Shown here piece after piece: positions 1 to 64,000 of a DNA stretch of 64,000 nt. Made by a program: the position numbers and the translations under genes. The notes beneath the pieces are model-generated. The model saw only the letters and a program-made list of their open reading frames with translations, did no database searches and was not told where the DNA came from. The stretch lies in contig BCKZ01000011.1 of NCBI GenBank assembly GCA_001600815.1, positions 641,224 through 705,223 on the forward strand. Direction: 5' to 3'. Source of the DNA: Alloascoidea hylecoeti. Its lineage: Eukaryota. How positions within the stretch are numbered: position 1 is the stretch's first letter; each line of letters opens with the position of its first letter.

Positions 1-140
1 TTTTGTTTATCGCACTATATATTTCGGATAACTATTAGTACTTGATTCTATCAGAAAACTATGACAGGGAAACATACTTTTGCTCGACGTCTTCTACAAA
101 TAACACAGGCACTTTTCCTTTTTGAAGGTTGGGTTACCAT
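1..140 (-). CDS. Zn(II)2Cys6 (Gal4-type) transcription factor, 5' end only, runs off the left edge; exons 140-78 and 14-<1
   Basis: Not in ORF track. Minus strand: ATG at 140, exon 1 MVTQPSKRKSACVICRRRRAK, donor GTATGT at 77, branch TACTAAT, acceptor TAG at 17-15, then CDKQK. The spliced product ACVICRRRRAKCD is the CxxCxxxxxxC start of a fungal zinc cluster. TATATAAA lies ~55 nt upstream. Confidence 0.85.
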
Positions 141-339
141 TTTAATTAGTTGAAGTAGTGCCTGTAGGTACTAGGAAGACTTAGGTTGTGTTTATATAAT
201 GCTTTCCAATTCAAGGCAGTAAAATAGCGACATCTCCGCATTTAAATTTGTCATTCTTTCCCTGCAAACAAAATCAGCCATTATCACAAGCAGTCAAGGG
301 TCTTATCATATAGTTTGATCAAAAAATAGATATATTATT

Positions 340-640
340 AAGTGTAAAAAGGTGGACTATGAGATTTTCAGTATCATTGCACTCAACTTCGGACATTCTT
401 AGAAAAAAGAAAAAGTATTCCGCCTGTGATTCACTAATGTTGGGCCATACTGGATACTAATTATTGGATACTCATTTATGATCTTATACTTTTTCTTGAC
501 GAGACAATTGTACTTTTCCTGTGCACTAAAACCCAAATACCGAAACTGGTGAGATTTCAGAACCAAGCACTTCGAAACCCCCTTGTGAATATGAATATGC
601 TAAACTTCATACAACAACCCTATGGGACTGTAGAGTACAA
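340..640 (+). mobile_element. Possible highly decayed Tc1/mariner transposase relic
   Basis: Broken frames give KVFRL*FTNVGPYW, then LILFLDET (first catalytic Asp motif), then LWDC (cf. VWGC) ~43 codons later, in Tc1 order. Stops and frameshifts are present; no TIRs seen. Confidence 0.35.
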
Positions 641-855
641 CAAACGATGCTCTACATCATGGATATGGCCGATAATTAATAATTGGAATGGTCTAACTTA
701 AGTGAAAAAACTGTATTACATAAATTATTAATGATTCTTACATAATATAATTTTATTATTTGTCTAAAAAAGAAAAAAAAAAAAGCAAACACAAATGTAA
801 AATCAGATTTCCCCCATTAACCCTATAATAAAAAATTGATACCTTAAGCTTTGTA

Positions 856-2244
856 ATGAGTCGAGGGTCATTATTTATAAGCACTCCTCCTCCCCCCACT
901 AGAAAATCGAAAAATACCCCATCAGGAAAAAAGACTTCACTGAAATCAAAAGATCGAGATAATAAAACTTTTAAAAATTTGGTAACACCAAATACAACAC
1001 CACTTGAAGATATAACAGATCCTATTTATACACCAATTGCAATGGAAAAACCACAATCCAAAAAGTCGAACAAGTCTTCTTCTAAGGAAAATGACAATGA
1101 TTCAGCAGTTAAAATTCCGAAACAATTTATTGTTCGTCCTTCAAACAATTTCACTCCAAAAAATCAATTTAAAATTTATCTACATCCATCTGTACTAAAA
1201 AATTTGGATATTCCCAATGGTTCACATATACATGTCTCAAGACCCGGTGAAATGGGTATTGTTGGTGAAGCTATTGCTGCTGAGCATAAAAATTTGGTAG
1301 AGATTAATACTATTCAAATTTCTAAAAGTTTAAGAAGATTGGGTGCATTGGTTTTAGGCGACAGAATTGAAATCAAGAAATATGAATTAATTGATTATGC
1401 AAATACAGTTGAAGTTTCTATTCCAAATAACAAAACTGGCGTTGAAATTAATAAAGAAACCTCTTTATTATTAGAAAAAAGCTTACAAAAGATTAAAAGA
1501 CTATTTACTGAAATTGGAATGATTATGCCTGGTATGATAATCTCTCCAATTAAAGTTGGAGCAGAAACAGATTCTCTATCAGTTGTGATAACAGATTCAT
1601 ATGGTATTCCAACACTTGAAAAATTATCATTAAATGACAATGAAGATGAAGAAGATGATTATGATTATAACAGTAAAAATCCGTCTGTACCAACTGTATC
1701 CCCGGTATTTTTATTTAATCAACAAACAGAAATTAAATATTCCATTAATAATATTCCAAAACAATATAATTTACCGATGAATATAACTTATAATTCTGTT
1801 GGTGGATTATCAGAACAAATTAAATTATTATCAACAAATATTAAATTACCGCTGAAATCACCACAATATTTCACTCATTTCAGTATTTCTCCACCTCGTG
1901 GGGTTTTATTACATGGGCCTCCTGGGACAGGGAAAACAATGTTATTACGAGCAGTTGCAAATGAAACTGATGCTCATGTTTTAACAATCAATGGGCCTTC
2001 TATCGTCTCAAAATATTTAGGTGAAACTGAATCAGCTTTAAGAGCAGTTTTTGAAGAAGCCCGTAAATACCAACCATCAATTATATTTATGGATGAAATC
2101 GATTCTTTAGCTCCTAAAAGAGATAGTGATGATTCGGGTGAAGCAGAAAGTAGAGTAGTTTCAACTTTATTGACTTTGATGGATGGTATGAGTAATAGTG
2201 GTAGAGTTGTTGTTGTTGCTGCAACAAATAGGCCAAATTCTATT

Positions 2245-2277
<33 letters not shown>

Positions 2278-3405
2278 GAAGAAATTGAAGTTGGTGTACC
2301 TGATATTAATGCAAGATTAGATATCTTACGTTTACAATATCAAAAAATGGGTACAAAACATAGTCTGTCTAAAAATGATATTGAAACCATTGCAGCAAAA
2401 ACTCATGGTTACGTTGGTGCAGATATTGTGGCATTAGTAAGAGAATCAGCAAAGGAAGCAATTAAAAGAGGTGATGACCTTAAAATTCCTTTATCAAATT
2501 TAAAAATTACAATAGATGATATGAATTGGGCAATGTTAAAAATTAGACCAAGTGCAATGAGAGAAATCTATTTAGAAACTCCAAAGGTTTATTGGAAAGA
2601 TATTGGTGGTCAAGAAGAAATAAAAAGAAAATTAAATGAGATGATTACTTTGCCATTAAAAGAATCAGAAATTTTCAAAAATAAAGGTCTTAAAGCACCT
2701 AAAGGTCTTTTAATGTATGGACCACCAGGTTGTTCCAAAACGTTGGTAGCAAAAGCATTGGCAACAGAAACTGGTGTTAATTTCTTAGCTGTTAAAGGAC
2801 CAGAAATCTTTAATAAATTTGTTGGTGAGTCTGAAAGAAAGATTCGTGAGATTTTTCATAAAGCAAAAGCAGCATCTCCAAGTATAATATTTTTTGATGA
2901 AATTGATGCAATTGGTAGTGTTAGATCATCTGATGGTTCATCGCATAGTTCCGATAATGTTTTAACAACCTTATTAAATGAAATTGATGGTGTCGAAGAA
3001 TTAAAAGGTGTCGTTATTGTCGCTGCTACAAACAGGCCACACATACTTGATCCTGCTTTATTACGTCCTGGTAGATTAGATAGACATATTTATGTCAGAC
3101 CTCCAAATGTTGCAGCAAGGAAACAAATTTTAATAAATTCTATTAAAGATATGACAACCAATTTGACAAATGAAGATCTTCAAAAACTAGCTGAAATGAC
3201 AGAAGGATGTTCTGGTGCAGATATGACATTAGTAAGTCAAGAGGCTGGCCTTTCAGCATTTCGAGAAGATATTCATTTTGAAAATGTAGAATTTAGACAT
3301 TTTTTGGGGGTTCTTGAAAATATTCCAAGGATGATAACAAAAGAATCATTAGAAGTTTACGAAGATTTCAGTAGTCACCGATACAACCATACGGATACGG
3401 AGTGA
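856..3405 (+). CDS. AFG2: AAA+ ATPase Afg2/Drg1 (60S maturation; SPATA5 family)
   Basis: Two AAA modules ([16 protein letters not shown]; Walker [20 protein letters not shown]) and a Cdc48-like N-domain. GCSKT in D2 is typical of Afg2. Confidence 0.9.
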
Positions 3406-3759
3406 TATGGACCATAACTTAGGTTATAACTTATAAGGTCATTTTAACATTTAGCTAAGAAGAGCTATAGGAAAGACAATTGCAATGATTTATTTGTACA
3501 ATATCGTACAATTTATCTACATAGATAGTTATTGAATGTCGACGTTCATCATCCATATGCATAATCCGATTTCACTGCAATTTATCATACTGCAAGGTTT
3601 TGAAAAAACATAATCATACACATTTAACATGAAATAGGAGTAGGCAGAAAGCGCTTAATTATAAAGAATAGATTCTATCTTGTATATATATAAATTATTT
3701 CAATAAATATGCCAACCAAATATAATTACAAGTGGTTGTTAAATCTCTATTCTTTTGAA

Positions 3760-5279
3760 TTATAAAGGCAATTCAAAAGAAACATTAACATCAATTTCTC
3801 TAGCTAATTGTACAACCTTAGATAATTGACATACTTTTTCAGCAGCTTCATCTAATTCAGAAAATGAAAAGATTTTTAAACCAGAATCGCTAATTAATTT
3901 TTGAGCAATTTCCAAGTTTGTACCTTGTAAACGAACAACAATAGGAATTGTAATATTCATATGTTGAGTAACGGCGATTAAACCTTTGGCAATGTTATCA
4001 CATCGTACAATACCACCAAAAATGTTAACAAAGATGGCAGTAACACCCTTTTCGTTAGTGATTAACTCAAAAGCTTTTCTAATTGCTTCAGCGGTTGCAC
4101 CACCACCACAATCTAAGAAATTAGCTGGTTCACCACCATATAATTTAATAATATCCATGGTTGCCATTGCTAAACCAGCACCATTGACAAGACAACCGAT
4201 GTTACCATCAAGTTTAATGAAATTTAATCCACTTTTGGCGGCTTCGACTTCATCTGCATCTTCTTGGGTCAAATCTCTCCAAGAGAAAACTTCTTCTTGA
4301 CGAAAACTAGCATTGTCATCAAAGCCCAATTTTGCATCCATTGCTAAAACTCTATGGTCAGTTGTCTCAGAAAGTGGATTGATCTCAATTTGTGTACAAT
4401 CTCTTTCTTCAAATAGCTTATAGAGTTTCTTTACGGTATCAGCAGCTTCAGGAATGGCTTTCTGAGAAAATCCAAGAGCAACAGCTACGTCATTTGCGAT
4501 GATGTCAGTGACACCATCAGTTAAGTTGATAGGGAAAGTCTTAATTGCATCGGGAGTATCTTTTGCAACACCTTCAATATCCATACCACCTTGACTAGAC
4601 GCAACAATCATTGGTGCTTGTTTCTGTCTGTCCATCAAGATGGCACAATAAGCTTCTCTTCTAACAAATTCTCTTTCAACCACATAAACAGCAGTGACTT
4701 CTTTACCTTTAGGACCACTTTGTTTAGTAATAAGTTTATGGTTCAACATCTGTTCGGCAAAGATTTTAGCTTCATAAGGAGAAGCGATTAGTTTAACACC
4801 ACCTTTTAAACCAGTATCAAAAGTACCTTTTCCACGACCACCAGTAAGAGCCTGTGCCTTGATTACCATATCTTCAACACCCAAATTCTTGGCGATTTTC
4901 TCGGCACCTTCTGGAGTTGTAGCAGCACCGCCGGGAGGAACACCAATGCCATACTAATATATTATTATGAAGTAAGATTTCTGCCCTGCGTCAAAATGTC
5001 GCAACAATTCAGCTGCAATGAGCAAGGAAAGAATATAAATATAAATACATACTTCTTTCAAAAGAGCAGCGGATCGGAATTCATGAAGAGATAGAAATCT
5101 TTTTTGGATGGTTGGCTATAATTGGGAATTTAGGTTAGCGAATGAACCCTTCTTCCCCTCTGGATCTCAGAAAACCGTTGCAGATGCAAGGGTATGCATT
5201 GATGACAATGAAAAGCACATACTTTTGGGGCCGACAGAGGAGTCTTTAAAAGACGAGAAGCGAATCTGGAAGACATCAT
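3760..5279 (-). CDS. LSC2: Succinyl-CoA ligase beta subunit, mitochondrial; exons 5279-5223, 5115-5053, 4953-3760 (437 aa)
   Basis: [23 protein letters not shown] and [10 protein letters not shown] motifs. Two GTATGT..TAG introns join presequence [19 protein letters not shown] to [15 protein letters not shown] and YGIGVPPG in frame. Confidence 0.95.
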
Positions 5280-5625
5280 GATGAAAGTAAAAGAAAAAGA
5301 GAAGGTTTAGAAAAAAAAGAACACCGTTCCGGTAACAACCAGCTAAAAAAGAACAAGGTTTAATAAAGGAGGGTAAATGAACATAAAACGGCTTCTGATT
5401 CCCCTCATCTGAAAGTAGAAGTAAACATAAACATTTATTAAAATAAAATAATAGCTATATCGGTAAAAAGATATATATAGCAATGATTATCATTTCGCAA
5501 TTGGAATAACCAGCCAACGAATAAAAGAATAAAAGAAGTGCGAAAATAGTATTGCTGTATATATTGAAGAAGAAAGATACATTAAAAATTAAAAATTAAT
5601 GATATTGTATTCGATGAAGTAAAAT

Positions 5626-7995
5626 TTAATCATCCTGATCATTGGTTATATTGGAAACCTTTAATCTCTTATCCCTCGTCTCACTGACTATTATCTCACC
5701 ATCGGGAGGCACTATTGATAGATGACGTTTATGATCATGAGTATCAGATTTGGGTGAACTTGTTTCTGACGCTGGTTGTTTTCCGAGGCTGTCGGCTGGT
5801 AATACTGGATTTAGAATGGATTCCAGTGGCGCAGAATTTGAGGTGCCTGCTGCGATTCTTATAGATTGAGGTGACGGTAATGAAACACTACCAGAACTAT
5901 TATCATGATGGTGACTTATTTGTGATACTGGTGATTTGTCAAACTTAGACCTAACATGATTATAGTCTTTTTCATCACTCGGTATAATACTACTTTTTCT
6001 TGCTGTAGAATTTATGGTGGTTATGGTTCTATTATTTCGCTCAAAATTCCCATCAATATTGTTTAAAGATGAACTTTCTTTTAGCATTGAGCTACTTGTA
6101 ATCGATCCATGTGCACTCATAGTACCAATAGATGTGGCATTACTACCATAACGGCTACCTGCCTCTGACACCGACGAGTTAAATGAGCCAATGGAGCTTC
6201 CAGTTGAAGTAATTGATGATGATTGAAATCTTCGTGATGGTGAAGGAGTAATATTCTGAAGTAGTGAGCTTATTGAATCCCCACCTCTTTTCAAGAGTGT
6301 ATTAGGCGATGTGTTAGGATTAGAAAAGCTATGTGTAGATGGTGGTGTTGTTTTCGTGGGACTTATGCTAGGTAATTTACTGGCATTAGACATTTTACTT
6401 AGTGGAGATATTGTTCGACTACCATGGCGTTGTTCATTATTATGGCTATCTGTGCCTAATGATCCGTAATTCCTATTATGGGGGGTTCGATGATGATTAT
6501 AACTTGAAGAGCCATATCTACGTGTATAGATATGCTCACGTTCACCATGGTCATGTACTTGCATATGATGTTCTGGACTTGCCGTTACATGCGGAAGAAA
6601 TTTTGAATTTGAATTTGATGACTTTTCATTCTGATTTGATTCAATCCATGATGGTAACCTTGCATTCGCTTGATTTCTTCTAGAAGGTGGTTGTGAATGT
6701 GAAGGAATTGGTGCTGTAGCTAGAGGATCACAAAATATAGAATCTGCTCTTCTTCTTGGAGTACTATCAAAGAAACTTTGTGATAATTGAGTACTTTGAT
6801 TATAATTATTATCAGTAATTGTATTTGAAGACGAAGTTCTTGATAAGCTTGGTCTTCGTATCTCTGTAAAGTTTGAAGTAACTGATAATCTTTGTTCTCC
6901 GAATGGATAATCCGGAACACTTGATAAAGGAGGATAAGCAGTACTACCATTAGGATGTAGTATGTCTGGAGTTGAATTAAATCTTAAGTTTATATCTCTC
7001 TCTAATTCTTGGGCTGGGTATGATGCCCGATGTCTATAACTGGTCACCTCCGATAAAGGCGGAAGAGCACCACTAGAAATTGATCGTAACGTAGAACTTG
7101 ATGAGATAGTGTCAGTAGAAACAGCTGATTCTGAACGATGATTATGACCATCAATATAGCTTGATAGTAGTCTATTATTTGTCTGTTTAATTGAGTTATA
7201 GTCATTTTTCGTAATTTCTACCATTGAAAGTGAAGCATTCCGATCTGCAGAAACTGTTTTAATTGGTTCCACTCTGTTGTGATCTCGATTATTTCCTGGT
7301 ATTGTTCGGTCTACAGGTGAATAATGTGGCTTTATAATCGGATCATATATTTGATGTTGATGATTTAAATTTAAATTATGGTTTAGATTTAAATTTTGAA
7401 TTGGTTCTTTAGTAATCTGAGGATATGTCAGATAATTTCCTGCAACCATCTGGCCATAACTTATTGACCCGGTCAATCTTAAAGGTGGGGGAGAAGAAAA
7501 ATCAGCAGGAGTACTATTAGATCGTCGTGTATCATAATGAATTGGAAATGGATGTTGTACTTGATGGTTAGAACTTCTTCTTTTGATCTGTGATAGAGAT
7601 TCGATATCTCCCTTTCTAAAGGCACCATGACTATGTCGAAACTCCCAAATCATTTCGGTGGCAGCAGCAGTAGCAACAGCGGCCGCAACAGTGGTGGTTA
7701 TCGTAGTAGTCGGCTGAGACGAAGAAGGAGCATCTGCAGAGTTGTTTTTTAGGTTACTGCTCCTCCTATTAACATCGCTAATTTTGTGAAAGCCATACAT
7801 ATGTAGTTGTCGAACAAAAGATGCTACATTTCCATGTTTGAAGTAACGATTTAAAGTACTTGCAAACTCAGTTCCTGGGACTAAGGCAAATCTTCCCTCG
7901 TCACCAGAAGTCCACCACATCAGGTGGGATAAGCCAGGATCTTCCAACATAGCGTAGAGCTTGTGCACGAAAGCCGTCTTTTTGCCCTCGGGCAT
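5626..7995 (-). CDS. HSF-type DNA-binding transcription factor, Mga1/Sfl1-like
   Basis: N-terminal HSF domain (AFVHKLYAMLED, RYFKHGNVASFVRQLHMYGFHK, WEFRH..F.KGD...IKRR) followed by a long Ser/Asn-rich disordered region. First ATG is at 7995; the track start is a TTG. Confidence 0.85.
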   Translation of the reverse strand: MPEGKKTAFVHKLYAMLEDPGLSHLMWWTSGDEGRFALVPGTEFASTLNRYFKHGNVASFVRQLHMYGFHKISDVNRRSSNLKNNSADAPSSSQPTTTITTTVAAAVATAAATEMIWEFRHSHGAFRKGDIESLSQIKRRSSNHQVQHPFPIHYDTRRSNSTPADFSSPPPLRLTGSISYGQMVAGNYLTYPQITKEPIQNLNLNHNLNLNHQHQIYDPIIKPHYSPVDRTIPGNNRDHNRVEPIKTVSADRNASLSMVEITKNDYNSIKQTNNRLLSSYIDGHNHRSESAVSTDTISSSSTLRSISSGALPPLSEVTSYRHRASYPAQELERDINLRFNSTPDILHPNGSTAYPPLSSVPDYPFGEQRLSVTSNFTEIRRPSLSRTSSSNTITDNNYNQSTQLSQSFFDSTPRRRADSIFCDPLATAPIPSHSQPPSRRNQANARLPSWIESNQNEKSSNSNSKFLPHVTASPEHHMQVHDHGEREHIYTRRYGSSSYNHHRTPHNRNYGSLGTDSHNNEQRHGSRTISPLSKMSNASKLPSISPTKTTPPSTHSFSNPNTSPNTLLKRGGDSISSLLQNITPSPSRRFQSSSITSTGSSIGSFNSSVSEAGSRYGSNATSIGTMSAHGSITSSSMLKESSSLNNIDGNFERNNRTITTINSTARKSSIIPSDEKDYNHVRSKFDKSPVSQISHHHDNSSGSVSLPSPQSIRIAAGTSNSAPLESILNPVLPADSLGKQPASETSSPKSDTHDHKRHLSIVPPDGEIIVSETRDKRLKVSNITNDQDD

Positions 7996-10900
7996 TTTAC
8001 TAACAGTCAATTGGGAAGGGGAAAAAAGTAATATTGAACAGGGTTCAAGTTTCAGACGAATAGAAGGTTTTTAGGGCAGGGACGACAGTGAAATAAAAGC
8101 ACATCACAAGGAGAAAAGAAAAGAGAAAAAGAATAGAAGAAATTTGGGCCTAAGAAGGGGAAATAATACCCGCTTTAATTTGGCTATATTAAAAATTATA
8201 AGACTATTTCTATTTTATCATTTGTTAACCATATCATATTAAGTGGTAATTATATAGTAGAAGTACTAGTGCCCTGACATTGACTGATAATTGGGCGTGA
8301 AAAAGAAGCATTTAATCCTTAGCATTTGTGCCTGTTCGGTAATCCACCCACGTAAATTAATTACTTCACTGCTGGTTACCTTCGCTCGTTGCGGTCGCTC
8401 GTTGGTCAATTCAGCCTTAACATGTAGAGAAGCAAATTATAAGCTTAACTCATCCTTCCACTCCAAATTTAATGCAAAATTTTCTTCTCGGCTTTCTTTT
8501 TATTATTGTAATTTGTGACTCTCAGAAACTCCGTAAAAATGCAAATGTGCAAATGCATAAGGAAATTCGTTCAATTCTAGACGATATATGCAATCTGGTC
8601 TCACATTCAATTATAATTATGCACTATCTTCTAATTGTGTGGTACAAAAAATAGAATAAAAATAATTCATAACTACGTATCTATGATTATGTTTAAAATT
8701 TTGTTTTGAATTTTATAATTAGGACAAAATATTCTTATATATAATTATGTAAAACACCTTTCTCTTGAAAATTTTGAACCAGATATATATTAATAATGAA
8801 ATGATGAATATAAATACGCCGAAAGTCTTTGGTGTTATTATTATATTGTATCAATAATATATTCGTGTAAATTGTTTCTCATACTTCTCGAGGCTCAATT
8901 ACAAATGTAATTATGTAATAATAGTTACACAATTACTATAATTATATATTATAATATGTTAATTATACATTTAACAAGTATATTTTTCATGTCAATTCCA
9001 TTGCAACTCAATGTCATTTACATTTTTGGATTACATGATACATATATACTTGTTAATTAATCCGGCGAGGTTGTAATAGCAATACTATTTTATCCAAAGC
9101 ATTCATATATTCACCCTTTTTGAGTTTTTATAAATAATAGAACCTGTCAGAGGCGATCAATCGAACATATCGTTACATATTTTCACGTGTATGAGAATTC
9201 TATACATTTATCTTTTAATTTACGACTATTTCATCCTTTATTACGAGTTATATAACGATCACTATATTCAAATCATCCCACAAAATAGATCTTAAATAAT
9301 AGTGCTACCAGAGTAACCCTACATGGCACATTGTAATTACTAGGATATTCGATATAACCATAAAGGCTTATATATGACTTGACCGTTGAACAACTTGAAT
9401 CATATATATCAACGAAAACACATGAGATCGATACATGTAAGTTATATAAGTTAAAGGTTGTTTTAATGTTGCAATTTCTGGTATATCTATGACATTAGTA
9501 TGTCATATAACATATAACTACTTGTAATTCAAAGACACTTACATCATTACAAAACATGTAATTGATATATGCATTCTTTTTGTGTTGCAATTTGCTATTA
9601 ATATTAATATAATGCACCTTTATGTCTTTATAAACATGTAAAGGTAATATGATTTACTTTGCTCATATCTAGGGTTGGTGATAGTCAATGATATTAACGT
9701 CTGCGAATAGATGTATGCATGACTGCATTCCAATATCGGTATCAAACTCTCAAAATATTTTGCTACTTCCTAATTAGCTTAAAATTCTTAATTTCTTAAA
9801 ACTATAATTTTACAATAATTGGCTATAATGAATGATCTACATGTGAATCTTCTTGCAGAATTATTATTACGCCTTAAATAATAAATTATATATAAATATA
9901 GCTATAAAGTTCTGTGAGGTTTATCAAAATTCGATGCACAAGGCTTTGAATTTCCTATAGCTATAGCTACTACTATTTTCTAATTATTATTCATCTAAAT
10001 TTATAAGCTTATATAATTTGTTAGCTACATATAAATTTGAATAAGAAATAACATTTAAGATAGGAATTTAGATCTGAAATCATGATCATATAAGTATCTT
10101 TAACCTAGTCATGGATATCGATAGTGATTAAAACAGAAGAAAAACAATCTTTATCCGATTCAATTTTGATAGCCCCAGCGCTAATGCTATTATATAAATT
10201 CCGAAATTAATTAAGTGATTAGCTTTGCAATTGTTCTCTCTCAACTCCCACATTTAAATTTGTTGGGCTAGTAGCAACAATAATATCAGTATAAATGCAA
10301 ATATTTAATACCAAGATGACATGTTTCTATACATCTAATTATGAAATAGCTGATATTCAACAATTGCGATAACATCATATTACAGTATATATTATTATCA
10401 TTAATTTTTAACTTTACATTCACCTTAATATCAGCAATAGCTATAGCTGTAGATTGTAGTAGCTTAAAAATCCACCTGCGATTAATATTTGATATTCTTC
10501 CAGGATATGCTTGCAATTGTTATTTACTCTTTATAGAGATAAGTATCATTTTTTTCTGTGTACCAGTACGTGTATGTGACTTATATGAATGTTGTATCAT
10601 AGACACATTAATCACAAATGATCTTATATATAACTTATACTTTCCAGCTGGAGATAATGTTAAAAATTTAGTAAGAATAAATAAATAGATATCAATAATT
10701 AAATATATAATTATAAGCTTACATACGAGTATAATAACTCAGTATGTCCATAGCCTCGCTTATTTAGCCTATGGCTAGTTCCAGGTAATTATGAATTAAT
10801 ATGATATAGAATTATAAATTAGGAAGTATGTTCAGTATACATTTAAACTGTTTCATATATTATTTATGCGTCGTGTTCTAGGGAATAGGTACGTACTTTC

Positions 10901-12253
10901 TATATTCATAATTTGAAAACTTCTCAAAGTTCTCATCAGAGTATGAATCTGTATGTTCATACTAATTAACATCAATTTGTATCTTTCGTGCGCCAATATT
11001 CTAATATTCTTTCAATACCATTAAAAAATTAATACTAGACCGATTTAGCTATACTTATAGCTTTTTAGTTTGCATCATAATAAGTATGTAAATATTTAAT
11101 TAGCCCTTCCTATTGTTCATAACTGCTTAAAAGATATTAATCTGAGAGAAAATTTACTCGAGCTCGGGTACAGGTGCCGATATATAAACGAAAGTCCTCT
11201 TTGTTCTCATTATAGTCTTAAAATTTGGAAAAACTTGTCTAAATATCTTTCTCTTCATATAATGAATGAATATAAAAAGTTGTATGATGTATCCTAGCAA
11301 AAATATAGTGTGGGATACAGGTTTAGGTTGTTTCTGAGAAGAACCGAATTTATGAATTCTAAGACAATTATAGAAATTTCAGTATATAGTTTTGAATATT
11401 AAATTTACAGCACGGGACGTGATCTCTCTCGATTCTATTCGATTTATGCGGCTGCACATAAACATAACGTATGTTTAATTACTACAAAATCGATATATAT
11501 GGCTTGGTATATACAAATTTTAAATAATACAATTAAAGTCTGGAAAACCTCAGGTTTGGGGTAAGTTTAAACTTGTTCCTAAAAACACCGTTAAAACCTT
11601 TTATAAAAATCGGATGATTTCTTGTTTTTCTGGGCTGATATGTGAAAAGTATTTTTCGGTTTATTCATAAATATAGGATTAAAACCAATATAATGAAGTA
11701 TTTCCAACGGGATAACTGAAAATTGGGTAACATGAACCACAGGTACACCTCTTAATTAAAGAAGGATCAAGGGAAAGAGAGACCCATATGCGTAACCGAG
11801 CACTATTATATTTATTTATAATTACGATATTGTAAAATAATAAAAAGATGTATTTTTCAAGAATATCAAATTGGATAGTTTTGGCGGAATTTGTATTAGT
11901 CACGTGTATGAAATAATTCGTGAAGTTTTACAAGATAATTCGCGATAAATTTAACTTACCAATTGGGGGCACGGGACAAAAACAATTCCGTCCTTTTGAG
12001 ATATAGTTCGTTTTCTCTCAAACAAATTACTTATATATAAATTATCTGAACACATCCTGATTCCCGTTGTCCATTCTTTTTATAACCGTAGACAGGTTCA
12101 TTGTGACTGCCAAACAAAGGCTGTTGAAGACAGCAAAGTTGATTACGTAACACCTCACAAATGGCAATCCTCATCAATATAACATCTCTTCTCCTGAGCA
12201 CCATAGTACTTCCCAAAGGTAAACATAATATTTAAAAGACAAGTGATCCTGCA

Positions 12254-14416
12254 ATGAACAGCAGATACTCCTTTTCTCATAGGAGCTCTTCGTCTGGAAC
12301 TATCGACAAATTTTCTGGAGTGCCTTTAAATCCAACCACCGTTTCAAACCATTGTAAACAGATAATCGCTACTTCTTTTGCTCCAAGGATATCACTAATA
12401 ACTTCCGAAGATGTCGATCTGCTCACACGGGAAACAGGTTCTGGCTACTCAAACCTCCAACAGCTACTTCAGTTTTTTGGGGACTCTATAAAGGGGAAAA
12501 TCACAATTAAAGATGCAAAACTTATCAGTAGAACCCGTGAGAAAATGTCTCTCAGATTTATTAATCCAACATATGATAACAAGAGCTACAATAATAGTGC
12601 GACAACAAGAAGCGATTACTATGGGAATCGGTTATTCAACGAATATGAGCTAAGCCAATTGATGACCCATTTTATTAAGAAAACTGAAGAATTAGCTGCT
12701 TTATCTACTTCTTTAGAACAACATTGGGGAATCCGCAATTCAATTTATTTGAAATTCTTCAGTAAAATATGTGCTACTACCACAGACCCGGGTCTTGAAA
12801 TAGTTCCTTTCGAGACCTTTAACCATCCTGTTGCCTGTGTTATTGCAATATCAAGTCGATGCCCCGACCCTCTCCAAACTGCTTCTTTATTATTAGAAAA
12901 AAGTAAACAAAATATCCCAGAATTTATTCACCCAAATTTCTTAAGAACTATATTATACATACATGATGAATCTTCATCAGATATAGATTCTGAGAAAAAA
13001 TCTAAATTGATTATTGATCAACTACGGGCAAAATATGGTAATAATGCTTTTATGATTCGAATCAATAAACCTTTAGAAAAACCTGATGATGAAACATCTT
13101 ATTTAACAACCAAAAAATTAGATTATTCATCTGTTACATCTATAAATGATGAGTTAAATTCAATGAAAACTAATAAATCCGAATCTAATTTAATCCACGA
13201 AGATGATTATAATTCAATCACAGAATATATTAAAATATTACTGATACAATCAGTCATACCTTTTATGGAGAAGTGTATTACCGTATGGGAAGATGAAGTG
13301 GCATCAACACGAAAATCCTTCAGTGGTCGTTTAAAGAAATATTTTGGAGGTTCAAGTACAGCTTCTCAAGCCTCTCAATTATTAGCATACAATTCAGCTA
13401 ATAAATATTACCCTTCTGCAAGTATTGAGGCAATGTTAAGGAAATTGGCAGATTATTCATTTATGTTACGAGATTATCAACATGCTTTTGATACTTATCA
13501 ATTACTACATAAAGATTTTTTAAAGGATAAAGCATGGGCTTATCTAGCATCTTCTCAAGAAATGTCAGTTATCAGTTATTTAATGTTTAATCCTGTTATT
13601 ACTGCAAAGACACGTTTGGGTCTATTAGTCCCATTAGTTGATTCATCCACATATTCTTATATTTCCAGATGTAATTCAAAAACATACGCATTCCGTTGTA
13701 TTTTAATGTTTTCTGAATTACTTTGTACTTGCAAAGATGCCAATTCAGCATCTTCCGTTGCTTCTAAATGGTTATTAAAGATTATTGGCGATGAACTTAC
13801 TGATGAATTAGGAAAAGCTCTTATTTTTGAGAGAATAGCAAATTGTTATAGTATACATGATTTTAATTGGGCAATCGCACAGGCTCAAAAGCTAAGATAT
13901 GAAGATGATAGTATATTAGTTAAAAGATTAGAAAGATCACTTTCTTTAAGTTCAGAAACTGGTAGTATGAGTTCAACTATTTTAACTGCTCCAACAATAT
14001 CTATTGTAAATGAACCATCAAAAATAGGTTCTGAACAAATGGTTAATATTAATGATACAGCAACTGAGGTTAATATTGATGATAATGAACAAGCCATATT
14101 TAATCAAGATCATAAAGTTACATATAGCAATGATCAATTAACAACTGGTTATTTCCGGACTCGTAAGACTGCATTATGGCAATTAATTGCAGCGAAACAA
14201 TGGTATACAATGAATGAAATAACGGAAACTCAATGTTGTATCGAAAATGTAAATCGGATATACAATAAGTTAGATTGGGGGAATAGAGAGGATGGTTTAT
14301 TACATCAATTAACAGAGAATTGTACGATTGCTTATACTAAACAGATAGAAGCCTTAACAAATAATAATATATCATCATCATTACCATCCTCACAATCACA
14401 ACAGACATCAGCATAA
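12254..14416 (+). CDS. TRS85: TRAPPIII-specific subunit Trs85
   Basis: PFETFNHPVACVIAISS, IPFMEKCITVW and LRKLADYSFMLRDY motifs of the Trs85/TRAPPC8 family. Confidence 0.85.
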   Translation: MNSRYSFSHRSSSSGTIDKFSGVPLNPTTVSNHCKQIIATSFAPRISLITSEDVDLLTRETGSGYSNLQQLLQFFGDSIKGKITIKDAKLISRTREKMSLRFINPTYDNKSYNNSATTRSDYYGNRLFNEYELSQLMTHFIKKTEELAALSTSLEQHWGIRNSIYLKFFSKICATTTDPGLEIVPFETFNHPVACVIAISSRCPDPLQTASLLLEKSKQNIPEFIHPNFLRTILYIHDESSSDIDSEKKSKLIIDQLRAKYGNNAFMIRINKPLEKPDDETSYLTTKKLDYSSVTSINDELNSMKTNKSESNLIHEDDYNSITEYIKILLIQSVIPFMEKCITVWEDEVASTRKSFSGRLKKYFGGSSTASQASQLLAYNSANKYYPSASIEAMLRKLADYSFMLRDYQHAFDTYQLLHKDFLKDKAWAYLASSQEMSVISYLMFNPVITAKTRLGLLVPLVDSSTYSYISRCNSKTYAFRCILMFSELLCTCKDANSASSVASKWLLKIIGDELTDELGKALIFERIANCYSIHDFNWAIAQAQKLRYEDDSILVKRLERSLSLSSETGSMSSTILTAPTISIVNEPSKIGSEQMVNINDTATEVNIDDNEQAIFNQDHKVTYSNDQLTTGYFRTRKTALWQLIAAKQWYTMNEITETQCCIENVNRIYNKLDWGNREDGLLHQLTENCTIAYTKQIEALTNNNISSSLPSSQSQQTSA

Positions 14417-15470
14417 ATAATGTAATTATATAGATATTATTCATGTGTTTTGATTTTTATCAATATAGATTTAGATGCACTCTAATACAATTGACATATA
14501 ATTAACATTCGTATATTATTCAAAATGCTCCTCGCACACGATGCAAACAGTCTATTAATCAACAGAAGAAACTTATACCATTCCAGATCTATTTAGCAAA
14601 TGAATAATGCTATACGGGTAATTATATAATCACCCACGATATGGTAGTTAGTTGTGAGAGTATAACCATCAGGAACTTAACTTTAATCAATATAACCTGG
14701 ATTTTCGGCATCTGGGATAAAAATATCAAAGCTCAGTTAAACAACTCCAGGAATATAATCATAAGTCATTGCAATAGTTGTGATCTAAACTAGGGTACAG
14801 ACGATAAGTCAAAATGGAAAAAGTGAACGTAATGAAATAACCATACATAAATCATTGCAATTGCAATTGTTATTTCTAATTGCAAATGTCATATAATATT
14901 CCACGGTGATTAATATTGGATAATAACAAATTTAAACAATTAATTAAATATAAATTCAAATTTAAAGAGATTAAATTAAAAGGTTTGATTCACAAACAAT
15001 CATAAACAACATAACTATACAATAGATTACATAGTTATGAATGAAATATGAATTTATAAATACTTTTCCATCAAGAACTAAAAACGAAATAAAAATTAAT
15101 ATAAACGACTAAAACAAAACATAACTATTAGTATTATAACAAAAATATACTTAAATACGACAGACAATTCAATATAATGATAAAATATGAACAATTTAAA
15201 AAATAACAAAAGGAATGGATGTTAATAATCCAATCAAAGGTGTAAAAAAACTATTTGTGTTTATATGTATATTTTATATATGATATAAATAACCCTGTAT
15301 TAATCATAAAAAGAATAATATACCACCAATACTGTAATTGCAAACTTTTTTAAGCAAGTTATTATTAATTGTTTGAAAATCATTATATTATGTTTTTTAA
15401 GTTTTGATGCTTCAAAAAATTCCATGCAAGTACACAACAACATCCATTATAATTAGCATACAAAACAAAC

Positions 15471-15513
15471 TTTTTTTTTTTTTTTTGGTTNTATATGAAA
15501 AAAAAAAAAAAAA
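15471..15513. other. Probable assembly join: ambiguous base n at 15491 between a poly(T) and a poly(A) tract
   Basis: T16-GGTT-n-TATATG-A16 seen directly. Confidence 0.7.
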
Positions 15514-15630
15514 TTATATAGTCTTTCTTTCTAATTTTCTTTTTATTGTATTTTTTTTTATTTTGAAATTTGAAATTTAAAATTTTATCTGTAAGGGTTA
15601 AACAAAAAAGTCAAGATTATATATTTAAAA

Positions 15631-18600
15631 TTATGTTGATTTTTCATGCCTTGGAGATCCCTGAAAAGAATCTAAACCATTCAATAAAGTTTCAGGTGGA
15701 ACAGTTTCCGTCATTTCTTGTTCAGATATTCTACTTTGCATTGGTTTATAACCCATTCTTTTCTTTGCCATAAAAGACCAAAGAGATCCAGCACCAATAA
15801 TTAAAAACATTAAAGCTAATGAAATAGCTAATGATATTAAAACAACAAAACCTCTCTTCATATTACCATTACCAGAAAGTAAATCAGATAAAGTTTTTGT
15901 ATTTTTTGTATTAAACATAACATTTAATGAACCAGATGTTATTGTTGAATTTGTTGAATTATTAACTGCTGCAATTAAATATGGTGTCCATGATGAACCA
16001 TCATAAAATGCAGCTGAAACATTACCCCATTTTTCAAAAACTAATGCACCAGAAACAAGTAAAACTTGATTATTTGAACCTAATAAAGTATTTGAAGTTG
16101 AACTTGATGTTGAAGATGAAGATGAAGCTGTTGCAGATGTTGAAGCAGTTGTAGTTGAAGATTTTGTTAATTCTAATAATTCTAAATCTTGTAAAACAGA
16201 ACCTGATTTCAAATCAGAATTATACATTTGCCAAGTTGAGCCATTATAACCACCTAAATATTGTGAACCATTTTGATAAGTACCAATAACATAAACTTCA
16301 CCATCGGTTATATCAGTACCAGACATTACCATTTTAGTAACTTCACCACCATCTGGTAAACCAGCACTTAAATCATAAGTTGTATAAGATTTTGATTTAA
16401 AACTATAAGAACAGAAATAAGTTTGATTTCCAACAACTTCCATATTACCAACCAATAGCACATCATTTGAATCTAATAAACTAATTGAATTAACAGTACC
16501 AGAAAAAGCCGAAATTGAAGAAACAGGATTTTTCCATTGTAAAGAATCTAAATCATAGAGACAAAATGAAGGACAATTTAATGAACCAACTTGTTGAAAA
16601 TTACCAGCAACCATTAAAGTATTTGAACTTTTATGTCTTGAGAAAGTATTAACAGTTGAATCACCACCATAAACACCAGGAGGTTGAGAATTACTTAATT
16701 CATTTGAATTTAAATCATAAAAGAATAAATTATTAAAAGAATTTGAACCAGAAGTTGCAGTGAAATGACCACCAACATATAAAACATTATCATTTTCAAA
16801 AAAAGATCTAATATTTGAATCATTACCAAATGTTAAATCATTAATACCATAAGCAATTGTATTATTATTACTATCACTTGTAAAAAATAAAATATTTTCA
16901 TTTGTTGAATTTTCAGATGATGATGATGATGAAGAAGAATTAAATTGAAATTGACCACCAACAACAGAAAGTGATGAATTAACGTACCAACCTGCATAAA
17001 AAATTCTATTTGTTGAATCATCTTTAATAAAATCAATTTGATTTGAAATTGATAAATTTGTAACAGAATTAGTTAAAGAAATTAAACCTGAACCACCAAT
17101 ATCATTATATAATAATTTCCCATTATAAATAGTAAAATCATTTGATGATGATGACCATGATGAAGCAAAACGAGCATTTAATGAAATATCTGTTGATGAA
17201 TCAGAATCTAAAAATTTTGCATCATTTATAAACCAAATAGATGAAGATTCAGAATTTAAATTTTCTTCTTCATTATTACCAATATAAATTGGATTTGTAA
17301 AAATTAAAAATGAACCACCATTTAAACTAAATGGAGTTATAATTGCATCAGTAAAATTAATACCAGTTCCAAAACGTGACCAAGCATTATCTTTAATTCT
17401 ATAAGCAGCAACATTTTTTAAACCATTTGAACTTGAACTAGCTCTTTTAACCAATTTTTTTGTTTCTTCATCAGTATCTTTTGAAGATTGTGAATTTAAA
17501 GTTGATTCAGAAGAAGAAGAACCTAAATCAGAAAAATTACCAGTCATAATTAAAGTTTGATTAATGACTTTAACAGATGATAAAGGACCATTTAAACCAT
17601 CATTTTTAAAAGATTTTAAAGTACCATCAATTTGATTTAAATCAGAATTATAATTTAAATCAATAAATTGTAAAATATTATAACCAAAATTTGGATGTTT
17701 AAATTCACCAGCAATAAAAAATTGATTTAAATTATATAAATCAAATGAATTAATTTTAACTGATCCATAAGTATTTTTTAATTCATTTTTAAATTCAGTT
17801 TCATAATCATTTAATAATTCTAAATAATCATCTAAACTTACAGAAGTTGAACCATCTTCATAATCATTTAAATCTGAAATTAAATCATTTAATACATCAG
17901 TTAATGTTGAATCAGTAGTATTAATTAATGAAAATAATGTATTTATTGATGTATTACCAATTGGCGCAAAAGTTGAATCATCTTTCCATTTTGTAAAATT
18001 ATTTAAATTATATTCAAATAAACCATTTAAATTAATTTGTCCTTCAATATAAGTTAAACTTGTTGTATTTAAACTAGTTATTGTTGAATTTGAACTTGAA
18101 CTAGAGTTTGTAGAAGATGAAGAATTTGTTGATGATGAAGAATTTTTAATAAAAGTTGGATCTAAAGAAATTGCTTCAATAACAATTTTATTTGCAACCA
18201 TTATTAAAGAATTATCATCTTGACCTAAAGCAGTACCATAAGGTTCCATTTTAATAACAGGTTGTTGTTTTGAATCACCATCATTAACAATGACATAACC
18301 AGTATATAAAGTATCATATTTATCATAATCATTTGTTTGAAAGATTTGTTGAGTAAAATTAGTATACTCACCTTTAATTGTTGACATTGATAAATTAACT
18401 TGACCACGATAATCACAAGTACTATCTTCATCACAACCGGGAGTATAAATTTTAATTGAATAATTACCAGAATAAGTTATATTTGGAGTAAAAGTAATAT
18501 AAACATCATCAGAAGTTGGTTTACCATCAGTAACAGCAATTTTATTTGCTAAATAAGTAGCAGTACCATCTTCTAAAGTTGGAGTATACCAATTATCACC

Positions 18601-20013
18601 ATTAGTTGATGAAGAAGCAACACCATAGCCACCAGAAGATAAACTTGTAATTGAAGTATCACAACTTGGCATTTCATTATAAGATTCATTTGCCCAAACA
18701 ACTATAGATTTTTCATAAATTTCAACACCATTTAAACCAGCATTATTACCATAATAATCAGTAATGTATAATTGTAATTCATACATTGAAATATTATTAT
18801 AAAATTTAAATTCTTGATAATCATTAGACCAACCTAAATAAGGATCATTATAAGAATTATAATTTTTAGCTTTTTCTTTAGTTGTTAATTGATCAGATAA
18901 ACTCAACAAACTGTTACCAGTAAGCATTGGACAAGCAGAATCACAAACAATTTCTTCACCAGTTGAAGGATCAACATAAGTTAAATTTAAAATACCATTT
19001 AATGGGAAAGCAGTTAATCTAAAAGTTTTAACACCATTATCTGATTCAGGTAAATTATAAAGTCTTAATTTTGAAGGAGTAAATTTATAAGGTAAAGTCA
19101 TTTGCCAATTACCAGCACCTTTATCTAAAAGATCCCAATCGGTTGTACCAGGACAAACAATTTGTTCAGCTTCAGACAATTCACCAGAAGTAACTTCAAT
19201 AGTTGCAGGATTTAAAGAAATTTTTTGAAACATTGATTTTAAAGTTGATTCAGCAGTTTTAGTTGAAGAAGAATTTGTCTCATTTAAATAATTATACAAA
19301 GAAGTTATATTTTGAAAATAAGGAGAAGATAATTGTTGTAGAGTAACATTACCAATACTTGTAAAATTCCCACCAAATATAATGGATTGACTGTCATTTA
19401 AAGTGATATGTTTTATTGAATTTATAATACTATTTTTAGAAAAACCTTGAAAATCGGTAGTGCCTATTAAAGAGGTTGTTGTGTTGTAGGTGATTACACC
19501 ATAATTATTGTTGTATTGTAGATCTCCACCAATGTAAACAACATCATCAGTACAAAGCATGGTGTTAATGGAGGTGATTTCGAGAGCTGAAGAGGCAGAC
19601 GAAGACAGGTTATAGATGTCGCCAGAGGAAATGTCTAGCATGGCCAGGCTGGATAGCGACTGCTGGTTGATATTGGAGAAATTCCCAGCAAGGAATAAAG
19701 TATTTTCAATCTGGCATGTAGCAGAAACATAACCATCCATCCTCAACAGGGTTGTGAAGACGTCGGTGTCATTAAAGTTGAGCAGCATTTCGTAGGATGA
19801 GTCGCCATCGGAAGAGAATGTGTAGTTTTCCTGGCCCCCGTACTTGTAGACGGAGATGCCGTTGTAGTCGCCCATGAAAAAGAGGTCGCCGATGGAGGAC
19901 TTGACGTCGATGGAGGGCTGCTCGACCTGCTCGATGGAGAACAGGGCCGCCCGGACGCTCTGGGGAGCCCAGACGGAGTACAGCAGGATGAATAGAAAGG
20001 AAACGAGCGACAT
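15631..20013 (-). CDS. RAX2: Rax2 cortical polarity / bud-site-selection membrane protein
   Basis: Signal peptide; large N-glycosylated ectodomain (PSKLRLYN, YTPGC...C..RGQV, QTN.YDKYD.LY, GGxF propeller repeats); single C-terminal TM GFVVLISLAISL; tail RISEQEMTETVPPE. Confidence 0.88.
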   Translation of the reverse strand: MSLVSFLFILLYSVWAPQSVRAALFSIEQVEQPSIDVKSSIGDLFFMGDYNGISVYKYGGQENYTFSSDGDSSYEMLLNFNDTDVFTTLLRMDGYVSATCQIENTLFLAGNFSNINQQSLSSLAMLDISSGDIYNLSSSASSALEITSINTMLCTDDVVYIGGDLQYNNNYGVITYNTTTSLIGTTDFQGFSKNSIINSIKHITLNDSQSIIFGGNFTSIGNVTLQQLSSPYFQNITSLYNYLNETNSSSTKTAESTLKSMFQKISLNPATIEVTSGELSEAEQIVCPGTTDWDLLDKGAGNWQMTLPYKFTPSKLRLYNLPESDNGVKTFRLTAFPLNGILNLTYVDPSTGEEIVCDSACPMLTGNSLLSLSDQLTTKEKAKNYNSYNDPYLGWSNDYQEFKFYNNISMYELQLYITDYYGNNAGLNGVEIYEKSIVVWANESYNEMPSCDTSITSLSSGGYGVASSSTNGDNWYTPTLEDGTATYLANKIAVTDGKPTSDDVYITFTPNITYSGNYSIKIYTPGCDEDSTCDYRGQVNLSMSTIKGEYTNFTQQIFQTNDYDKYDTLYTGYVIVNDGDSKQQPVIKMEPYGTALGQDDNSLIMVANKIVIEAISLDPTFIKNSSSSTNSSSSTNSSSSSNSTITSLNTTSLTYIEGQINLNGLFEYNLNNFTKWKDDSTFAPIGNTSINTLFSLINTTDSTLTDVLNDLISDLNDYEDGSTSVSLDDYLELLNDYETEFKNELKNTYGSVKINSFDLYNLNQFFIAGEFKHPNFGYNILQFIDLNYNSDLNQIDGTLKSFKNDGLNGPLSSVKVINQTLIMTGNFSDLGSSSSESTLNSQSSKDTDEETKKLVKRASSSSNGLKNVAAYRIKDNAWSRFGTGINFTDAIITPFSLNGGSFLIFTNPIYIGNNEEENLNSESSSIWFINDAKFLDSDSSTDISLNARFASSWSSSSNDFTIYNGKLLYNDIGGSGLISLTNSVTNLSISNQIDFIKDDSTNRIFYAGWYVNSSLSVVGGQFQFNSSSSSSSSENSTNENILFFTSDSNNNTIAYGINDLTFGNDSNIRSFFENDNVLYVGGHFTATSGSNSFNNLFFYDLNSNELSNSQPPGVYGGDSTVNTFSRHKSSNTLMVAGNFQQVGSLNCPSFCLYDLDSLQWKNPVSSISAFSGTVNSISLLDSNDVLLVGNMEVVGNQTYFCSYSFKSKSYTTYDLSAGLPDGGEVTKMVMSGTDITDGEVYVIGTYQNGSQYLGGYNGSTWQMYNSDLKSGSVLQDLELLELTKSSTTTASTSATASSSSSTSSSTSNTLLGSNNQVLLVSGALVFEKWGNVSAAFYDGSSWTPYLIAAVNNSTNSTITSGSLNVMFNTKNTKTLSDLLSGNGNMKRGFVVLISLAISLALMFLIIGAGSLWSFMAKKRMGYKPMQSRISEQEMTETVPPETLLNGLDSFQGSPRHEKST

Positions 20014-20161
20014 TCTGTGTTTGGGATGAAGTGAAAAGGAGGTTTGGCGACACGAAGGATACAGAATGTGGCACGTGACGGGCGACGGCAGAAAGCAACT
20101 TTATTACAGGCGTAGTTTTTTTGTACACAGTCTCACATTACTTATTGCTCTATTTTTATTT

Positions 20162-20437
20162 CTAGGGGTACTTTTCGACCGCGTCCTGCAGAAAGTCAAA
20201 CTGCTCGTTCTCCATCACCGCTTTCTTCAGGTGCGACGGGCTGACCTTGCGCGCCCCCTGCCGCCGGCACTCCTCCACCGTCCCGCGCACCAGGCTGACC
20301 AGAAACAGCTCCAGGGCCTTGCCCACGATGATGGGCGTCGCCTGGGCCACCTTGCCGATGTCCTCGTCCGACTGCATCAGCTTCTTGATCCTCGCCGTCG
20401 GGAAGTGTGTCTTGATGTCCTCGTGTTGTAGAACCAT
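20162..20437 (-). CDS. BUR6: NC2 alpha subunit (Bur6/Ncb1/DRAP1), histone fold, 91 aa
   Basis: IKTHFPTARIKKLMQSDEDIGKVAQATP..KALELF...EQFDFL. TATAAAAG on the minus strand at ~20563-20570. Confidence 0.92.
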   Translation of the reverse strand: MVLQHEDIKTHFPTARIKKLMQSDEDIGKVAQATPIIVGKALELFLVSLVRGTVEECRRQGARKVSPSHLKKAVMENEQFDFLQDAVEKYP

Positions 20438-20449
20438 TCTTCTGTGTTT

Positions 20450-20538
20450 GCTCGCGTTTGCTCGGCTGCTCGCGTTTCCACCGGTGCTTGTTCCTGCGCT
20501 TTTGCTCGGTGGCTGTTGTTCGTTTTTCGTGTTTCGTG
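20450..20538 (-). promoter_or_regulatory. Cluster of G1/S-type elements: tandem SCB CACGAAA x2 and AAACGCGAGC x2 (MCB-like)
   Basis: + strand TTTCGTG at 20525-20531 and 20532-20538; GCTCGCGTTT at 20450-20459 and 20468-20477. Confidence 0.35.
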
Positions 20539-20677
20539 CTTTTTTGCGGACTTCTGCCCACTTTTATATTTACTCACAGGTGCACGGGTGTACTCGCACG
20601 CATTGGCTTTCTTGCTTTTCTTATTATTTAAACTATATATATATATAATTTATAATTTATACGTCCAATGTGAATCT

Positions 20678-22762
20678 TCACTTCCTTTGGAATTTGTCCA
20701 ACAGCTCCGTATTGACTTTTCCAAATCCTTGGTCCAAATCAAGCAACAGTCTTAATGCATTTCTACTTTTCAAAAACTTTAGCCCCTGATGTCCTGATTC
20801 ATAAATCCCTTTTCCTGCTCTTTTAACTTCTTCATCAATATCTTCAATACTTGGAACTAAATGCCCTCCTTCCGTCTTGGCGTGTCCTGGTAATGGAATT
20901 AACTTATGTAGTGCTTCATAGGCTGCTAATGTAAATCCAAATTGTGGTGATGATCTTAAAACTCTTGCTACTCCACCTTTGAAGAATGCTTTAAATCCTT
21001 CTTCTTTTAAAATCGTTTTAGCGCAATGTCTTAATCCATGGTATTGTGTCTGTCCTTGTCTTGCTTCAACTTGTAATCGTGTTTTAATAACATCCGCTGG
21101 TGTTGATAAATAAGCCGCTGGCATACCTGCAATTGCTCCTGCTGTTAATAACTCCAAAACATTTAATTGCTTATTTGGTCCTTCATTAAAAACATCTTTT
21201 TTCAAATGTGCATAGGTTGGAAAATAAATTGCTGAAAATGGTACATCTCTTAATAAACATGCTGAAGCTCCTTTATATAATCCCATTAATCCTAATGATC
21301 TTACAACCCAAATTGCTCCACGTCTTGGTAATGTTGGATCTGCTTTTAATAATTCTCCTTGAATTTGTAATCGAATCTTAACAATTTCTAATGGATTTGT
21401 AAAAACAACTTGACATCCTCCTGCACTACCACCTGCTAAAATTTCAAATGGTAATGCAATCTTCCCATTTGAATCTGCTGCTTTACCACGAATTAAATCA
21501 TTAACTGTTAATTTAATTGCCTTTTCAGGTGCAACTCCAACTAATTGTGGTCCTAATCCAGAATATAATCCTGTAAAACCTTCTCTTGAAACTGTTTTTT
21601 TAAAACAATCCCATGAATTTTTATACATTACTTGACCAGGAGTTGAAGATCTTTGATTTTGCATTCTTGTTTTAACTAAATCAATTGGATAAACCATTGT
21701 TGCTCCAAATGCTCCAGCAACTGCTCCTAATCCAAAATTATAAGCACTTTCAAAAACTTGATTTAAAAATGTTTTTGGATCTTTTGTTATATTTTGTGCT
21801 GATTCAATTTTATGTTGTTCTGCCAATGCATATCTTATTGATGGTTCACGATAAGAAGGATCAATAACTTTTTTAAAATCTTCAAATTTAACACCTCCAT
21901 CTTTTGATGATGATGATGATGAATTTAATGATGCAAAGAAAAATAATATATCAACTTCTAATGGTGAAAATATAGCAAATCTTGTTGATCTTGAAACTTC
22001 ATCATTAAATAATTTTTTAGAAATTAATCCATCTTTTGTCTTTTTAACAGCAGAATTTGCAATAAAATCAACTAAATCTGAATGATTTAAAACATTAAGA
22101 AATGCTCTTGTTGCAGAATAAGAAATTTCATTACCTGAATTCAATAAATTTGGTAATTTATTTAAATTTTCTAAAACTTGTTTTGATGCTTTATGTGATA
22201 AAGTTTCTTCAATTAAAATTTTAAATTCATCAATTTTAATATGACCAGTTCTTTTTTTATCATAATATAAAAAACCTTGTCTGACTCTTTCACCAACAAT
22301 TCCTGATAATAATTGAGAAAAATCAGAATAAGTTAATGAATCTCTTGTACCTTTTTTTCCAAGATATAATTGTGCCCATGATGAATCCCAATCAAATGGA
22401 ATTTCACTTGTTTTATTTTTTGAATATTGATTTTTAAATTCTGATGGTGATACTTTCCCATTACCCGATTTATCAAAAAATCTAAAAGCAATTTCATAAT
22501 CAGCATCTGGTAAATTTAATAAATTTTCAAATGAAATCCAATCATCTAATGTAACATAACCTTTATCATTAGAATCGGCAACTGGGAATAAAACTGCAAA
22601 TGATTTTCTTGAAATTTTAGAATAGTCTAATTGTGGTGGAGCAATTGCATTTATAAAATCATTTGGTGTCATAACTTTTGTTCCGTTAACCGTTGAAGAA
22701 GCATATTTCTCAAATATTTGGTCTGCAGGAACCGGGCCTGATTTATGGAGAGCAATAGCCAT
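20678..22762 (-). CDS. AGC1: Mitochondrial aspartate/glutamate carrier with N-terminal EF-hands (aralar/citrin type)
   Basis: Three carrier signatures (PIDLVKTRMQ, PLEIVKIRLQ, PADVIKTRLQ), GVAPEKAIKLTVND, LLRDVPFSAIYFP; EF-hand-like loops in the N-terminal half. Confidence 0.92.
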   Translation of the reverse strand: MAIALHKSGPVPADQIFEKYASSTVNGTKVMTPNDFINAIAPPQLDYSKISRKSFAVLFPVADSNDKGYVTLDDWISFENLLNLPDADYEIAFRFFDKSGNGKVSPSEFKNQYSKNKTSEIPFDWDSSWAQLYLGKKGTRDSLTYSDFSQLLSGIVGERVRQGFLYYDKKRTGHIKIDEFKILIEETLSHKASKQVLENLNKLPNLLNSGNEISYSATRAFLNVLNHSDLVDFIANSAVKKTKDGLISKKLFNDEVSRSTRFAIFSPLEVDILFFFASLNSSSSSSKDGGVKFEDFKKVIDPSYREPSIRYALAEQHKIESAQNITKDPKTFLNQVFESAYNFGLGAVAGAFGATMVYPIDLVKTRMQNQRSSTPGQVMYKNSWDCFKKTVSREGFTGLYSGLGPQLVGVAPEKAIKLTVNDLIRGKAADSNGKIALPFEILAGGSAGGCQVVFTNPLEIVKIRLQIQGELLKADPTLPRRGAIWVVRSLGLMGLYKGASACLLRDVPFSAIYFPTYAHLKKDVFNEGPNKQLNVLELLTAGAIAGMPAAYLSTPADVIKTRLQVEARQGQTQYHGLRHCAKTILKEEGFKAFFKGGVARVLRSSPQFGFTLAAYEALHKLIPLPGHAKTEGGHLVPSIEDIDEEVKRAGKGIYESGHQGLKFLKSRNALRLLLDLDQGFGKVNTELLDKFQRK

Positions 22763-23152
22763 TATGATGAATGATAATGGAAAAGTGAAAGTGAAAGACA
22801 GGTGAAGTGGGAGTTAAGTTAAAAAAGTGGAGGAAATTGGAAATTGGAAACCTTTTTATAATTGTTATAGCGAGCTACAACTTCCTCACGAGAACGTGAG
22901 AGCGGAACCGGCCGGGTGTGGACTATTTGAGGAGTTACCGCCATTAACACGGGTCCGGGACTCGACCGGTGGGTCACCGGGTTGCAAGGATCCTATTTTT
23001 TCCGAAGCGGACGGAAGCGGAGAAGAAAATCGCAAAATCGCTAATTTTCATATATTTTTCTTTTCATTCGATGAAAAATGCCAATCTTTTTACTATTAAA
23101 TTACCACGAGATTACGTAATATCGGCCCGGGTGCCAGCCAGTCCATCTATAC

Positions 23153-24002
23153 CTATACAAGCAAAACAGCATTCACACATCCGTCTCTGTCGGGCTCGTT
23201 GGTAATCTGAGCATACTTGCCCCAAACAACTTTGCCCCCCGCTGTCACCAGTCCTAACTCACTCACGTTAACCTCGATGATCGTGCCTTTGGTCAAAACT
23301 CCCAGCTGCGTGTACATGGGACTTTGCGGATTCTTCTTGACCCCCAAAATTGGCAAAAATACTGTAACCTTCAGCTCAGGATGCGTAACATTGGCCTTCT
23401 TCTGTCTCAAAGCTGAAGGTCGGATGATCCTCTCCATCTTAACCGGCCGTCGTGTAAATCCTTCTCCAACAAATGTATGTTTGGTGATCATTCGTTTCCA
23501 TGATTTGGACTTCTTCGTACCCGTCTTAATAACTTTAAACATTTCTTCTTCTGTAATACCTCGAACTTTGGGCAATGGTACACTGAACTTATCTGCTTTC
23601 TCCAATCTTTTTTGTTTAATAGAGCTACTAAGTGCTTTTGCTTGATTTTCATTCTTACGATCCAATAAATATGCTGGTAATGCTTCTCCATTATTTTCAA
23701 CTGGTCCTTTTGGCCCTTTAACTTTAGATTCTTCGTGTGCTTTAATTCTTTTCTTCATTTCAACCTTTTCACTATATCGTTTCTTAGCAAACATCTTAGC
23801 TTTGAATCCAATTAATTTTTGTGCATTTTTAGAAATCTTATGCGATTCTCTTGCTTCTCTTTTACGTTTACGTTCTTCATGATCTAATCGACGTCCATGC
23901 TTTTTAATATGTTGTTCAATATATTCATTTTGTGGCTAAACTCATCAAATATTATTAGTTACTTATTTAATTTGTAATTATATTTGATATTTGACTTACC
24001 AT
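23153..24002 (-). CDS. NSA2: Ribosome biogenesis protein Nsa2; exons 24002-24000 (ATG only) and 23935-23153 (261 aa)
   Basis: ATG|GTAAGT...TAG|CCACAAAATGAATAT gives [20 protein letters not shown]-terminus [24 protein letters not shown]. Confidence 0.96.
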
Positions 24003-24755
24003 TGTGAAAAAATGTTATTTATATAATTTTGTAAAGAAATGGAATTTTTTTTTCATGAACATTTTTGAAAATTGTTTCCTTCGGTAGGGTAACTGATGAG
24101 CAGATACCGCGTGTAAATATCATCCTGCAATATCATCATAACGTGAACTTCAATTTAATAATCCTATATTTGTATTTGACATAATACTTTTAACAACTAT
24201 CTATTCATTTCGCTGATCTCATTAATATTGTAAAGAATATTTCTATGACTTATAAAGTTGATAACATCCCCCCTTAATCCTTCCCTTTCCAGTTTTACCC
24301 GTTATAGGAAATGTACCAAATTAAATATATGCAACTTCTTCAATACATAATTACAGAAGATCGTCAATATTTTACGGAACAATTATATTATACCCCCCGG
24401 TCCTGCTTCTAAACAACAATTTCCCCTCATCTTCAATAATTTATAAACGATAGGCCAAAATCAAAAATGCTTGCAAGGAGAAGTACTACAATAGCGAATG
24501 AATGATATGGCTATTGGCTCCAAGTAAACAATATCATACTTCAAACATTACGCATGAAAATGTTTCTAACTAATCAGAAATTTTCTCCAATGATGAGATT
24601 ACCAGTAGAATCATCATAAATATTCAAAGATTATTTCTGAATTAAAGAAAAATAAAAAAAGGCAGTGTTATAACCACCCATTAATTGAATACTCTCCAAA
24701 CCTTTAAACTGTCCTTGAAATACCACATAATGTTCCGGAAATTATAGAGATTATA

Positions 24756-25693
24756 TTAGTGTAAATAAATAGAAATTCTAATTAGTTTAATACTTCGTGT
24801 TGGCCCCTTACGAAGTACATAGTCAATTGGGTTAAGGCTTCTAATATCAATTTTAGCCTGGTGATGACTTTTGCTGAGGAGATTCCATATGATGTGCTCA
24901 ATTGGATTCAAATCGGGAGAAAAAGGAAGCCACTCCAACAGCACCATCTTCTTTTCACAAAACCAATTCATTGTATTATGGATAAGCCTATTATCCAGGT
25001 TAAATAAGAAACCATCATAAATCTCATCAAGTCTTTTACAAAAGTTTAATGTAGGAGGAACATGTGGTGGTTCCTATCTTACTGCTATTATGAACATCAA
25101 CTACTCTTTACCGTGAATTGTGGTTTACTTTCTAAATTCCAGCGCATGCCATAAAGCTCATAGACTCAGATTTTCCTATATATTATAAATCTTTTTTTTA
25201 TGAAATACAACAACATCCCAAATGTCATGATAACACACTCCAACCTATATTTAGACAATACTATTCATTCGGTTCTTCTCATTTATATAAGATCATTCAC
25301 ATGCCGAAACTATTCAATTTTCATGATTTTACAGAAGGGTTTTTAGGCGGTTTTTGATATTGCCATATTTGATGCCTGCTCCTCAAACGTATCCAATAGG
25401 GGACGAGGAGAAGACACACATAGAGAGTTTTCACAACGTTAATTATTTAATTTACTGCTATTCAGTAAGTTCTGCAAGATTTCTTGTTCGAAGAGGTGTT
25501 ACAGTTTTTGCTATATTTATATGAATCGCACCATTGAAGGAACAATATTAACCTTTCTGCTTATTTCAGCAATTGAGAAGCCATTTTTAGTAATATTGCA
25601 AATTTTAATTTGCTTCTCTGGTTTTAATCACACTTTTTAGAATTAGAATTACGTGAAATCTCGCTTAACGAAAATTCTAGAAGTCATTATATG
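24756..25693 (-). mobile_element. Degenerate Tc1/mariner (DDE) DNA transposon, copy A
   Basis: Open stretch GFLFNLDNRLIH...WLPFSPDLNPIEHIIW (2nd Asp and Glu motifs) and upstream DIWDVVVF. Nucleotide similarity to 58960-59830 over ~900 bp. Confidence 0.85.
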
Positions 25694-25807
25694 TATATTT
25701 TAAAAAAAGGTATCCCTGTTTTATTGTTACTGTAGATAAAAGAGACTTATAGACTCTTAATATAATCAGCTACTGAGACATGTCAGTAAATAGCGTTGAA
25801 GTTGGCC

Positions 25808-25966
25808 ATGGGGGACAAAGATTTATTTTGCATACCTAATAGCAATAAACCATATGATTATTAGAGACAGAATTGCTCATAATAAGGGTAAAAAATTGGG
25901 GACTTTGAACTCAAACACACAAGTTTGAAAAGGCTTAAAATGGAATTTAAATTCTACTGGATTGCA
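25808..25966 (+). mobile_element. Possible Ty3/gypsy integrase zinc-binding (H2C2) domain relic
   Basis: With frameshifts: LFCIPNS...IAHNKGK/IGDFELKHTSLKRLKMEFKFYW, resembling gypsy LCIP..AH....GHFG..KT..RL...FYW. Confidence 0.4.
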
Positions 25967-26606
25967 AAAAAAATATATATATATATATACTATTAACGTT
26001 AGTTTTCAAGCTCAAATACTGTATAGATCCTTTATAAACAAATAGATATGGATTTTTTTTTTAATAATTATAAATATGATATTTGATAAACCTTTGCTGA
26101 TTTTAAGCGCTGCTCTAGACTCGTGTTTGATATACTTTTGCAACTGATTTCTTAATACTTTTATGTTTAATAGTTATAAATCTTATGATTTTTATTATTA
26201 TATTTAAGTTTTTTTATTAATATTGCTTAAATTAATTAAACCTTCCTATTTTTTTTATTTTTCGAATTCATAATTACCAATTTTAAAACTATATCAATTA
26301 TGAACGATATTATGTAAAATATTGTTAAATACTATTAGGCTTATTACTTTTTGAGTAATTTTACAATAGTTTATAGGATTACTTGTACTCATGACTTCAT
26401 GGATAGATTTAAATTTATTATTGAAAGTTGATACGTATCACATATAAGTTACATAACAATAAAAGAATTGAGAATCAAGTCCACATCATATAATGATTCA
26501 TATTTATAAAAATAAAAAATACAAATAAGTTAAGAATAAATAGGTTTGAATAGTAATAAGTTGTTTAATAAGTCCAGATATAAGTATTATCAATATTTTG
26601 ATTTAA

Positions 26607-26771
26607 TTAACATTTGCATTCCTTTTCACATTTGCAATTGTCAGCACAGGAACAATCCTTTGTGTTTGAACATTTGCATGGTGATGCACAAGAGCATGAT
26701 TTTGAAGCATTAGTTTGAGAACATTGACAGGTTTTTTCACAAGTGCAAGGAGAAGAACAAGAGCAGGCCAT
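26607..26771 (-). CDS. Metallothionein, 54 aa, 16 Cys in 8 CxC motifs
   Basis: Not in ORF track. MACSCSSPCTCEKTCQCSQTNASKSCSCASPCKCSNTKDCSCADNCKCEKECKC*; no aromatic residues or His; AAAAATG context; TATATAA ~100 nt upstream. Confidence 0.93.
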   Translation of the reverse strand: MACSCSSPCTCEKTCQCSQTNASKSCSCASPCKCSNTKDCSCADNCKCEKECKC

Positions 26772-26870
26772 TTTTGTAATAATTTTGATTTGAGAGTAAT
26801 TTAGTTATGATTTGATTTTTGTTTAATCGATGATTGATTATTTAAAAAAAAGGAGAGGAAATTTAACACT

Positions 26871-27074
26871 TATTATATAGTAAAAAGAGGAAGCACAAAT
26901 TTCTCAGATTTAAGTTTATATGGTGCTAAAAGTGGAGAGCACAATGCACGCTGTTATTTTAGAGCACAAACCTCTCAACTGCAAGATAAGATTTAAAAGA
27001 TTGAGAGCAATGTGCGCTGATGTTTAATTACTAACATTAGCATTTTAAGTAAAGCACAAACCTCTCAAGCACAA
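26871..27074 (-). promoter_or_regulatory. Metallothionein promoter: TATA box plus repeated AGCACAA(AYYTCTCA) elements and one TTACTAA (Yap-type site)
   Basis: + strand AGCACAAATTTCTCA 26892-26906; AGCACAAACCTCTCAA 26963-26978 and 27053-27068; AGCACAA 26938 and 27068; TTACTAA 27028-27034. Confidence 0.65.
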
Positions 27075-27344
27075 TCATGTCACCATGACTATGACTAAAA
27101 TGACAATCAATAAACTTATATTGATGATTCGGATCCTCACGCATGAGCCAAAAGAACTAGACAAGCCTATTGCACCTATGACTTACATACCGTGTTTCTA
27201 CTTAATTTCCGTCATTTTTTGAACTAACTATTTCAATAATTAATCAAAAAAAGTTGATTGTGTTTTAAATCTGAAACTATGGCTAGTTTTATTAAACATC
27301 AATGAGATGCTTATATAATCTAGTCTAAAATATCCTGCCGACAG

Positions 27345-27353
27345 GTCACGTGA
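27345..27353 (+). promoter_or_regulatory. Cbf1-type E-box GTCACGTGA upstream of SEC9
   Basis: Exact RTCACGTG ~120 nt before the ATG. Similar sites lie at ~11900 (TRS85 upstream) and ~20072 (RAX2 upstream). Confidence 0.45.
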
Positions 27354-27474
27354 ACTCATTTTTCCAACCAACCTATTAATAACATCTTTCAACTCATCTT
27401 ATCCTACATCTGTTCTTTTCTCCATTTACATATCTTTTCTCATCACTTAACATTTTTTCATTCAAACATACAAA

Positions 27475-28836
27475 ATGGGTCTTTTCAGTAAGAAGAAGGC
27501 TCCCGAAGACACCGCTGCCCAGAACCGGGAATATATGGAATCCACTGGTATTCCCGTTAAGCAAAGTAGTCGAAGAAGAAATAAATTCGGTGCCTTTTCT
27601 GAATATGCCAAGGAGAAGGAAAATGAGGCGGCAGCTTCAAAACCTTTAATTCCAAATAGAGGTCCCAACTCAAATCCATATGCTCAGATGTCCAATAATC
27701 ATGTTGGTGGTGGTGTTGACCGTAATGCTGGCCCCAACGGTGGATCGTTTCCACCAGGCGGATCTAATTTGGCACAACAAGCACGACAGTCTCCTTATGC
27801 TACGGCTGCTAACAGTAGAAATAATGGTTATAGCAGTTCTCAACTAGCTTCTAATAGCAATTCTGATTTAAATCAGGCAAAGGACGATTTGTTCGGCGGT
27901 GCTAGAAATAGAACACAGCCACAACAACAACCTGCTGGTGGGAGGTCAGCGTTGTACGCAGCGGCAGCCAATAATCAACCTCGTCGTACTAAATCAAGAG
28001 AAACGATGAACACATTGGATGATTTAAATGCCGATTATGATGATTATGCTGAGACTAGAAATAAACCTACCGGATATCAAGCCCAAACAACTGCATATAC
28101 CCCTGAATACGAAGAGTACGAGGAAAAACAAGAACAACAACAAGAAGATGAAGATGTCGAAGGAATCAAACAAGAATTACGTTTCGTTAAAGGTGAGTCC
28201 GTAGCAAGTACCAGAAACACACTACGAATGGCTCAAGAAGCTGAAATGAGTGGTCAGAATGCTATGGGAATGTTGGGTGCCCAAGGAGAAAGACTTTATA
28301 ACGTTGAAAGAAACTTGGCAATTGCTGACACGCAGGCTCAAATTGCTGATGATAAAGTTAAAGAATTGCAAAAATTAAATGAAAGTATTTTTGCGGTTCA
28401 TGTTGGTAATCCATTTAATTCCAAGAGAAAATTACGTGAAAGAGAACAAAAATTAAAGGATAATAGAATGAAAGACAAGGCCATTGCTGAACAACAAAGA
28501 AGTCAAGTATATCAATCTGAACAAAGAATCAAGGGAGCATTATATGGTAAGCCTGGAGCGTCTGACACAGCACAGAAATATAGGGAAAAGAAAATCATGG
28601 ATAATGCAAAGAAATATCAATTCGAGGCAGATTCTGAAGATGATGAAATGGAGACGGAAATTTCAGAGAATTTGGATCAAATTGATGGTTTTGCCAAACG
28701 ATTAAATAAATTGGCCCTTGCAACAAGAGATGAAGTTGATAGTCAAATGGATAGACTTCAAAAGATTGGGGAAGATACTGATAGGCTGGATATTAATGTC
28801 CATGTCAATAACTCAAGACTGGCTTCTATTAGATAA
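27475..28836 (+). CDS. SEC9: Exocytic t-SNARE Sec9 (SNAP-25 like)
   Basis: Two SNARE coils (ESVASTRNTLRMAQEAE..LGAQGERL; EMETEISENLDQI), IFAVHVGNPFNSK and KYQFEADSEDDEME. Confidence 0.93.
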   Translation: MGLFSKKKAPEDTAAQNREYMESTGIPVKQSSRRRNKFGAFSEYAKEKENEAAASKPLIPNRGPNSNPYAQMSNNHVGGGVDRNAGPNGGSFPPGGSNLAQQARQSPYATAANSRNNGYSSSQLASNSNSDLNQAKDDLFGGARNRTQPQQQPAGGRSALYAAAANNQPRRTKSRETMNTLDDLNADYDDYAETRNKPTGYQAQTTAYTPEYEEYEEKQEQQQEDEDVEGIKQELRFVKGESVASTRNTLRMAQEAEMSGQNAMGMLGAQGERLYNVERNLAIADTQAQIADDKVKELQKLNESIFAVHVGNPFNSKRKLREREQKLKDNRMKDKAIAEQQRSQVYQSEQRIKGALYGKPGASDTAQKYREKKIMDNAKKYQFEADSEDDEMETEISENLDQIDGFAKRLNKLALATRDEVDSQMDRLQKIGEDTDRLDINVHVNNSRLASIR

Positions 28837-28948
28837 TTATAAATAGTAGGAGGAAATTCGGATAATTGGATAGTTGATATTTACACTCATTAATTAATAG
28901 TTTTATTTTGTTTCAATTTATTTTACCTTATCGTGTTTTATGGTTAAA

Positions 28949-29425
28949 TTAATACCACGCATCTTCTATAGGCCCCGAAACACCAGATAAGGCTGAAGAA
29001 TCCCTTAGAATGGCGATAATTGCCGCGGGGTCTGTTTCCTGAAGATGAGTTATTCCAATAATGGATGAGTCGACTGTATAAGTAGTGATAGAAGCTTTAA
29101 ACATTTTGAAATCCTCATAGGGCACCCGCACCCACACTTGGTGACCTCTATCCGAGGTTGCCCCATCCATATGTAAGAAGTCGACATGTGTAGATTCCCC
29201 TATAATGCCATAGTATTGTTGAAGAGCAGCATTGAATAACCGTTTCCACGTTAGGTAATCACACAATATGTCTTGTGTATTAGGACATCGACTGCCAATA
29301 AAATTCAAATGTTAGCACATAGATAAAAACTCGTCTTCAAGAAATGAACTTCATCATCGGATTTCTTACAGCTCCAGGTGGAAGTAGTGCCAGTCAGGTT
29401 TTATCGTTATCGAGGGTTTTCCCAT
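28949..29425 (-). CDS. POP8: RNase P/MRP subunit Pop8; exons 29425-29370 and 29291-28949 (132 aa)
   Basis: Exon 1 MGKPSITIKPDWHYFHLE; GTAAGA..GCTAAC..CAG intron (78 nt); then TWKRLFNAALQQYYGIIGE..DFLH..VWVRVP..F.ASITTY, matching the Pop8 pattern. Confidence 0.85.
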
Positions 29426-29499
29426 TTTGTTTGTGCTTCTAAACAATTTTTTTTTGACTTTCAACTTTATCATTTTCTTCCACCACCCAAACACCAACC

Positions 29500-31683
29500 A
29501 TGGCCAATACAAGCAGTCATGAAAAGGTCTTAATATCAGACTTACCTGTGGAGGTGCTCAAAAACACATTTTCATACTTGGACCCAGCTTCGTACTTCTA
29601 TGTTGCCCAGGTGTGTCATGTCTGCCGTTCCGTAGCACTCGACAAAAACAACTTGATTGATCATATCATGGACACAGGCCTTGATGAGATCCTGTCTCCA
29701 TTGCACCCAAATAGTCAGATCAGACAGCACTTAGGTCTTGCTACAACCCCCGATGAAGCCACTCAAAGTAAAATACTCATGTCAAGGTCTTGGATGAGGC
29801 AGCTCTATGCCACAAAAGCTCGAGATTGTATAGTAGGAAAGATACTCACAAAAGTTATGTCCTCAAGTTGTTTATTCAACAGGTATCTGACTCTATTAAG
29901 GCTTAAACTGAAATTATTCAAACTGAGTCCAACTTATTTGTTATATATAAACTCATCTCCGACAAATCTTCAAACTGGAAACACACTGGTATTCCATTGT
30001 TCTGCTTTATCACCCGATGGAACCAAAATGATTACATGTTATGGTTCAACTGACTCTAGTTGCGAAACAAATACTCCTTTAAAGGATCACGAGTTCGTTA
30101 TGAATATTTTTAGCCTAACCTCACAATTGGAGAATAATTCACTAAGTAATAAACAAAGATTGGAATATTCTTTACGCGTTGCCAAGTCTGATCGCCTAGC
30201 ACAAGTTATAGCTATGTCTACCGATAATAAATTTATAGCCGTCACCTATAAATACGGCTACGTTGAAGTTTATAAACTTCCAGGCTTTTCTGTTAATTCA
30301 TCATCATCACAATATACATATATAAAGCCAATATTTGAAAAGCAATATCCATCATCAATTTCTTATCTTGGTATATCACAAAATGGTGAAGTTTTATTCA
30401 TTCGTTCAAAACGACTCGGAGGTTTATTATTAGTTAATTTACGTACAAAAGTTGAAATGGATATACCACATTATCGGTTGGATTTGAATATGTCTTTACA
30501 ATTAAACGATCGAATATTATCAATTTCGGGTTGGAAAGAGTCAATTATATTTGGTTCTGCACATGAAACACAAAATTCAATAACCTCGCCCTCATCTCCA
30601 GATTCAAATGCCCAACAGAAGGACAATTCATACATTTTATCTCCCCCATCATCCCATGAAGATAATTTTAATTATATATCTGGTGATGACGATGAAGAAG
30701 ATTCATGTTGTAATAGGAAAACTAAACGCCGAAGGTTAGCTGATATTTCAGATCGGCCAAAATTTAATGTTGATTCTCCTCCAGATTCACTTTGGGATTA
30801 CTACTCCAATTTAATTACATCCAATACTTCTTCATATGTTCCTGCTGAGAATGTTATGGCGTTATCAGTTAATGATATGTACTTGGGGTTTGTTAGGGAA
30901 GATCAATTTAAAGCAAAATTGGTATTGTTCAAATTGGTAGATGAGCCAATGGATACTAATAGTGCATATGAGGAATATTTGGGAATGGCTGCTACTCAGC
31001 ATTTAATAATGGAAAATCAACAAAGTGGTAATGAAAATGCTACATCAGATAACGAAAATAGAGATGATGAAGATGAGAATAATACTCAGCTTGAAAGTGA
31101 AAATACTACTCATGGATTGAATAATGAAGACTACAACAATGAAGAAGATGAAGAAGGTAATGATTATGTAGCAAATGAGGAAGGTAATGATTATGATGAG
31201 GATGATGAAGATGATGGCGGTGATGATGAAGATGATGACGATGAAGAAGGGCAAATGAAAAGAACAATGATGATATGCACATTTAATGGAATCGTTTATT
31301 GTCTCTCCAACTCAACACGACTCTTTGCAATTCTTACCACAGATACCCTATTTATATATCATTTCAATCTAGACGTTATGGAGGAGACCTTAAAATGCCC
31401 ACAATCGCCCTGTCCTTATGTGCCATTTAGTGTGCCACGAAGCTATTTGATAAAAAATCTGGAAGAAATAAAATCTAAACGAAAAATGGGGTTAATGGAT
31501 GATCAAGACCAGTTTGCATTAATACTGCAACCTGATCCTATTCCAAATTCCGAGCTTTTTATGCATTTTATCGGAGACTCTAAACTTATTATATTGCACG
31601 AAGAACAAGCGCTAATCTGTGAACTAGCACAGCTTCATAATAATACTGGCCCATTAGTTTTTGAGGAACTCATTCTTCATTGA
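29500..31683 (+). CDS. F-box protein with probable beta-propeller and acidic insertion
   Basis: ISDLPVEVLKNTFSYLD...VAQVCHVCRSV F-box; WD-like strands (ALSPDG, AMSTDNKFIAV, ISQNGEVL); long D/E tract. Confidence 0.7.
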   Translation: MANTSSHEKVLISDLPVEVLKNTFSYLDPASYFYVAQVCHVCRSVALDKNNLIDHIMDTGLDEILSPLHPNSQIRQHLGLATTPDEATQSKILMSRSWMRQLYATKARDCIVGKILTKVMSSSCLFNRYLTLLRLKLKLFKLSPTYLLYINSSPTNLQTGNTLVFHCSALSPDGTKMITCYGSTDSSCETNTPLKDHEFVMNIFSLTSQLENNSLSNKQRLEYSLRVAKSDRLAQVIAMSTDNKFIAVTYKYGYVEVYKLPGFSVNSSSSQYTYIKPIFEKQYPSSISYLGISQNGEVLFIRSKRLGGLLLVNLRTKVEMDIPHYRLDLNMSLQLNDRILSISGWKESIIFGSAHETQNSITSPSSPDSNAQQKDNSYILSPPSSHEDNFNYISGDDDEEDSCCNRKTKRRRLADISDRPKFNVDSPPDSLWDYYSNLITSNTSSYVPAENVMALSVNDMYLGFVREDQFKAKLVLFKLVDEPMDTNSAYEEYLGMAATQHLIMENQQSGNENATSDNENRDDEDENNTQLESENTTHGLNNEDYNNEEDEEGNDYVANEEGNDYDEDDEDDGGDDEDDDDEEGQMKRTMMICTFNGIVYCLSNSTRLFAILTTDTLFIYHFNLDVMEETLKCPQSPCPYVPFSVPRSYLIKNLEEIKSKRKMGLMDDQDQFALILQPDPIPNSELFMHFIGDSKLIILHEEQALICELAQLHNNTGPLVFEELILH

Positions 31684-31975
31684 TTATGATTCGGAAAATT
31701 AACCTGAACTTTATTATATTTGTAATAAGGATTTAGATTTATTTCATATAATTTATTATTTTAATACGAACTTACATTGATATTAGAAATCATATTATAT
31801 AATTAATAATACTCAGCACTAATTTTAATTGATTGTGGTATTGGCATATCAAAATTAATTAAGCGAATGAATTTATTAACATCAATATATTGATACTATT
31901 AATGTAAACCATTTTCTAAATTATATAATACAGATCCATGATAAATGATGATGATGTTTGAGTTTTATAATGCGT

Positions 31976-32517
31976 TTAACGTTCTTTTAACATCTTATTT
32001 CTCTTCTCCTTTCGTTTTAATCTAGCAATTCTTTTGGCACTTAGTTTCTCGGCCAATTTTGCTAATCGCTCCTTCTCTTCTTTGGCCTCAATTCTCGATT
32101 TCTTTTCAGCAATCTTAGCCTATTTTTTTATGAATTAGGACATGTTAGTTTGTAGGACGAAAAAGAAAACAAAACTATTATTTTGTAACTTACCTTTCTA
32201 GCTGATTCCTTCTCATCTTTCATTTCTTTTATTTTAGCCCTTATACTAGCTTCCCTATTCTTTTCTTCAACCTTCTTCTCCCATGATACTTTTTGAATAC
32301 CAATCCCTCTAATTCTTAAAGCTCCTTTTTTTGGTTTCCAAGTCTTGCCTGAAAAAATAAAAAATTTATTAGTTAGTTTAATTAAATCATATAAAACAGC
32401 AACTAAAACTTATCCTGCGAAGGAAAAAAACAACTTACCATTAACACGATTTAGTGGCTCATCATTTGCTACTTGTGTGGCATTTTCAGTGTCTTTTTTT
32501 GTTTCCACCTCACTCAT
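31976..32517 (-). CDS. CGR1: rRNA-processing protein Cgr1; exons 32517-32439, 32348-32194, 32119-31976 (125 aa)
   Basis: Not in ORF track. Two GTAAGT introns give ...NRVNGKTWKPKKGALR...SWEKK...KRIARLKRKEKRNKMLKER*. Confidence 0.92.
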
Positions 32518-32592
32518 TATTACTTGTATCGATTTTATACAAAAGGTGTTCTTGAGTTTTTCCCAGTTTTTAATATCATATTTTTTCATGTC

Positions 32593-32600
32593 TTACCCGG
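32593..32600 (+). promoter_or_regulatory. Reb1-type site TTACCCGG upstream of CGR1
   Basis: Exact match ~75 nt upstream of the CGR1 ATG. Confidence 0.55.
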
Positions 32601-33193
32601 ATATTCTTTTGAATAAATGTTCGTTTTTCTCAAGAAACCTATATCAATACTTTAATAAAACTTTATCCGCTAAATAGATTTTGCTATTCGCGAAACAATG
32701 AATTCTGATCAGCAGCAAATAAATATAATTGGTCCACACCTCCTCATTCATAGCCACATTTACGGACAATTTACCACCTGCTATAGGAAACTAAAACTAA
32801 ATTTATCAAAAAAAATATTCATTTACGGATAATTTTTCATCTATGGACTTTCTTGAGGATAACGACAATGTTACTGATTTCACTGCATTAAGTTTGTATT
32901 AATCTTGTTAAAACTAATAGAATCTTATTATAGCTTATAGATAAAATATAAATATGTACTTCAAATAAAACATACCATGACAACTTAAAATTGAAGTTTA
33001 GCCATAAAATTAAAGGTAATTGATTCTTTATATAATTAATGTAATTTTTTGTCATAATGACAATGAGCGCGCACTCATATCCTTTTGCAATCCGCTATTG
33101 TATTTAGCATAGCCATCCACATGGCATGACAGAAACAGAAGATATAAATTTTTATAAAAATTTTCATAAATTTAATAGATATCTAGAATATAT

Positions 33194-33862
33194 CTAAATC
33201 CACTCATTCTTCCTCCAATTGGTATCTTGAATAAACGATGGTAGACTTTTTGAGCCATTTTGTACTAGAGGATGACCAGCCACAATCTGCAAGAATCGCT
33301 CTAGCCCTCGTCTTCTGTGTTCTATTACTTCATCACTAAATCTATTTGTAAATACCTTTCCTGGTAATTGTGGGGCTGTGACTCTAGTTGATTCCATCTC
33401 TAGAATATCTCTAAATGCCTCAAAGTCACTATAACGTCTTCTGACGGATGAAAATTTGTGTTTAAAAACAGGAATATTCGTCTGTAGTCAATTACAACTG
33501 TAGTTAGCTAACATAATCGATGAAACCGTGACGTACGTAGGATTAAACTACATACCCTGCAAACAATCTCATAATCGGTAAACATCTTCCTTCCAGTTCC
33601 ATGGGTCTGAGGATTTTTGACCTAAATTCATCTGTTAGTATTTGAAATTACATCTCATCAAGTGAAATGGTGAGCATACTTCTATCTCAAGGAAGTTTTC
33701 TGGTTCTCCATATATCTCATCAAAAGTTTGTTGTTTAATCTGGGGGCGAACTTCAAAGCTGCGGGCATGTGGGTCAGACTGTTTTCCCTTCGTCTTATCG
33801 CCATGAGAAGTTGAGGATGGTCCGCGGGAAGTAAATGGGCGAGGAGGAGGAATGGAGTTCAT
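33194..33862 (-). CDS. SNX3: Sorting nexin-3 (PX domain); exons 33862-33680, 33621-33556, 33481-33194
   Basis: [56 protein letters not shown]; introns GTATGC..TAG and GTATGT..CAG. An upstream in-frame ATG at 33898 is also possible. Confidence 0.95.
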
Positions 33863-33996
33863 TTTTGTAGATCTATCTGCACAGGAAGTAGAGATCATGA
33901 CTTTTTAGGTGTGCTGTTTATTACACACGCGTAAATCTCCACACCTCTAGACAAAGTGTGTCAGACATCGTCAGAGTCCCAGACAAAGAGCTGGAG

Positions 33997-34896
33997 ATGG
34001 ACACTTATGACAGACCAGACAACACTGGGCAGGAACGATATCCAAATGACCAGGACATGAGCTATGGGCAGCCTGGTCCCCCCGAGGATGAATATATGGG
34101 ATCAACAGAGCAGCAGGAAGGCATGGAGGAGGTCTTTTCCAACGTGGGTCAGGGTCTCACAGGAAATTTCAGAAACATGATGATGGCCTACTGGCAAGAG
34201 ACTATAAGTAACATTGAAAATGAGGACCATGATTTCAAAAACCACAGTCTTCCATTAGCCAGGATAAAGAAGGTTATGAAAACGGATGAAGATGTCAAGA
34301 TGATTAGTGCTGAGGCGCCAGTTTTGTTTGCCAAGGGTTGTGAAGTATTCATCACAGAACTGACAATGAGGGCCTGGATACATGCCGAGGAAAACAAAAG
34401 ACGGACGCTACAGAGATCTGATATTGCCTGTGCTTTGCAAAAGTCAGACATGTTTGATTTCTTAATTGACATTGTTCCTCGAGAAGAGGCTAAAACAAGA
34501 AAATCTTCTCACTTTGAAAATAATCCAGATCAATTACAGTTGCACCATCAGCAAATGGCGCAATATGGTCAAGGTGCTGTAGCTGGCCTTGGTCCTGGAC
34601 AAATGTACCAACCTTCTGTAATGGATGGAACGAACCCCCAGCTTGTTCAACCTCAACATCAACAAAGCACCTCCCCATCTGGACCTTATCCCCACGGTCC
34701 TATTCCTGTGTCTGTTCAGCAATCCCTTGAATTGAGCAACACTGATGTAGCTATCACACACGGTGGAAATGCACATGTACCCTCTGTGCAAGGATTACAC
34801 AATGAGTTTATCACCACGGCTGATGGTTATGGGATGCCAAATTCAAATTATATGCCATATAATGGTGAACTGAACAGTGTTTACAACAGTTATTGA
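33997..34896 (+). CDS. HAP5: CCAAT-binding complex subunit Hap5 (NF-YC)
   Basis: [57 protein letters not shown]. First ATG is at 33997; the track start is a GTG. Confidence 0.95.
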
Positions 34897-34914
34897 ATAC
34901 AACTTATAACCAAC

Positions 34915-35007
34915 CATGTTTTTTATATCATGTTTTTTATACATCATGTTTTTTATACATCATGTTTTTTATACATCATGTTTTTTATACATCATGTTTT
35001 TTTTTTT
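34915..35007 (+). repeat. Minisatellite (CATGTTTTTTATACAT)x4 perfect plus two partial units in the HAP5 3' region
   Basis: 16-bp unit perfect at 34929-34992, starting 33 nt after the stop; partial units on both sides. Confidence 0.9.
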
Positions 35008-35384
35008 ACGTTTCGTCAATTCTATATCGATTTCAGAAATTGACTTTCTTGTAACTTATTGACTATAAATACAGCTACTGTTTCTTTTTTTATGTGAATT
35101 TACGATTTGAAAAGTTAAGTATAAACCCGGCATGCTTTTTTTTTCTTTTCACTCTTTAGTTTAGTTTATGATCTCCATCTCGATATAAATATCTAGAATG
35201 AACAATCATCACAAGTACATAATAATTGGGGTTATATATGGGGCTTAAATAAAAGATTAATAATAATGAAGTGGGACGTTCTGAAAAGTGAGTTTAAAAA
35301 ATTATGAAAGATAATAAATGAATTCATCTTTATCATTAGTTATAATAATGTTGTATATAATTGTGTATAAAATGGCGTGACTGA

Positions 35385-36454
35385 TTAAGAAATGTTGAAT
35401 TCTTGTTTCTCATTCTGGGCGTAAAAGAAATTAATGGCAACAGGATGTGATAAATTATTCTTAGTTGCCCAATCCTGAACTCCAGTAGCAGGGGTCCCTG
35501 TTCCCCAATTAGGTCGATCAATGGGAGGTTTTATATTCTGATTACCTGTAGATGGCTCCTTAAAAAGTAGAAAAACATATCGATGCTTGCCGGTGTTTTC
35601 AGGGGGAGCGGGACCCATATATTCTACCAAAGTCTTTCCGGTTGAAAAGTCTAATTTAATCGATGTTCCTGTTGCTACATCATCAATGGGGCTATTACCC
35701 TTGGTTTGTATTTTTAGGCCTGAGACTATATAATGACAAAATTCTGACCATTTCTTATCTGTACGACTTGGAGCATCGGGATCAGTGAGAACAAAAGTAT
35801 AAGTACTATCCTCCATCGACGCTTCGACATCAAGAGTGAAGTAAACTTCTGGGATGACTTGGGCATCCGCAGGTTTCAATGTATTTCCAAACATGACCTC
35901 TTGGTCTTTGCCATAAGATATGATAAGTAGGCTGCATGATTGACGCTAGTTAGCAACTAAAATTGTAAATGAAAGAGCATTAAATAATAGTGGAGGCATA
36001 CCCTTCTGGGGTGACTTTCTCTACGACTGCAGAACAGTTAGTCTGGGAGCAGAATATTGTGTTGAAAAACGACGTATCTTACCTTCAGGAACAATCTCAT
36101 GTTTTTTCAAGCCATCAATTAAAGAGGAGCTAATGGTAACCTAAAATAGCAAAACATGATAAAAGCAAAGCAAATGAGAAAATTCGTTAATTATCGTACC
36201 AATTTTATACCTGTCGTTTATCTCCAACTTGCTAAAATATCATTACCTACCAAGGACCTAGTTGAGCTGGGAAAGCGGTGTGAATTGGCGATAAATGGAG
36301 AAGTTGAATGGGTATGTCTGCTTGGAGATCTCAGAAGGATTCCTGAGGCCCGGTTTGTCGAGGAACTTGCCAGGGGCCTTGCCAGCGATTTTACCGGAGA
36401 CCTCACCAATGATCTTGCTGAGTATCTCGAAGCCGTAGACAGCCGAGCGAACAT
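35385..36454 (-). CDS. TFS1: PEBP-family carboxypeptidase Y inhibitor Tfs1 with N-terminal presequence; exons 36454-36251, 36140-36083, 36026-36002, 35931-35385 (277 aa)
   Basis: LTDPDAPSRTDKKWSEFCH, YMGPAPP..GKHRYVFLL, DRPNWGTG. Three introns join RSL|VTISSSLIDGLKKHEIVPE|VVEKVTPEG|LLIISYG in frame. Exon 1 relies on a GTAGGT donor. Confidence 0.85.
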
Positions 36455-36540
36455 CAATGAAAAATGGATTATACAGAGATCAAGTATGAAAGTATAAAAG
36501 CCTAAAATTTAAACAATATTGATATCTTCCCTTGTAGATG

Positions 36541-36548
36541 CCGGGTAA
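36541..36548 (+). promoter_or_regulatory. Reb1-type site CCGGGTAA in the TFS1/PTA1 divergent promoter
   Basis: Exact match centred between the two ATGs (36454 and 36630). Confidence 0.55.
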
Positions 36549-36629
36549 CAAATCTACAAAATATTTTGTTTTGCTACTCATTTGTGTTCAATACTATTAT
36601 TTGTATTCAGTCCATCACGAAAAGACAAA

Positions 36630-38945
36630 ATGGCTGCACAAGATTCCGTGAACGAGCAGCTCAGTAAACTAGAAGAGGCCCGTAGGCTCGCTCAGGCCGA
36701 TGTGTCGTTGTACAAACCCATAATAGAGGGCATTCTGCCGGTGGCCCTCCAAAAAGAGGTGGTTGTGCGACGGTGGTCGTGGTCCTTCATACTTGACGGT
36801 CTGTCTGCAGGACTCTCAGGCCAAGATATTACTACTGTGGCTGTTCTTATTTTACCTAAAATTGTATCCCTACTGGACTTCGAGAGAGACGTGATTGTGC
36901 TGAAAACTGTCATTGAGGTATCCGCTAATATATACCCCATCCTATTCGCCTACGTTTGCAATAACGGCCGGGAAATGAAAACTTGGAATAACTTGTATGC
37001 TCTGAAAGAATACATAGTTCCTATGTCAGAGGATTCTTATCGTGAAACCAGCAAGAAAAATAGTATAGCAGTACGAATTGCAGCCATAAAATTCATCCAA
37101 ACAATTGTCATTGTCCAACTTTGCCAAACCAGAGATCCAAGGCTAATCGAGTCTGAAGAAATATCCCTTTCGTTAGCCCCTTCAGATCATCCATTAATAG
37201 AAGCTTCAAAGTTAGAAGCCGAAGCAAAGGGTTTACTCGATAGAATGCTTAACATTTTCATACTGCCTGAACTTCCTCAACCTCAATTGTTATCTGCCAT
37301 TCTCAACTGTTGTATTCCTATTATGAAAAGACGTCCAAATACTGTTTCAACCATCCTAAACTCTGTACTGACTTTTCAACCATCACTGGAAAGATCGGGT
37401 GCCAATGGCCTGTTACGCAAAAAACTGGAGCTCAAATTTATCGATAAATCGCTTCGTATATTCCTTGGTCATACCAAAAAAAATGATCTAGCTATTTCTT
37501 ATAAAGAGAGAATCGACAGATACGTCCAACCTTTATCAAAAAGATTGGAAGATTCTAAGAAACGTGGGTTGTCTGAATCTAACCAACCTTACAAACGACA
37601 AAGAATTACGACAACAGTAGTACAAAATGGTGAAAGTACATCGGCTTCAACTCCAGTTCCTACTCCTTCACCTGAAACAACCTTCTTTGATTCCTCGACA
37701 GATGTGCCAGCAAATGGAGATTATTCAAACGCTTCTTTATTTACATTGATAAACCCATCAAATCCTATTACCTCCTTTGATGTTTCTACTATTCCTCAAG
37801 ATATTCTGGTTAATATTGCTATGGCCGGTATTGAAGCGGCTAATCCACAAAGGTTAACAACTGCCCTGGAAATAGTCATGAAGAGGTATAATAATTTACA
37901 GAATCGTTCATCTTTAGAGAATGACACAAATTCTAGAAATACAAGTAACGATAACAATAACAACAATAATAACTTTAGAGAAAATACTATGTCAAGAAAC
38001 ACAAATTCAAATCCAATAATTGAAGATGATGATGATGATTATGATCCAGATGCCTTGTCTCTTGGAAACTCATCAAATACACCGATGAGGCCAGAAACTG
38101 CAATCCTTGATTCGGAGAGCGAAGAAGAAGATGATGATGATGATGACGAAGAGAAATATTTAGTCTCATCTACTTTCAGTCTACCACCACCTCAACCACT
38201 TTCCAAGCAAACTAAAAAAACACATTTACAGAAAATAATTGAAAGATTTATCAAATTGGCGGAAAAGGATCCAAAAGAGATAGCATCCTTAAACTTCTTC
38301 AATGGTGATGCTAATAGCTCTTTAACACAAGAAAATAGTAATTTGAAAGCATTATTCGGGGTTGCAATCACTGATTGGACAAAAGATTCTTGGCTCGTGA
38401 TTTTCACACGGTTAATAACGCGTGGTATCGAAGCAGGTGAAGTAAATACAAAAGATTTATCGGAAAATGCCAATGATTTAAGCAGTATTGCAAGATCTGC
38501 ACTATTCAAATATTTCCTAGGGAATGTAAGAGATCGTATGGATATGATTGTTTCATGGTTAAATGAAGAATGGTTTAATGAATATGTTGCAAGAAATGAT
38601 GGTAAAATCCCTCTTGATAAGCATAAATCAGTATATTATTATTGGGCATATAGAGTTCTTGATAATTTGATTAACTTTTTAGAAAAATCCGACTGGAAAG
38701 TATTTATTCGTCTATTAAGTGATTTACCAGAATTGGATGAAGCGTTAATTGAAAGATTAAAATCATTGTGTATTGATCCAGAAAGACGCGAAATTGGGTT
38801 CAAAGCTTTAAAGTTTTTGATTCTTTACAGACCTCCAGTTAAAAGCATATGTCTTGATGTTGTGGAGGATTTATATAAAAATAACACAGATTTAGAAGAA
38901 GCATGTCTATCTATATTGAAGAAGTATCGAACTGAAAAGTATTAG
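36630..38945 (+). CDS. PTA1: Cleavage/polyadenylation factor Pta1 (symplekin family)
   Basis: VRIAAIKFIQTIVIVQ, LEAEAKGLLDRML, WLNEEW, FIRLLSDLPEL, LKFLILYRPP. First ATG is at 36630. Confidence 0.88.
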   Translation: MAAQDSVNEQLSKLEEARRLAQADVSLYKPIIEGILPVALQKEVVVRRWSWSFILDGLSAGLSGQDITTVAVLILPKIVSLLDFERDVIVLKTVIEVSANIYPILFAYVCNNGREMKTWNNLYALKEYIVPMSEDSYRETSKKNSIAVRIAAIKFIQTIVIVQLCQTRDPRLIESEEISLSLAPSDHPLIEASKLEAEAKGLLDRMLNIFILPELPQPQLLSAILNCCIPIMKRRPNTVSTILNSVLTFQPSLERSGANGLLRKKLELKFIDKSLRIFLGHTKKNDLAISYKERIDRYVQPLSKRLEDSKKRGLSESNQPYKRQRITTTVVQNGESTSASTPVPTPSPETTFFDSSTDVPANGDYSNASLFTLINPSNPITSFDVSTIPQDILVNIAMAGIEAANPQRLTTALEIVMKRYNNLQNRSSLENDTNSRNTSNDNNNNNNNFRENTMSRNTNSNPIIEDDDDDYDPDALSLGNSSNTPMRPETAILDSESEEEDDDDDDEEKYLVSSTFSLPPPQPLSKQTKKTHLQKIIERFIKLAEKDPKEIASLNFFNGDANSSLTQENSNLKALFGVAITDWTKDSWLVIFTRLITRGIEAGEVNTKDLSENANDLSSIARSALFKYFLGNVRDRMDMIVSWLNEEWFNEYVARNDGKIPLDKHKSVYYYWAYRVLDNLINFLEKSDWKVFIRLLSDLPELDEALIERLKSLCIDPERREIGFKALKFLILYRPPVKSICLDVVEDLYKNNTDLEEACLSILKKYRTEKY

Positions 38946-39973
38946 TCTTACTAAATTAAATATTTATTTTCCCCTGTATTTCGTTTGTTTGTTAGTTGTA
39001 TGGCTAAGATTTCAATTTCAATACACACTTTGCATATATTTGTATTAATGGCAAAAATCTTGAGCTCAAGTTTATAATTACCACACAAAAGGGTGACTAT
39101 ATGGTGAAATTAACTTTTTCTTTTTGATGTTAATATAAATTATGCGTCTTCTGAAGAGAATACGAAGTGCTCGTGAAAACACAGTGCCTTTATTGTGAAA
39201 AAATCGATTTTAGTGGTGTTTTCATCAATCATCTCGAACGAATAAAATATATATATAAACTTATAGGATCTTTTCACCTATAACTATTACAAATAATTTA
39301 AAACTCTCCACAAAGTAAAATATACTCATGTAAATGCTATAAATATAAAAGCTCATCGGATCATTTTCTGCTCTGAGATATAATAACCTTATGACATGTA
39401 CATTGTTTCCGGTTATTCTCGGCATCTGAATTAAAATCTAAATATATAAAAAGAATATCGGTAAAATAACTGTAGAAAATTGTAATTGTGTTATGTTATT
39501 TAACTACATGTATAAAGTCTATATATAATCGTAATGCGTATATCTACTCGAAGGATAAATTCATAAATCAGGTACGTTATAATTGTTGTATTTCCCAGCT
39601 ACTGTCTTAAATTTAAACTTACACATGTTCACGGTTCACACACCCCTTAAGCTTGAGCGCTAGCAAAGAATCATCAATGAAACTGTTGCCTGGCCTGTAA
39701 TTATGTCGGGGAAATATAGCTATATTTTTACTTCGGCATTCGCAACTTTTATTATTAGTGGATTTGTGAAAATAATCAGAAAATGTTGATGCATATGCTG
39801 CATACACATATTGATAGGGGAGAACAAACAACAGTGCTCTAATTATAACGTTATGTTATTATAAAAATATTATTGTTGATACGTATCTACTATTATCAAC
39901 TCTTGCAATATAAAAGTAGTTGTATTCTGGATTTAAAGCCAATATCTTTGATACATTCAAAACACCCACAATA

Positions 39974-40789
39974 ATGCACTTCTCTCCAATACTCTTCAAA
40001 GCAGCAACCAATGCTTCTAAAACTGCTTTAGTCTCTGGTGCTGCACAAGGAATTGGTCGTGGTATTGCTCTTCAGCTGGCAAAAGATGGATATAACATTG
40101 CGGTTGCTGATCTCCCCATTCAAGAAAAAAAGGCTAATGCGGTTGTCAGAGAAATTGAATCATTAGGAAGGAAATCCATCTTTGTCCAACTTGACGTTTC
40201 CAATAGAGATAATATGTTTGCAGCTGTTGATGAAGCACACAAAAAACTGAAAAGTTTCGATACAATTATAAACAATGCAGGCATTGCTCAAGTTATGCCG
40301 TTGTTGGAAGCTAGGGATGAGGATGTAACAAAAATCACAAATATCAATATCAAAGGTGTGTTGTGGGGCATCCAAGCAGCAGCTACTAAGTTTGAGGAAT
40401 TGGGCCAACATGGCAAGATTATAAATGCCTGTTCAATTGCTGGTCATCAAGGAATGCAAATGCTTGGTGTTTATTCTGCTACTAAGTTTGCCGTTAAAGG
40501 TATTACACAAGCTGCAGCCCAAGAATTGGCGTCCAAGCATATCACCGTCAATTCATATTGCCCCGGAATTGTTCTTACTCCAATGTGGGATTATATTGAT
40601 GGGTTGATGTCAAAGTATAATGGCCTCCCAAAGGGTGAAACGCTTAAGAAGTACATTCAAGGAATTGCTTTACAGAGAGGCGAACAGCCTGAGGATATAG
40701 CTGCATTGGTGTCTTTTCTTGCCAGTGAAAAGGCGGACTATATCACTGGTCAGTCAATCATTGTTGATGGTGGAATAGTTTATAACTAA
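39974..40789 (+). CDS. Acetoin(diacetyl) reductase / 2,3-butanediol dehydrogenase, bacterial BudC-type SDR
   Basis: [68 protein letters not shown]; intronless. First ATG is at 39974. Confidence 0.88.
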
Positions 40790-41288
40790 TTTAATTATAT
40801 AAGGTTTTATAATATACAACTACAGGTAAGCCATTTGTATTTGATTATATAAGTAAATAAATTGACACGGGGTTGTTGGGTATTCCAGTTTTTTATCAAA
40901 TATTCCTGACATTCGTGCTAAGATCCACTTTTTCCACATTACTATTATTATTTAATATTTATTTATGTATAACAGAGTTCAATTTTATTATCATTGCGCT
41001 CAATGAGTTATGCTAATATGCACTTCACATATTATTCGCAACAATGCTATAGAGCTGCGGAAGTAAAAAACAGGTTGACCTTTTAAGTTGCATAAAAACC
41101 ACTAAATAACGTATTTAATTAACTTTCCAAAGAATTGCATTTGACCAATTACTTCCAAACCTTTCACCACTATTTTACTAACAATATATTATTTAATAGT
41201 GTGTAGTGATTACCATATTACAATCAAGGTTTGATAGCCAATTGATTGGAATTGAGCACAGAATTATTACAAGCACATAAAATACTAT

Positions 41289-43904
41289 TCAACGTTTGAC
41301 TCTGTTCTCCAACTCTTCTATAGGAATAGGAACATACCTTTTACCCCCATCAACTTCTACCCAAACAACATCATCGTCGAAATAGCACATAGTGCCTCCT
41401 TTACCAGTTGGATTTGAACTAACTCTATATAACGGATGTGAGAAACTCAATACATGAGTTTTCATAGGAACCAAAAACAAATCATGTTTTTGGCAATAAT
41501 CTTCAACAACATCCCGTAAGGTTATATGTAGATGACTCGAGGGAATACCCTTGACTTGGTCAGATAAAGACGGTTCCGGTTTTGTACTTTTAGACTCAGT
41601 TAATTTTGCAAATTTTGCTTTTAATTTTTCATGATTATTCTTAATCAATGAAAGATCAATACCTGATTCCAATTTATATTTTCTTGATTTTTTTAGTCTA
41701 TAGATTTTATCATATCCAAGATCAATAGCTTGATTTATCATATCTAATCCTTCCCTAAAACCATCAATTAATTTATTATTGTTTCGTAAATCACAGTCAA
41801 ACCAATTCCACCATTCGTCAAACCATAATTTAATATCAACATAATCAGATTCTTTATTGATTATCCATTGATATAAAACGTTTAAAAACTTTGGAAAAAA
41901 ACTTTGGGATATAATTGAAGATAAAATATCTGAACCAAAAAAGGGTTTCCAATTTTTGATTAATGATTGTAATGGCTCTGGGTTTTGGTTTTGTGGATTG
42001 ATTTCAAAATTTTCAATTAAATTAGAAAGAATTTGTGACAATGCATTTTGTAACAATATATCTGTTAGTTCTTGTTCTCCAAAAAAAGACTTCCAATGTA
42101 AAAGATTACTAGTTATATATTCATCTATTATTATATCTTTTGATGATTTTAATAACATTATGAATTTTAATTTTAACTCGGTTTTTAAAGAAGAAAATAT
42201 ATTTGAATCAATGTATGGAATCCAAGGAAATAACCAATTGGCAGGATTCAAAGAGTTTTTATAATCAAGCTCTGTTTTAGTTTTAGGATTCCAATCAGCA
42301 ATTAATTTTTTAATTTTCGGAATTATAACTGTTTGTAGTAAATTTTCTATAAAACAATTAGGAACTATATCATTCCATTCTTCAAGAATAATTATTGCCG
42401 AATGTGGTTCCAATGGATTCCAGTGATTAATTAAAATGTCTTTTAATATTTTTAACCAAGTTATTGATAACATGCTTTCAAATAATGTTAATTTTTTATT
42501 TTTTTCGTTTGGATAGATAGAATATTCTTCTAATACACTATCTACACGTTCATCTTTCAATAATAAATTTTCAAACAAGTTTTTCCACTCATTAATTTCT
42601 ATCTTCAAATATCTAGGATCTTCGAACGGGTCCCAATCATTAAGAAGTTGAGTTAATATTGATGATAATGAAGATACAATAATATCTTGGAAATCTTCAC
42701 CATATTTTCCAATATCATGTATATTTATTTTATTTAATGAAATTGATAACTGTTGTAAAATAGTTTCAGATGATAACGATTTATCTATCGTAATTTTTTG
42801 TAAATCTTCTGCGATTGAAATAATACTTTCTAAATTTTCAGTATCAACAAATAATTTTTCGGAACTTTTAATTAATTCAGATTCTTCATACTCAAGATAC
42901 TTCTTTTGTGATTTTATACTATCCCATTCATTTTTATAAATTAATAAATCATGTTCTGTCCTTTGAAGTATCTGTTGCTCTTTAATATTACGATTCATTT
43001 CTTCATTTGTTTCAGATGGGTTGAACTCAGATAGTGATGTCCTTCCTTTACCAGTCATATCAACGATATTTTTGAACACATTGGGTATTTCTAACCCTTC
43101 GGATTGTAACTCAGATATTGTTTTATAAACATCTTTAGGTCTCGTTTGTCTTCGTTCATATTTATTTTTCTTCTCCTTCTCCTCCTCCTTCTCCTTCCCT
43201 TGTAACTTCTTTTCAATTTTATTCCGACTAGTTTGGGAATTTGGTTTCTCACTTATACCACCCAACCCCAATTTACTCGGTCTTAATTGGGTTTCAATAG
43301 GTTTTATTATACCCTCACCGTCTTTACCCAAACCTTTTCCATTAACGTATCCCATTTTAGCTAGCATTTTAGCACCAAGACCATAAGCAGATGAATGTCG
43401 ATCAGTTTTTGAGTTTGTATCTGGTTTTAATTCGCGGGGCGTCATAAAAGTTTTTGGAGTCTCTACTACTTCTGGTTTGGAGAATAACTTTGGCATGAAG
43501 TTTAAAGGTTTATCTTCTGTATAACCCGTAGTAAAATTCATTTTCATTGATGCTCCAAAACTTGGTCTAAACACTTCTTCATCATCTGAATATTCATCAT
43601 CGTTGCCTTCAACTTTTTGCTCGACGTATTGTTCAACTTCTTCCTCTTCCTCTTTTTCTTCTTCCTGTTTATTACTTTTAGCGAAACCTATGGCACTAAA
43701 CCTAAGTCCCTTTTTAAGAAATGTTTCTTCTTCTGTATCACTATCACCAAATATTCCTAAAACCTCCTTTTCCTTTCTTTTTTCCTTCTCCAACTTTCTT
43801 CGTTTATATGGTTTTATATCAATTTCATTGTCCGAGGAGTCCATTTGCCTAAATTTATTAACTTTTAAATTTATTTTTGTCAGCAATATATTTCCAACCT
43901 CCAT
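41289..43904 (-). CDS. SPP382: G-patch spliceosome disassembly factor Spp382/Ntr1 (TFIP11)
   Basis: G-patch GLGAKMLAKMGYVNGKGLGKDGEGIIKPI..GLG, GCFC-like helical repeats (WDP, WNP, WLFPW, FFPKFLNVLYQW). Alternative start at 43844. Confidence 0.88.
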   Translation of the reverse strand: MEVGNILLTKINLKVNKFRQMDSSDNEIDIKPYKRRKLEKEKRKEKEVLGIFGDSDTEEETFLKKGLRFSAIGFAKSNKQEEEKEEEEEVEQYVEQKVEGNDDEYSDDEEVFRPSFGASMKMNFTTGYTEDKPLNFMPKLFSKPEVVETPKTFMTPRELKPDTNSKTDRHSSAYGLGAKMLAKMGYVNGKGLGKDGEGIIKPIETQLRPSKLGLGGISEKPNSQTSRNKIEKKLQGKEKEEEKEKKNKYERRQTRPKDVYKTISELQSEGLEIPNVFKNIVDMTGKGRTSLSEFNPSETNEEMNRNIKEQQILQRTEHDLLIYKNEWDSIKSQKKYLEYEESELIKSSEKLFVDTENLESIISIAEDLQKITIDKSLSSETILQQLSISLNKINIHDIGKYGEDFQDIIVSSLSSILTQLLNDWDPFEDPRYLKIEINEWKNLFENLLLKDERVDSVLEEYSIYPNEKNKKLTLFESMLSITWLKILKDILINHWNPLEPHSAIIILEEWNDIVPNCFIENLLQTVIIPKIKKLIADWNPKTKTELDYKNSLNPANWLFPWIPYIDSNIFSSLKTELKLKFIMLLKSSKDIIIDEYITSNLLHWKSFFGEQELTDILLQNALSQILSNLIENFEINPQNQNPEPLQSLIKNWKPFFGSDILSSIISQSFFPKFLNVLYQWIINKESDYVDIKLWFDEWWNWFDCDLRNNNKLIDGFREGLDMINQAIDLGYDKIYRLKKSRKYKLESGIDLSLIKNNHEKLKAKFAKLTESKSTKPEPSLSDQVKGIPSSHLHITLRDVVEDYCQKHDLFLVPMKTHVLSFSHPLYRVSSNPTGKGGTMCYFDDDVVWVEVDGGKRYVPIPIEELENRVKR

Positions 43905-43965
43905 ACACCTTTTCGCTGATAAGAATCATTAATACTCCAATATTTTACAATGTAATGAGCCAATA

Positions 43966-45435
43966 ATGAATACTCCCTTCCAATGGCACAAATTGGCATC
44001 AGAAACATTATCAACGGCAGATTCAATCTGCTCATCTGCAAAAAGTATTTTAACAAGTGGTGAAAAACTAATGACTTCAAATTTCGTGATTACAAATAAG
44101 AATTTATTTCTTCTTGCGGCAATTGAACAACAGCTAAGAGTACTTGTTTCTGTTTTTGATAATGCTTCAAAAGTAAGAGAAAGAATCTCTAAAAAAATAG
44201 ATATCATTAAGAATGGTCTAGATAAATCATTAAAAGAGTTGGAAATATCACTGGATAATTTAAAAAATATTAAGATCGATTCAAAATTAAATATTACTAA
44301 TGATACTGTTAATAGCCAACAAGAAAATAACAAAGAAAATGTTGAAGAGCAAGATGTAAAAGGTAAAAGAACTACTCAATCACAAAATCTCTATAATTTT
44401 GTTTCAGAAGAAGGCATAGATAAACTAAAATCGACAATATTAAAACTAAAATCGGAAGCCTTAAATTTATATAATAATGAAATAATCATGAATGAAAACA
44501 ATTTTAAAGATGAAATAACAGAATTTTGGAAAAAGCTAAGGGAAATTGAAAATAAACAAAGTAAAATTGAGACTAATGATAATAAGAATGGTAAAGAACA
44601 ACAACCAGAAACACAGGAAAACGAATTAGAAGAGTCGTCAATAATTTTATTAAAAATGAATGATCATGCTGAAGCAATGGCATTATTATTAGAATCACTA
44701 ACTAATCATTATGATTTATGTACAAAAGCATTAGAAATACAATATACCAATGAAACAGATAATGAAGATGATACAAAAGAATTATTTGAAGTTTTGCAAC
44801 ATGATTCTGAACAATTAGATGATGTTTTAGCTGAGCTTTCAGATAGATATTCTGAAATCAAATCGTCAAATGTAAAACTAATTAATATATATAATGACAC
44901 CGTCGAAATACGATCTTATTATGAAATAATTTTAAATGAACTCCTAATTTATGGTAAAGAGAAATTAGCTTTATATACTGAATCCCTACCTTTACAACTT
45001 AATAAAGTTAATTCAATGTTTGAACAAAAAATGGAATTGGTTGAGAAATGTGATGCTTTATCTGATTATTATAAATGTTTTGAACAAAGTTATTATAGTT
45101 TGATTTTAGAGGTTGCTAGGAGGTTTAAGGTATCGCAGCAAATGGATGAGATGGTTAATAATTTTGTTGAAAAGTTAAACGTTCTTAGAAATGGTATGAT
45201 ATATTTATAATGACTGTGTGATGTTATCGGATTCTAACATTGAAATATAGAAGAACTAGAGACAAGGAAGTTATATATCGAAGAGAGAGGTGAATATTTA
45301 CCATCGGATATATGGCATGGTTTGTCTTCTCCTCCTCCAATTTATGAAATTATATCTCATATACAAAATCCTCTTCCAGAATTAGATTCTAAAACTATAG
45401 CGGAAGTAAAGAAGAAACTTAATTTTATTCATTAA
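43966..45435 (+). CDS. ATG17: Autophagy scaffold Atg17; exons 43966-45193 and 45251-45435
   Basis: LYNFVSEEGI, MALLLESLTNHYDLC, SYYSLILEVARR. Intron GTATGA..CTAAC..TAG (45194-45250) restores the C-terminal GEYLPSDIW motif. Confidence 0.9.
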
Positions 45436-46890
45436 CTATTTATAGGATTTTTCTAATGATTTAAATAAATCAATAACTTCTTCTTCATGCATTTGTTTTG
45501 GTTTTTCTTTACTGCGCATATCCCTAACAGATAATGTATTATTTTTTATTTCCTCATCGCCAATCATAATAAGATAATTATATTTCAATTCTCGTGATGA
45601 CCTTATTCTACTGCCAATTGAATCATTTTTTGAATTAACATCAATATGGAAGGAAAATGAAGTTAATGGAGCAGCGGAATCTTCATTAGTTATTTCTCTT
45701 CCAATTGTCAATTTTTTTGCAAGCTGTTGGGCGTAAGGGATATGACTTTTGGAAACCGGAATAATTATGGCCTGTCGAGGACTTAGCCAAAATGGCCAAT
45801 TACCATCATATCTATCGATCAATATAGCTAAGAATCGCTCAAGAGATCCAAAAATAGCTCTATGGATCATAACCGGTCTTTCAAATTGAGAATTAGATAA
45901 CGATTTTTGTTTTGAACTTGTTGAGTCTCCCTCGATCTTTGCATTAGTAGAAGTAGTAGTATTTATGGAGGCATGATATTGTAAATCAAAACGACGGGGT
46001 AAATTAAAATCTAATTGAATTGTACCAATTTGATGCTCCTTTTTTGTATGATCCGTAACAACGACATCAATTTTAGGGCCATAAAATGCGCCATCTCCTT
46101 CGTTAATTTTCCAATCTTTAGTTGATTGATTTAAAACATTTTTTAACGAGTTCTCGGCATTGTTCCAAGTTTCAATATCACCAATGAAATGATCAGGTCT
46201 TGTACTAAGCAATAATTTATAATCATTGAGACCAAAAACGTTATAGACTTCTTTAAGCATTTTTAAAACGGATGCTATTTCTTCTGAAATTTGTGAAGGG
46301 GTACAAAATATATGAGCATCATCTTGGTGGAAGTTTCTTAAGCGTGTTAAACCTGTTAAAGCACCAGAAGCTTCATTTCTATGTAACGGAGCAAAATCAG
46401 AGTATCTTACAGGTAACTCATTATAAGTTTTAGGAAAGCGAGAATACATAATGCAATGAGAAGGACAGTTCATTGGCTTTAACCCATAGATTTCATCATT
46501 TTCTGCGGTTTCTTTAAATTTATCAATTTCACCCATTGATACAACCCCAAACATATCTTCTTTATAATTTTCCCAATGTCCACTTTTTTCCCATAAATCT
46601 TTTTTAAAAATTAATGGAGTCATCACTTCTTCATATCCGTATTTTACTTGCTGTGCTTTCATGAAATTTATTAATTTATTGAGAATTCTCGTACCATGTG
46701 GTAGAAAAAACGCCGAACCTGGTGAAGAAGAATCATTCATGTAAAGTTGTTGGGTTATTGCGATTGTTTTATTGGTAGCTGATGAAGAATTGTATCTTTT
46801 AATGCCCGGATGAAACAGCAATTTACGTCTCAACAGCAATTGTAGTATTCCTGTATTTATCCTCATTTTCACACTTTTCACACTTTTCAT
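45436..46890 (-). CDS. MST1: Mitochondrial threonyl-tRNA synthetase
   Basis: LKPMNCPSHC, LHRNEASGALTGLTRLR, GAFYGPKID, IHRAIFGSLERF; no editing domain; presequence-like N-terminus (start may be 46866). Confidence 0.93.
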   Translation of the reverse strand: MKSVKSVKMRINTGILQLLLRRKLLFHPGIKRYNSSSATNKTIAITQQLYMNDSSSPGSAFFLPHGTRILNKLINFMKAQQVKYGYEEVMTPLIFKKDLWEKSGHWENYKEDMFGVVSMGEIDKFKETAENDEIYGLKPMNCPSHCIMYSRFPKTYNELPVRYSDFAPLHRNEASGALTGLTRLRNFHQDDAHIFCTPSQISEEIASVLKMLKEVYNVFGLNDYKLLLSTRPDHFIGDIETWNNAENSLKNVLNQSTKDWKINEGDGAFYGPKIDVVVTDHTKKEHQIGTIQLDFNLPRRFDLQYHASINTTTSTNAKIEGDSTSSKQKSLSNSQFERPVMIHRAIFGSLERFLAILIDRYDGNWPFWLSPRQAIIIPVSKSHIPYAQQLAKKLTIGREITNEDSAAPLTSFSFHIDVNSKNDSIGSRIRSSRELKYNYLIMIGDEEIKNNTLSVRDMRSKEKPKQMHEEEVIDLFKSLEKSYK

Positions 46891-46992
46891 ACTTTATTTA
46901 AATCTCTTAAAAATGGAGGTTGATGTACGGGTGTTTTTCAACACTCCCTTTATCAGGCTTCAGTTTATCCATCAACATTCAGAATCTCCAGA

Positions 46993-48129
46993 ATGGCCAG
47001 CAACTGTCTTGAAGAACTTCACAAAGCAACTATAGGTAATCTCAATATCGAGCTGTTGTTAGGCCCAAATGTTGATTCCGATAAAACAAAAGATATTTCA
47101 ACAGCGACACATTTATTAATACCACCAAATAATAAAATATTCTCATTAACAGAACAAACAAATTTTGTAACTGAAGGAAAAATTCGTGATTTAAAAACGG
47201 TGTATCAATGTTGGTTATTAAAAGATGCAACGGTCACTGAATATATTTCTGATTGTCAACGACATGGTGTTGATGAAGTATCTTTTTTACATAGAACTGA
47301 TTTAAATACCTGGCTTGTCGGTTCTAGTGAAAGTTGTGAATATTTAGTTGATAATGGCACAAAAAATAATAATAATTTGGATACAAAAATTGATACAGTA
47401 ACTGATAAATCAGATTCAAAAGTTGTCAAAAAGAGATTTATCAATGAAAGAGTACTTATCGATCATAATATTAATCTTCGTGGGACGAAATATACATCTT
47501 TTGCAAGTGTGATCAAACAATCGGATGAGCTTATAATAAATAAACTCAATCATAAAAAGCCTGTATCGTCAAATTCAGGCAAATCATCATCTACATCGTC
47601 AAGTTCTTCTTTGAGCTCGTCAAAACGTTCCCGTAACAATGATCCAATTATATTGGTATCACCATCAGCATCGTCGTTAATTACAATGAGTAACATTAAA
47701 GAATTTTTCGAAGATGGGAAATTTTTAGACCCATCCACGACGTCATCAGACTCAAATATTTTACGATTATCACATTCAATGTCGAATAAAAGTCTTGGAA
47801 GAGTTCGATTTTTGGTTGTTTCTGATACTGCAAAATTCACCAAAACTAAAGATTGGGATCGTGTTGTTGCGATAATAACAACAGGGCAGTTATGGCAATT
47901 TAAGGAGTATCATTGGACAAATCCTAATGAATTATTCAGACATGCAAAGGGGTATTTTTTTTCTTATAAAGGCGATATTGTACCTGAAAGCATTAAGGGT
48001 TGGAATGTTGATGTTGTTACTATTGATAGGACAAGAAGATTTCGAGACCGGGAAGTGATGGTTAAATTTTGGGATGGCATTGAGAAATATATGATTGAGA
48101 GAGGATGGATAAATAAGCTAAAACACTAA
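46993..48129 (+). CDS. CDC73: Paf1 complex subunit Cdc73
   Basis: DPIILVSPSASSLITMSNIKEF and WDRVVAIITTGQLWQFK motifs. Confidence 0.93.
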   Translation: MASNCLEELHKATIGNLNIELLLGPNVDSDKTKDISTATHLLIPPNNKIFSLTEQTNFVTEGKIRDLKTVYQCWLLKDATVTEYISDCQRHGVDEVSFLHRTDLNTWLVGSSESCEYLVDNGTKNNNNLDTKIDTVTDKSDSKVVKKRFINERVLIDHNINLRGTKYTSFASVIKQSDELIINKLNHKKPVSSNSGKSSSTSSSSSLSSSKRSRNNDPIILVSPSASSLITMSNIKEFFEDGKFLDPSTTSSDSNILRLSHSMSNKSLGRVRFLVVSDTAKFTKTKDWDRVVAIITTGQLWQFKEYHWTNPNELFRHAKGYFFSYKGDIVPESIKGWNVDVVTIDRTRRFRDREVMVKFWDGIEKYMIERGWINKLKH

Positions 48130-48183
48130 ATTATATTGTATAAATTATATTGCAATTGATAATTAGACTGTAATGGCACATAT

Positions 48184-48191
48184 CCGGGTAA
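48184..48191 (+). promoter_or_regulatory. Reb1-type site CCGGGTAA between CDC73 and MDM31
   Basis: Exact match, followed by a T-rich tract. Confidence 0.5.
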
Positions 48192-48357
48192 GCAGTTTAC
48201 TACCGATCAGCTTTTTTGTAAAATATATAGTCTTTTCTTTTATCATTTCTTTTATCCTATTTTATATTATTTCGTTTTATTTAATAAGCAGAAAATATAT
48301 AGTGAAATATATAGTTAACAAACAAACTCTCGATAGAAAACAAACGATGCTTACTCG

Positions 48358-50238
48358 ATGTTTACAAAGAGCAATTCAAAAGTTTTCACTACTACTTTTA
48401 AGCAGATCAGCAAATATTCAAATTTAACTCAAGTTAATTATAAATCGGCATTATCGATTGCCAAACATACTAATCCTAATATTGATGTTTTAATAAATAA
48501 AAGGATCAATTTGATAAAATCAGAATCATCTTACTTCATTTCAAAATTTCAATATAGATATAAGAACAACATCAATAACATCATACTTTCTCGGCTATAT
48601 TCAATAAATAAGCAATCTCAAAAGGATCAAAAAGTTCAAAATCTTAAAAAGGATTCATATATTCCTGGCCACTATTTACCATTATCTACAAAAGAAGAAT
48701 TGCTGGCAAGTACAACAAATGTATTTAGAAAACTCGGCATTCATGTTAAATGGTCATTAGCAAAGCAATATAGGCCTTTCAACACTGATGATTTTAGTGC
48801 TTTATTTTCATGGTTAATGGTTGGAAATGTGTTACTCATTGTCCTTGGTACAACTACTTTTTTTTCGCTTGTTATATTCACAATGAATACTGTTTTAGCC
48901 CAGGAATTTGTTGCACAGGTTATTGGTAATATAATGACAAAGGAAACTGGCTTAGAAGTTGTGTTTGAAAACGCTGTTGTGCCGGGTTGGAAAGATGGTG
49001 TCATTAGTTTTAACAAAGTATTTGTTTCGAAGCGACCTGGTATAAAAAAGAGTAAGAAAAAAGTGGCAAAGGGTAATCAAGCAAGTGCAATGGCTGCTGC
49101 TACATCAAAATTAAGAGAAATATTAGCAAGTTCAGACGCTAAACCTTTAGAAAAAGACAATGATGATGATGGTAATTATACACAATATGATTTAACAATT
49201 GATCAAATTAACGTTACACTGTCTTTTAGTAAATGGTTAAATGGTAAAGGGATCATAAAATCTTGCGAGTTAAAAGGAATGAGAGGTGTTGTTGATAGAA
49301 GATTTGTTATATGGGAATTAAATGACGATCCAAGAAATTATAAAAATATTCATAAGCCTGGTGATTTTGAAATGGATACCTTCAAAATGGAAGATATTTT
49401 AGTCACAATTATACAACCAGATTTCAGTGAGTATAAATTTGCAATATTCACATCCGATTTATCAATATTTAGAAAAAATTGGTTGTTTTATGATTTAATT
49501 AATGCGAATCATATGAGTGGTTCATATGATGATTCTCTGTTTACAATTCATAAACATCAAGGGTTAGATGCATCAGAAGATTTGAATGATAAATTTAGTT
49601 ATAATGGTAATTCTTCTAATAAAAGCTCTACAAAACCTTGGAAAAAATATACAAGATTACGAATTGACGGTCTCGATATAGAACATTTAAATAAAGGAGT
49701 AGATGGGCCTTTCGGTTGGATAACAAGTGGTAACGCCGATATCATTGCTGATGTTATGATACCAAATGAAAAGGATGATATGAAAGTTGAAGATTTATTA
49801 CAAAATTATATTCAAGAAGTTGGCCATGGTATAATTCATTCGCGTGACCGCCCAAATAAAGACGATCAGATTTCCAAGTATTGTATATTTGACATGTCAG
49901 TTCAATTAAATAACGTTAGAGCAAAGGTTCCTTTATTTACATCGGACTTAACATACATTAATAATGCAGTTATTCGACCAATAGTCTCTTATATCAATTC
50001 AAGGAAAACCTATATTCCAATAAAGTGTCGAGTTATCAAAAAATTGGCTGATTTTGATGGGAGCTGGACCATTTATGATTCACTATTAATGGACGATTTA
50101 AGTGCTGAGGTTTATGACTCTTTTGTTTGTTATGTTGCGGACGAAGATGCAAGATCTTTAAGAATGAAAAAAATTGGGTTTTGGACTTTACAAGTTCTTC
50201 TACAATTTTTATTGATGGGATTGGGTACAATTGCGTGA
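48358..50238 (+). CDS. MDM31: Mitochondrial inner-membrane morphology protein Mdm31/Mdm32 family
   Basis: RPFNTDDFSALFSW, GTTTFFS, VFENAVVPGW, GNYTQYDLTIDQINVTLSF, IRPIVSYINS, DFDGSWT. Confidence 0.9.
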   Translation: MFTKSNSKVFTTTFKQISKYSNLTQVNYKSALSIAKHTNPNIDVLINKRINLIKSESSYFISKFQYRYKNNINNIILSRLYSINKQSQKDQKVQNLKKDSYIPGHYLPLSTKEELLASTTNVFRKLGIHVKWSLAKQYRPFNTDDFSALFSWLMVGNVLLIVLGTTTFFSLVIFTMNTVLAQEFVAQVIGNIMTKETGLEVVFENAVVPGWKDGVISFNKVFVSKRPGIKKSKKKVAKGNQASAMAAATSKLREILASSDAKPLEKDNDDDGNYTQYDLTIDQINVTLSFSKWLNGKGIIKSCELKGMRGVVDRRFVIWELNDDPRNYKNIHKPGDFEMDTFKMEDILVTIIQPDFSEYKFAIFTSDLSIFRKNWLFYDLINANHMSGSYDDSLFTIHKHQGLDASEDLNDKFSYNGNSSNKSSTKPWKKYTRLRIDGLDIEHLNKGVDGPFGWITSGNADIIADVMIPNEKDDMKVEDLLQNYIQEVGHGIIHSRDRPNKDDQISKYCIFDMSVQLNNVRAKVPLFTSDLTYINNAVIRPIVSYINSRKTYIPIKCRVIKKLADFDGSWTIYDSLLMDDLSAEVYDSFVCYVADEDARSLRMKKIGFWTLQVLLQFLLMGLGTIA

Positions 50239-51138
50239 ATATAGAAGGCTTTAATCTTGGTCAGATTATTCAATATAATCTTGTATATAGTTTTGTATTA
50301 TAAAATTAAAAAGCGCAACTTATTCAAAAAAATAAAAGTACCCTAAAACTAATTATAATGCACAAATTTTTTCTCGCTTAAGAAAATATGCATACATTTG
50401 CTTATACTACGCCATGAGGAAATATACCACCATATATATGCATGCACTCATCCTGATAAAGTAAAAGCCTACGACTGCAAATTTTCAAATTGCGATTGAA
50501 TGACGTGGTTGTCACTGATTAATGAACATAAAAATACTTCATACACGTATAAATGGATAAACCCTTTGAATGATAGGAGTTGATATATGCTTTTATGTCT
50601 ATAGTTAGGGATGAAGATATAGCTAAATGTTATAGATCTTGGTATGATCTAAACACGTGCATATTATGACCCGAAGCGTAAGTTACGAAATTGTACATCA
50701 CTTTTGTTTATAATATTTAATTATCTGGTTCTCAGTAATAACTTAAACCGTAGCTATCCGGCTCTTAGGGCCATAAATAGTAAGTAGTTTCCCTCTCTTT
50801 CTAATACAAGTTATTCTTTAGCTATAAAACCGCTATATCCTTATTAATCATTCCTTTACCTTTAATTAATATGTATTTTAATTCATTACAGCAGTAGTTA
50901 CATGATTAATTTTATATAAGGTTCACTAATTATATAAAAATTTTAATGCTATATATTTCGATTTTACTTAAATATATTTAATTGCACCTTCCCATACATA
51001 TAGGGAATTATATATAAAATGTAACGTAGGCTATCACTTAAAAGTTAATTTTTTAAGCTTGTAAATTACCCAAATAAATTCATGTATTGTCTCACTTAAT
51101 ATCTCACAATAATATTTCCTTTCCACCGAATGGAGTCA

Positions 51139-52734
51139 CTATAATTTAGCTTTGAAACTAGGCAAATCTAATTGTTCATAAACATTTTGATATAATTTAT
51201 CATCTGGTACTTGTCTTGTAGTAATAGCCTTAATATCCAATAAATCTTCAGTTAATTCACTAACTTTACTAACACCCAAAAGACGGAAATTCATTTCCAT
51301 TTCATCTTTTAACAATTGCATTGCTTTTGCAACACCAGCTTCACCATAAGTTGACATTGCATATAAGAATGGTCTACCAAGGCCAACACCTTTAGCACCT
51401 AAACATATTGCTTTAATGATGTCAGTTGCACGGCGTACACCACCATCAATGTAAACTTCAATTTTCTTTTCTAAACCACGAGACTTCAAAGCGTCCATAA
51501 CTTCGATTAATACTTCGATACCAGATCTTGCATAATCTAGTTGTCTACCGCCATGATTTGATAAAACAATAGAATCGATACCATGTTCAACAGCTTTAAC
51601 AGCATCTTCCCATCTTTGCACACCTTTCAAAGCAATTGGCATCTTTGTAATTTCTTTGAAAAAAGGAACATCATTCCAATTTAAAGCAGGATCAATAAAT
51701 GAAGAAATTGCCCTTGCAGCACCTTGAGTTCTATCGATGTCATCATCTTGTTCACCCTGAATATCAGCAGCTTCTTCATCATACTTTGATCTCATATCTT
51801 TTTCTCTTCTACCTAATTGTGGAGCATCAACTGTTATGAATAAACCTTTAATTCCTCTCTTTTCAGCATGTTGTACAATTTTTTTTGTAATTTCTTTATT
51901 TGCATTGACATATAATTGTAACCATTGAGTTTGTTCAGGAACAGCAGCATCCACAATTTCATCAAAAGAACAAGAAGCTAAAGTAGGAATCATTTGTATA
52001 AGATTATGTTTTGCAGCAGCTCTTGTTAAGTTTTTTTCACCTTCAGGATGACCTAATTTACCTAAAGCGGTTGCAGTAACATAAAATGGGGCATCAACAT
52101 TTGTACCTAACATTTTGGTAGACAAATCAATTTTACTAACATCAACTAAAACTCTTGGCCTAAACCAAAGTCTTTGATATGCTGCTCTATTTTCACGCAT
52201 CGTGATTTCATCGTCGGCACCAGATGAGTAATAAGCCCATGCAGTCTTGGGCATTGTTTTTGAAGCAATGAATTCAAAATCATATAAGTTATAGATTAAG
52301 GATAGAGGAGGTTTACGTTGTATTAGCTGTAATCTGTTATATTCATCTTCGGAAATTTGTTCGCCATCCTCATCTTTATAGATTTGAGGTTGTTGAGGTT
52401 GTGGTTGAATTGGCTGATGTTGTTGAGGTTGCTGTGAGATCTGAGGAGGACTTGCATTAGATATTTGAACAGAGTCCGTCTTCTTGCTGGGAGGGTTGGA
52501 ATCCTTTTCTAAAACCCCAATGAACTTCTCTTTGGGCAAATACTTTTCTAAGGTGTCACCGGGGTGAATGGGCTCAAATTTTTTGGTAGCATCTTTTCCA
52601 GCAAATCTTAAAATGATCTTTTGTCCCCCAGGATGTTCTGGCAGAAAGTCAGAAACATCGTATACCTTGCCATGAATGATGACCCAGCAGTCGTTCTTGG
52701 TGTTGTGTCTAGTTACTTCGCTTAGTTTAACCAT
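51139..52734 (-). CDS. Flavocytochrome b2-like (cytochrome b5 + FMN alpha-hydroxy-acid dehydrogenase) lacking a mitochondrial presequence and ending in -AKL
   Basis: b5 motif WVIIHGKVYDVSDFLPEHPGG; YYSSGADDE, ITVDAPQLGRREKD, SNHGGRQLD, DGGVRR. First ATG is at 52734; the track start is a GTG. Confidence 0.9.
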   Translation of the reverse strand: MVKLSEVTRHNTKNDCWVIIHGKVYDVSDFLPEHPGGQKIILRFAGKDATKKFEPIHPGDTLEKYLPKEKFIGVLEKDSNPPSKKTDSVQISNASPPQISQQPQQHQPIQPQPQQPQIYKDEDGEQISEDEYNRLQLIQRKPPLSLIYNLYDFEFIASKTMPKTAWAYYSSGADDEITMRENRAAYQRLWFRPRVLVDVSKIDLSTKMLGTNVDAPFYVTATALGKLGHPEGEKNLTRAAAKHNLIQMIPTLASCSFDEIVDAAVPEQTQWLQLYVNANKEITKKIVQHAEKRGIKGLFITVDAPQLGRREKDMRSKYDEEAADIQGEQDDDIDRTQGAARAISSFIDPALNWNDVPFFKEITKMPIALKGVQRWEDAVKAVEHGIDSIVLSNHGGRQLDYARSGIEVLIEVMDALKSRGLEKKIEVYIDGGVRRATDIIKAICLGAKGVGLGRPFLYAMSTYGEAGVAKAMQLLKDEMEMNFRLLGVSKVSELTEDLLDIKAITTRQVPDDKLYQNVYEQLDLPSFKAKL

Positions 52735-52919
52735 GGTTCTCGCAATTGCAATTGGTGGAGGTTTCGTGGAGATTTTCTGGGGTTTATATATCTGACACAC
52801 CACCCGAGCCGATGCACGTGGCCCACTACCTTATCGGGGTAAGGGGACCGATGGGAACTTATTGCCGTGTTCGGTCTACAGGAATCCTCAAAACCTGATA
52901 CTATAAGGTATATTTCTAT

Positions 52920-54485
52920 TTATTTCTTCGGTGCTATCTTCGCATTTGCAAGCCCTGTAACTGTAAAATCAACAAGAGAAACATTGAGTTTATAGTGTGA
53001 TTTTTCAGATTTACAATTGTTATTTTCCAACTGAATTTTCAAACTGCCAATGCCTCTCACCCTTCTTTTGATTTTATTAATATAATCCTTCATTAATCCA
53101 ACTGGCCTGGTATTCTTGGGATCTAAGGACTTTTCTATGTCCCCCGGTGAAGTCGGAAGGGCTCCAGCCTTAGAAAATTCATGAACTGCTTTGATCTGTA
53201 TGTCAGACAAAGTAGGTAACTGTGGATTGTTAGCAGATACGAGCCACACATAGTTATTAGAATCAAACGAATCAGATTCTTTAATACTCAACAGCCTGAA
53301 ATCCTCATTGCTTTGGATCATTTCTTTTATACTTTTCCACACTTCTAATGGGATCCCAAAATACTGAATTTTCAAAGGATAGGATAAATCGTTAAAATTC
53401 TTTGAACAATCAATTATAATATCCGAAATAAAAAAAGACTCGGATCTAATTTCCCCAGGATACCTAACCTCTAAGTTGAAAACTATTTTTTGTTTATCAT
53501 GAAGATCTGTTGAAGAAGTATTCTCAAAGTAAGTGTGATTCTTGTATTTCCTACAAGAAAATTTCCCTATTTCTGTGTTATCTCGATAAAAAACGCCTCT
53601 AAGTGTCGGCCTAACTTTATGGTTTTCTTTGATCATATATTGATTGTAATTACTTTTTAAAACAGCAGGTGAATTGGTTTGTAGTTGAGGTTGCGGAGAT
53701 TGGATAATTGGAAGCTCATGCCCTACTTTAGTATCTTCATTTGCATCATTAACTATGCCTGGGTGTACTTCATAATCGGCGGTAGAATCCATAATTGCAC
53801 TTTTATTCTCTAGGACTGATCTCTCAGATTGAACTAATTCCTGGCCAGATTTTGGGATAATATTGGTGATGTTAGAACCTCCATGTGCAGATCTAGTATT
53901 ATCGTCACTGTAATCTTCCAACTCATCATTAACAGGTAATATAAATTCATCAACTAATGACAAACCCTCATGGGTCATTTCATATAGCTCACTATCGAGT
54001 TCATTTTTCTGTTCTCTATCTAAAATCTTCTCCTCAATCAAACCCATAGTTTCTCCGTATGATTTAAATTCCTCTTTTGACCTGGTCCAAATAATCCACA
54101 ACTCAGGACTATCTCTCAACCAGGAAGATAGATAAAAATTGAATTTAACAAATTCAGGGACGTATTCTCCTATCGATTCCAAGAGTTTAAAAAACTGATT
54201 AACTCGGCGTTTAAACCGTTCAAAGGAAGAATGACTAAATGAAAGATCAACTTGTTCCCTAAGAAGATCAACGCTCATCAAGAGAATTAAACTTTTACTT
54301 CTCTGAGATATATCATGTTCGGAGAAGTTCATAGTTGGAGCTCGAGAGGATTTAAAGTCTTGTTTGGTGGTCGATTGCAATGCCTCTGCAATGCAAGAGA
54401 CATTGTTTCCAATTCTCTCTAACTCAACTAAAACAGGTGAAGTAATAATATCGGGAGATGTGGTAGAGTAATTGGGGAGATCCAT
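52920..54485 (-). CDS. Hypothetical 521-aa protein (orphan; N-terminal helical part faintly retrotransposon Gag-like)
   Basis: Long intact ORF with ACAATG context; no recognisable yeast family. Confidence 0.6.
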   Translation of the reverse strand: MDLPNYSTTSPDIITSPVLVELERIGNNVSCIAEALQSTTKQDFKSSRAPTMNFSEHDISQRSKSLILLMSVDLLREQVDLSFSHSSFERFKRRVNQFFKLLESIGEYVPEFVKFNFYLSSWLRDSPELWIIWTRSKEEFKSYGETMGLIEEKILDREQKNELDSELYEMTHEGLSLVDEFILPVNDELEDYSDDNTRSAHGGSNITNIIPKSGQELVQSERSVLENKSAIMDSTADYEVHPGIVNDANEDTKVGHELPIIQSPQPQLQTNSPAVLKSNYNQYMIKENHKVRPTLRGVFYRDNTEIGKFSCRKYKNHTYFENTSSTDLHDKQKIVFNLEVRYPGEIRSESFFISDIIIDCSKNFNDLSYPLKIQYFGIPLEVWKSIKEMIQSNEDFRLLSIKESDSFDSNNYVWLVSANNPQLPTLSDIQIKAVHEFSKAGALPTSPGDIEKSLDPKNTRPVGLMKDYINKIKRRVRGIGSLKIQLENNNCKSEKSHYKLNVSLVDFTVTGLANAKIAPKK

Positions 54486-54753
54486 TGTGACTTAAGGTAA
54501 AAAATAGAAAAGAAAGAGGATATCAATATAACTTTTTTAATTATATGTTTTTAATTATATTTATAATAACCGTTTTTAAGGTTAGATAACGGTGATAACC
54601 CCTTACACCCAAATTATGCATGTGTACAATCGAAATAATTTTCAGTTTGACTCTTATAAATAACAGTATAGAAGAAGAGCCAAACCTCCAATTTTTCTTA
54701 TCTAGAAATAATCGCACGATCTTTTGAGCTTTAAGGCTGTCGTTGAAATCAAA

Positions 54754-55893
54754 ATGGTTATGTCAACATGTATTAAAAGTTTTGAATACCGAGGGAAGGT
54801 CGCTCTAGCTCCAATGGTATGTAAATTATAAAACGATAGATAATTGTTAGCTTTTTAACATTTCAAACATAGGTTAGAGTAAATATACTCCCCATGAGAC
54901 TGCTTTGCTTGAAATATGGTGCTGATTTGGTATGGGGTGAGTTATAATGCAATGCAATTGCAATCTATTAAAAGTTATAGTTTTAACAAAAAAGGTCCTG
55001 AAATCGTGGATAGGGCGTTAATGATGTTGAAAAGAGAGCCAGATGAAAAATTAAACACTATAAACTTTATGCTTCACAGTGACTCAAAACCTCCCAAAAT
55101 ATTATTCCAAACTCTCCCGGAAATGGAAAAGGATAAATTAGTATTTCAATTAGGTTCTTCAGATCCTGAATATGCTGTGAAGGCTTCGAAAGTTATCGTT
55201 GATGATGTTAAAGCTATTGATCTAAACTGTGGTTGTCCTAAACCTTTTGCAACACATTCAGGTGGTGGTGCTAAACTACTCACAAATCCAGATAGACTAA
55301 TATCAATTTTAGATGCTTTAGTAGAGGAAATAGGAAAACCACATGATATTAGTATAAGTGCTAAAATTAGAGTTCTCAGCAGTAAAGATGATACTTTAAA
55401 TCTTGTGAACAGAATTGTTCGCACTGGAGTAAAAAATTTAACTGTTCATTGTCGAACTCCATCAATGAGAACAAGGGAACCCCCAATTCGGGACTTTTTA
55501 GGTGATATTGCTGATATTTGCCATGAGCAAAATGTTTGCTGCCTTATAAATGGAGGAGTGAAACATAGAGATGAATTACAGAGCTTAATAGATCAATATA
55601 AAATAGATGGTGCAATGATTTCTACTGCAGCACAAAAATCTCCATCTTGCTTTCATAAAACCAGTATTAATCTTGATAAGGAAGAAGACCTCAAAGATAC
55701 AACGATTGATCTAGACTGGCGGGATATAGTGAAAACTTATGTTGATTACTGTCACTTATACGATTCTCCGGTTGGTATTGTGAAGCTAAATATTGGAAGA
55801 CTTATACCAGAGACTAAGGTCAGACAGAAAGTTAACGAATTAAAACGTCTGGAAGAGATACAAAATTATATAAACTCTTTGGCAACACAATAG
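54754..55893 (+). CDS. SMM1: tRNA-dihydrouridine(20) synthase Smm1/Dus2; exons 54754-54816, 54873-54936, 54995-55893 (341 aa)
   Basis: Spliced YRGKVALAPM|VRVNILPMRLLCLKYGADLVWG|PEIVD; IDLNCGCPKPFATHSGGGA, LTVHCRT. Introns GTATGT..TAG and GTGAGT..AAG. Confidence 0.9.
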
Positions 55894-56311
55894 TGTTTGT
55901 AATTATGTAATTGAATAATTCATACATATGTATTATATTGACTACTTATTGTTAACGTGTTCTAAAGTGTAATCCTCATTTAAATAGCTTGTGTTCTCCT
56001 GTATAGAGAAAAACTTCTTTCGATCTAATATACAATACAAATATATTATCTACTTTAGGACAGTCAACTATCACAGTTTATTTTTTTATATTCAAAATAC
56101 TAGGCCCTAATACTGAGGATAGAAGTAAGCAGATCAACCCTAATCACTATAATTCCAAACAACCAAAGGACCTGCATAACATTGTAGGTCTTCGTGGTAT
56201 GGTATTAATTAGCTACAGTGTAATTTTTAAGATCCGAAAAGCTTGAAGATTTATTAGAAAATATGAAAGAACTATATGAGGAGCTTATAACATGTTATAA
56301 CTATTTATTGC

Positions 56312-57526
56312 CTAATCGAGCGATAACCCAAGAGCCTCCCTTCTTCCAGTCGAGTTAGGATCAAGGAAAGGAACTTCTCCCAAAGTTGTAACCCTATTCC
56401 CATGCCTAGGCTCTGCATTTTCATAATCCGATATGGCCGCATGTTGGGAAATTCTATTATCCCATATTGCGGAGGTTCCAAGTCCAGGCTTGGTTGGTTG
56501 CCATCTAAATCTTACCTGGATTTCACTTGTTTTTTCGAAGACATCAAATAAATAATTCAAAATTATTCGAGACTCTTCCGGTTCCAATCCAACAATCCTG
56601 GTTGTATATTTAGTATTAACAAATAGGGATTTCCAACCTGTTACTGGATGTGTACGAACAAGATAATGTTCTCTCTCTATATATTTTGGCCCAGAAAGTG
56701 GATCATCCCTGTCAACGTAACCATGAAAGGATCTATAAACTGCTTTTTTACCCTCTAAAAACTTTTGAAATGCTGGTGATAATTTATCATAAGCTCCATA
56801 TCCAGATGCCCAAATAGTATCTCCTCCAACGGAAGGAATAGTATCATTATGTAAATGTGTAATTGCTGGTGCATTTACCTCCTGGGTTAGATCTGTATGC
56901 CATGGACTGGCGCTAAGCGGTCGTTTGAAAGTAGATTTTTGTCCATTTCTAGCAAAATAGTCAGGCCAAATAATTCCAACTCCTGGTAGATTAGGAACAT
57001 ATGCGCCAGATGGATGTACCTCAATAGGACCATAATATTTCCCAATTTCTAACTGTTTTTGTGGTGATAAATCTTGATTTCGAAAAAAAACAACGGTACG
57101 TTCTGCAATCAATAAAGCAAGCTCATCCAATTGTTTATTTGAAAGTTCTGATAATTGTAATCCAATAATTTCAGTTCCAATATGTTTGGTTAAATCATTA
57201 ACCTCTTTTGCTGCTCCAAATAATGCTTTCTTTTCTGGATCTGCAAAAGTTCCTCTGTCAACAATTTCAAAAGGTTCCGATCGAATTTTTAGGGCTTCGT
57301 CTAAATAAATCGGAATGTCACTTGCTTGTTTTCCGATTGGATAGCCTTTACTTAAATCAACATTATGTCTTTCAAATCTAGCTCTTGTTGGAGCTGGAAG
57401 CTTTTCAATCCATGATGAATTAGATCCTGCTATTTTTTTAACTTTATCTGCTGGATCAATGGTAATAGTACCATGACCACTTGAAATCGAAAGAGATTGA
57501 AGAGCTTCTGCTAGAGCTGGTGACAT
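56312..57526 (-). CDS. JLP1: Fe(II)/2-oxoglutarate sulfonate dioxygenase (TauD/Jlp1 family)
   Basis: WHTD, GGDTIWASGYGAYDKLS, HPVTGWKSLFVN, AIWDNRISQH. Confidence 0.85.
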   Translation of the reverse strand: MSPALAEALQSLSISSGHGTITIDPADKVKKIAGSNSSWIEKLPAPTRARFERHNVDLSKGYPIGKQASDIPIYLDEALKIRSEPFEIVDRGTFADPEKKALFGAAKEVNDLTKHIGTEIIGLQLSELSNKQLDELALLIAERTVVFFRNQDLSPQKQLEIGKYYGPIEVHPSGAYVPNLPGVGIIWPDYFARNGQKSTFKRPLSASPWHTDLTQEVNAPAITHLHNDTIPSVGGDTIWASGYGAYDKLSPAFQKFLEGKKAVYRSFHGYVDRDDPLSGPKYIEREHYLVRTHPVTGWKSLFVNTKYTTRIVGLEPEESRIILNYLFDVFEKTSEIQVRFRWQPTKPGLGTSAIWDNRISQHAAISDYENAEPRHGNRVTTLGEVPFLDPNSTGRREALGLSLD

Positions 57527-57852
57527 TTCTAAAAGCTTGAAATTGAATGGATCTATTTAAAATGTAAATCTGGGATGAATATAGTAAAGATACATTTAAA
57601 ATGGGGGAATTTTTATGTTTTATATCATATAATTACACATTCTATTAAGATCAACAATTATATGGAACAGTGAATGACGTGCTAGGGGTCAAAACTAACG
57701 CAACAAAATATTTATAGTAGAAACATTGATCTTATCGAATAGAAAACCATCAAATTAGTAATCATGAATATCAACAAATTATTAAAGGGTGTAAAAAGAT
57801 TGATTTGAAATGAATATATGTAAATTAATATAATTAAGCTTATTCATAATCT

Positions 57853-58827
57853 TGCGGCTCCCATCGAGTTTTGGGAGTTAGTCAAGTCAAAGTTATAATT
57901 AAATATGATATTTCACATGTTTATTAATAACTTGTTTAATGTATACAATATATAAATTAAATATATAGCTATGTATGTACTCTTAACTCTATACTTAATA
58001 ATTACTACATAATATAGCTATAGCGATTGGTAAAATATATATAGTGGTTAAGATTGCCATTGAATTGCAATTAGTTTGATATCTAGGTCAGTTGAATTCT
58101 CTGCGGCACCAGTAATATGTGTATAACTAATTATTGGTTTCAATTCTAAAAAATTCTAAATTATCTATAGTGTACCTGGTACATGTTGTAATTTACCATA
58201 CATTCAAACTTTTGAATTCGAATATTATTATGGTTGTTATTTATTTTTTTCCTATACTATATACGCAAGTATCAATAGCTTTTTCCTATTCATAACCAAT
58301 TTATGTATATAAGTAATACTCCGACTCAATTGTTACATCTAATTTCTAATTTCAATAGAAGCTTAATTAACCCAGCTGCAGTTGTAGAAACCTTTTTATC
58401 TTGCATATACATATGCATATGCCTATCACATTATTGTTGTCATAACTTACGCTTCATAATCATATGTCGTAAAATTAATTGAAAACATTGAAGTCAGGAT
58501 AAGAGAGTTATTGTTCTATGGATTTAAAGAGATAATGTATCATATAATTAATAATAGTTATTTTTACGAAGAGAAACAAGTAAAGGAGCTGGAAATTTAA
58601 GATCTCTAGATACAGTCATAAAGTTTAGACCTATAACGCCGTACACCTTCTTTTTGGACCTCCAATAATATGACAGGATTATAACTAGCCATGGAGTACT
58701 CTGCAATCCCTTAAATTTTTCCTAAAGTTTTGTACATGATGATCTGTAAATGCTGGTATTATATTAATGTATATAAAATAATAATTCAATATTTGGTGTT
58801 GGCACTGTTAGCAACATAAACTGCGGC
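57853..58827 (+). promoter_or_regulatory. Met31/Met32-like TGCGGC sites upstream of JLP1
   Basis: TGCGGC at 57853, CTGCGGC at 58101 and AAACTGCGGC at 58818 (cf. AAACTGTGGC), all in one orientation in very AT-rich DNA. Confidence 0.4.
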
Positions 58828-58959
58828 CGTACGAAAAATGGAGCCGATCAGCTTATCAATAATACCCTGATCCCCGAGCTTCCAGTATTTTGAAAAAGAC
58901 ATACGAATTAGGTATTTTTTCACTTTGACAACATACTAAAGGTTTATAAGCGCAAGTCA

Positions 58960-59830
58960 TGTCATGTGATGAACTTTTATGAAGAGATTCTAAATGTGCT
59001 CAATTGGGCTCTGGTCCGCTCAAAAAGGCGGCCATCATTTCCATGAAGCCAGGTCATCGTGATTTCTGTTTTAGGGATAGTTATGCTATCCTTATTCAAT
59101 ATGCGATCCTGAGGAATCTCATCAAAGGCCTCTAACAAAAGTTTTATGTAGGAACGTACGGCGGCTTTTCTTTTTCTGTTATTGGCACTCTATACCGCGA
59201 AGCACGGCATGGTTTCCAAATTCTAGCATATACCATAAGACCCACAGAATTAGACATCCCTAGCTATAAATAGTTTCTGATTCAAAGGATTGGTGTAACT
59301 GTTGTGGAGCATATAGTTTTCCAGATGCGGATCCTGTTCGACCGAACAACAATCACTAAATACAACACCATCCCAAATGTCATTATACCACTTCATCCTA
59401 TATTTAGACAATATCAATAGAATTTTTAGATTCTTCTCATTTTCATGATACCACTTACGTGCTGAAACTACTCCTTATTCATGCTTTTACAGAAGGGTTC
59501 TTAGTTTTTGATATTCCAATGTTGAGCTTTGAAGCCAGCTCCTCAAATATATTTAAGGGGAAACCTTTTACGGAACTCAAAATGTGATTCTCTGTCCTAT
59601 CATTAAGTTTTTTTAGGCTTATTAATTCTAGAAGATGTGACTCCGGAAGAGTTATTGGCATATTTATTCTCGGTGAACCAAACAGCCGAACGTGGAATAT
59701 TAAGCTTTCTGATTAATTCGAGAATTGAGAATCCATTTTTACTCGTATTGAATTTGAATTATATCATCTGATTTTAGAATTTGAATTACCTGTAACCTCG
59801 TTTAACGGAATTCTGAGAGGTACTATATGG
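58960..59830 (-). mobile_element. Degenerate Tc1/mariner DNA transposon, copy B
   Basis: Shares CCCAAATGTCAT, CCTATATTTAGACAATA, TTTTACAGAAGGGTT and ATGTGCTCAATTGG with copy A. Encodes broken EELASKLNIGISKT (HTH) and DIWDGVVFSD (first Asp). Confidence 0.8.
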
Positions 59831-59841
59831 TGTTGAATATA

Positions 59842-59901
59842 ATACCACCCTTAGAGCAGTTCACAGTGTTGGAGATTATACCGCTCTTAGAACAGTTCTC
59901 A
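59842..59901 (+). repeat. Two imperfect 24-bp direct repeats (period 36) just beyond the recognisable end of Tc1 copy B
   Basis: ATACCACCCTTAGAGCAGTTCACA and ATACCGCTCTTAGAACAGTTCTCA (20/24 identical). Confidence 0.6.
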
Positions 59902-61108
59902 AGGGGTCAATTGGCTTTTTGGCGTAACTGAGAAACAGGCACTTAGAACTTTATTATTTTCTAATCAACCCCATTAAAATATAAGTCTTCCTTTTAACTC
60001 AAGAAACAAAAGATACTATAGCTACATAACTCCTTCAATATTGACTAGCAAGTTATTATGTAAAATTAATTATAAGTATAAAAATTACAAAATGAAGATG
60101 ACGAAGATATTAATGGAGATATAACTCTAGATCAAATTAAAAGTTCAGCTACAGTATAACTACGTCTTGCAATATCTACGACATAGCTATTGACGTTGAT
60201 ACTAATACAAAATTGTGTTTGCGCTTGCATCCTTTATTTTTGAATATGTTATCACTAGATTTCATTCCCTTGAAAGATATTTTAACCATGAAGACATATC
60301 CATGGGTGATCATGATAAACCAGTCTTAAACTTAAATATATAGAAACATAAGTGATAGTTGTGTTGAAAATGAGCTTGAGTAGGTAGAATTCTACTGTAA
60401 TTATAAGCTTAAAAGTATGGAATGAGACACGAAGTTGTGATCTTCTTAATTAACATGGTCTTTTTGCAGTTGGATATTTGTCTTTTGAAAATTTTGATCT
60501 TAATGCATAAGGCTCTTTTGCTTTGTACGATGATTTGTATCCACTTTTATTTTTATTCCTAAGAATGTAGGGAAGAATCGGAGGGCAATAGTACTTCTTG
60601 TTTAATTTTCAATTACCTGTACATGTAACAGTAATTTTGAAAATAGTATACAGATATATTTATTGAGGGAATAAGAAGAATGAAAAAATAATGGATATAG
60701 AGACCAACTGCCGATTCCATTCAACCTTAACTTATGACCCAGCGATAGCCGCATCGTAACCCGTTCACGTGCACCGCATCCTGCGGGTGCCAGAAACCTC
60801 AAAATCTGATACTCATAACCCTTGTCCTTGTAACCAATTGAATTTAAAGGATATAATTGTATATAGATGTTTGACTATTCTCATGTAGTTTTCCTAGTCT
60901 TAAATGGTATAATTATTGACTTGTAGAAGGCACACCCAAAAGCGATATGCAAAGTAAATATACGAGACATATTTGTGATCAGAGTTACCCTGTCTCCGAT
61001 GTGACAATTTCCCCACAAGCATATGCACGACTATAAAAGTTATGGCTCCTCTCTTTATTCCATCTCCGAAGATTTACTCATTCTCACATCAGATATATCA
61101 TTGAAAAA

Positions 61109-62368
61109 ATGAGCACAGTTTTTCTCAGAAGATTTCACGTCACTGCTGCTAGAAGACTAATTGGTAATCCAGTTTATATAGTATCTAGTGCTAGAACCCC
61201 GGTGGGGAAAATATTCGGTGTGTTGAAATCTCAAACGGCCGCGGATCTCGGTGTCGTTGCCGTAAAGGCTGCAATCGAAAGAACCCAAGGATCTATTAAA
61301 CCTACAGATATAGAAGAGTTATATTTTGGTAATGTTTTACAAGCTGGAACTGGTCAGTCCCCTGCTAGACAGGTAGTTATTAAATCTGGTTTACCGGAAG
61401 AAGTTGAAGCTACTACTATTAATAAAGTATGTGCTTCTGGGTTAAAAAGTGTTGCTTTGGCTAGCCAATCGATTCAACTTGGTGATAGAGATATTATAAT
61501 TGCTGGTGGTATGGAATCAATGTCAAATACCCCATATGCTATAAAGAGAGCTCATGGTCCATCTTTTGGCCATCAACAAGTCCAAGATCTTATCATTCAT
61601 GATGGCTTAACTGACGTCTATAATCAGATTCATATGGGTAACTGCTGTGAGAATACTGTTAAGAGAGATGGAATTACAAGAGAAGATCAAGACAACTTTG
61701 CAATTGAATCATATAAACGTGCCATAGCAGCACAAGAATCAGGTGCATTTAAAAATGAAATAGCCCCTGTCATTATTAAATCAAGAAAAGGTGAGGTTAC
61801 TGTGACAGAAGATGAGGAACCAAAAACCGTTAATTTTGATAAATTAAAAACTTTGAGACCAGCTTTTGAAAAAAACGGTTCTGTTACTGCTGGTAATTCA
61901 TCAGCATTGAACGATGGTGCCTCTGCTTTGATACTAGCTTCTGGTGCAAAAGCAAAAGAATTAGGAGCTCCAATACAAGCCAAAATTTTAGCATACGCCG
62001 ATGCAGCAATTGCTCCAATTGATTTTACTATCGCTCCATCATTCGCTATACCAAAGCTTTTTGAAAAAGTATCAAAAACTTTACATTTAAATATAACCCC
62101 TGATCAGATTTCAAAATGGGAATTAAATGAAGCATTCTCGGGTGTTGCTTTGGCCAATCTAAAAAGACTTAAGCTTGACCCATCAAAAGTTAATATAAAT
62201 GGTGGTGCTGTCGCTTTAGGTCATCCATTAGGTAGTTCAGGTGCAAGAATTCTCGTTACCCTAATTAATGTCTTAAAAGAAGGTGAATACGGTGTTGCAA
62301 GTTTATGTAACGGCGGAGGTGCTGCTACCGCTATTTTAATTCAAAAGGTCAGTTCTGTCCAGGAATAA
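61109..62368 (+). CDS. Acetyl-CoA C-acetyltransferase (thiolase II, Erg10/ACAT1 family) with mitochondrial presequence
   Basis: INKVCASGLK, GGMESMSN, NEAF, GHPLGSSGARI, CNGGG; N-terminus MSTVFLRRFHVTAARRL. Confidence 0.9.
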   Translation: MSTVFLRRFHVTAARRLIGNPVYIVSSARTPVGKIFGVLKSQTAADLGVVAVKAAIERTQGSIKPTDIEELYFGNVLQAGTGQSPARQVVIKSGLPEEVEATTINKVCASGLKSVALASQSIQLGDRDIIIAGGMESMSNTPYAIKRAHGPSFGHQQVQDLIIHDGLTDVYNQIHMGNCCENTVKRDGITREDQDNFAIESYKRAIAAQESGAFKNEIAPVIIKSRKGEVTVTEDEEPKTVNFDKLKTLRPAFEKNGSVTAGNSSALNDGASALILASGAKAKELGAPIQAKILAYADAAIAPIDFTIAPSFAIPKLFEKVSKTLHLNITPDQISKWELNEAFSGVALANLKRLKLDPSKVNINGGAVALGHPLGSSGARILVTLINVLKEGEYGVASLCNGGGAATAILIQKVSSVQE

Positions 62369-63385
62369 ATTTAACCGATTATTTTAAAATTTATATAAAT
62401 AGCAAGGAAAAAGATACATATAGTCTATATATGCGCGGTTCAAAAATATGTTGATATTCTAAATTCAATTATACTTATTATATTTTCATATATTTAATTG
62501 AACTTTTCTCTATTCACTGGAAACGAAATTACCATAATCAATATTAAACGTATATTATCTTAAATTTTAAATCTCATTATATAATTATAATTATGCAATA
62601 GAACTATAGCTAAAATCACTACAGGAGATATTTATTAATGTTGTTGGTAACATGCTATATTAATATTATAACGTTACTTTGATTATCATAAGTACCGGTA
62701 TAGGCTATATATATATATATTTACGAGATATTGATCATCTCCATTTCCTTTCAGCTTCAAAGTAGGATCCGGATCCTTAACGTTTACTTCTCTTAACCTC
62801 GATATGTATTAGCTCCAGAACAATCCGTTATAAGATATACGAATACATTCTTTACTTTTTTAATCAATACATGTATATGTGTAATGTAGCTGATCGATCA
62901 TATATAAGAAAGTTACGGAAAAATACTTTAATATATGTATTCCATGCTATAATTAAAAGTTAAGAGATATATATCTAGCTGCAATCAACTTTTATTAGTG
63001 GAAGGTTGAAATCTGATGATTGTGATCATAATATATTTTGTTCCCTCATACCCATTTTCACCCAATCAAATGACGGAAGGTATTTTTGGAAACCCATATA
63101 ACTCTGATTTTAATTACAAGGCATAGGTTTATATTTATACAGTCCTAAATTCGTTGATATAAGTCTATATTTGTTTAGATATCTATATTATGAACAGAAT
63201 AATCAATAATTATGTAACGTGAATCATCAAACTATTAATTACAAGGGAATCAATCAAAATCAGTATCACAATTTCTAAGATATTTCAAATCAGCAATACC
63301 TATATAAAAGAGCTATAGATGTACTCGTTCTAGTACTAATTCTTCTTAAATCGTAGCAACTATTCCTAATAAATTATCGTTAGAA

Positions 63386-63991
63386 ATGTCCCCAAAAATT
63401 GCAATAATCATTTACACTTGTTATCACCACATTTCAAAAATGGCTGAGTCTGTCAAAACTGGTATTACTTCAGCTGGTGGAAATGCAACTATCTATCAAG
63501 TACCAGAGACTCTTCCAGAAAATGTCTTGACCGCTATTCATGCCCCACCTAAGCCAAATTATCCAATTATTACAGTCCAGGATTTAACAAAATTCGATGC
63601 TATAGTTTTTGGTTTCCCTACAAGATTTGGTGCATTTCCTGCCCAATTCAAAGCATTCTGGGATGGAACGGGTGGCCTTTGGGCTTCTGGAGCATTACAT
63701 GGTAAATATTTCGGTGTTTTCACTTCTACTGGTACACCTGGTGGTGGCCAAGAAGTAACAATTCTTAATTCTTTATCTTCGTTTGTTCATCATGGTATGG
63801 TATTTGTACCATTGGGTTATAAGTATTCTTCCCCATTACTTACATCCTTTGATGAACCACATGGATCATCTCCATGGGGTGCTGGTACACTTGCCGGTGC
63901 AGATGGTTCTAGAGAGCCCTCAAATATTGAGTTGGGAATTGCTGAAATTCAAGGTAAAAGCTTTTATGATATTGTTGCTAAAGTTTTTTGA
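63386..63991 (+). CDS. PST2: Flavodoxin-like NAD(P)H:quinone oxidoreductase (WrbA/Pst2 family)
   Basis: YQVPETL, FGFPTRFG, FWDGTGGLW, STGTPGGGQE, HGSSPWGAGT; TATATAAA at ~63301. Confidence 0.88.
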   Translation: MSPKIAIIIYTCYHHISKMAESVKTGITSAGGNATIYQVPETLPENVLTAIHAPPKPNYPIITVQDLTKFDAIVFGFPTRFGAFPAQFKAFWDGTGGLWASGALHGKYFGVFTSTGTPGGGQEVTILNSLSSFVHHGMVFVPLGYKYSSPLLTSFDEPHGSSPWGAGTLAGADGSREPSNIELGIAEIQGKSFYDIVAKVF

Positions 63992-64000
63992 ATGCCATAT

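Follow-up and report, generated by a model that had tools for sequence, protein, structure and literature searches.

Metallothioneins and Copper Homeostasis in Fungi

Metallothioneins are short peptides with 13-35 mol% cysteine (PMC12508003), and those of fungi are described as sequestering chiefly copper (PMC5812535). Among the described systems, the closest to the family treated here are MT-I and MT-II of Nakaseomyces (Candida) glabrata with the activator Amt1, and CUP1 and CRS5 of Saccharomyces cerevisiae with Ace1/Cup2, in which small cysteine-rich peptides are encoded by multicopy genes that apparently share one promoter element. Expansion of metallothionein copy number is known from yeasts (PMC5812535), and the consensus of the Ace1 site is given as HTHNNGCTGD (PMC6337107; PMC5234253). 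The copper regulatory domain of such factors consists of four cysteine pairs, and in Haa1-type proteins the domain is reported to be present while copper control is absent (PMC5234253). Copper pumps of the CrpA/Crp1 type have five N-terminal motifs, and a Crp1-type pump is described for C. albicans and a putative one for Y. lipolytica (PMC5447758). The metallothionein family of Alloascoidea hylecoeti described below resembles the C. glabrata and S. cerevisiae systems in general organization, but has no sequence match to them; most of its copies have diverged and lie scattered instead of forming tandem arrays of identical units, and its promoter element departs from HTHNNGCTGD. A literature search returned no published work on metallothioneins of Alloascoidea, and the Geotrichum and Saccharomycotina papers listed contained nothing on this family.

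The Gene and Its Peptide

The window, i.e. the whole 64,000-nucleotide stretch of DNA that was analysed, carries on its minus strand a 54-aa open reading frame that runs from 26771 to 26607, with the ATG at 26771-26769 and the TAA at 26609-26607. This intronless, metallothionein-type CDS encodes the peptide MACSCSSPCTCEKTCQCSQTNASKSCSCASPCKCSNTKDCSCADNCKCEKECKC, in which cysteine makes up 16 of 54 residues (30%) and the spacings between successive cysteines (1,3,1,3,1,8,1,3,1,5,1,3,1,3,1) give eight CxC pairs, and which lacks Phe, Trp, Tyr and His altogether. A first-pass annotation of the same DNA had proposed a 54-aa frame with 16 cysteines, all in CxC pairs; reading of the minus strand bears this out, and the three cysteine blocks quoted at the time agree exactly with the peptide. 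The plus strand of 26607-26771 is closed, and the start codon stands in the context CAAAA-ATG-G. Since the frame contains no CTG codon, a CUG-recoded genetic code would leave the peptide unchanged. The CxC count is far above chance: of the 241 ATG-initiated ORFs of at least 30 aa in the 64-kb window, the runner-up among those of up to 120 aa has a single CxC against eight here, and 30 Markov-simulated 64-kb windows reached no more than one (26 windows) or two (4 windows). By sequence criteria this is a real, overlooked metallothionein gene, as its cysteine content lies within the 13-35 mol% range of the superfamily, its motifs are of the expected CxC/CC/CxxC kind (eight CxC) with neither aromatic residues nor His, and its cysteines are conserved under selection.

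The gene lies between an RPS8 gene and a divergent gene that was named SEC9 from its homologs. Matches of the Sec9 neighbour are from Saccharomycotina, at 34-57% identity among the matches listed, with 38% identity to Geotrichum, and they mark the host as a budding yeast. In a tree built from the last 260 aa of 31 of the 120 listed matches, the window sequence forms a long branch of its own that falls outside the Nadsonia/Geotrichum/Sugiyamaella group, a kind of placement that is unsure; Geotrichum as the host was rejected on these two grounds. A Tc1/mariner-type transposase-like fragment was observed at 24756-24971 (-) of the window (DDE_3, E 0.0044, under the cut-off), 1.6 kb downstream of the metallothionein gene and inside a 2.8-kb gap poor in ORFs, parts of which match repeats on contig C3.

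A Dispersed Family of Paralogs

All five scored candidates from a search of the organism's own genome are intact metallothionein-like ORFs, with 46-62 aa and 12-19 cysteines. They are dispersed over contigs C11 (the window gene), C3 (62 aa, 16 Cys), C4 (55 aa, 15 Cys), C21 (61 aa, 19 Cys) and C1 (46 aa, 12 Cys; 283186-283326 (+)), and their number, like that of the decayed copies, is a lower bound. With the C21 protein as query, the genome yielded no additional copy. The first-pass annotation had noted neither this multigene family nor the promoter element common to its members. A DNA pattern for CxC-x3-CxC matched the genome 2185 times and was swamped by microsatellites, and a tighter CxC pattern gave 52 matches, of which nine sites were inspected and yielded one 3′ fragment and one unrelated metallothionein-like ORF. 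The latter, at C14:59694-59885 (+), has a first exon of 64 codons with nine cysteines including two CC, followed by a canonical intron (GTATGT..TACTAAC..TAG). It has neither a Pfam match nor the family promoter element, and it adjoins a gene that we take to be catalase-like.

Decay within the family is seen on C3, where a copy at ~611.2-611.45 kb is frameshifted and has lost its start region but kept the promoter element, and where a 3′ fragment at ~598.7 kb holds the last cysteine block only. The region of C3 at ~595-622 kb consists of segmental repeats, in which an unclassified ORF of ~260-280 aa, lacking a significant Pfam match, is present several times and alternates with intact, pseudogene and fragment copies of the metallothionein gene. 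The C4, C1 and C3 copies align with the window gene over ~400-550 bp at 70-72% identity, and since promoter and 3′ UTR match too, they are DNA-level duplicates; the duplicated unit (3′ UTR, CDS and promoter) spans approximately 26500-27049 (-) of the window. The C21 copy is alignable with the window gene only over the CDS and the UTR edges. Retrocopying was considered as an origin and rejected, because the copies include promoter DNA upstream of the TATA element. The window gene belongs to a small birth-and-death family. The Mac1-like copper-fist gene (C1:278348-280201 (+)) is followed 3 kb downstream, in the same orientation, by the C1 paralog, a neighbourhood that may be due to chance or form a small copper cluster. 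Beside this copy stands an intact pectate lyase gene (C1:283889-284839 (-); PF00544, E 6e-44), pectate lyases being uncommon in budding yeasts.

Compared with C21, its most distant paralog, the window gene keeps 16 of 16 cysteines, seven of which switch between TGT and TGC, with pS 0.78 and pN 0.19 over 52 aligned codons. Retention of every cysteine at nearly saturated synonymous divergence shows the peptide to be under purifying selection, and this pair provides good evidence that the amino-acid sequence is of importance, with the qualification that the counts are small and that a single MAFFT alignment lies behind this and the other pairs. The comparison with C4 gives an omega of 0.21 over 49 codons with 14 of 15 cysteines kept, whereas constraint is not evident in those with C3 (omega 0.70; 13 of 16 cysteines kept) and C1 (omega 1.39 with three synonymous differences; 10 of 12 kept), two intact copies in which cysteines have been lost.

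Homolog Searches and Classification

No homolog was found in a single-sequence search of the protein collection (29-95 aa), and an alignment search (25-109 aa) returned 200 candidates, none of them at E<=1. The PDB sequences held no homolog of the window peptide, and none of 145 pattern matches in metagenome contigs was confirmed. The single match among 1.84 billion representatives, a 1813-aa repeat protein that is presumably of the chitin-binding peritrophin type, was rejected as a composition artefact. Scores in the ESM Atlas were 0.77-0.86 with low recognition, and the feature scores against plant metallothioneins 0.77-0.81, both of which serve as leads only. Among Pfam families the best for the window peptide was PF02067 (Metallothio_5; E 0.89, 10.2 bits against a cut-off of 25), each of the four paralogs matched no family, and the plant metallothionein families PF01439 and PF02068 matched neither the window peptide nor the paralogs. 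The spacings of the Binz-Kagi fungal families 8-12 (N. crassa MT, C. glabrata MT1/MT2, Y. lipolytica MT3, Cup1) do not fit either: compared by eye with Table 1 of PMC4755600, none of the five consists of CxC-only, repeated CxC-x3-CxC-x3-CxC blocks. A lack of outside relatives is expected for such peptides, because CUP1 can hardly be aligned even with C. glabrata MT1 (bioRxiv 10.64898/2026.08.24.746667).

The gene had been called hidden, and indeed the peptide finds no candidate in the protein collection, itself included, while the neighbouring Sec9 is present there at 100%. The suggestion of a real metallothionein-type gene from a little-described lineage likewise holds, with no homolog detected beyond the organism's own genome. 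The searches of protein collections, PDB and metagenome contigs provisionally mark the family as lineage-specific; judged by sequence, it is an undescribed family of yeast metallothioneins, and a familiar kind of protein.

Cysteine-Block Architecture

The window peptide is built of three cysteine blocks joined by short linkers of 5-8 aa. Block 1 (aa 3-17; 26721-26765 (-)) has the pattern CxC-x3-CxC-x3-CxC, block 2 (aa 26-34; 26670-26696 (-)) reads CxC-x3-CxC and is shorter than its counterparts in C21, C1 and C4, and block 3 (aa 40-54; 26610-26654 (-)) repeats the pattern of block 1 and ends in CKC-stop, an end that recurs in each of the five intact copies and in the 3′ fragment. The C21 paralog, nearest in architecture, has three CxC-x3-CxC-x3-CxC blocks, so that the middle block of the window copy is one CxC shorter, and it also contains CCC and ten acidic residues. 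The family may thus derive from a three-block ancestor. The repeat unit of the first-pass annotation, CxC-x3-CxC, is better read from the three blocks of C21 as the six-cysteine CxC-x3-CxC-x3-CxC. The internal duplication proposed in that annotation did not find support at the DNA level: outside the cysteine skeleton, blocks 1 and 3 agree at 13 of 27 nt, where 9.9 would be expected (p=0.16), and the non-cysteine DNA identity of the three C21 block pairs is not significant (p=0.08-0.26). In the blocks, the second CxC is followed by a recurrent CE[K/N] motif, and duplication of the blocks is plausible. The all-CxC design is present as claimed, but its unusual status was overstated. Since plant metallothioneins share the spacing, and many fungal metallothioneins are described as having grown by internal duplication of modules (PMC4755600; PMC12508003), the architecture is not new in kind.

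The spacing of blocks 1 and 3 equals the plant domain CXCXXXCXCXXXCXC listed for AtMT3 and OsMTI-1b in Table 2 of PMC8836122, while the window peptide differs from plant metallothioneins in having three blocks and linkers of only 5-8 aa; convergence appears likelier than homology. Among yeasts, C. glabrata MT-II likewise ends in CKC-stop according to Table 1 of PMC4755600, but by eye MT-II and Y. lipolytica MT3 end in CxC-x2-CxC-x2-CxC in that table, in contrast to the x3 gaps of the window family. Cryptococcus CnMT1/2, Tremella TmMT and Agaricus AcMT1 also have repeated cysteine blocks that are mostly CxC, but as described their unit is the seven-cysteine Neurospora type with recognisable duplication, whereas the unit here has six cysteines and the DNA similarity of the blocks is not significant (PMC4755600; PMC12508003). 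Subfamily 7b copper metallothioneins of Tetrahymena resemble the window peptide in having essentially no CC or CCC and CKC-containing repeats, but they are given as CKCXXCKC units, belong to an unrelated lineage and have no sequence match to it (PMC1808422). C. albicans Crd2 and A. nidulans CrdA share with the window peptide CxC clusters, absence of His and richness in Ser and Lys, CrdA having 16 cysteines scattered over 109 aa as opposed to 16 within 54 aa (PMC5447758). The homolog searches (29-95 aa and 25-109 aa) brought up no relatives of Crd2/CrdA type, short cysteine-rich peptides being hard to detect. The N-terminal start of the window peptide may be similar to that of Crd2.

Promoter Elements

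Upstream of the TATA region, all five intact copies contain a 15-mer, TGAGARRTTTGTGCT, in the same orientation, and the window promoter has three copies of it, the most of any family member. These lie on the minus strand at 26892-26906 (TGAGAAATTTGTGCT, proximal, -135), 26963-26977 (TGAGAGGTTTGTGCT, middle, -206) and 27053-27067 (TGAGAGGTTTGTGCT, distal, -296), and a TATA-like TATATAA at 26873-26879 (-), ~100 bp upstream of the ATG, has TA-rich counterparts that align in the paralogs. Exact matches to the 15-mer number eight in the genome, all of them within the five metallothionein promoters, with none for the reversed control. As the five promoters were themselves the source of the pattern, finding it there is in part a circular result, and independent evidence comes from the footprint in C21, whose promoter shares an exact 17-mer with that of the window and 18 nt with that of C3, lengths that 0 of 500 shuffles reach in either case; its similarity to the C4 promoter (11 nt, reached by 57 of 500 shuffles) and the C1 promoter (12 nt, 8 of 500) is weak. 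A looser 13-mer has 18 genome matches, ten at metallothionein copies and eight elsewhere, against eight for the reversed control, and visual inspection of the neighbours of the eight outside the family revealed no metal gene. Full-text searches of the literature for 14-mers of the element returned no fungal paper by title.

A secondary element, ATGCACGCTG, with its GCTG core on the opposite strand, lies at 26944-26953 (+) and occurs in the C3 and C4 promoters as well, but is absent from those of C1 and C21; reading of the promoter placed a second copy, ATGTGCGCTG, at 27010-27019 (+). TTACTAA at 27028-27034 (no strand assigned), which we take to be a Yap1-type consensus, is found in the window promoter alone among the five. 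Between the metallothionein gene and SEC9, GTCACGTGA at 27345-27353 of the window (-582) contains TCACGTG, presumably a Cbf1-type site, and two TCACGTG adjoin the 15-mer of the C21 promoter.

The core of the 15-mer, TTTGTGCT, fits the Ace1 consensus at positions 1-8, but has C or T in place of G at the ninth, and the full consensus occurs within 700 bp in none of the five metallothionein promoters. TTTGCTC, which we take to be the Mac1 copper-starvation element, stands upstream of each of the four CTR copper-transporter loci (C5:855358, C16:423274, C3:679673 and C3:156645) and in 0 of 5 metallothionein promoters; the idea that the 15-mer is a Mac1 site was rejected on this ground. Sites of the Zap1-type zinc-response consensus (ZRE) are likewise absent from all five promoters, as are STRE and HSE. 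The CACAAA core of the 15-mer resembles Ndt80-family sites, but the gNCRCAAAW consensus of that type does not fit the elements. TGCACGC, which we assume to be the metazoan MRE core, occurs in three of the five promoters. Allowing up to two mismatches, the 15-mer is absent from the 3-kb loci of both SOD1 genes, the P1B ATPase, the three copper-fist genes and two genes that we take to be CCS1-like and ATX1-like, so that no wider copper regulon ties the 15-mer to copper.

Copper Machinery of the Genome

The genome contains three copper-fist genes, on C1, C12 and C24, of which we take the first to be Mac1-like and the second to be Ace1/Cup2/Haa1-like. The C1 protein has two C-terminal CxC-x3-CxC-x2-C-x2-H motifs, the regulatory region of the C12 protein (C12:250195-251565) has cysteines at 43, 46, 59, 61, 70, 72, 78 and 80, and that of the C24 protein has four cysteines only. 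The eight cysteines of the C12 factor match the four pairs described for the copper regulatory domain (PMC5234253), and the genome thus encodes an eight-cysteine copper-fist protein such as an Ace1/Amt1 copper regulon would require. Two Cu/Zn superoxide dismutase genes were also noted, at C22:18880-19290 and C2:519275-519685.

Twenty P-type ATPase matches were obtained, 18 of them with a readable phosphorylation-site context, in which one has CPC; the other two are unclassified. The only P1B-type ATPase found, on C22 from ~65.4 kb (+), has two GMTCxxC (HMA) domains, and no CxxC is present in the 1.4 kb upstream of it; with two domains against the five motifs of CrpA/Crp1, it looks like Ccc2. 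Its membrane region as query revealed no second P1B pump (five matches among eight candidates, the others being 25-30% identical). Neither a Crp1-type pump nor one of the Pca1 type, which exports Cd, was detected in the assembly, and because this consists of 136 contigs with unreadable stretches, the absence of such pumps remains unproven. Were a Crp1-type pump indeed missing, as it seems to be, the organism would be more likely to rely on metallothioneins.

Proposed Function and Alternatives

Copper is the likeliest metal of the window metallothionein, a choice in which we have reasonable though not high confidence, and the gene is probably that of a Cu-thionein induced via the 15-mer by the C12 factor. 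Under excess copper, this Ace1/Cup2-like copper-fist factor, the best candidate for the regulator, would take up Cu(I) and, through recognition of the three TGAGARRTTTGTGCT sites that precede the TATA element, activate transcription. The CxC blocks of the resulting peptide would enclose Cu(I)-thiolate clusters, around which it would fold, and in this way it would buffer the cytosolic metal. The copper-directed role of most fungal metallothioneins (PMC5812535), the copper-induced Tetrahymena metallothioneins that are described as built from CKC units without CC or CCC (PMC1808422), the fit of TTTGTGCT to positions 1-8 of the Ace1 site, the C12 factor, the missing ZRE in all five promoters and the failure to find a Crp1-type exporter argue indirectly for copper. 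Against it count that no promoter has a full Ace1 site, that no wider regulon emerged and that C21 contains a CCC, as well as the occurrence of the six-cysteine block in plant metallothioneins that are listed as Cd chelators (PMC8836122) and the high similarity reported for the Cd- and Cu-metallothionein paralogs of snails (PMC4730253). Cysteine spacing is insufficient to fix the metal preference.

An alternative, which we regard as unlikely but worth considering, is that the peptide prefers Zn/Cd or is non-specific and that some regulator outside the copper-fist class recognises the 15-mer. It would agree with the plant-type spacing of the blocks, with the CCC and ten acidic residues of C21 as the nearest architecture, with the absence of a canonical Ace1 site and of the 15-mer at SOD1, and with TGCACGC in three of five promoters, and the Pca1-type P1B pump is likewise not found. 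But ZREs are lacking in all five promoters, and the separate, CC-containing ORF on C14 could serve the divalent role. MTF-1 is not known from yeasts. Yeast metallothioneins are, moreover, mostly directed to copper in the account of PMC5812535. A role as a general stress or redox thiol buffer of the Crd2/CrdA kind, with a minor part in metal tolerance, is improbable: the TTACTAA of the window promoter and the TCACGTG at -582 and twice in C21 would suit it, but the Yap-type site is found in one promoter of five and STRE and HSE in none, and the 15-mer, being dedicated and repeated, suggests one specific inducer. CrdA provides a precedent for such a role, as it is described as CxC-rich, metal-induced and dispensable, its deletion in A. 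nidulans having no phenotype (PMC5447758). That the window copy is a recently silenced duplicate is very improbable, for although members of this birth-and-death family do decay (the frameshifted C3 copy, the C3 3′ fragment and the cysteine losses in C3 and C1), the window copy keeps 16 of 16 cysteines relative to C21 and has the most promoter elements (three), a TATA-like element that is intact and a favourable start-codon context.

Implications for the Family and Its Host

The proposed copper-induced Cu-thionein would fit biology already familiar from C. glabrata and S. cerevisiae, namely multicopy metallothioneins with a common promoter element, and the family is of a type that gene callers and profile libraries miss. 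Its natural variants, with 12-19 cysteines and two, partial or three blocks, suit tests of how block number relates to metal capacity, and the sharply defined candidate cis-element is directly testable and might serve as an inducible promoter. A further-reaching scenario, which we hold to be rather doubtful, is that the Crp1-type pump was lost and that dispersed, lineage-specific metallothioneins with plant-type six-cysteine blocks came under a new 15-bp element and an altered copper-fist protein or a new metal-sensing regulator. If pump loss and reliance on metallothioneins were true, they would represent an independent shift from export to sequestration, in parallel to Saccharomyces CUP1.
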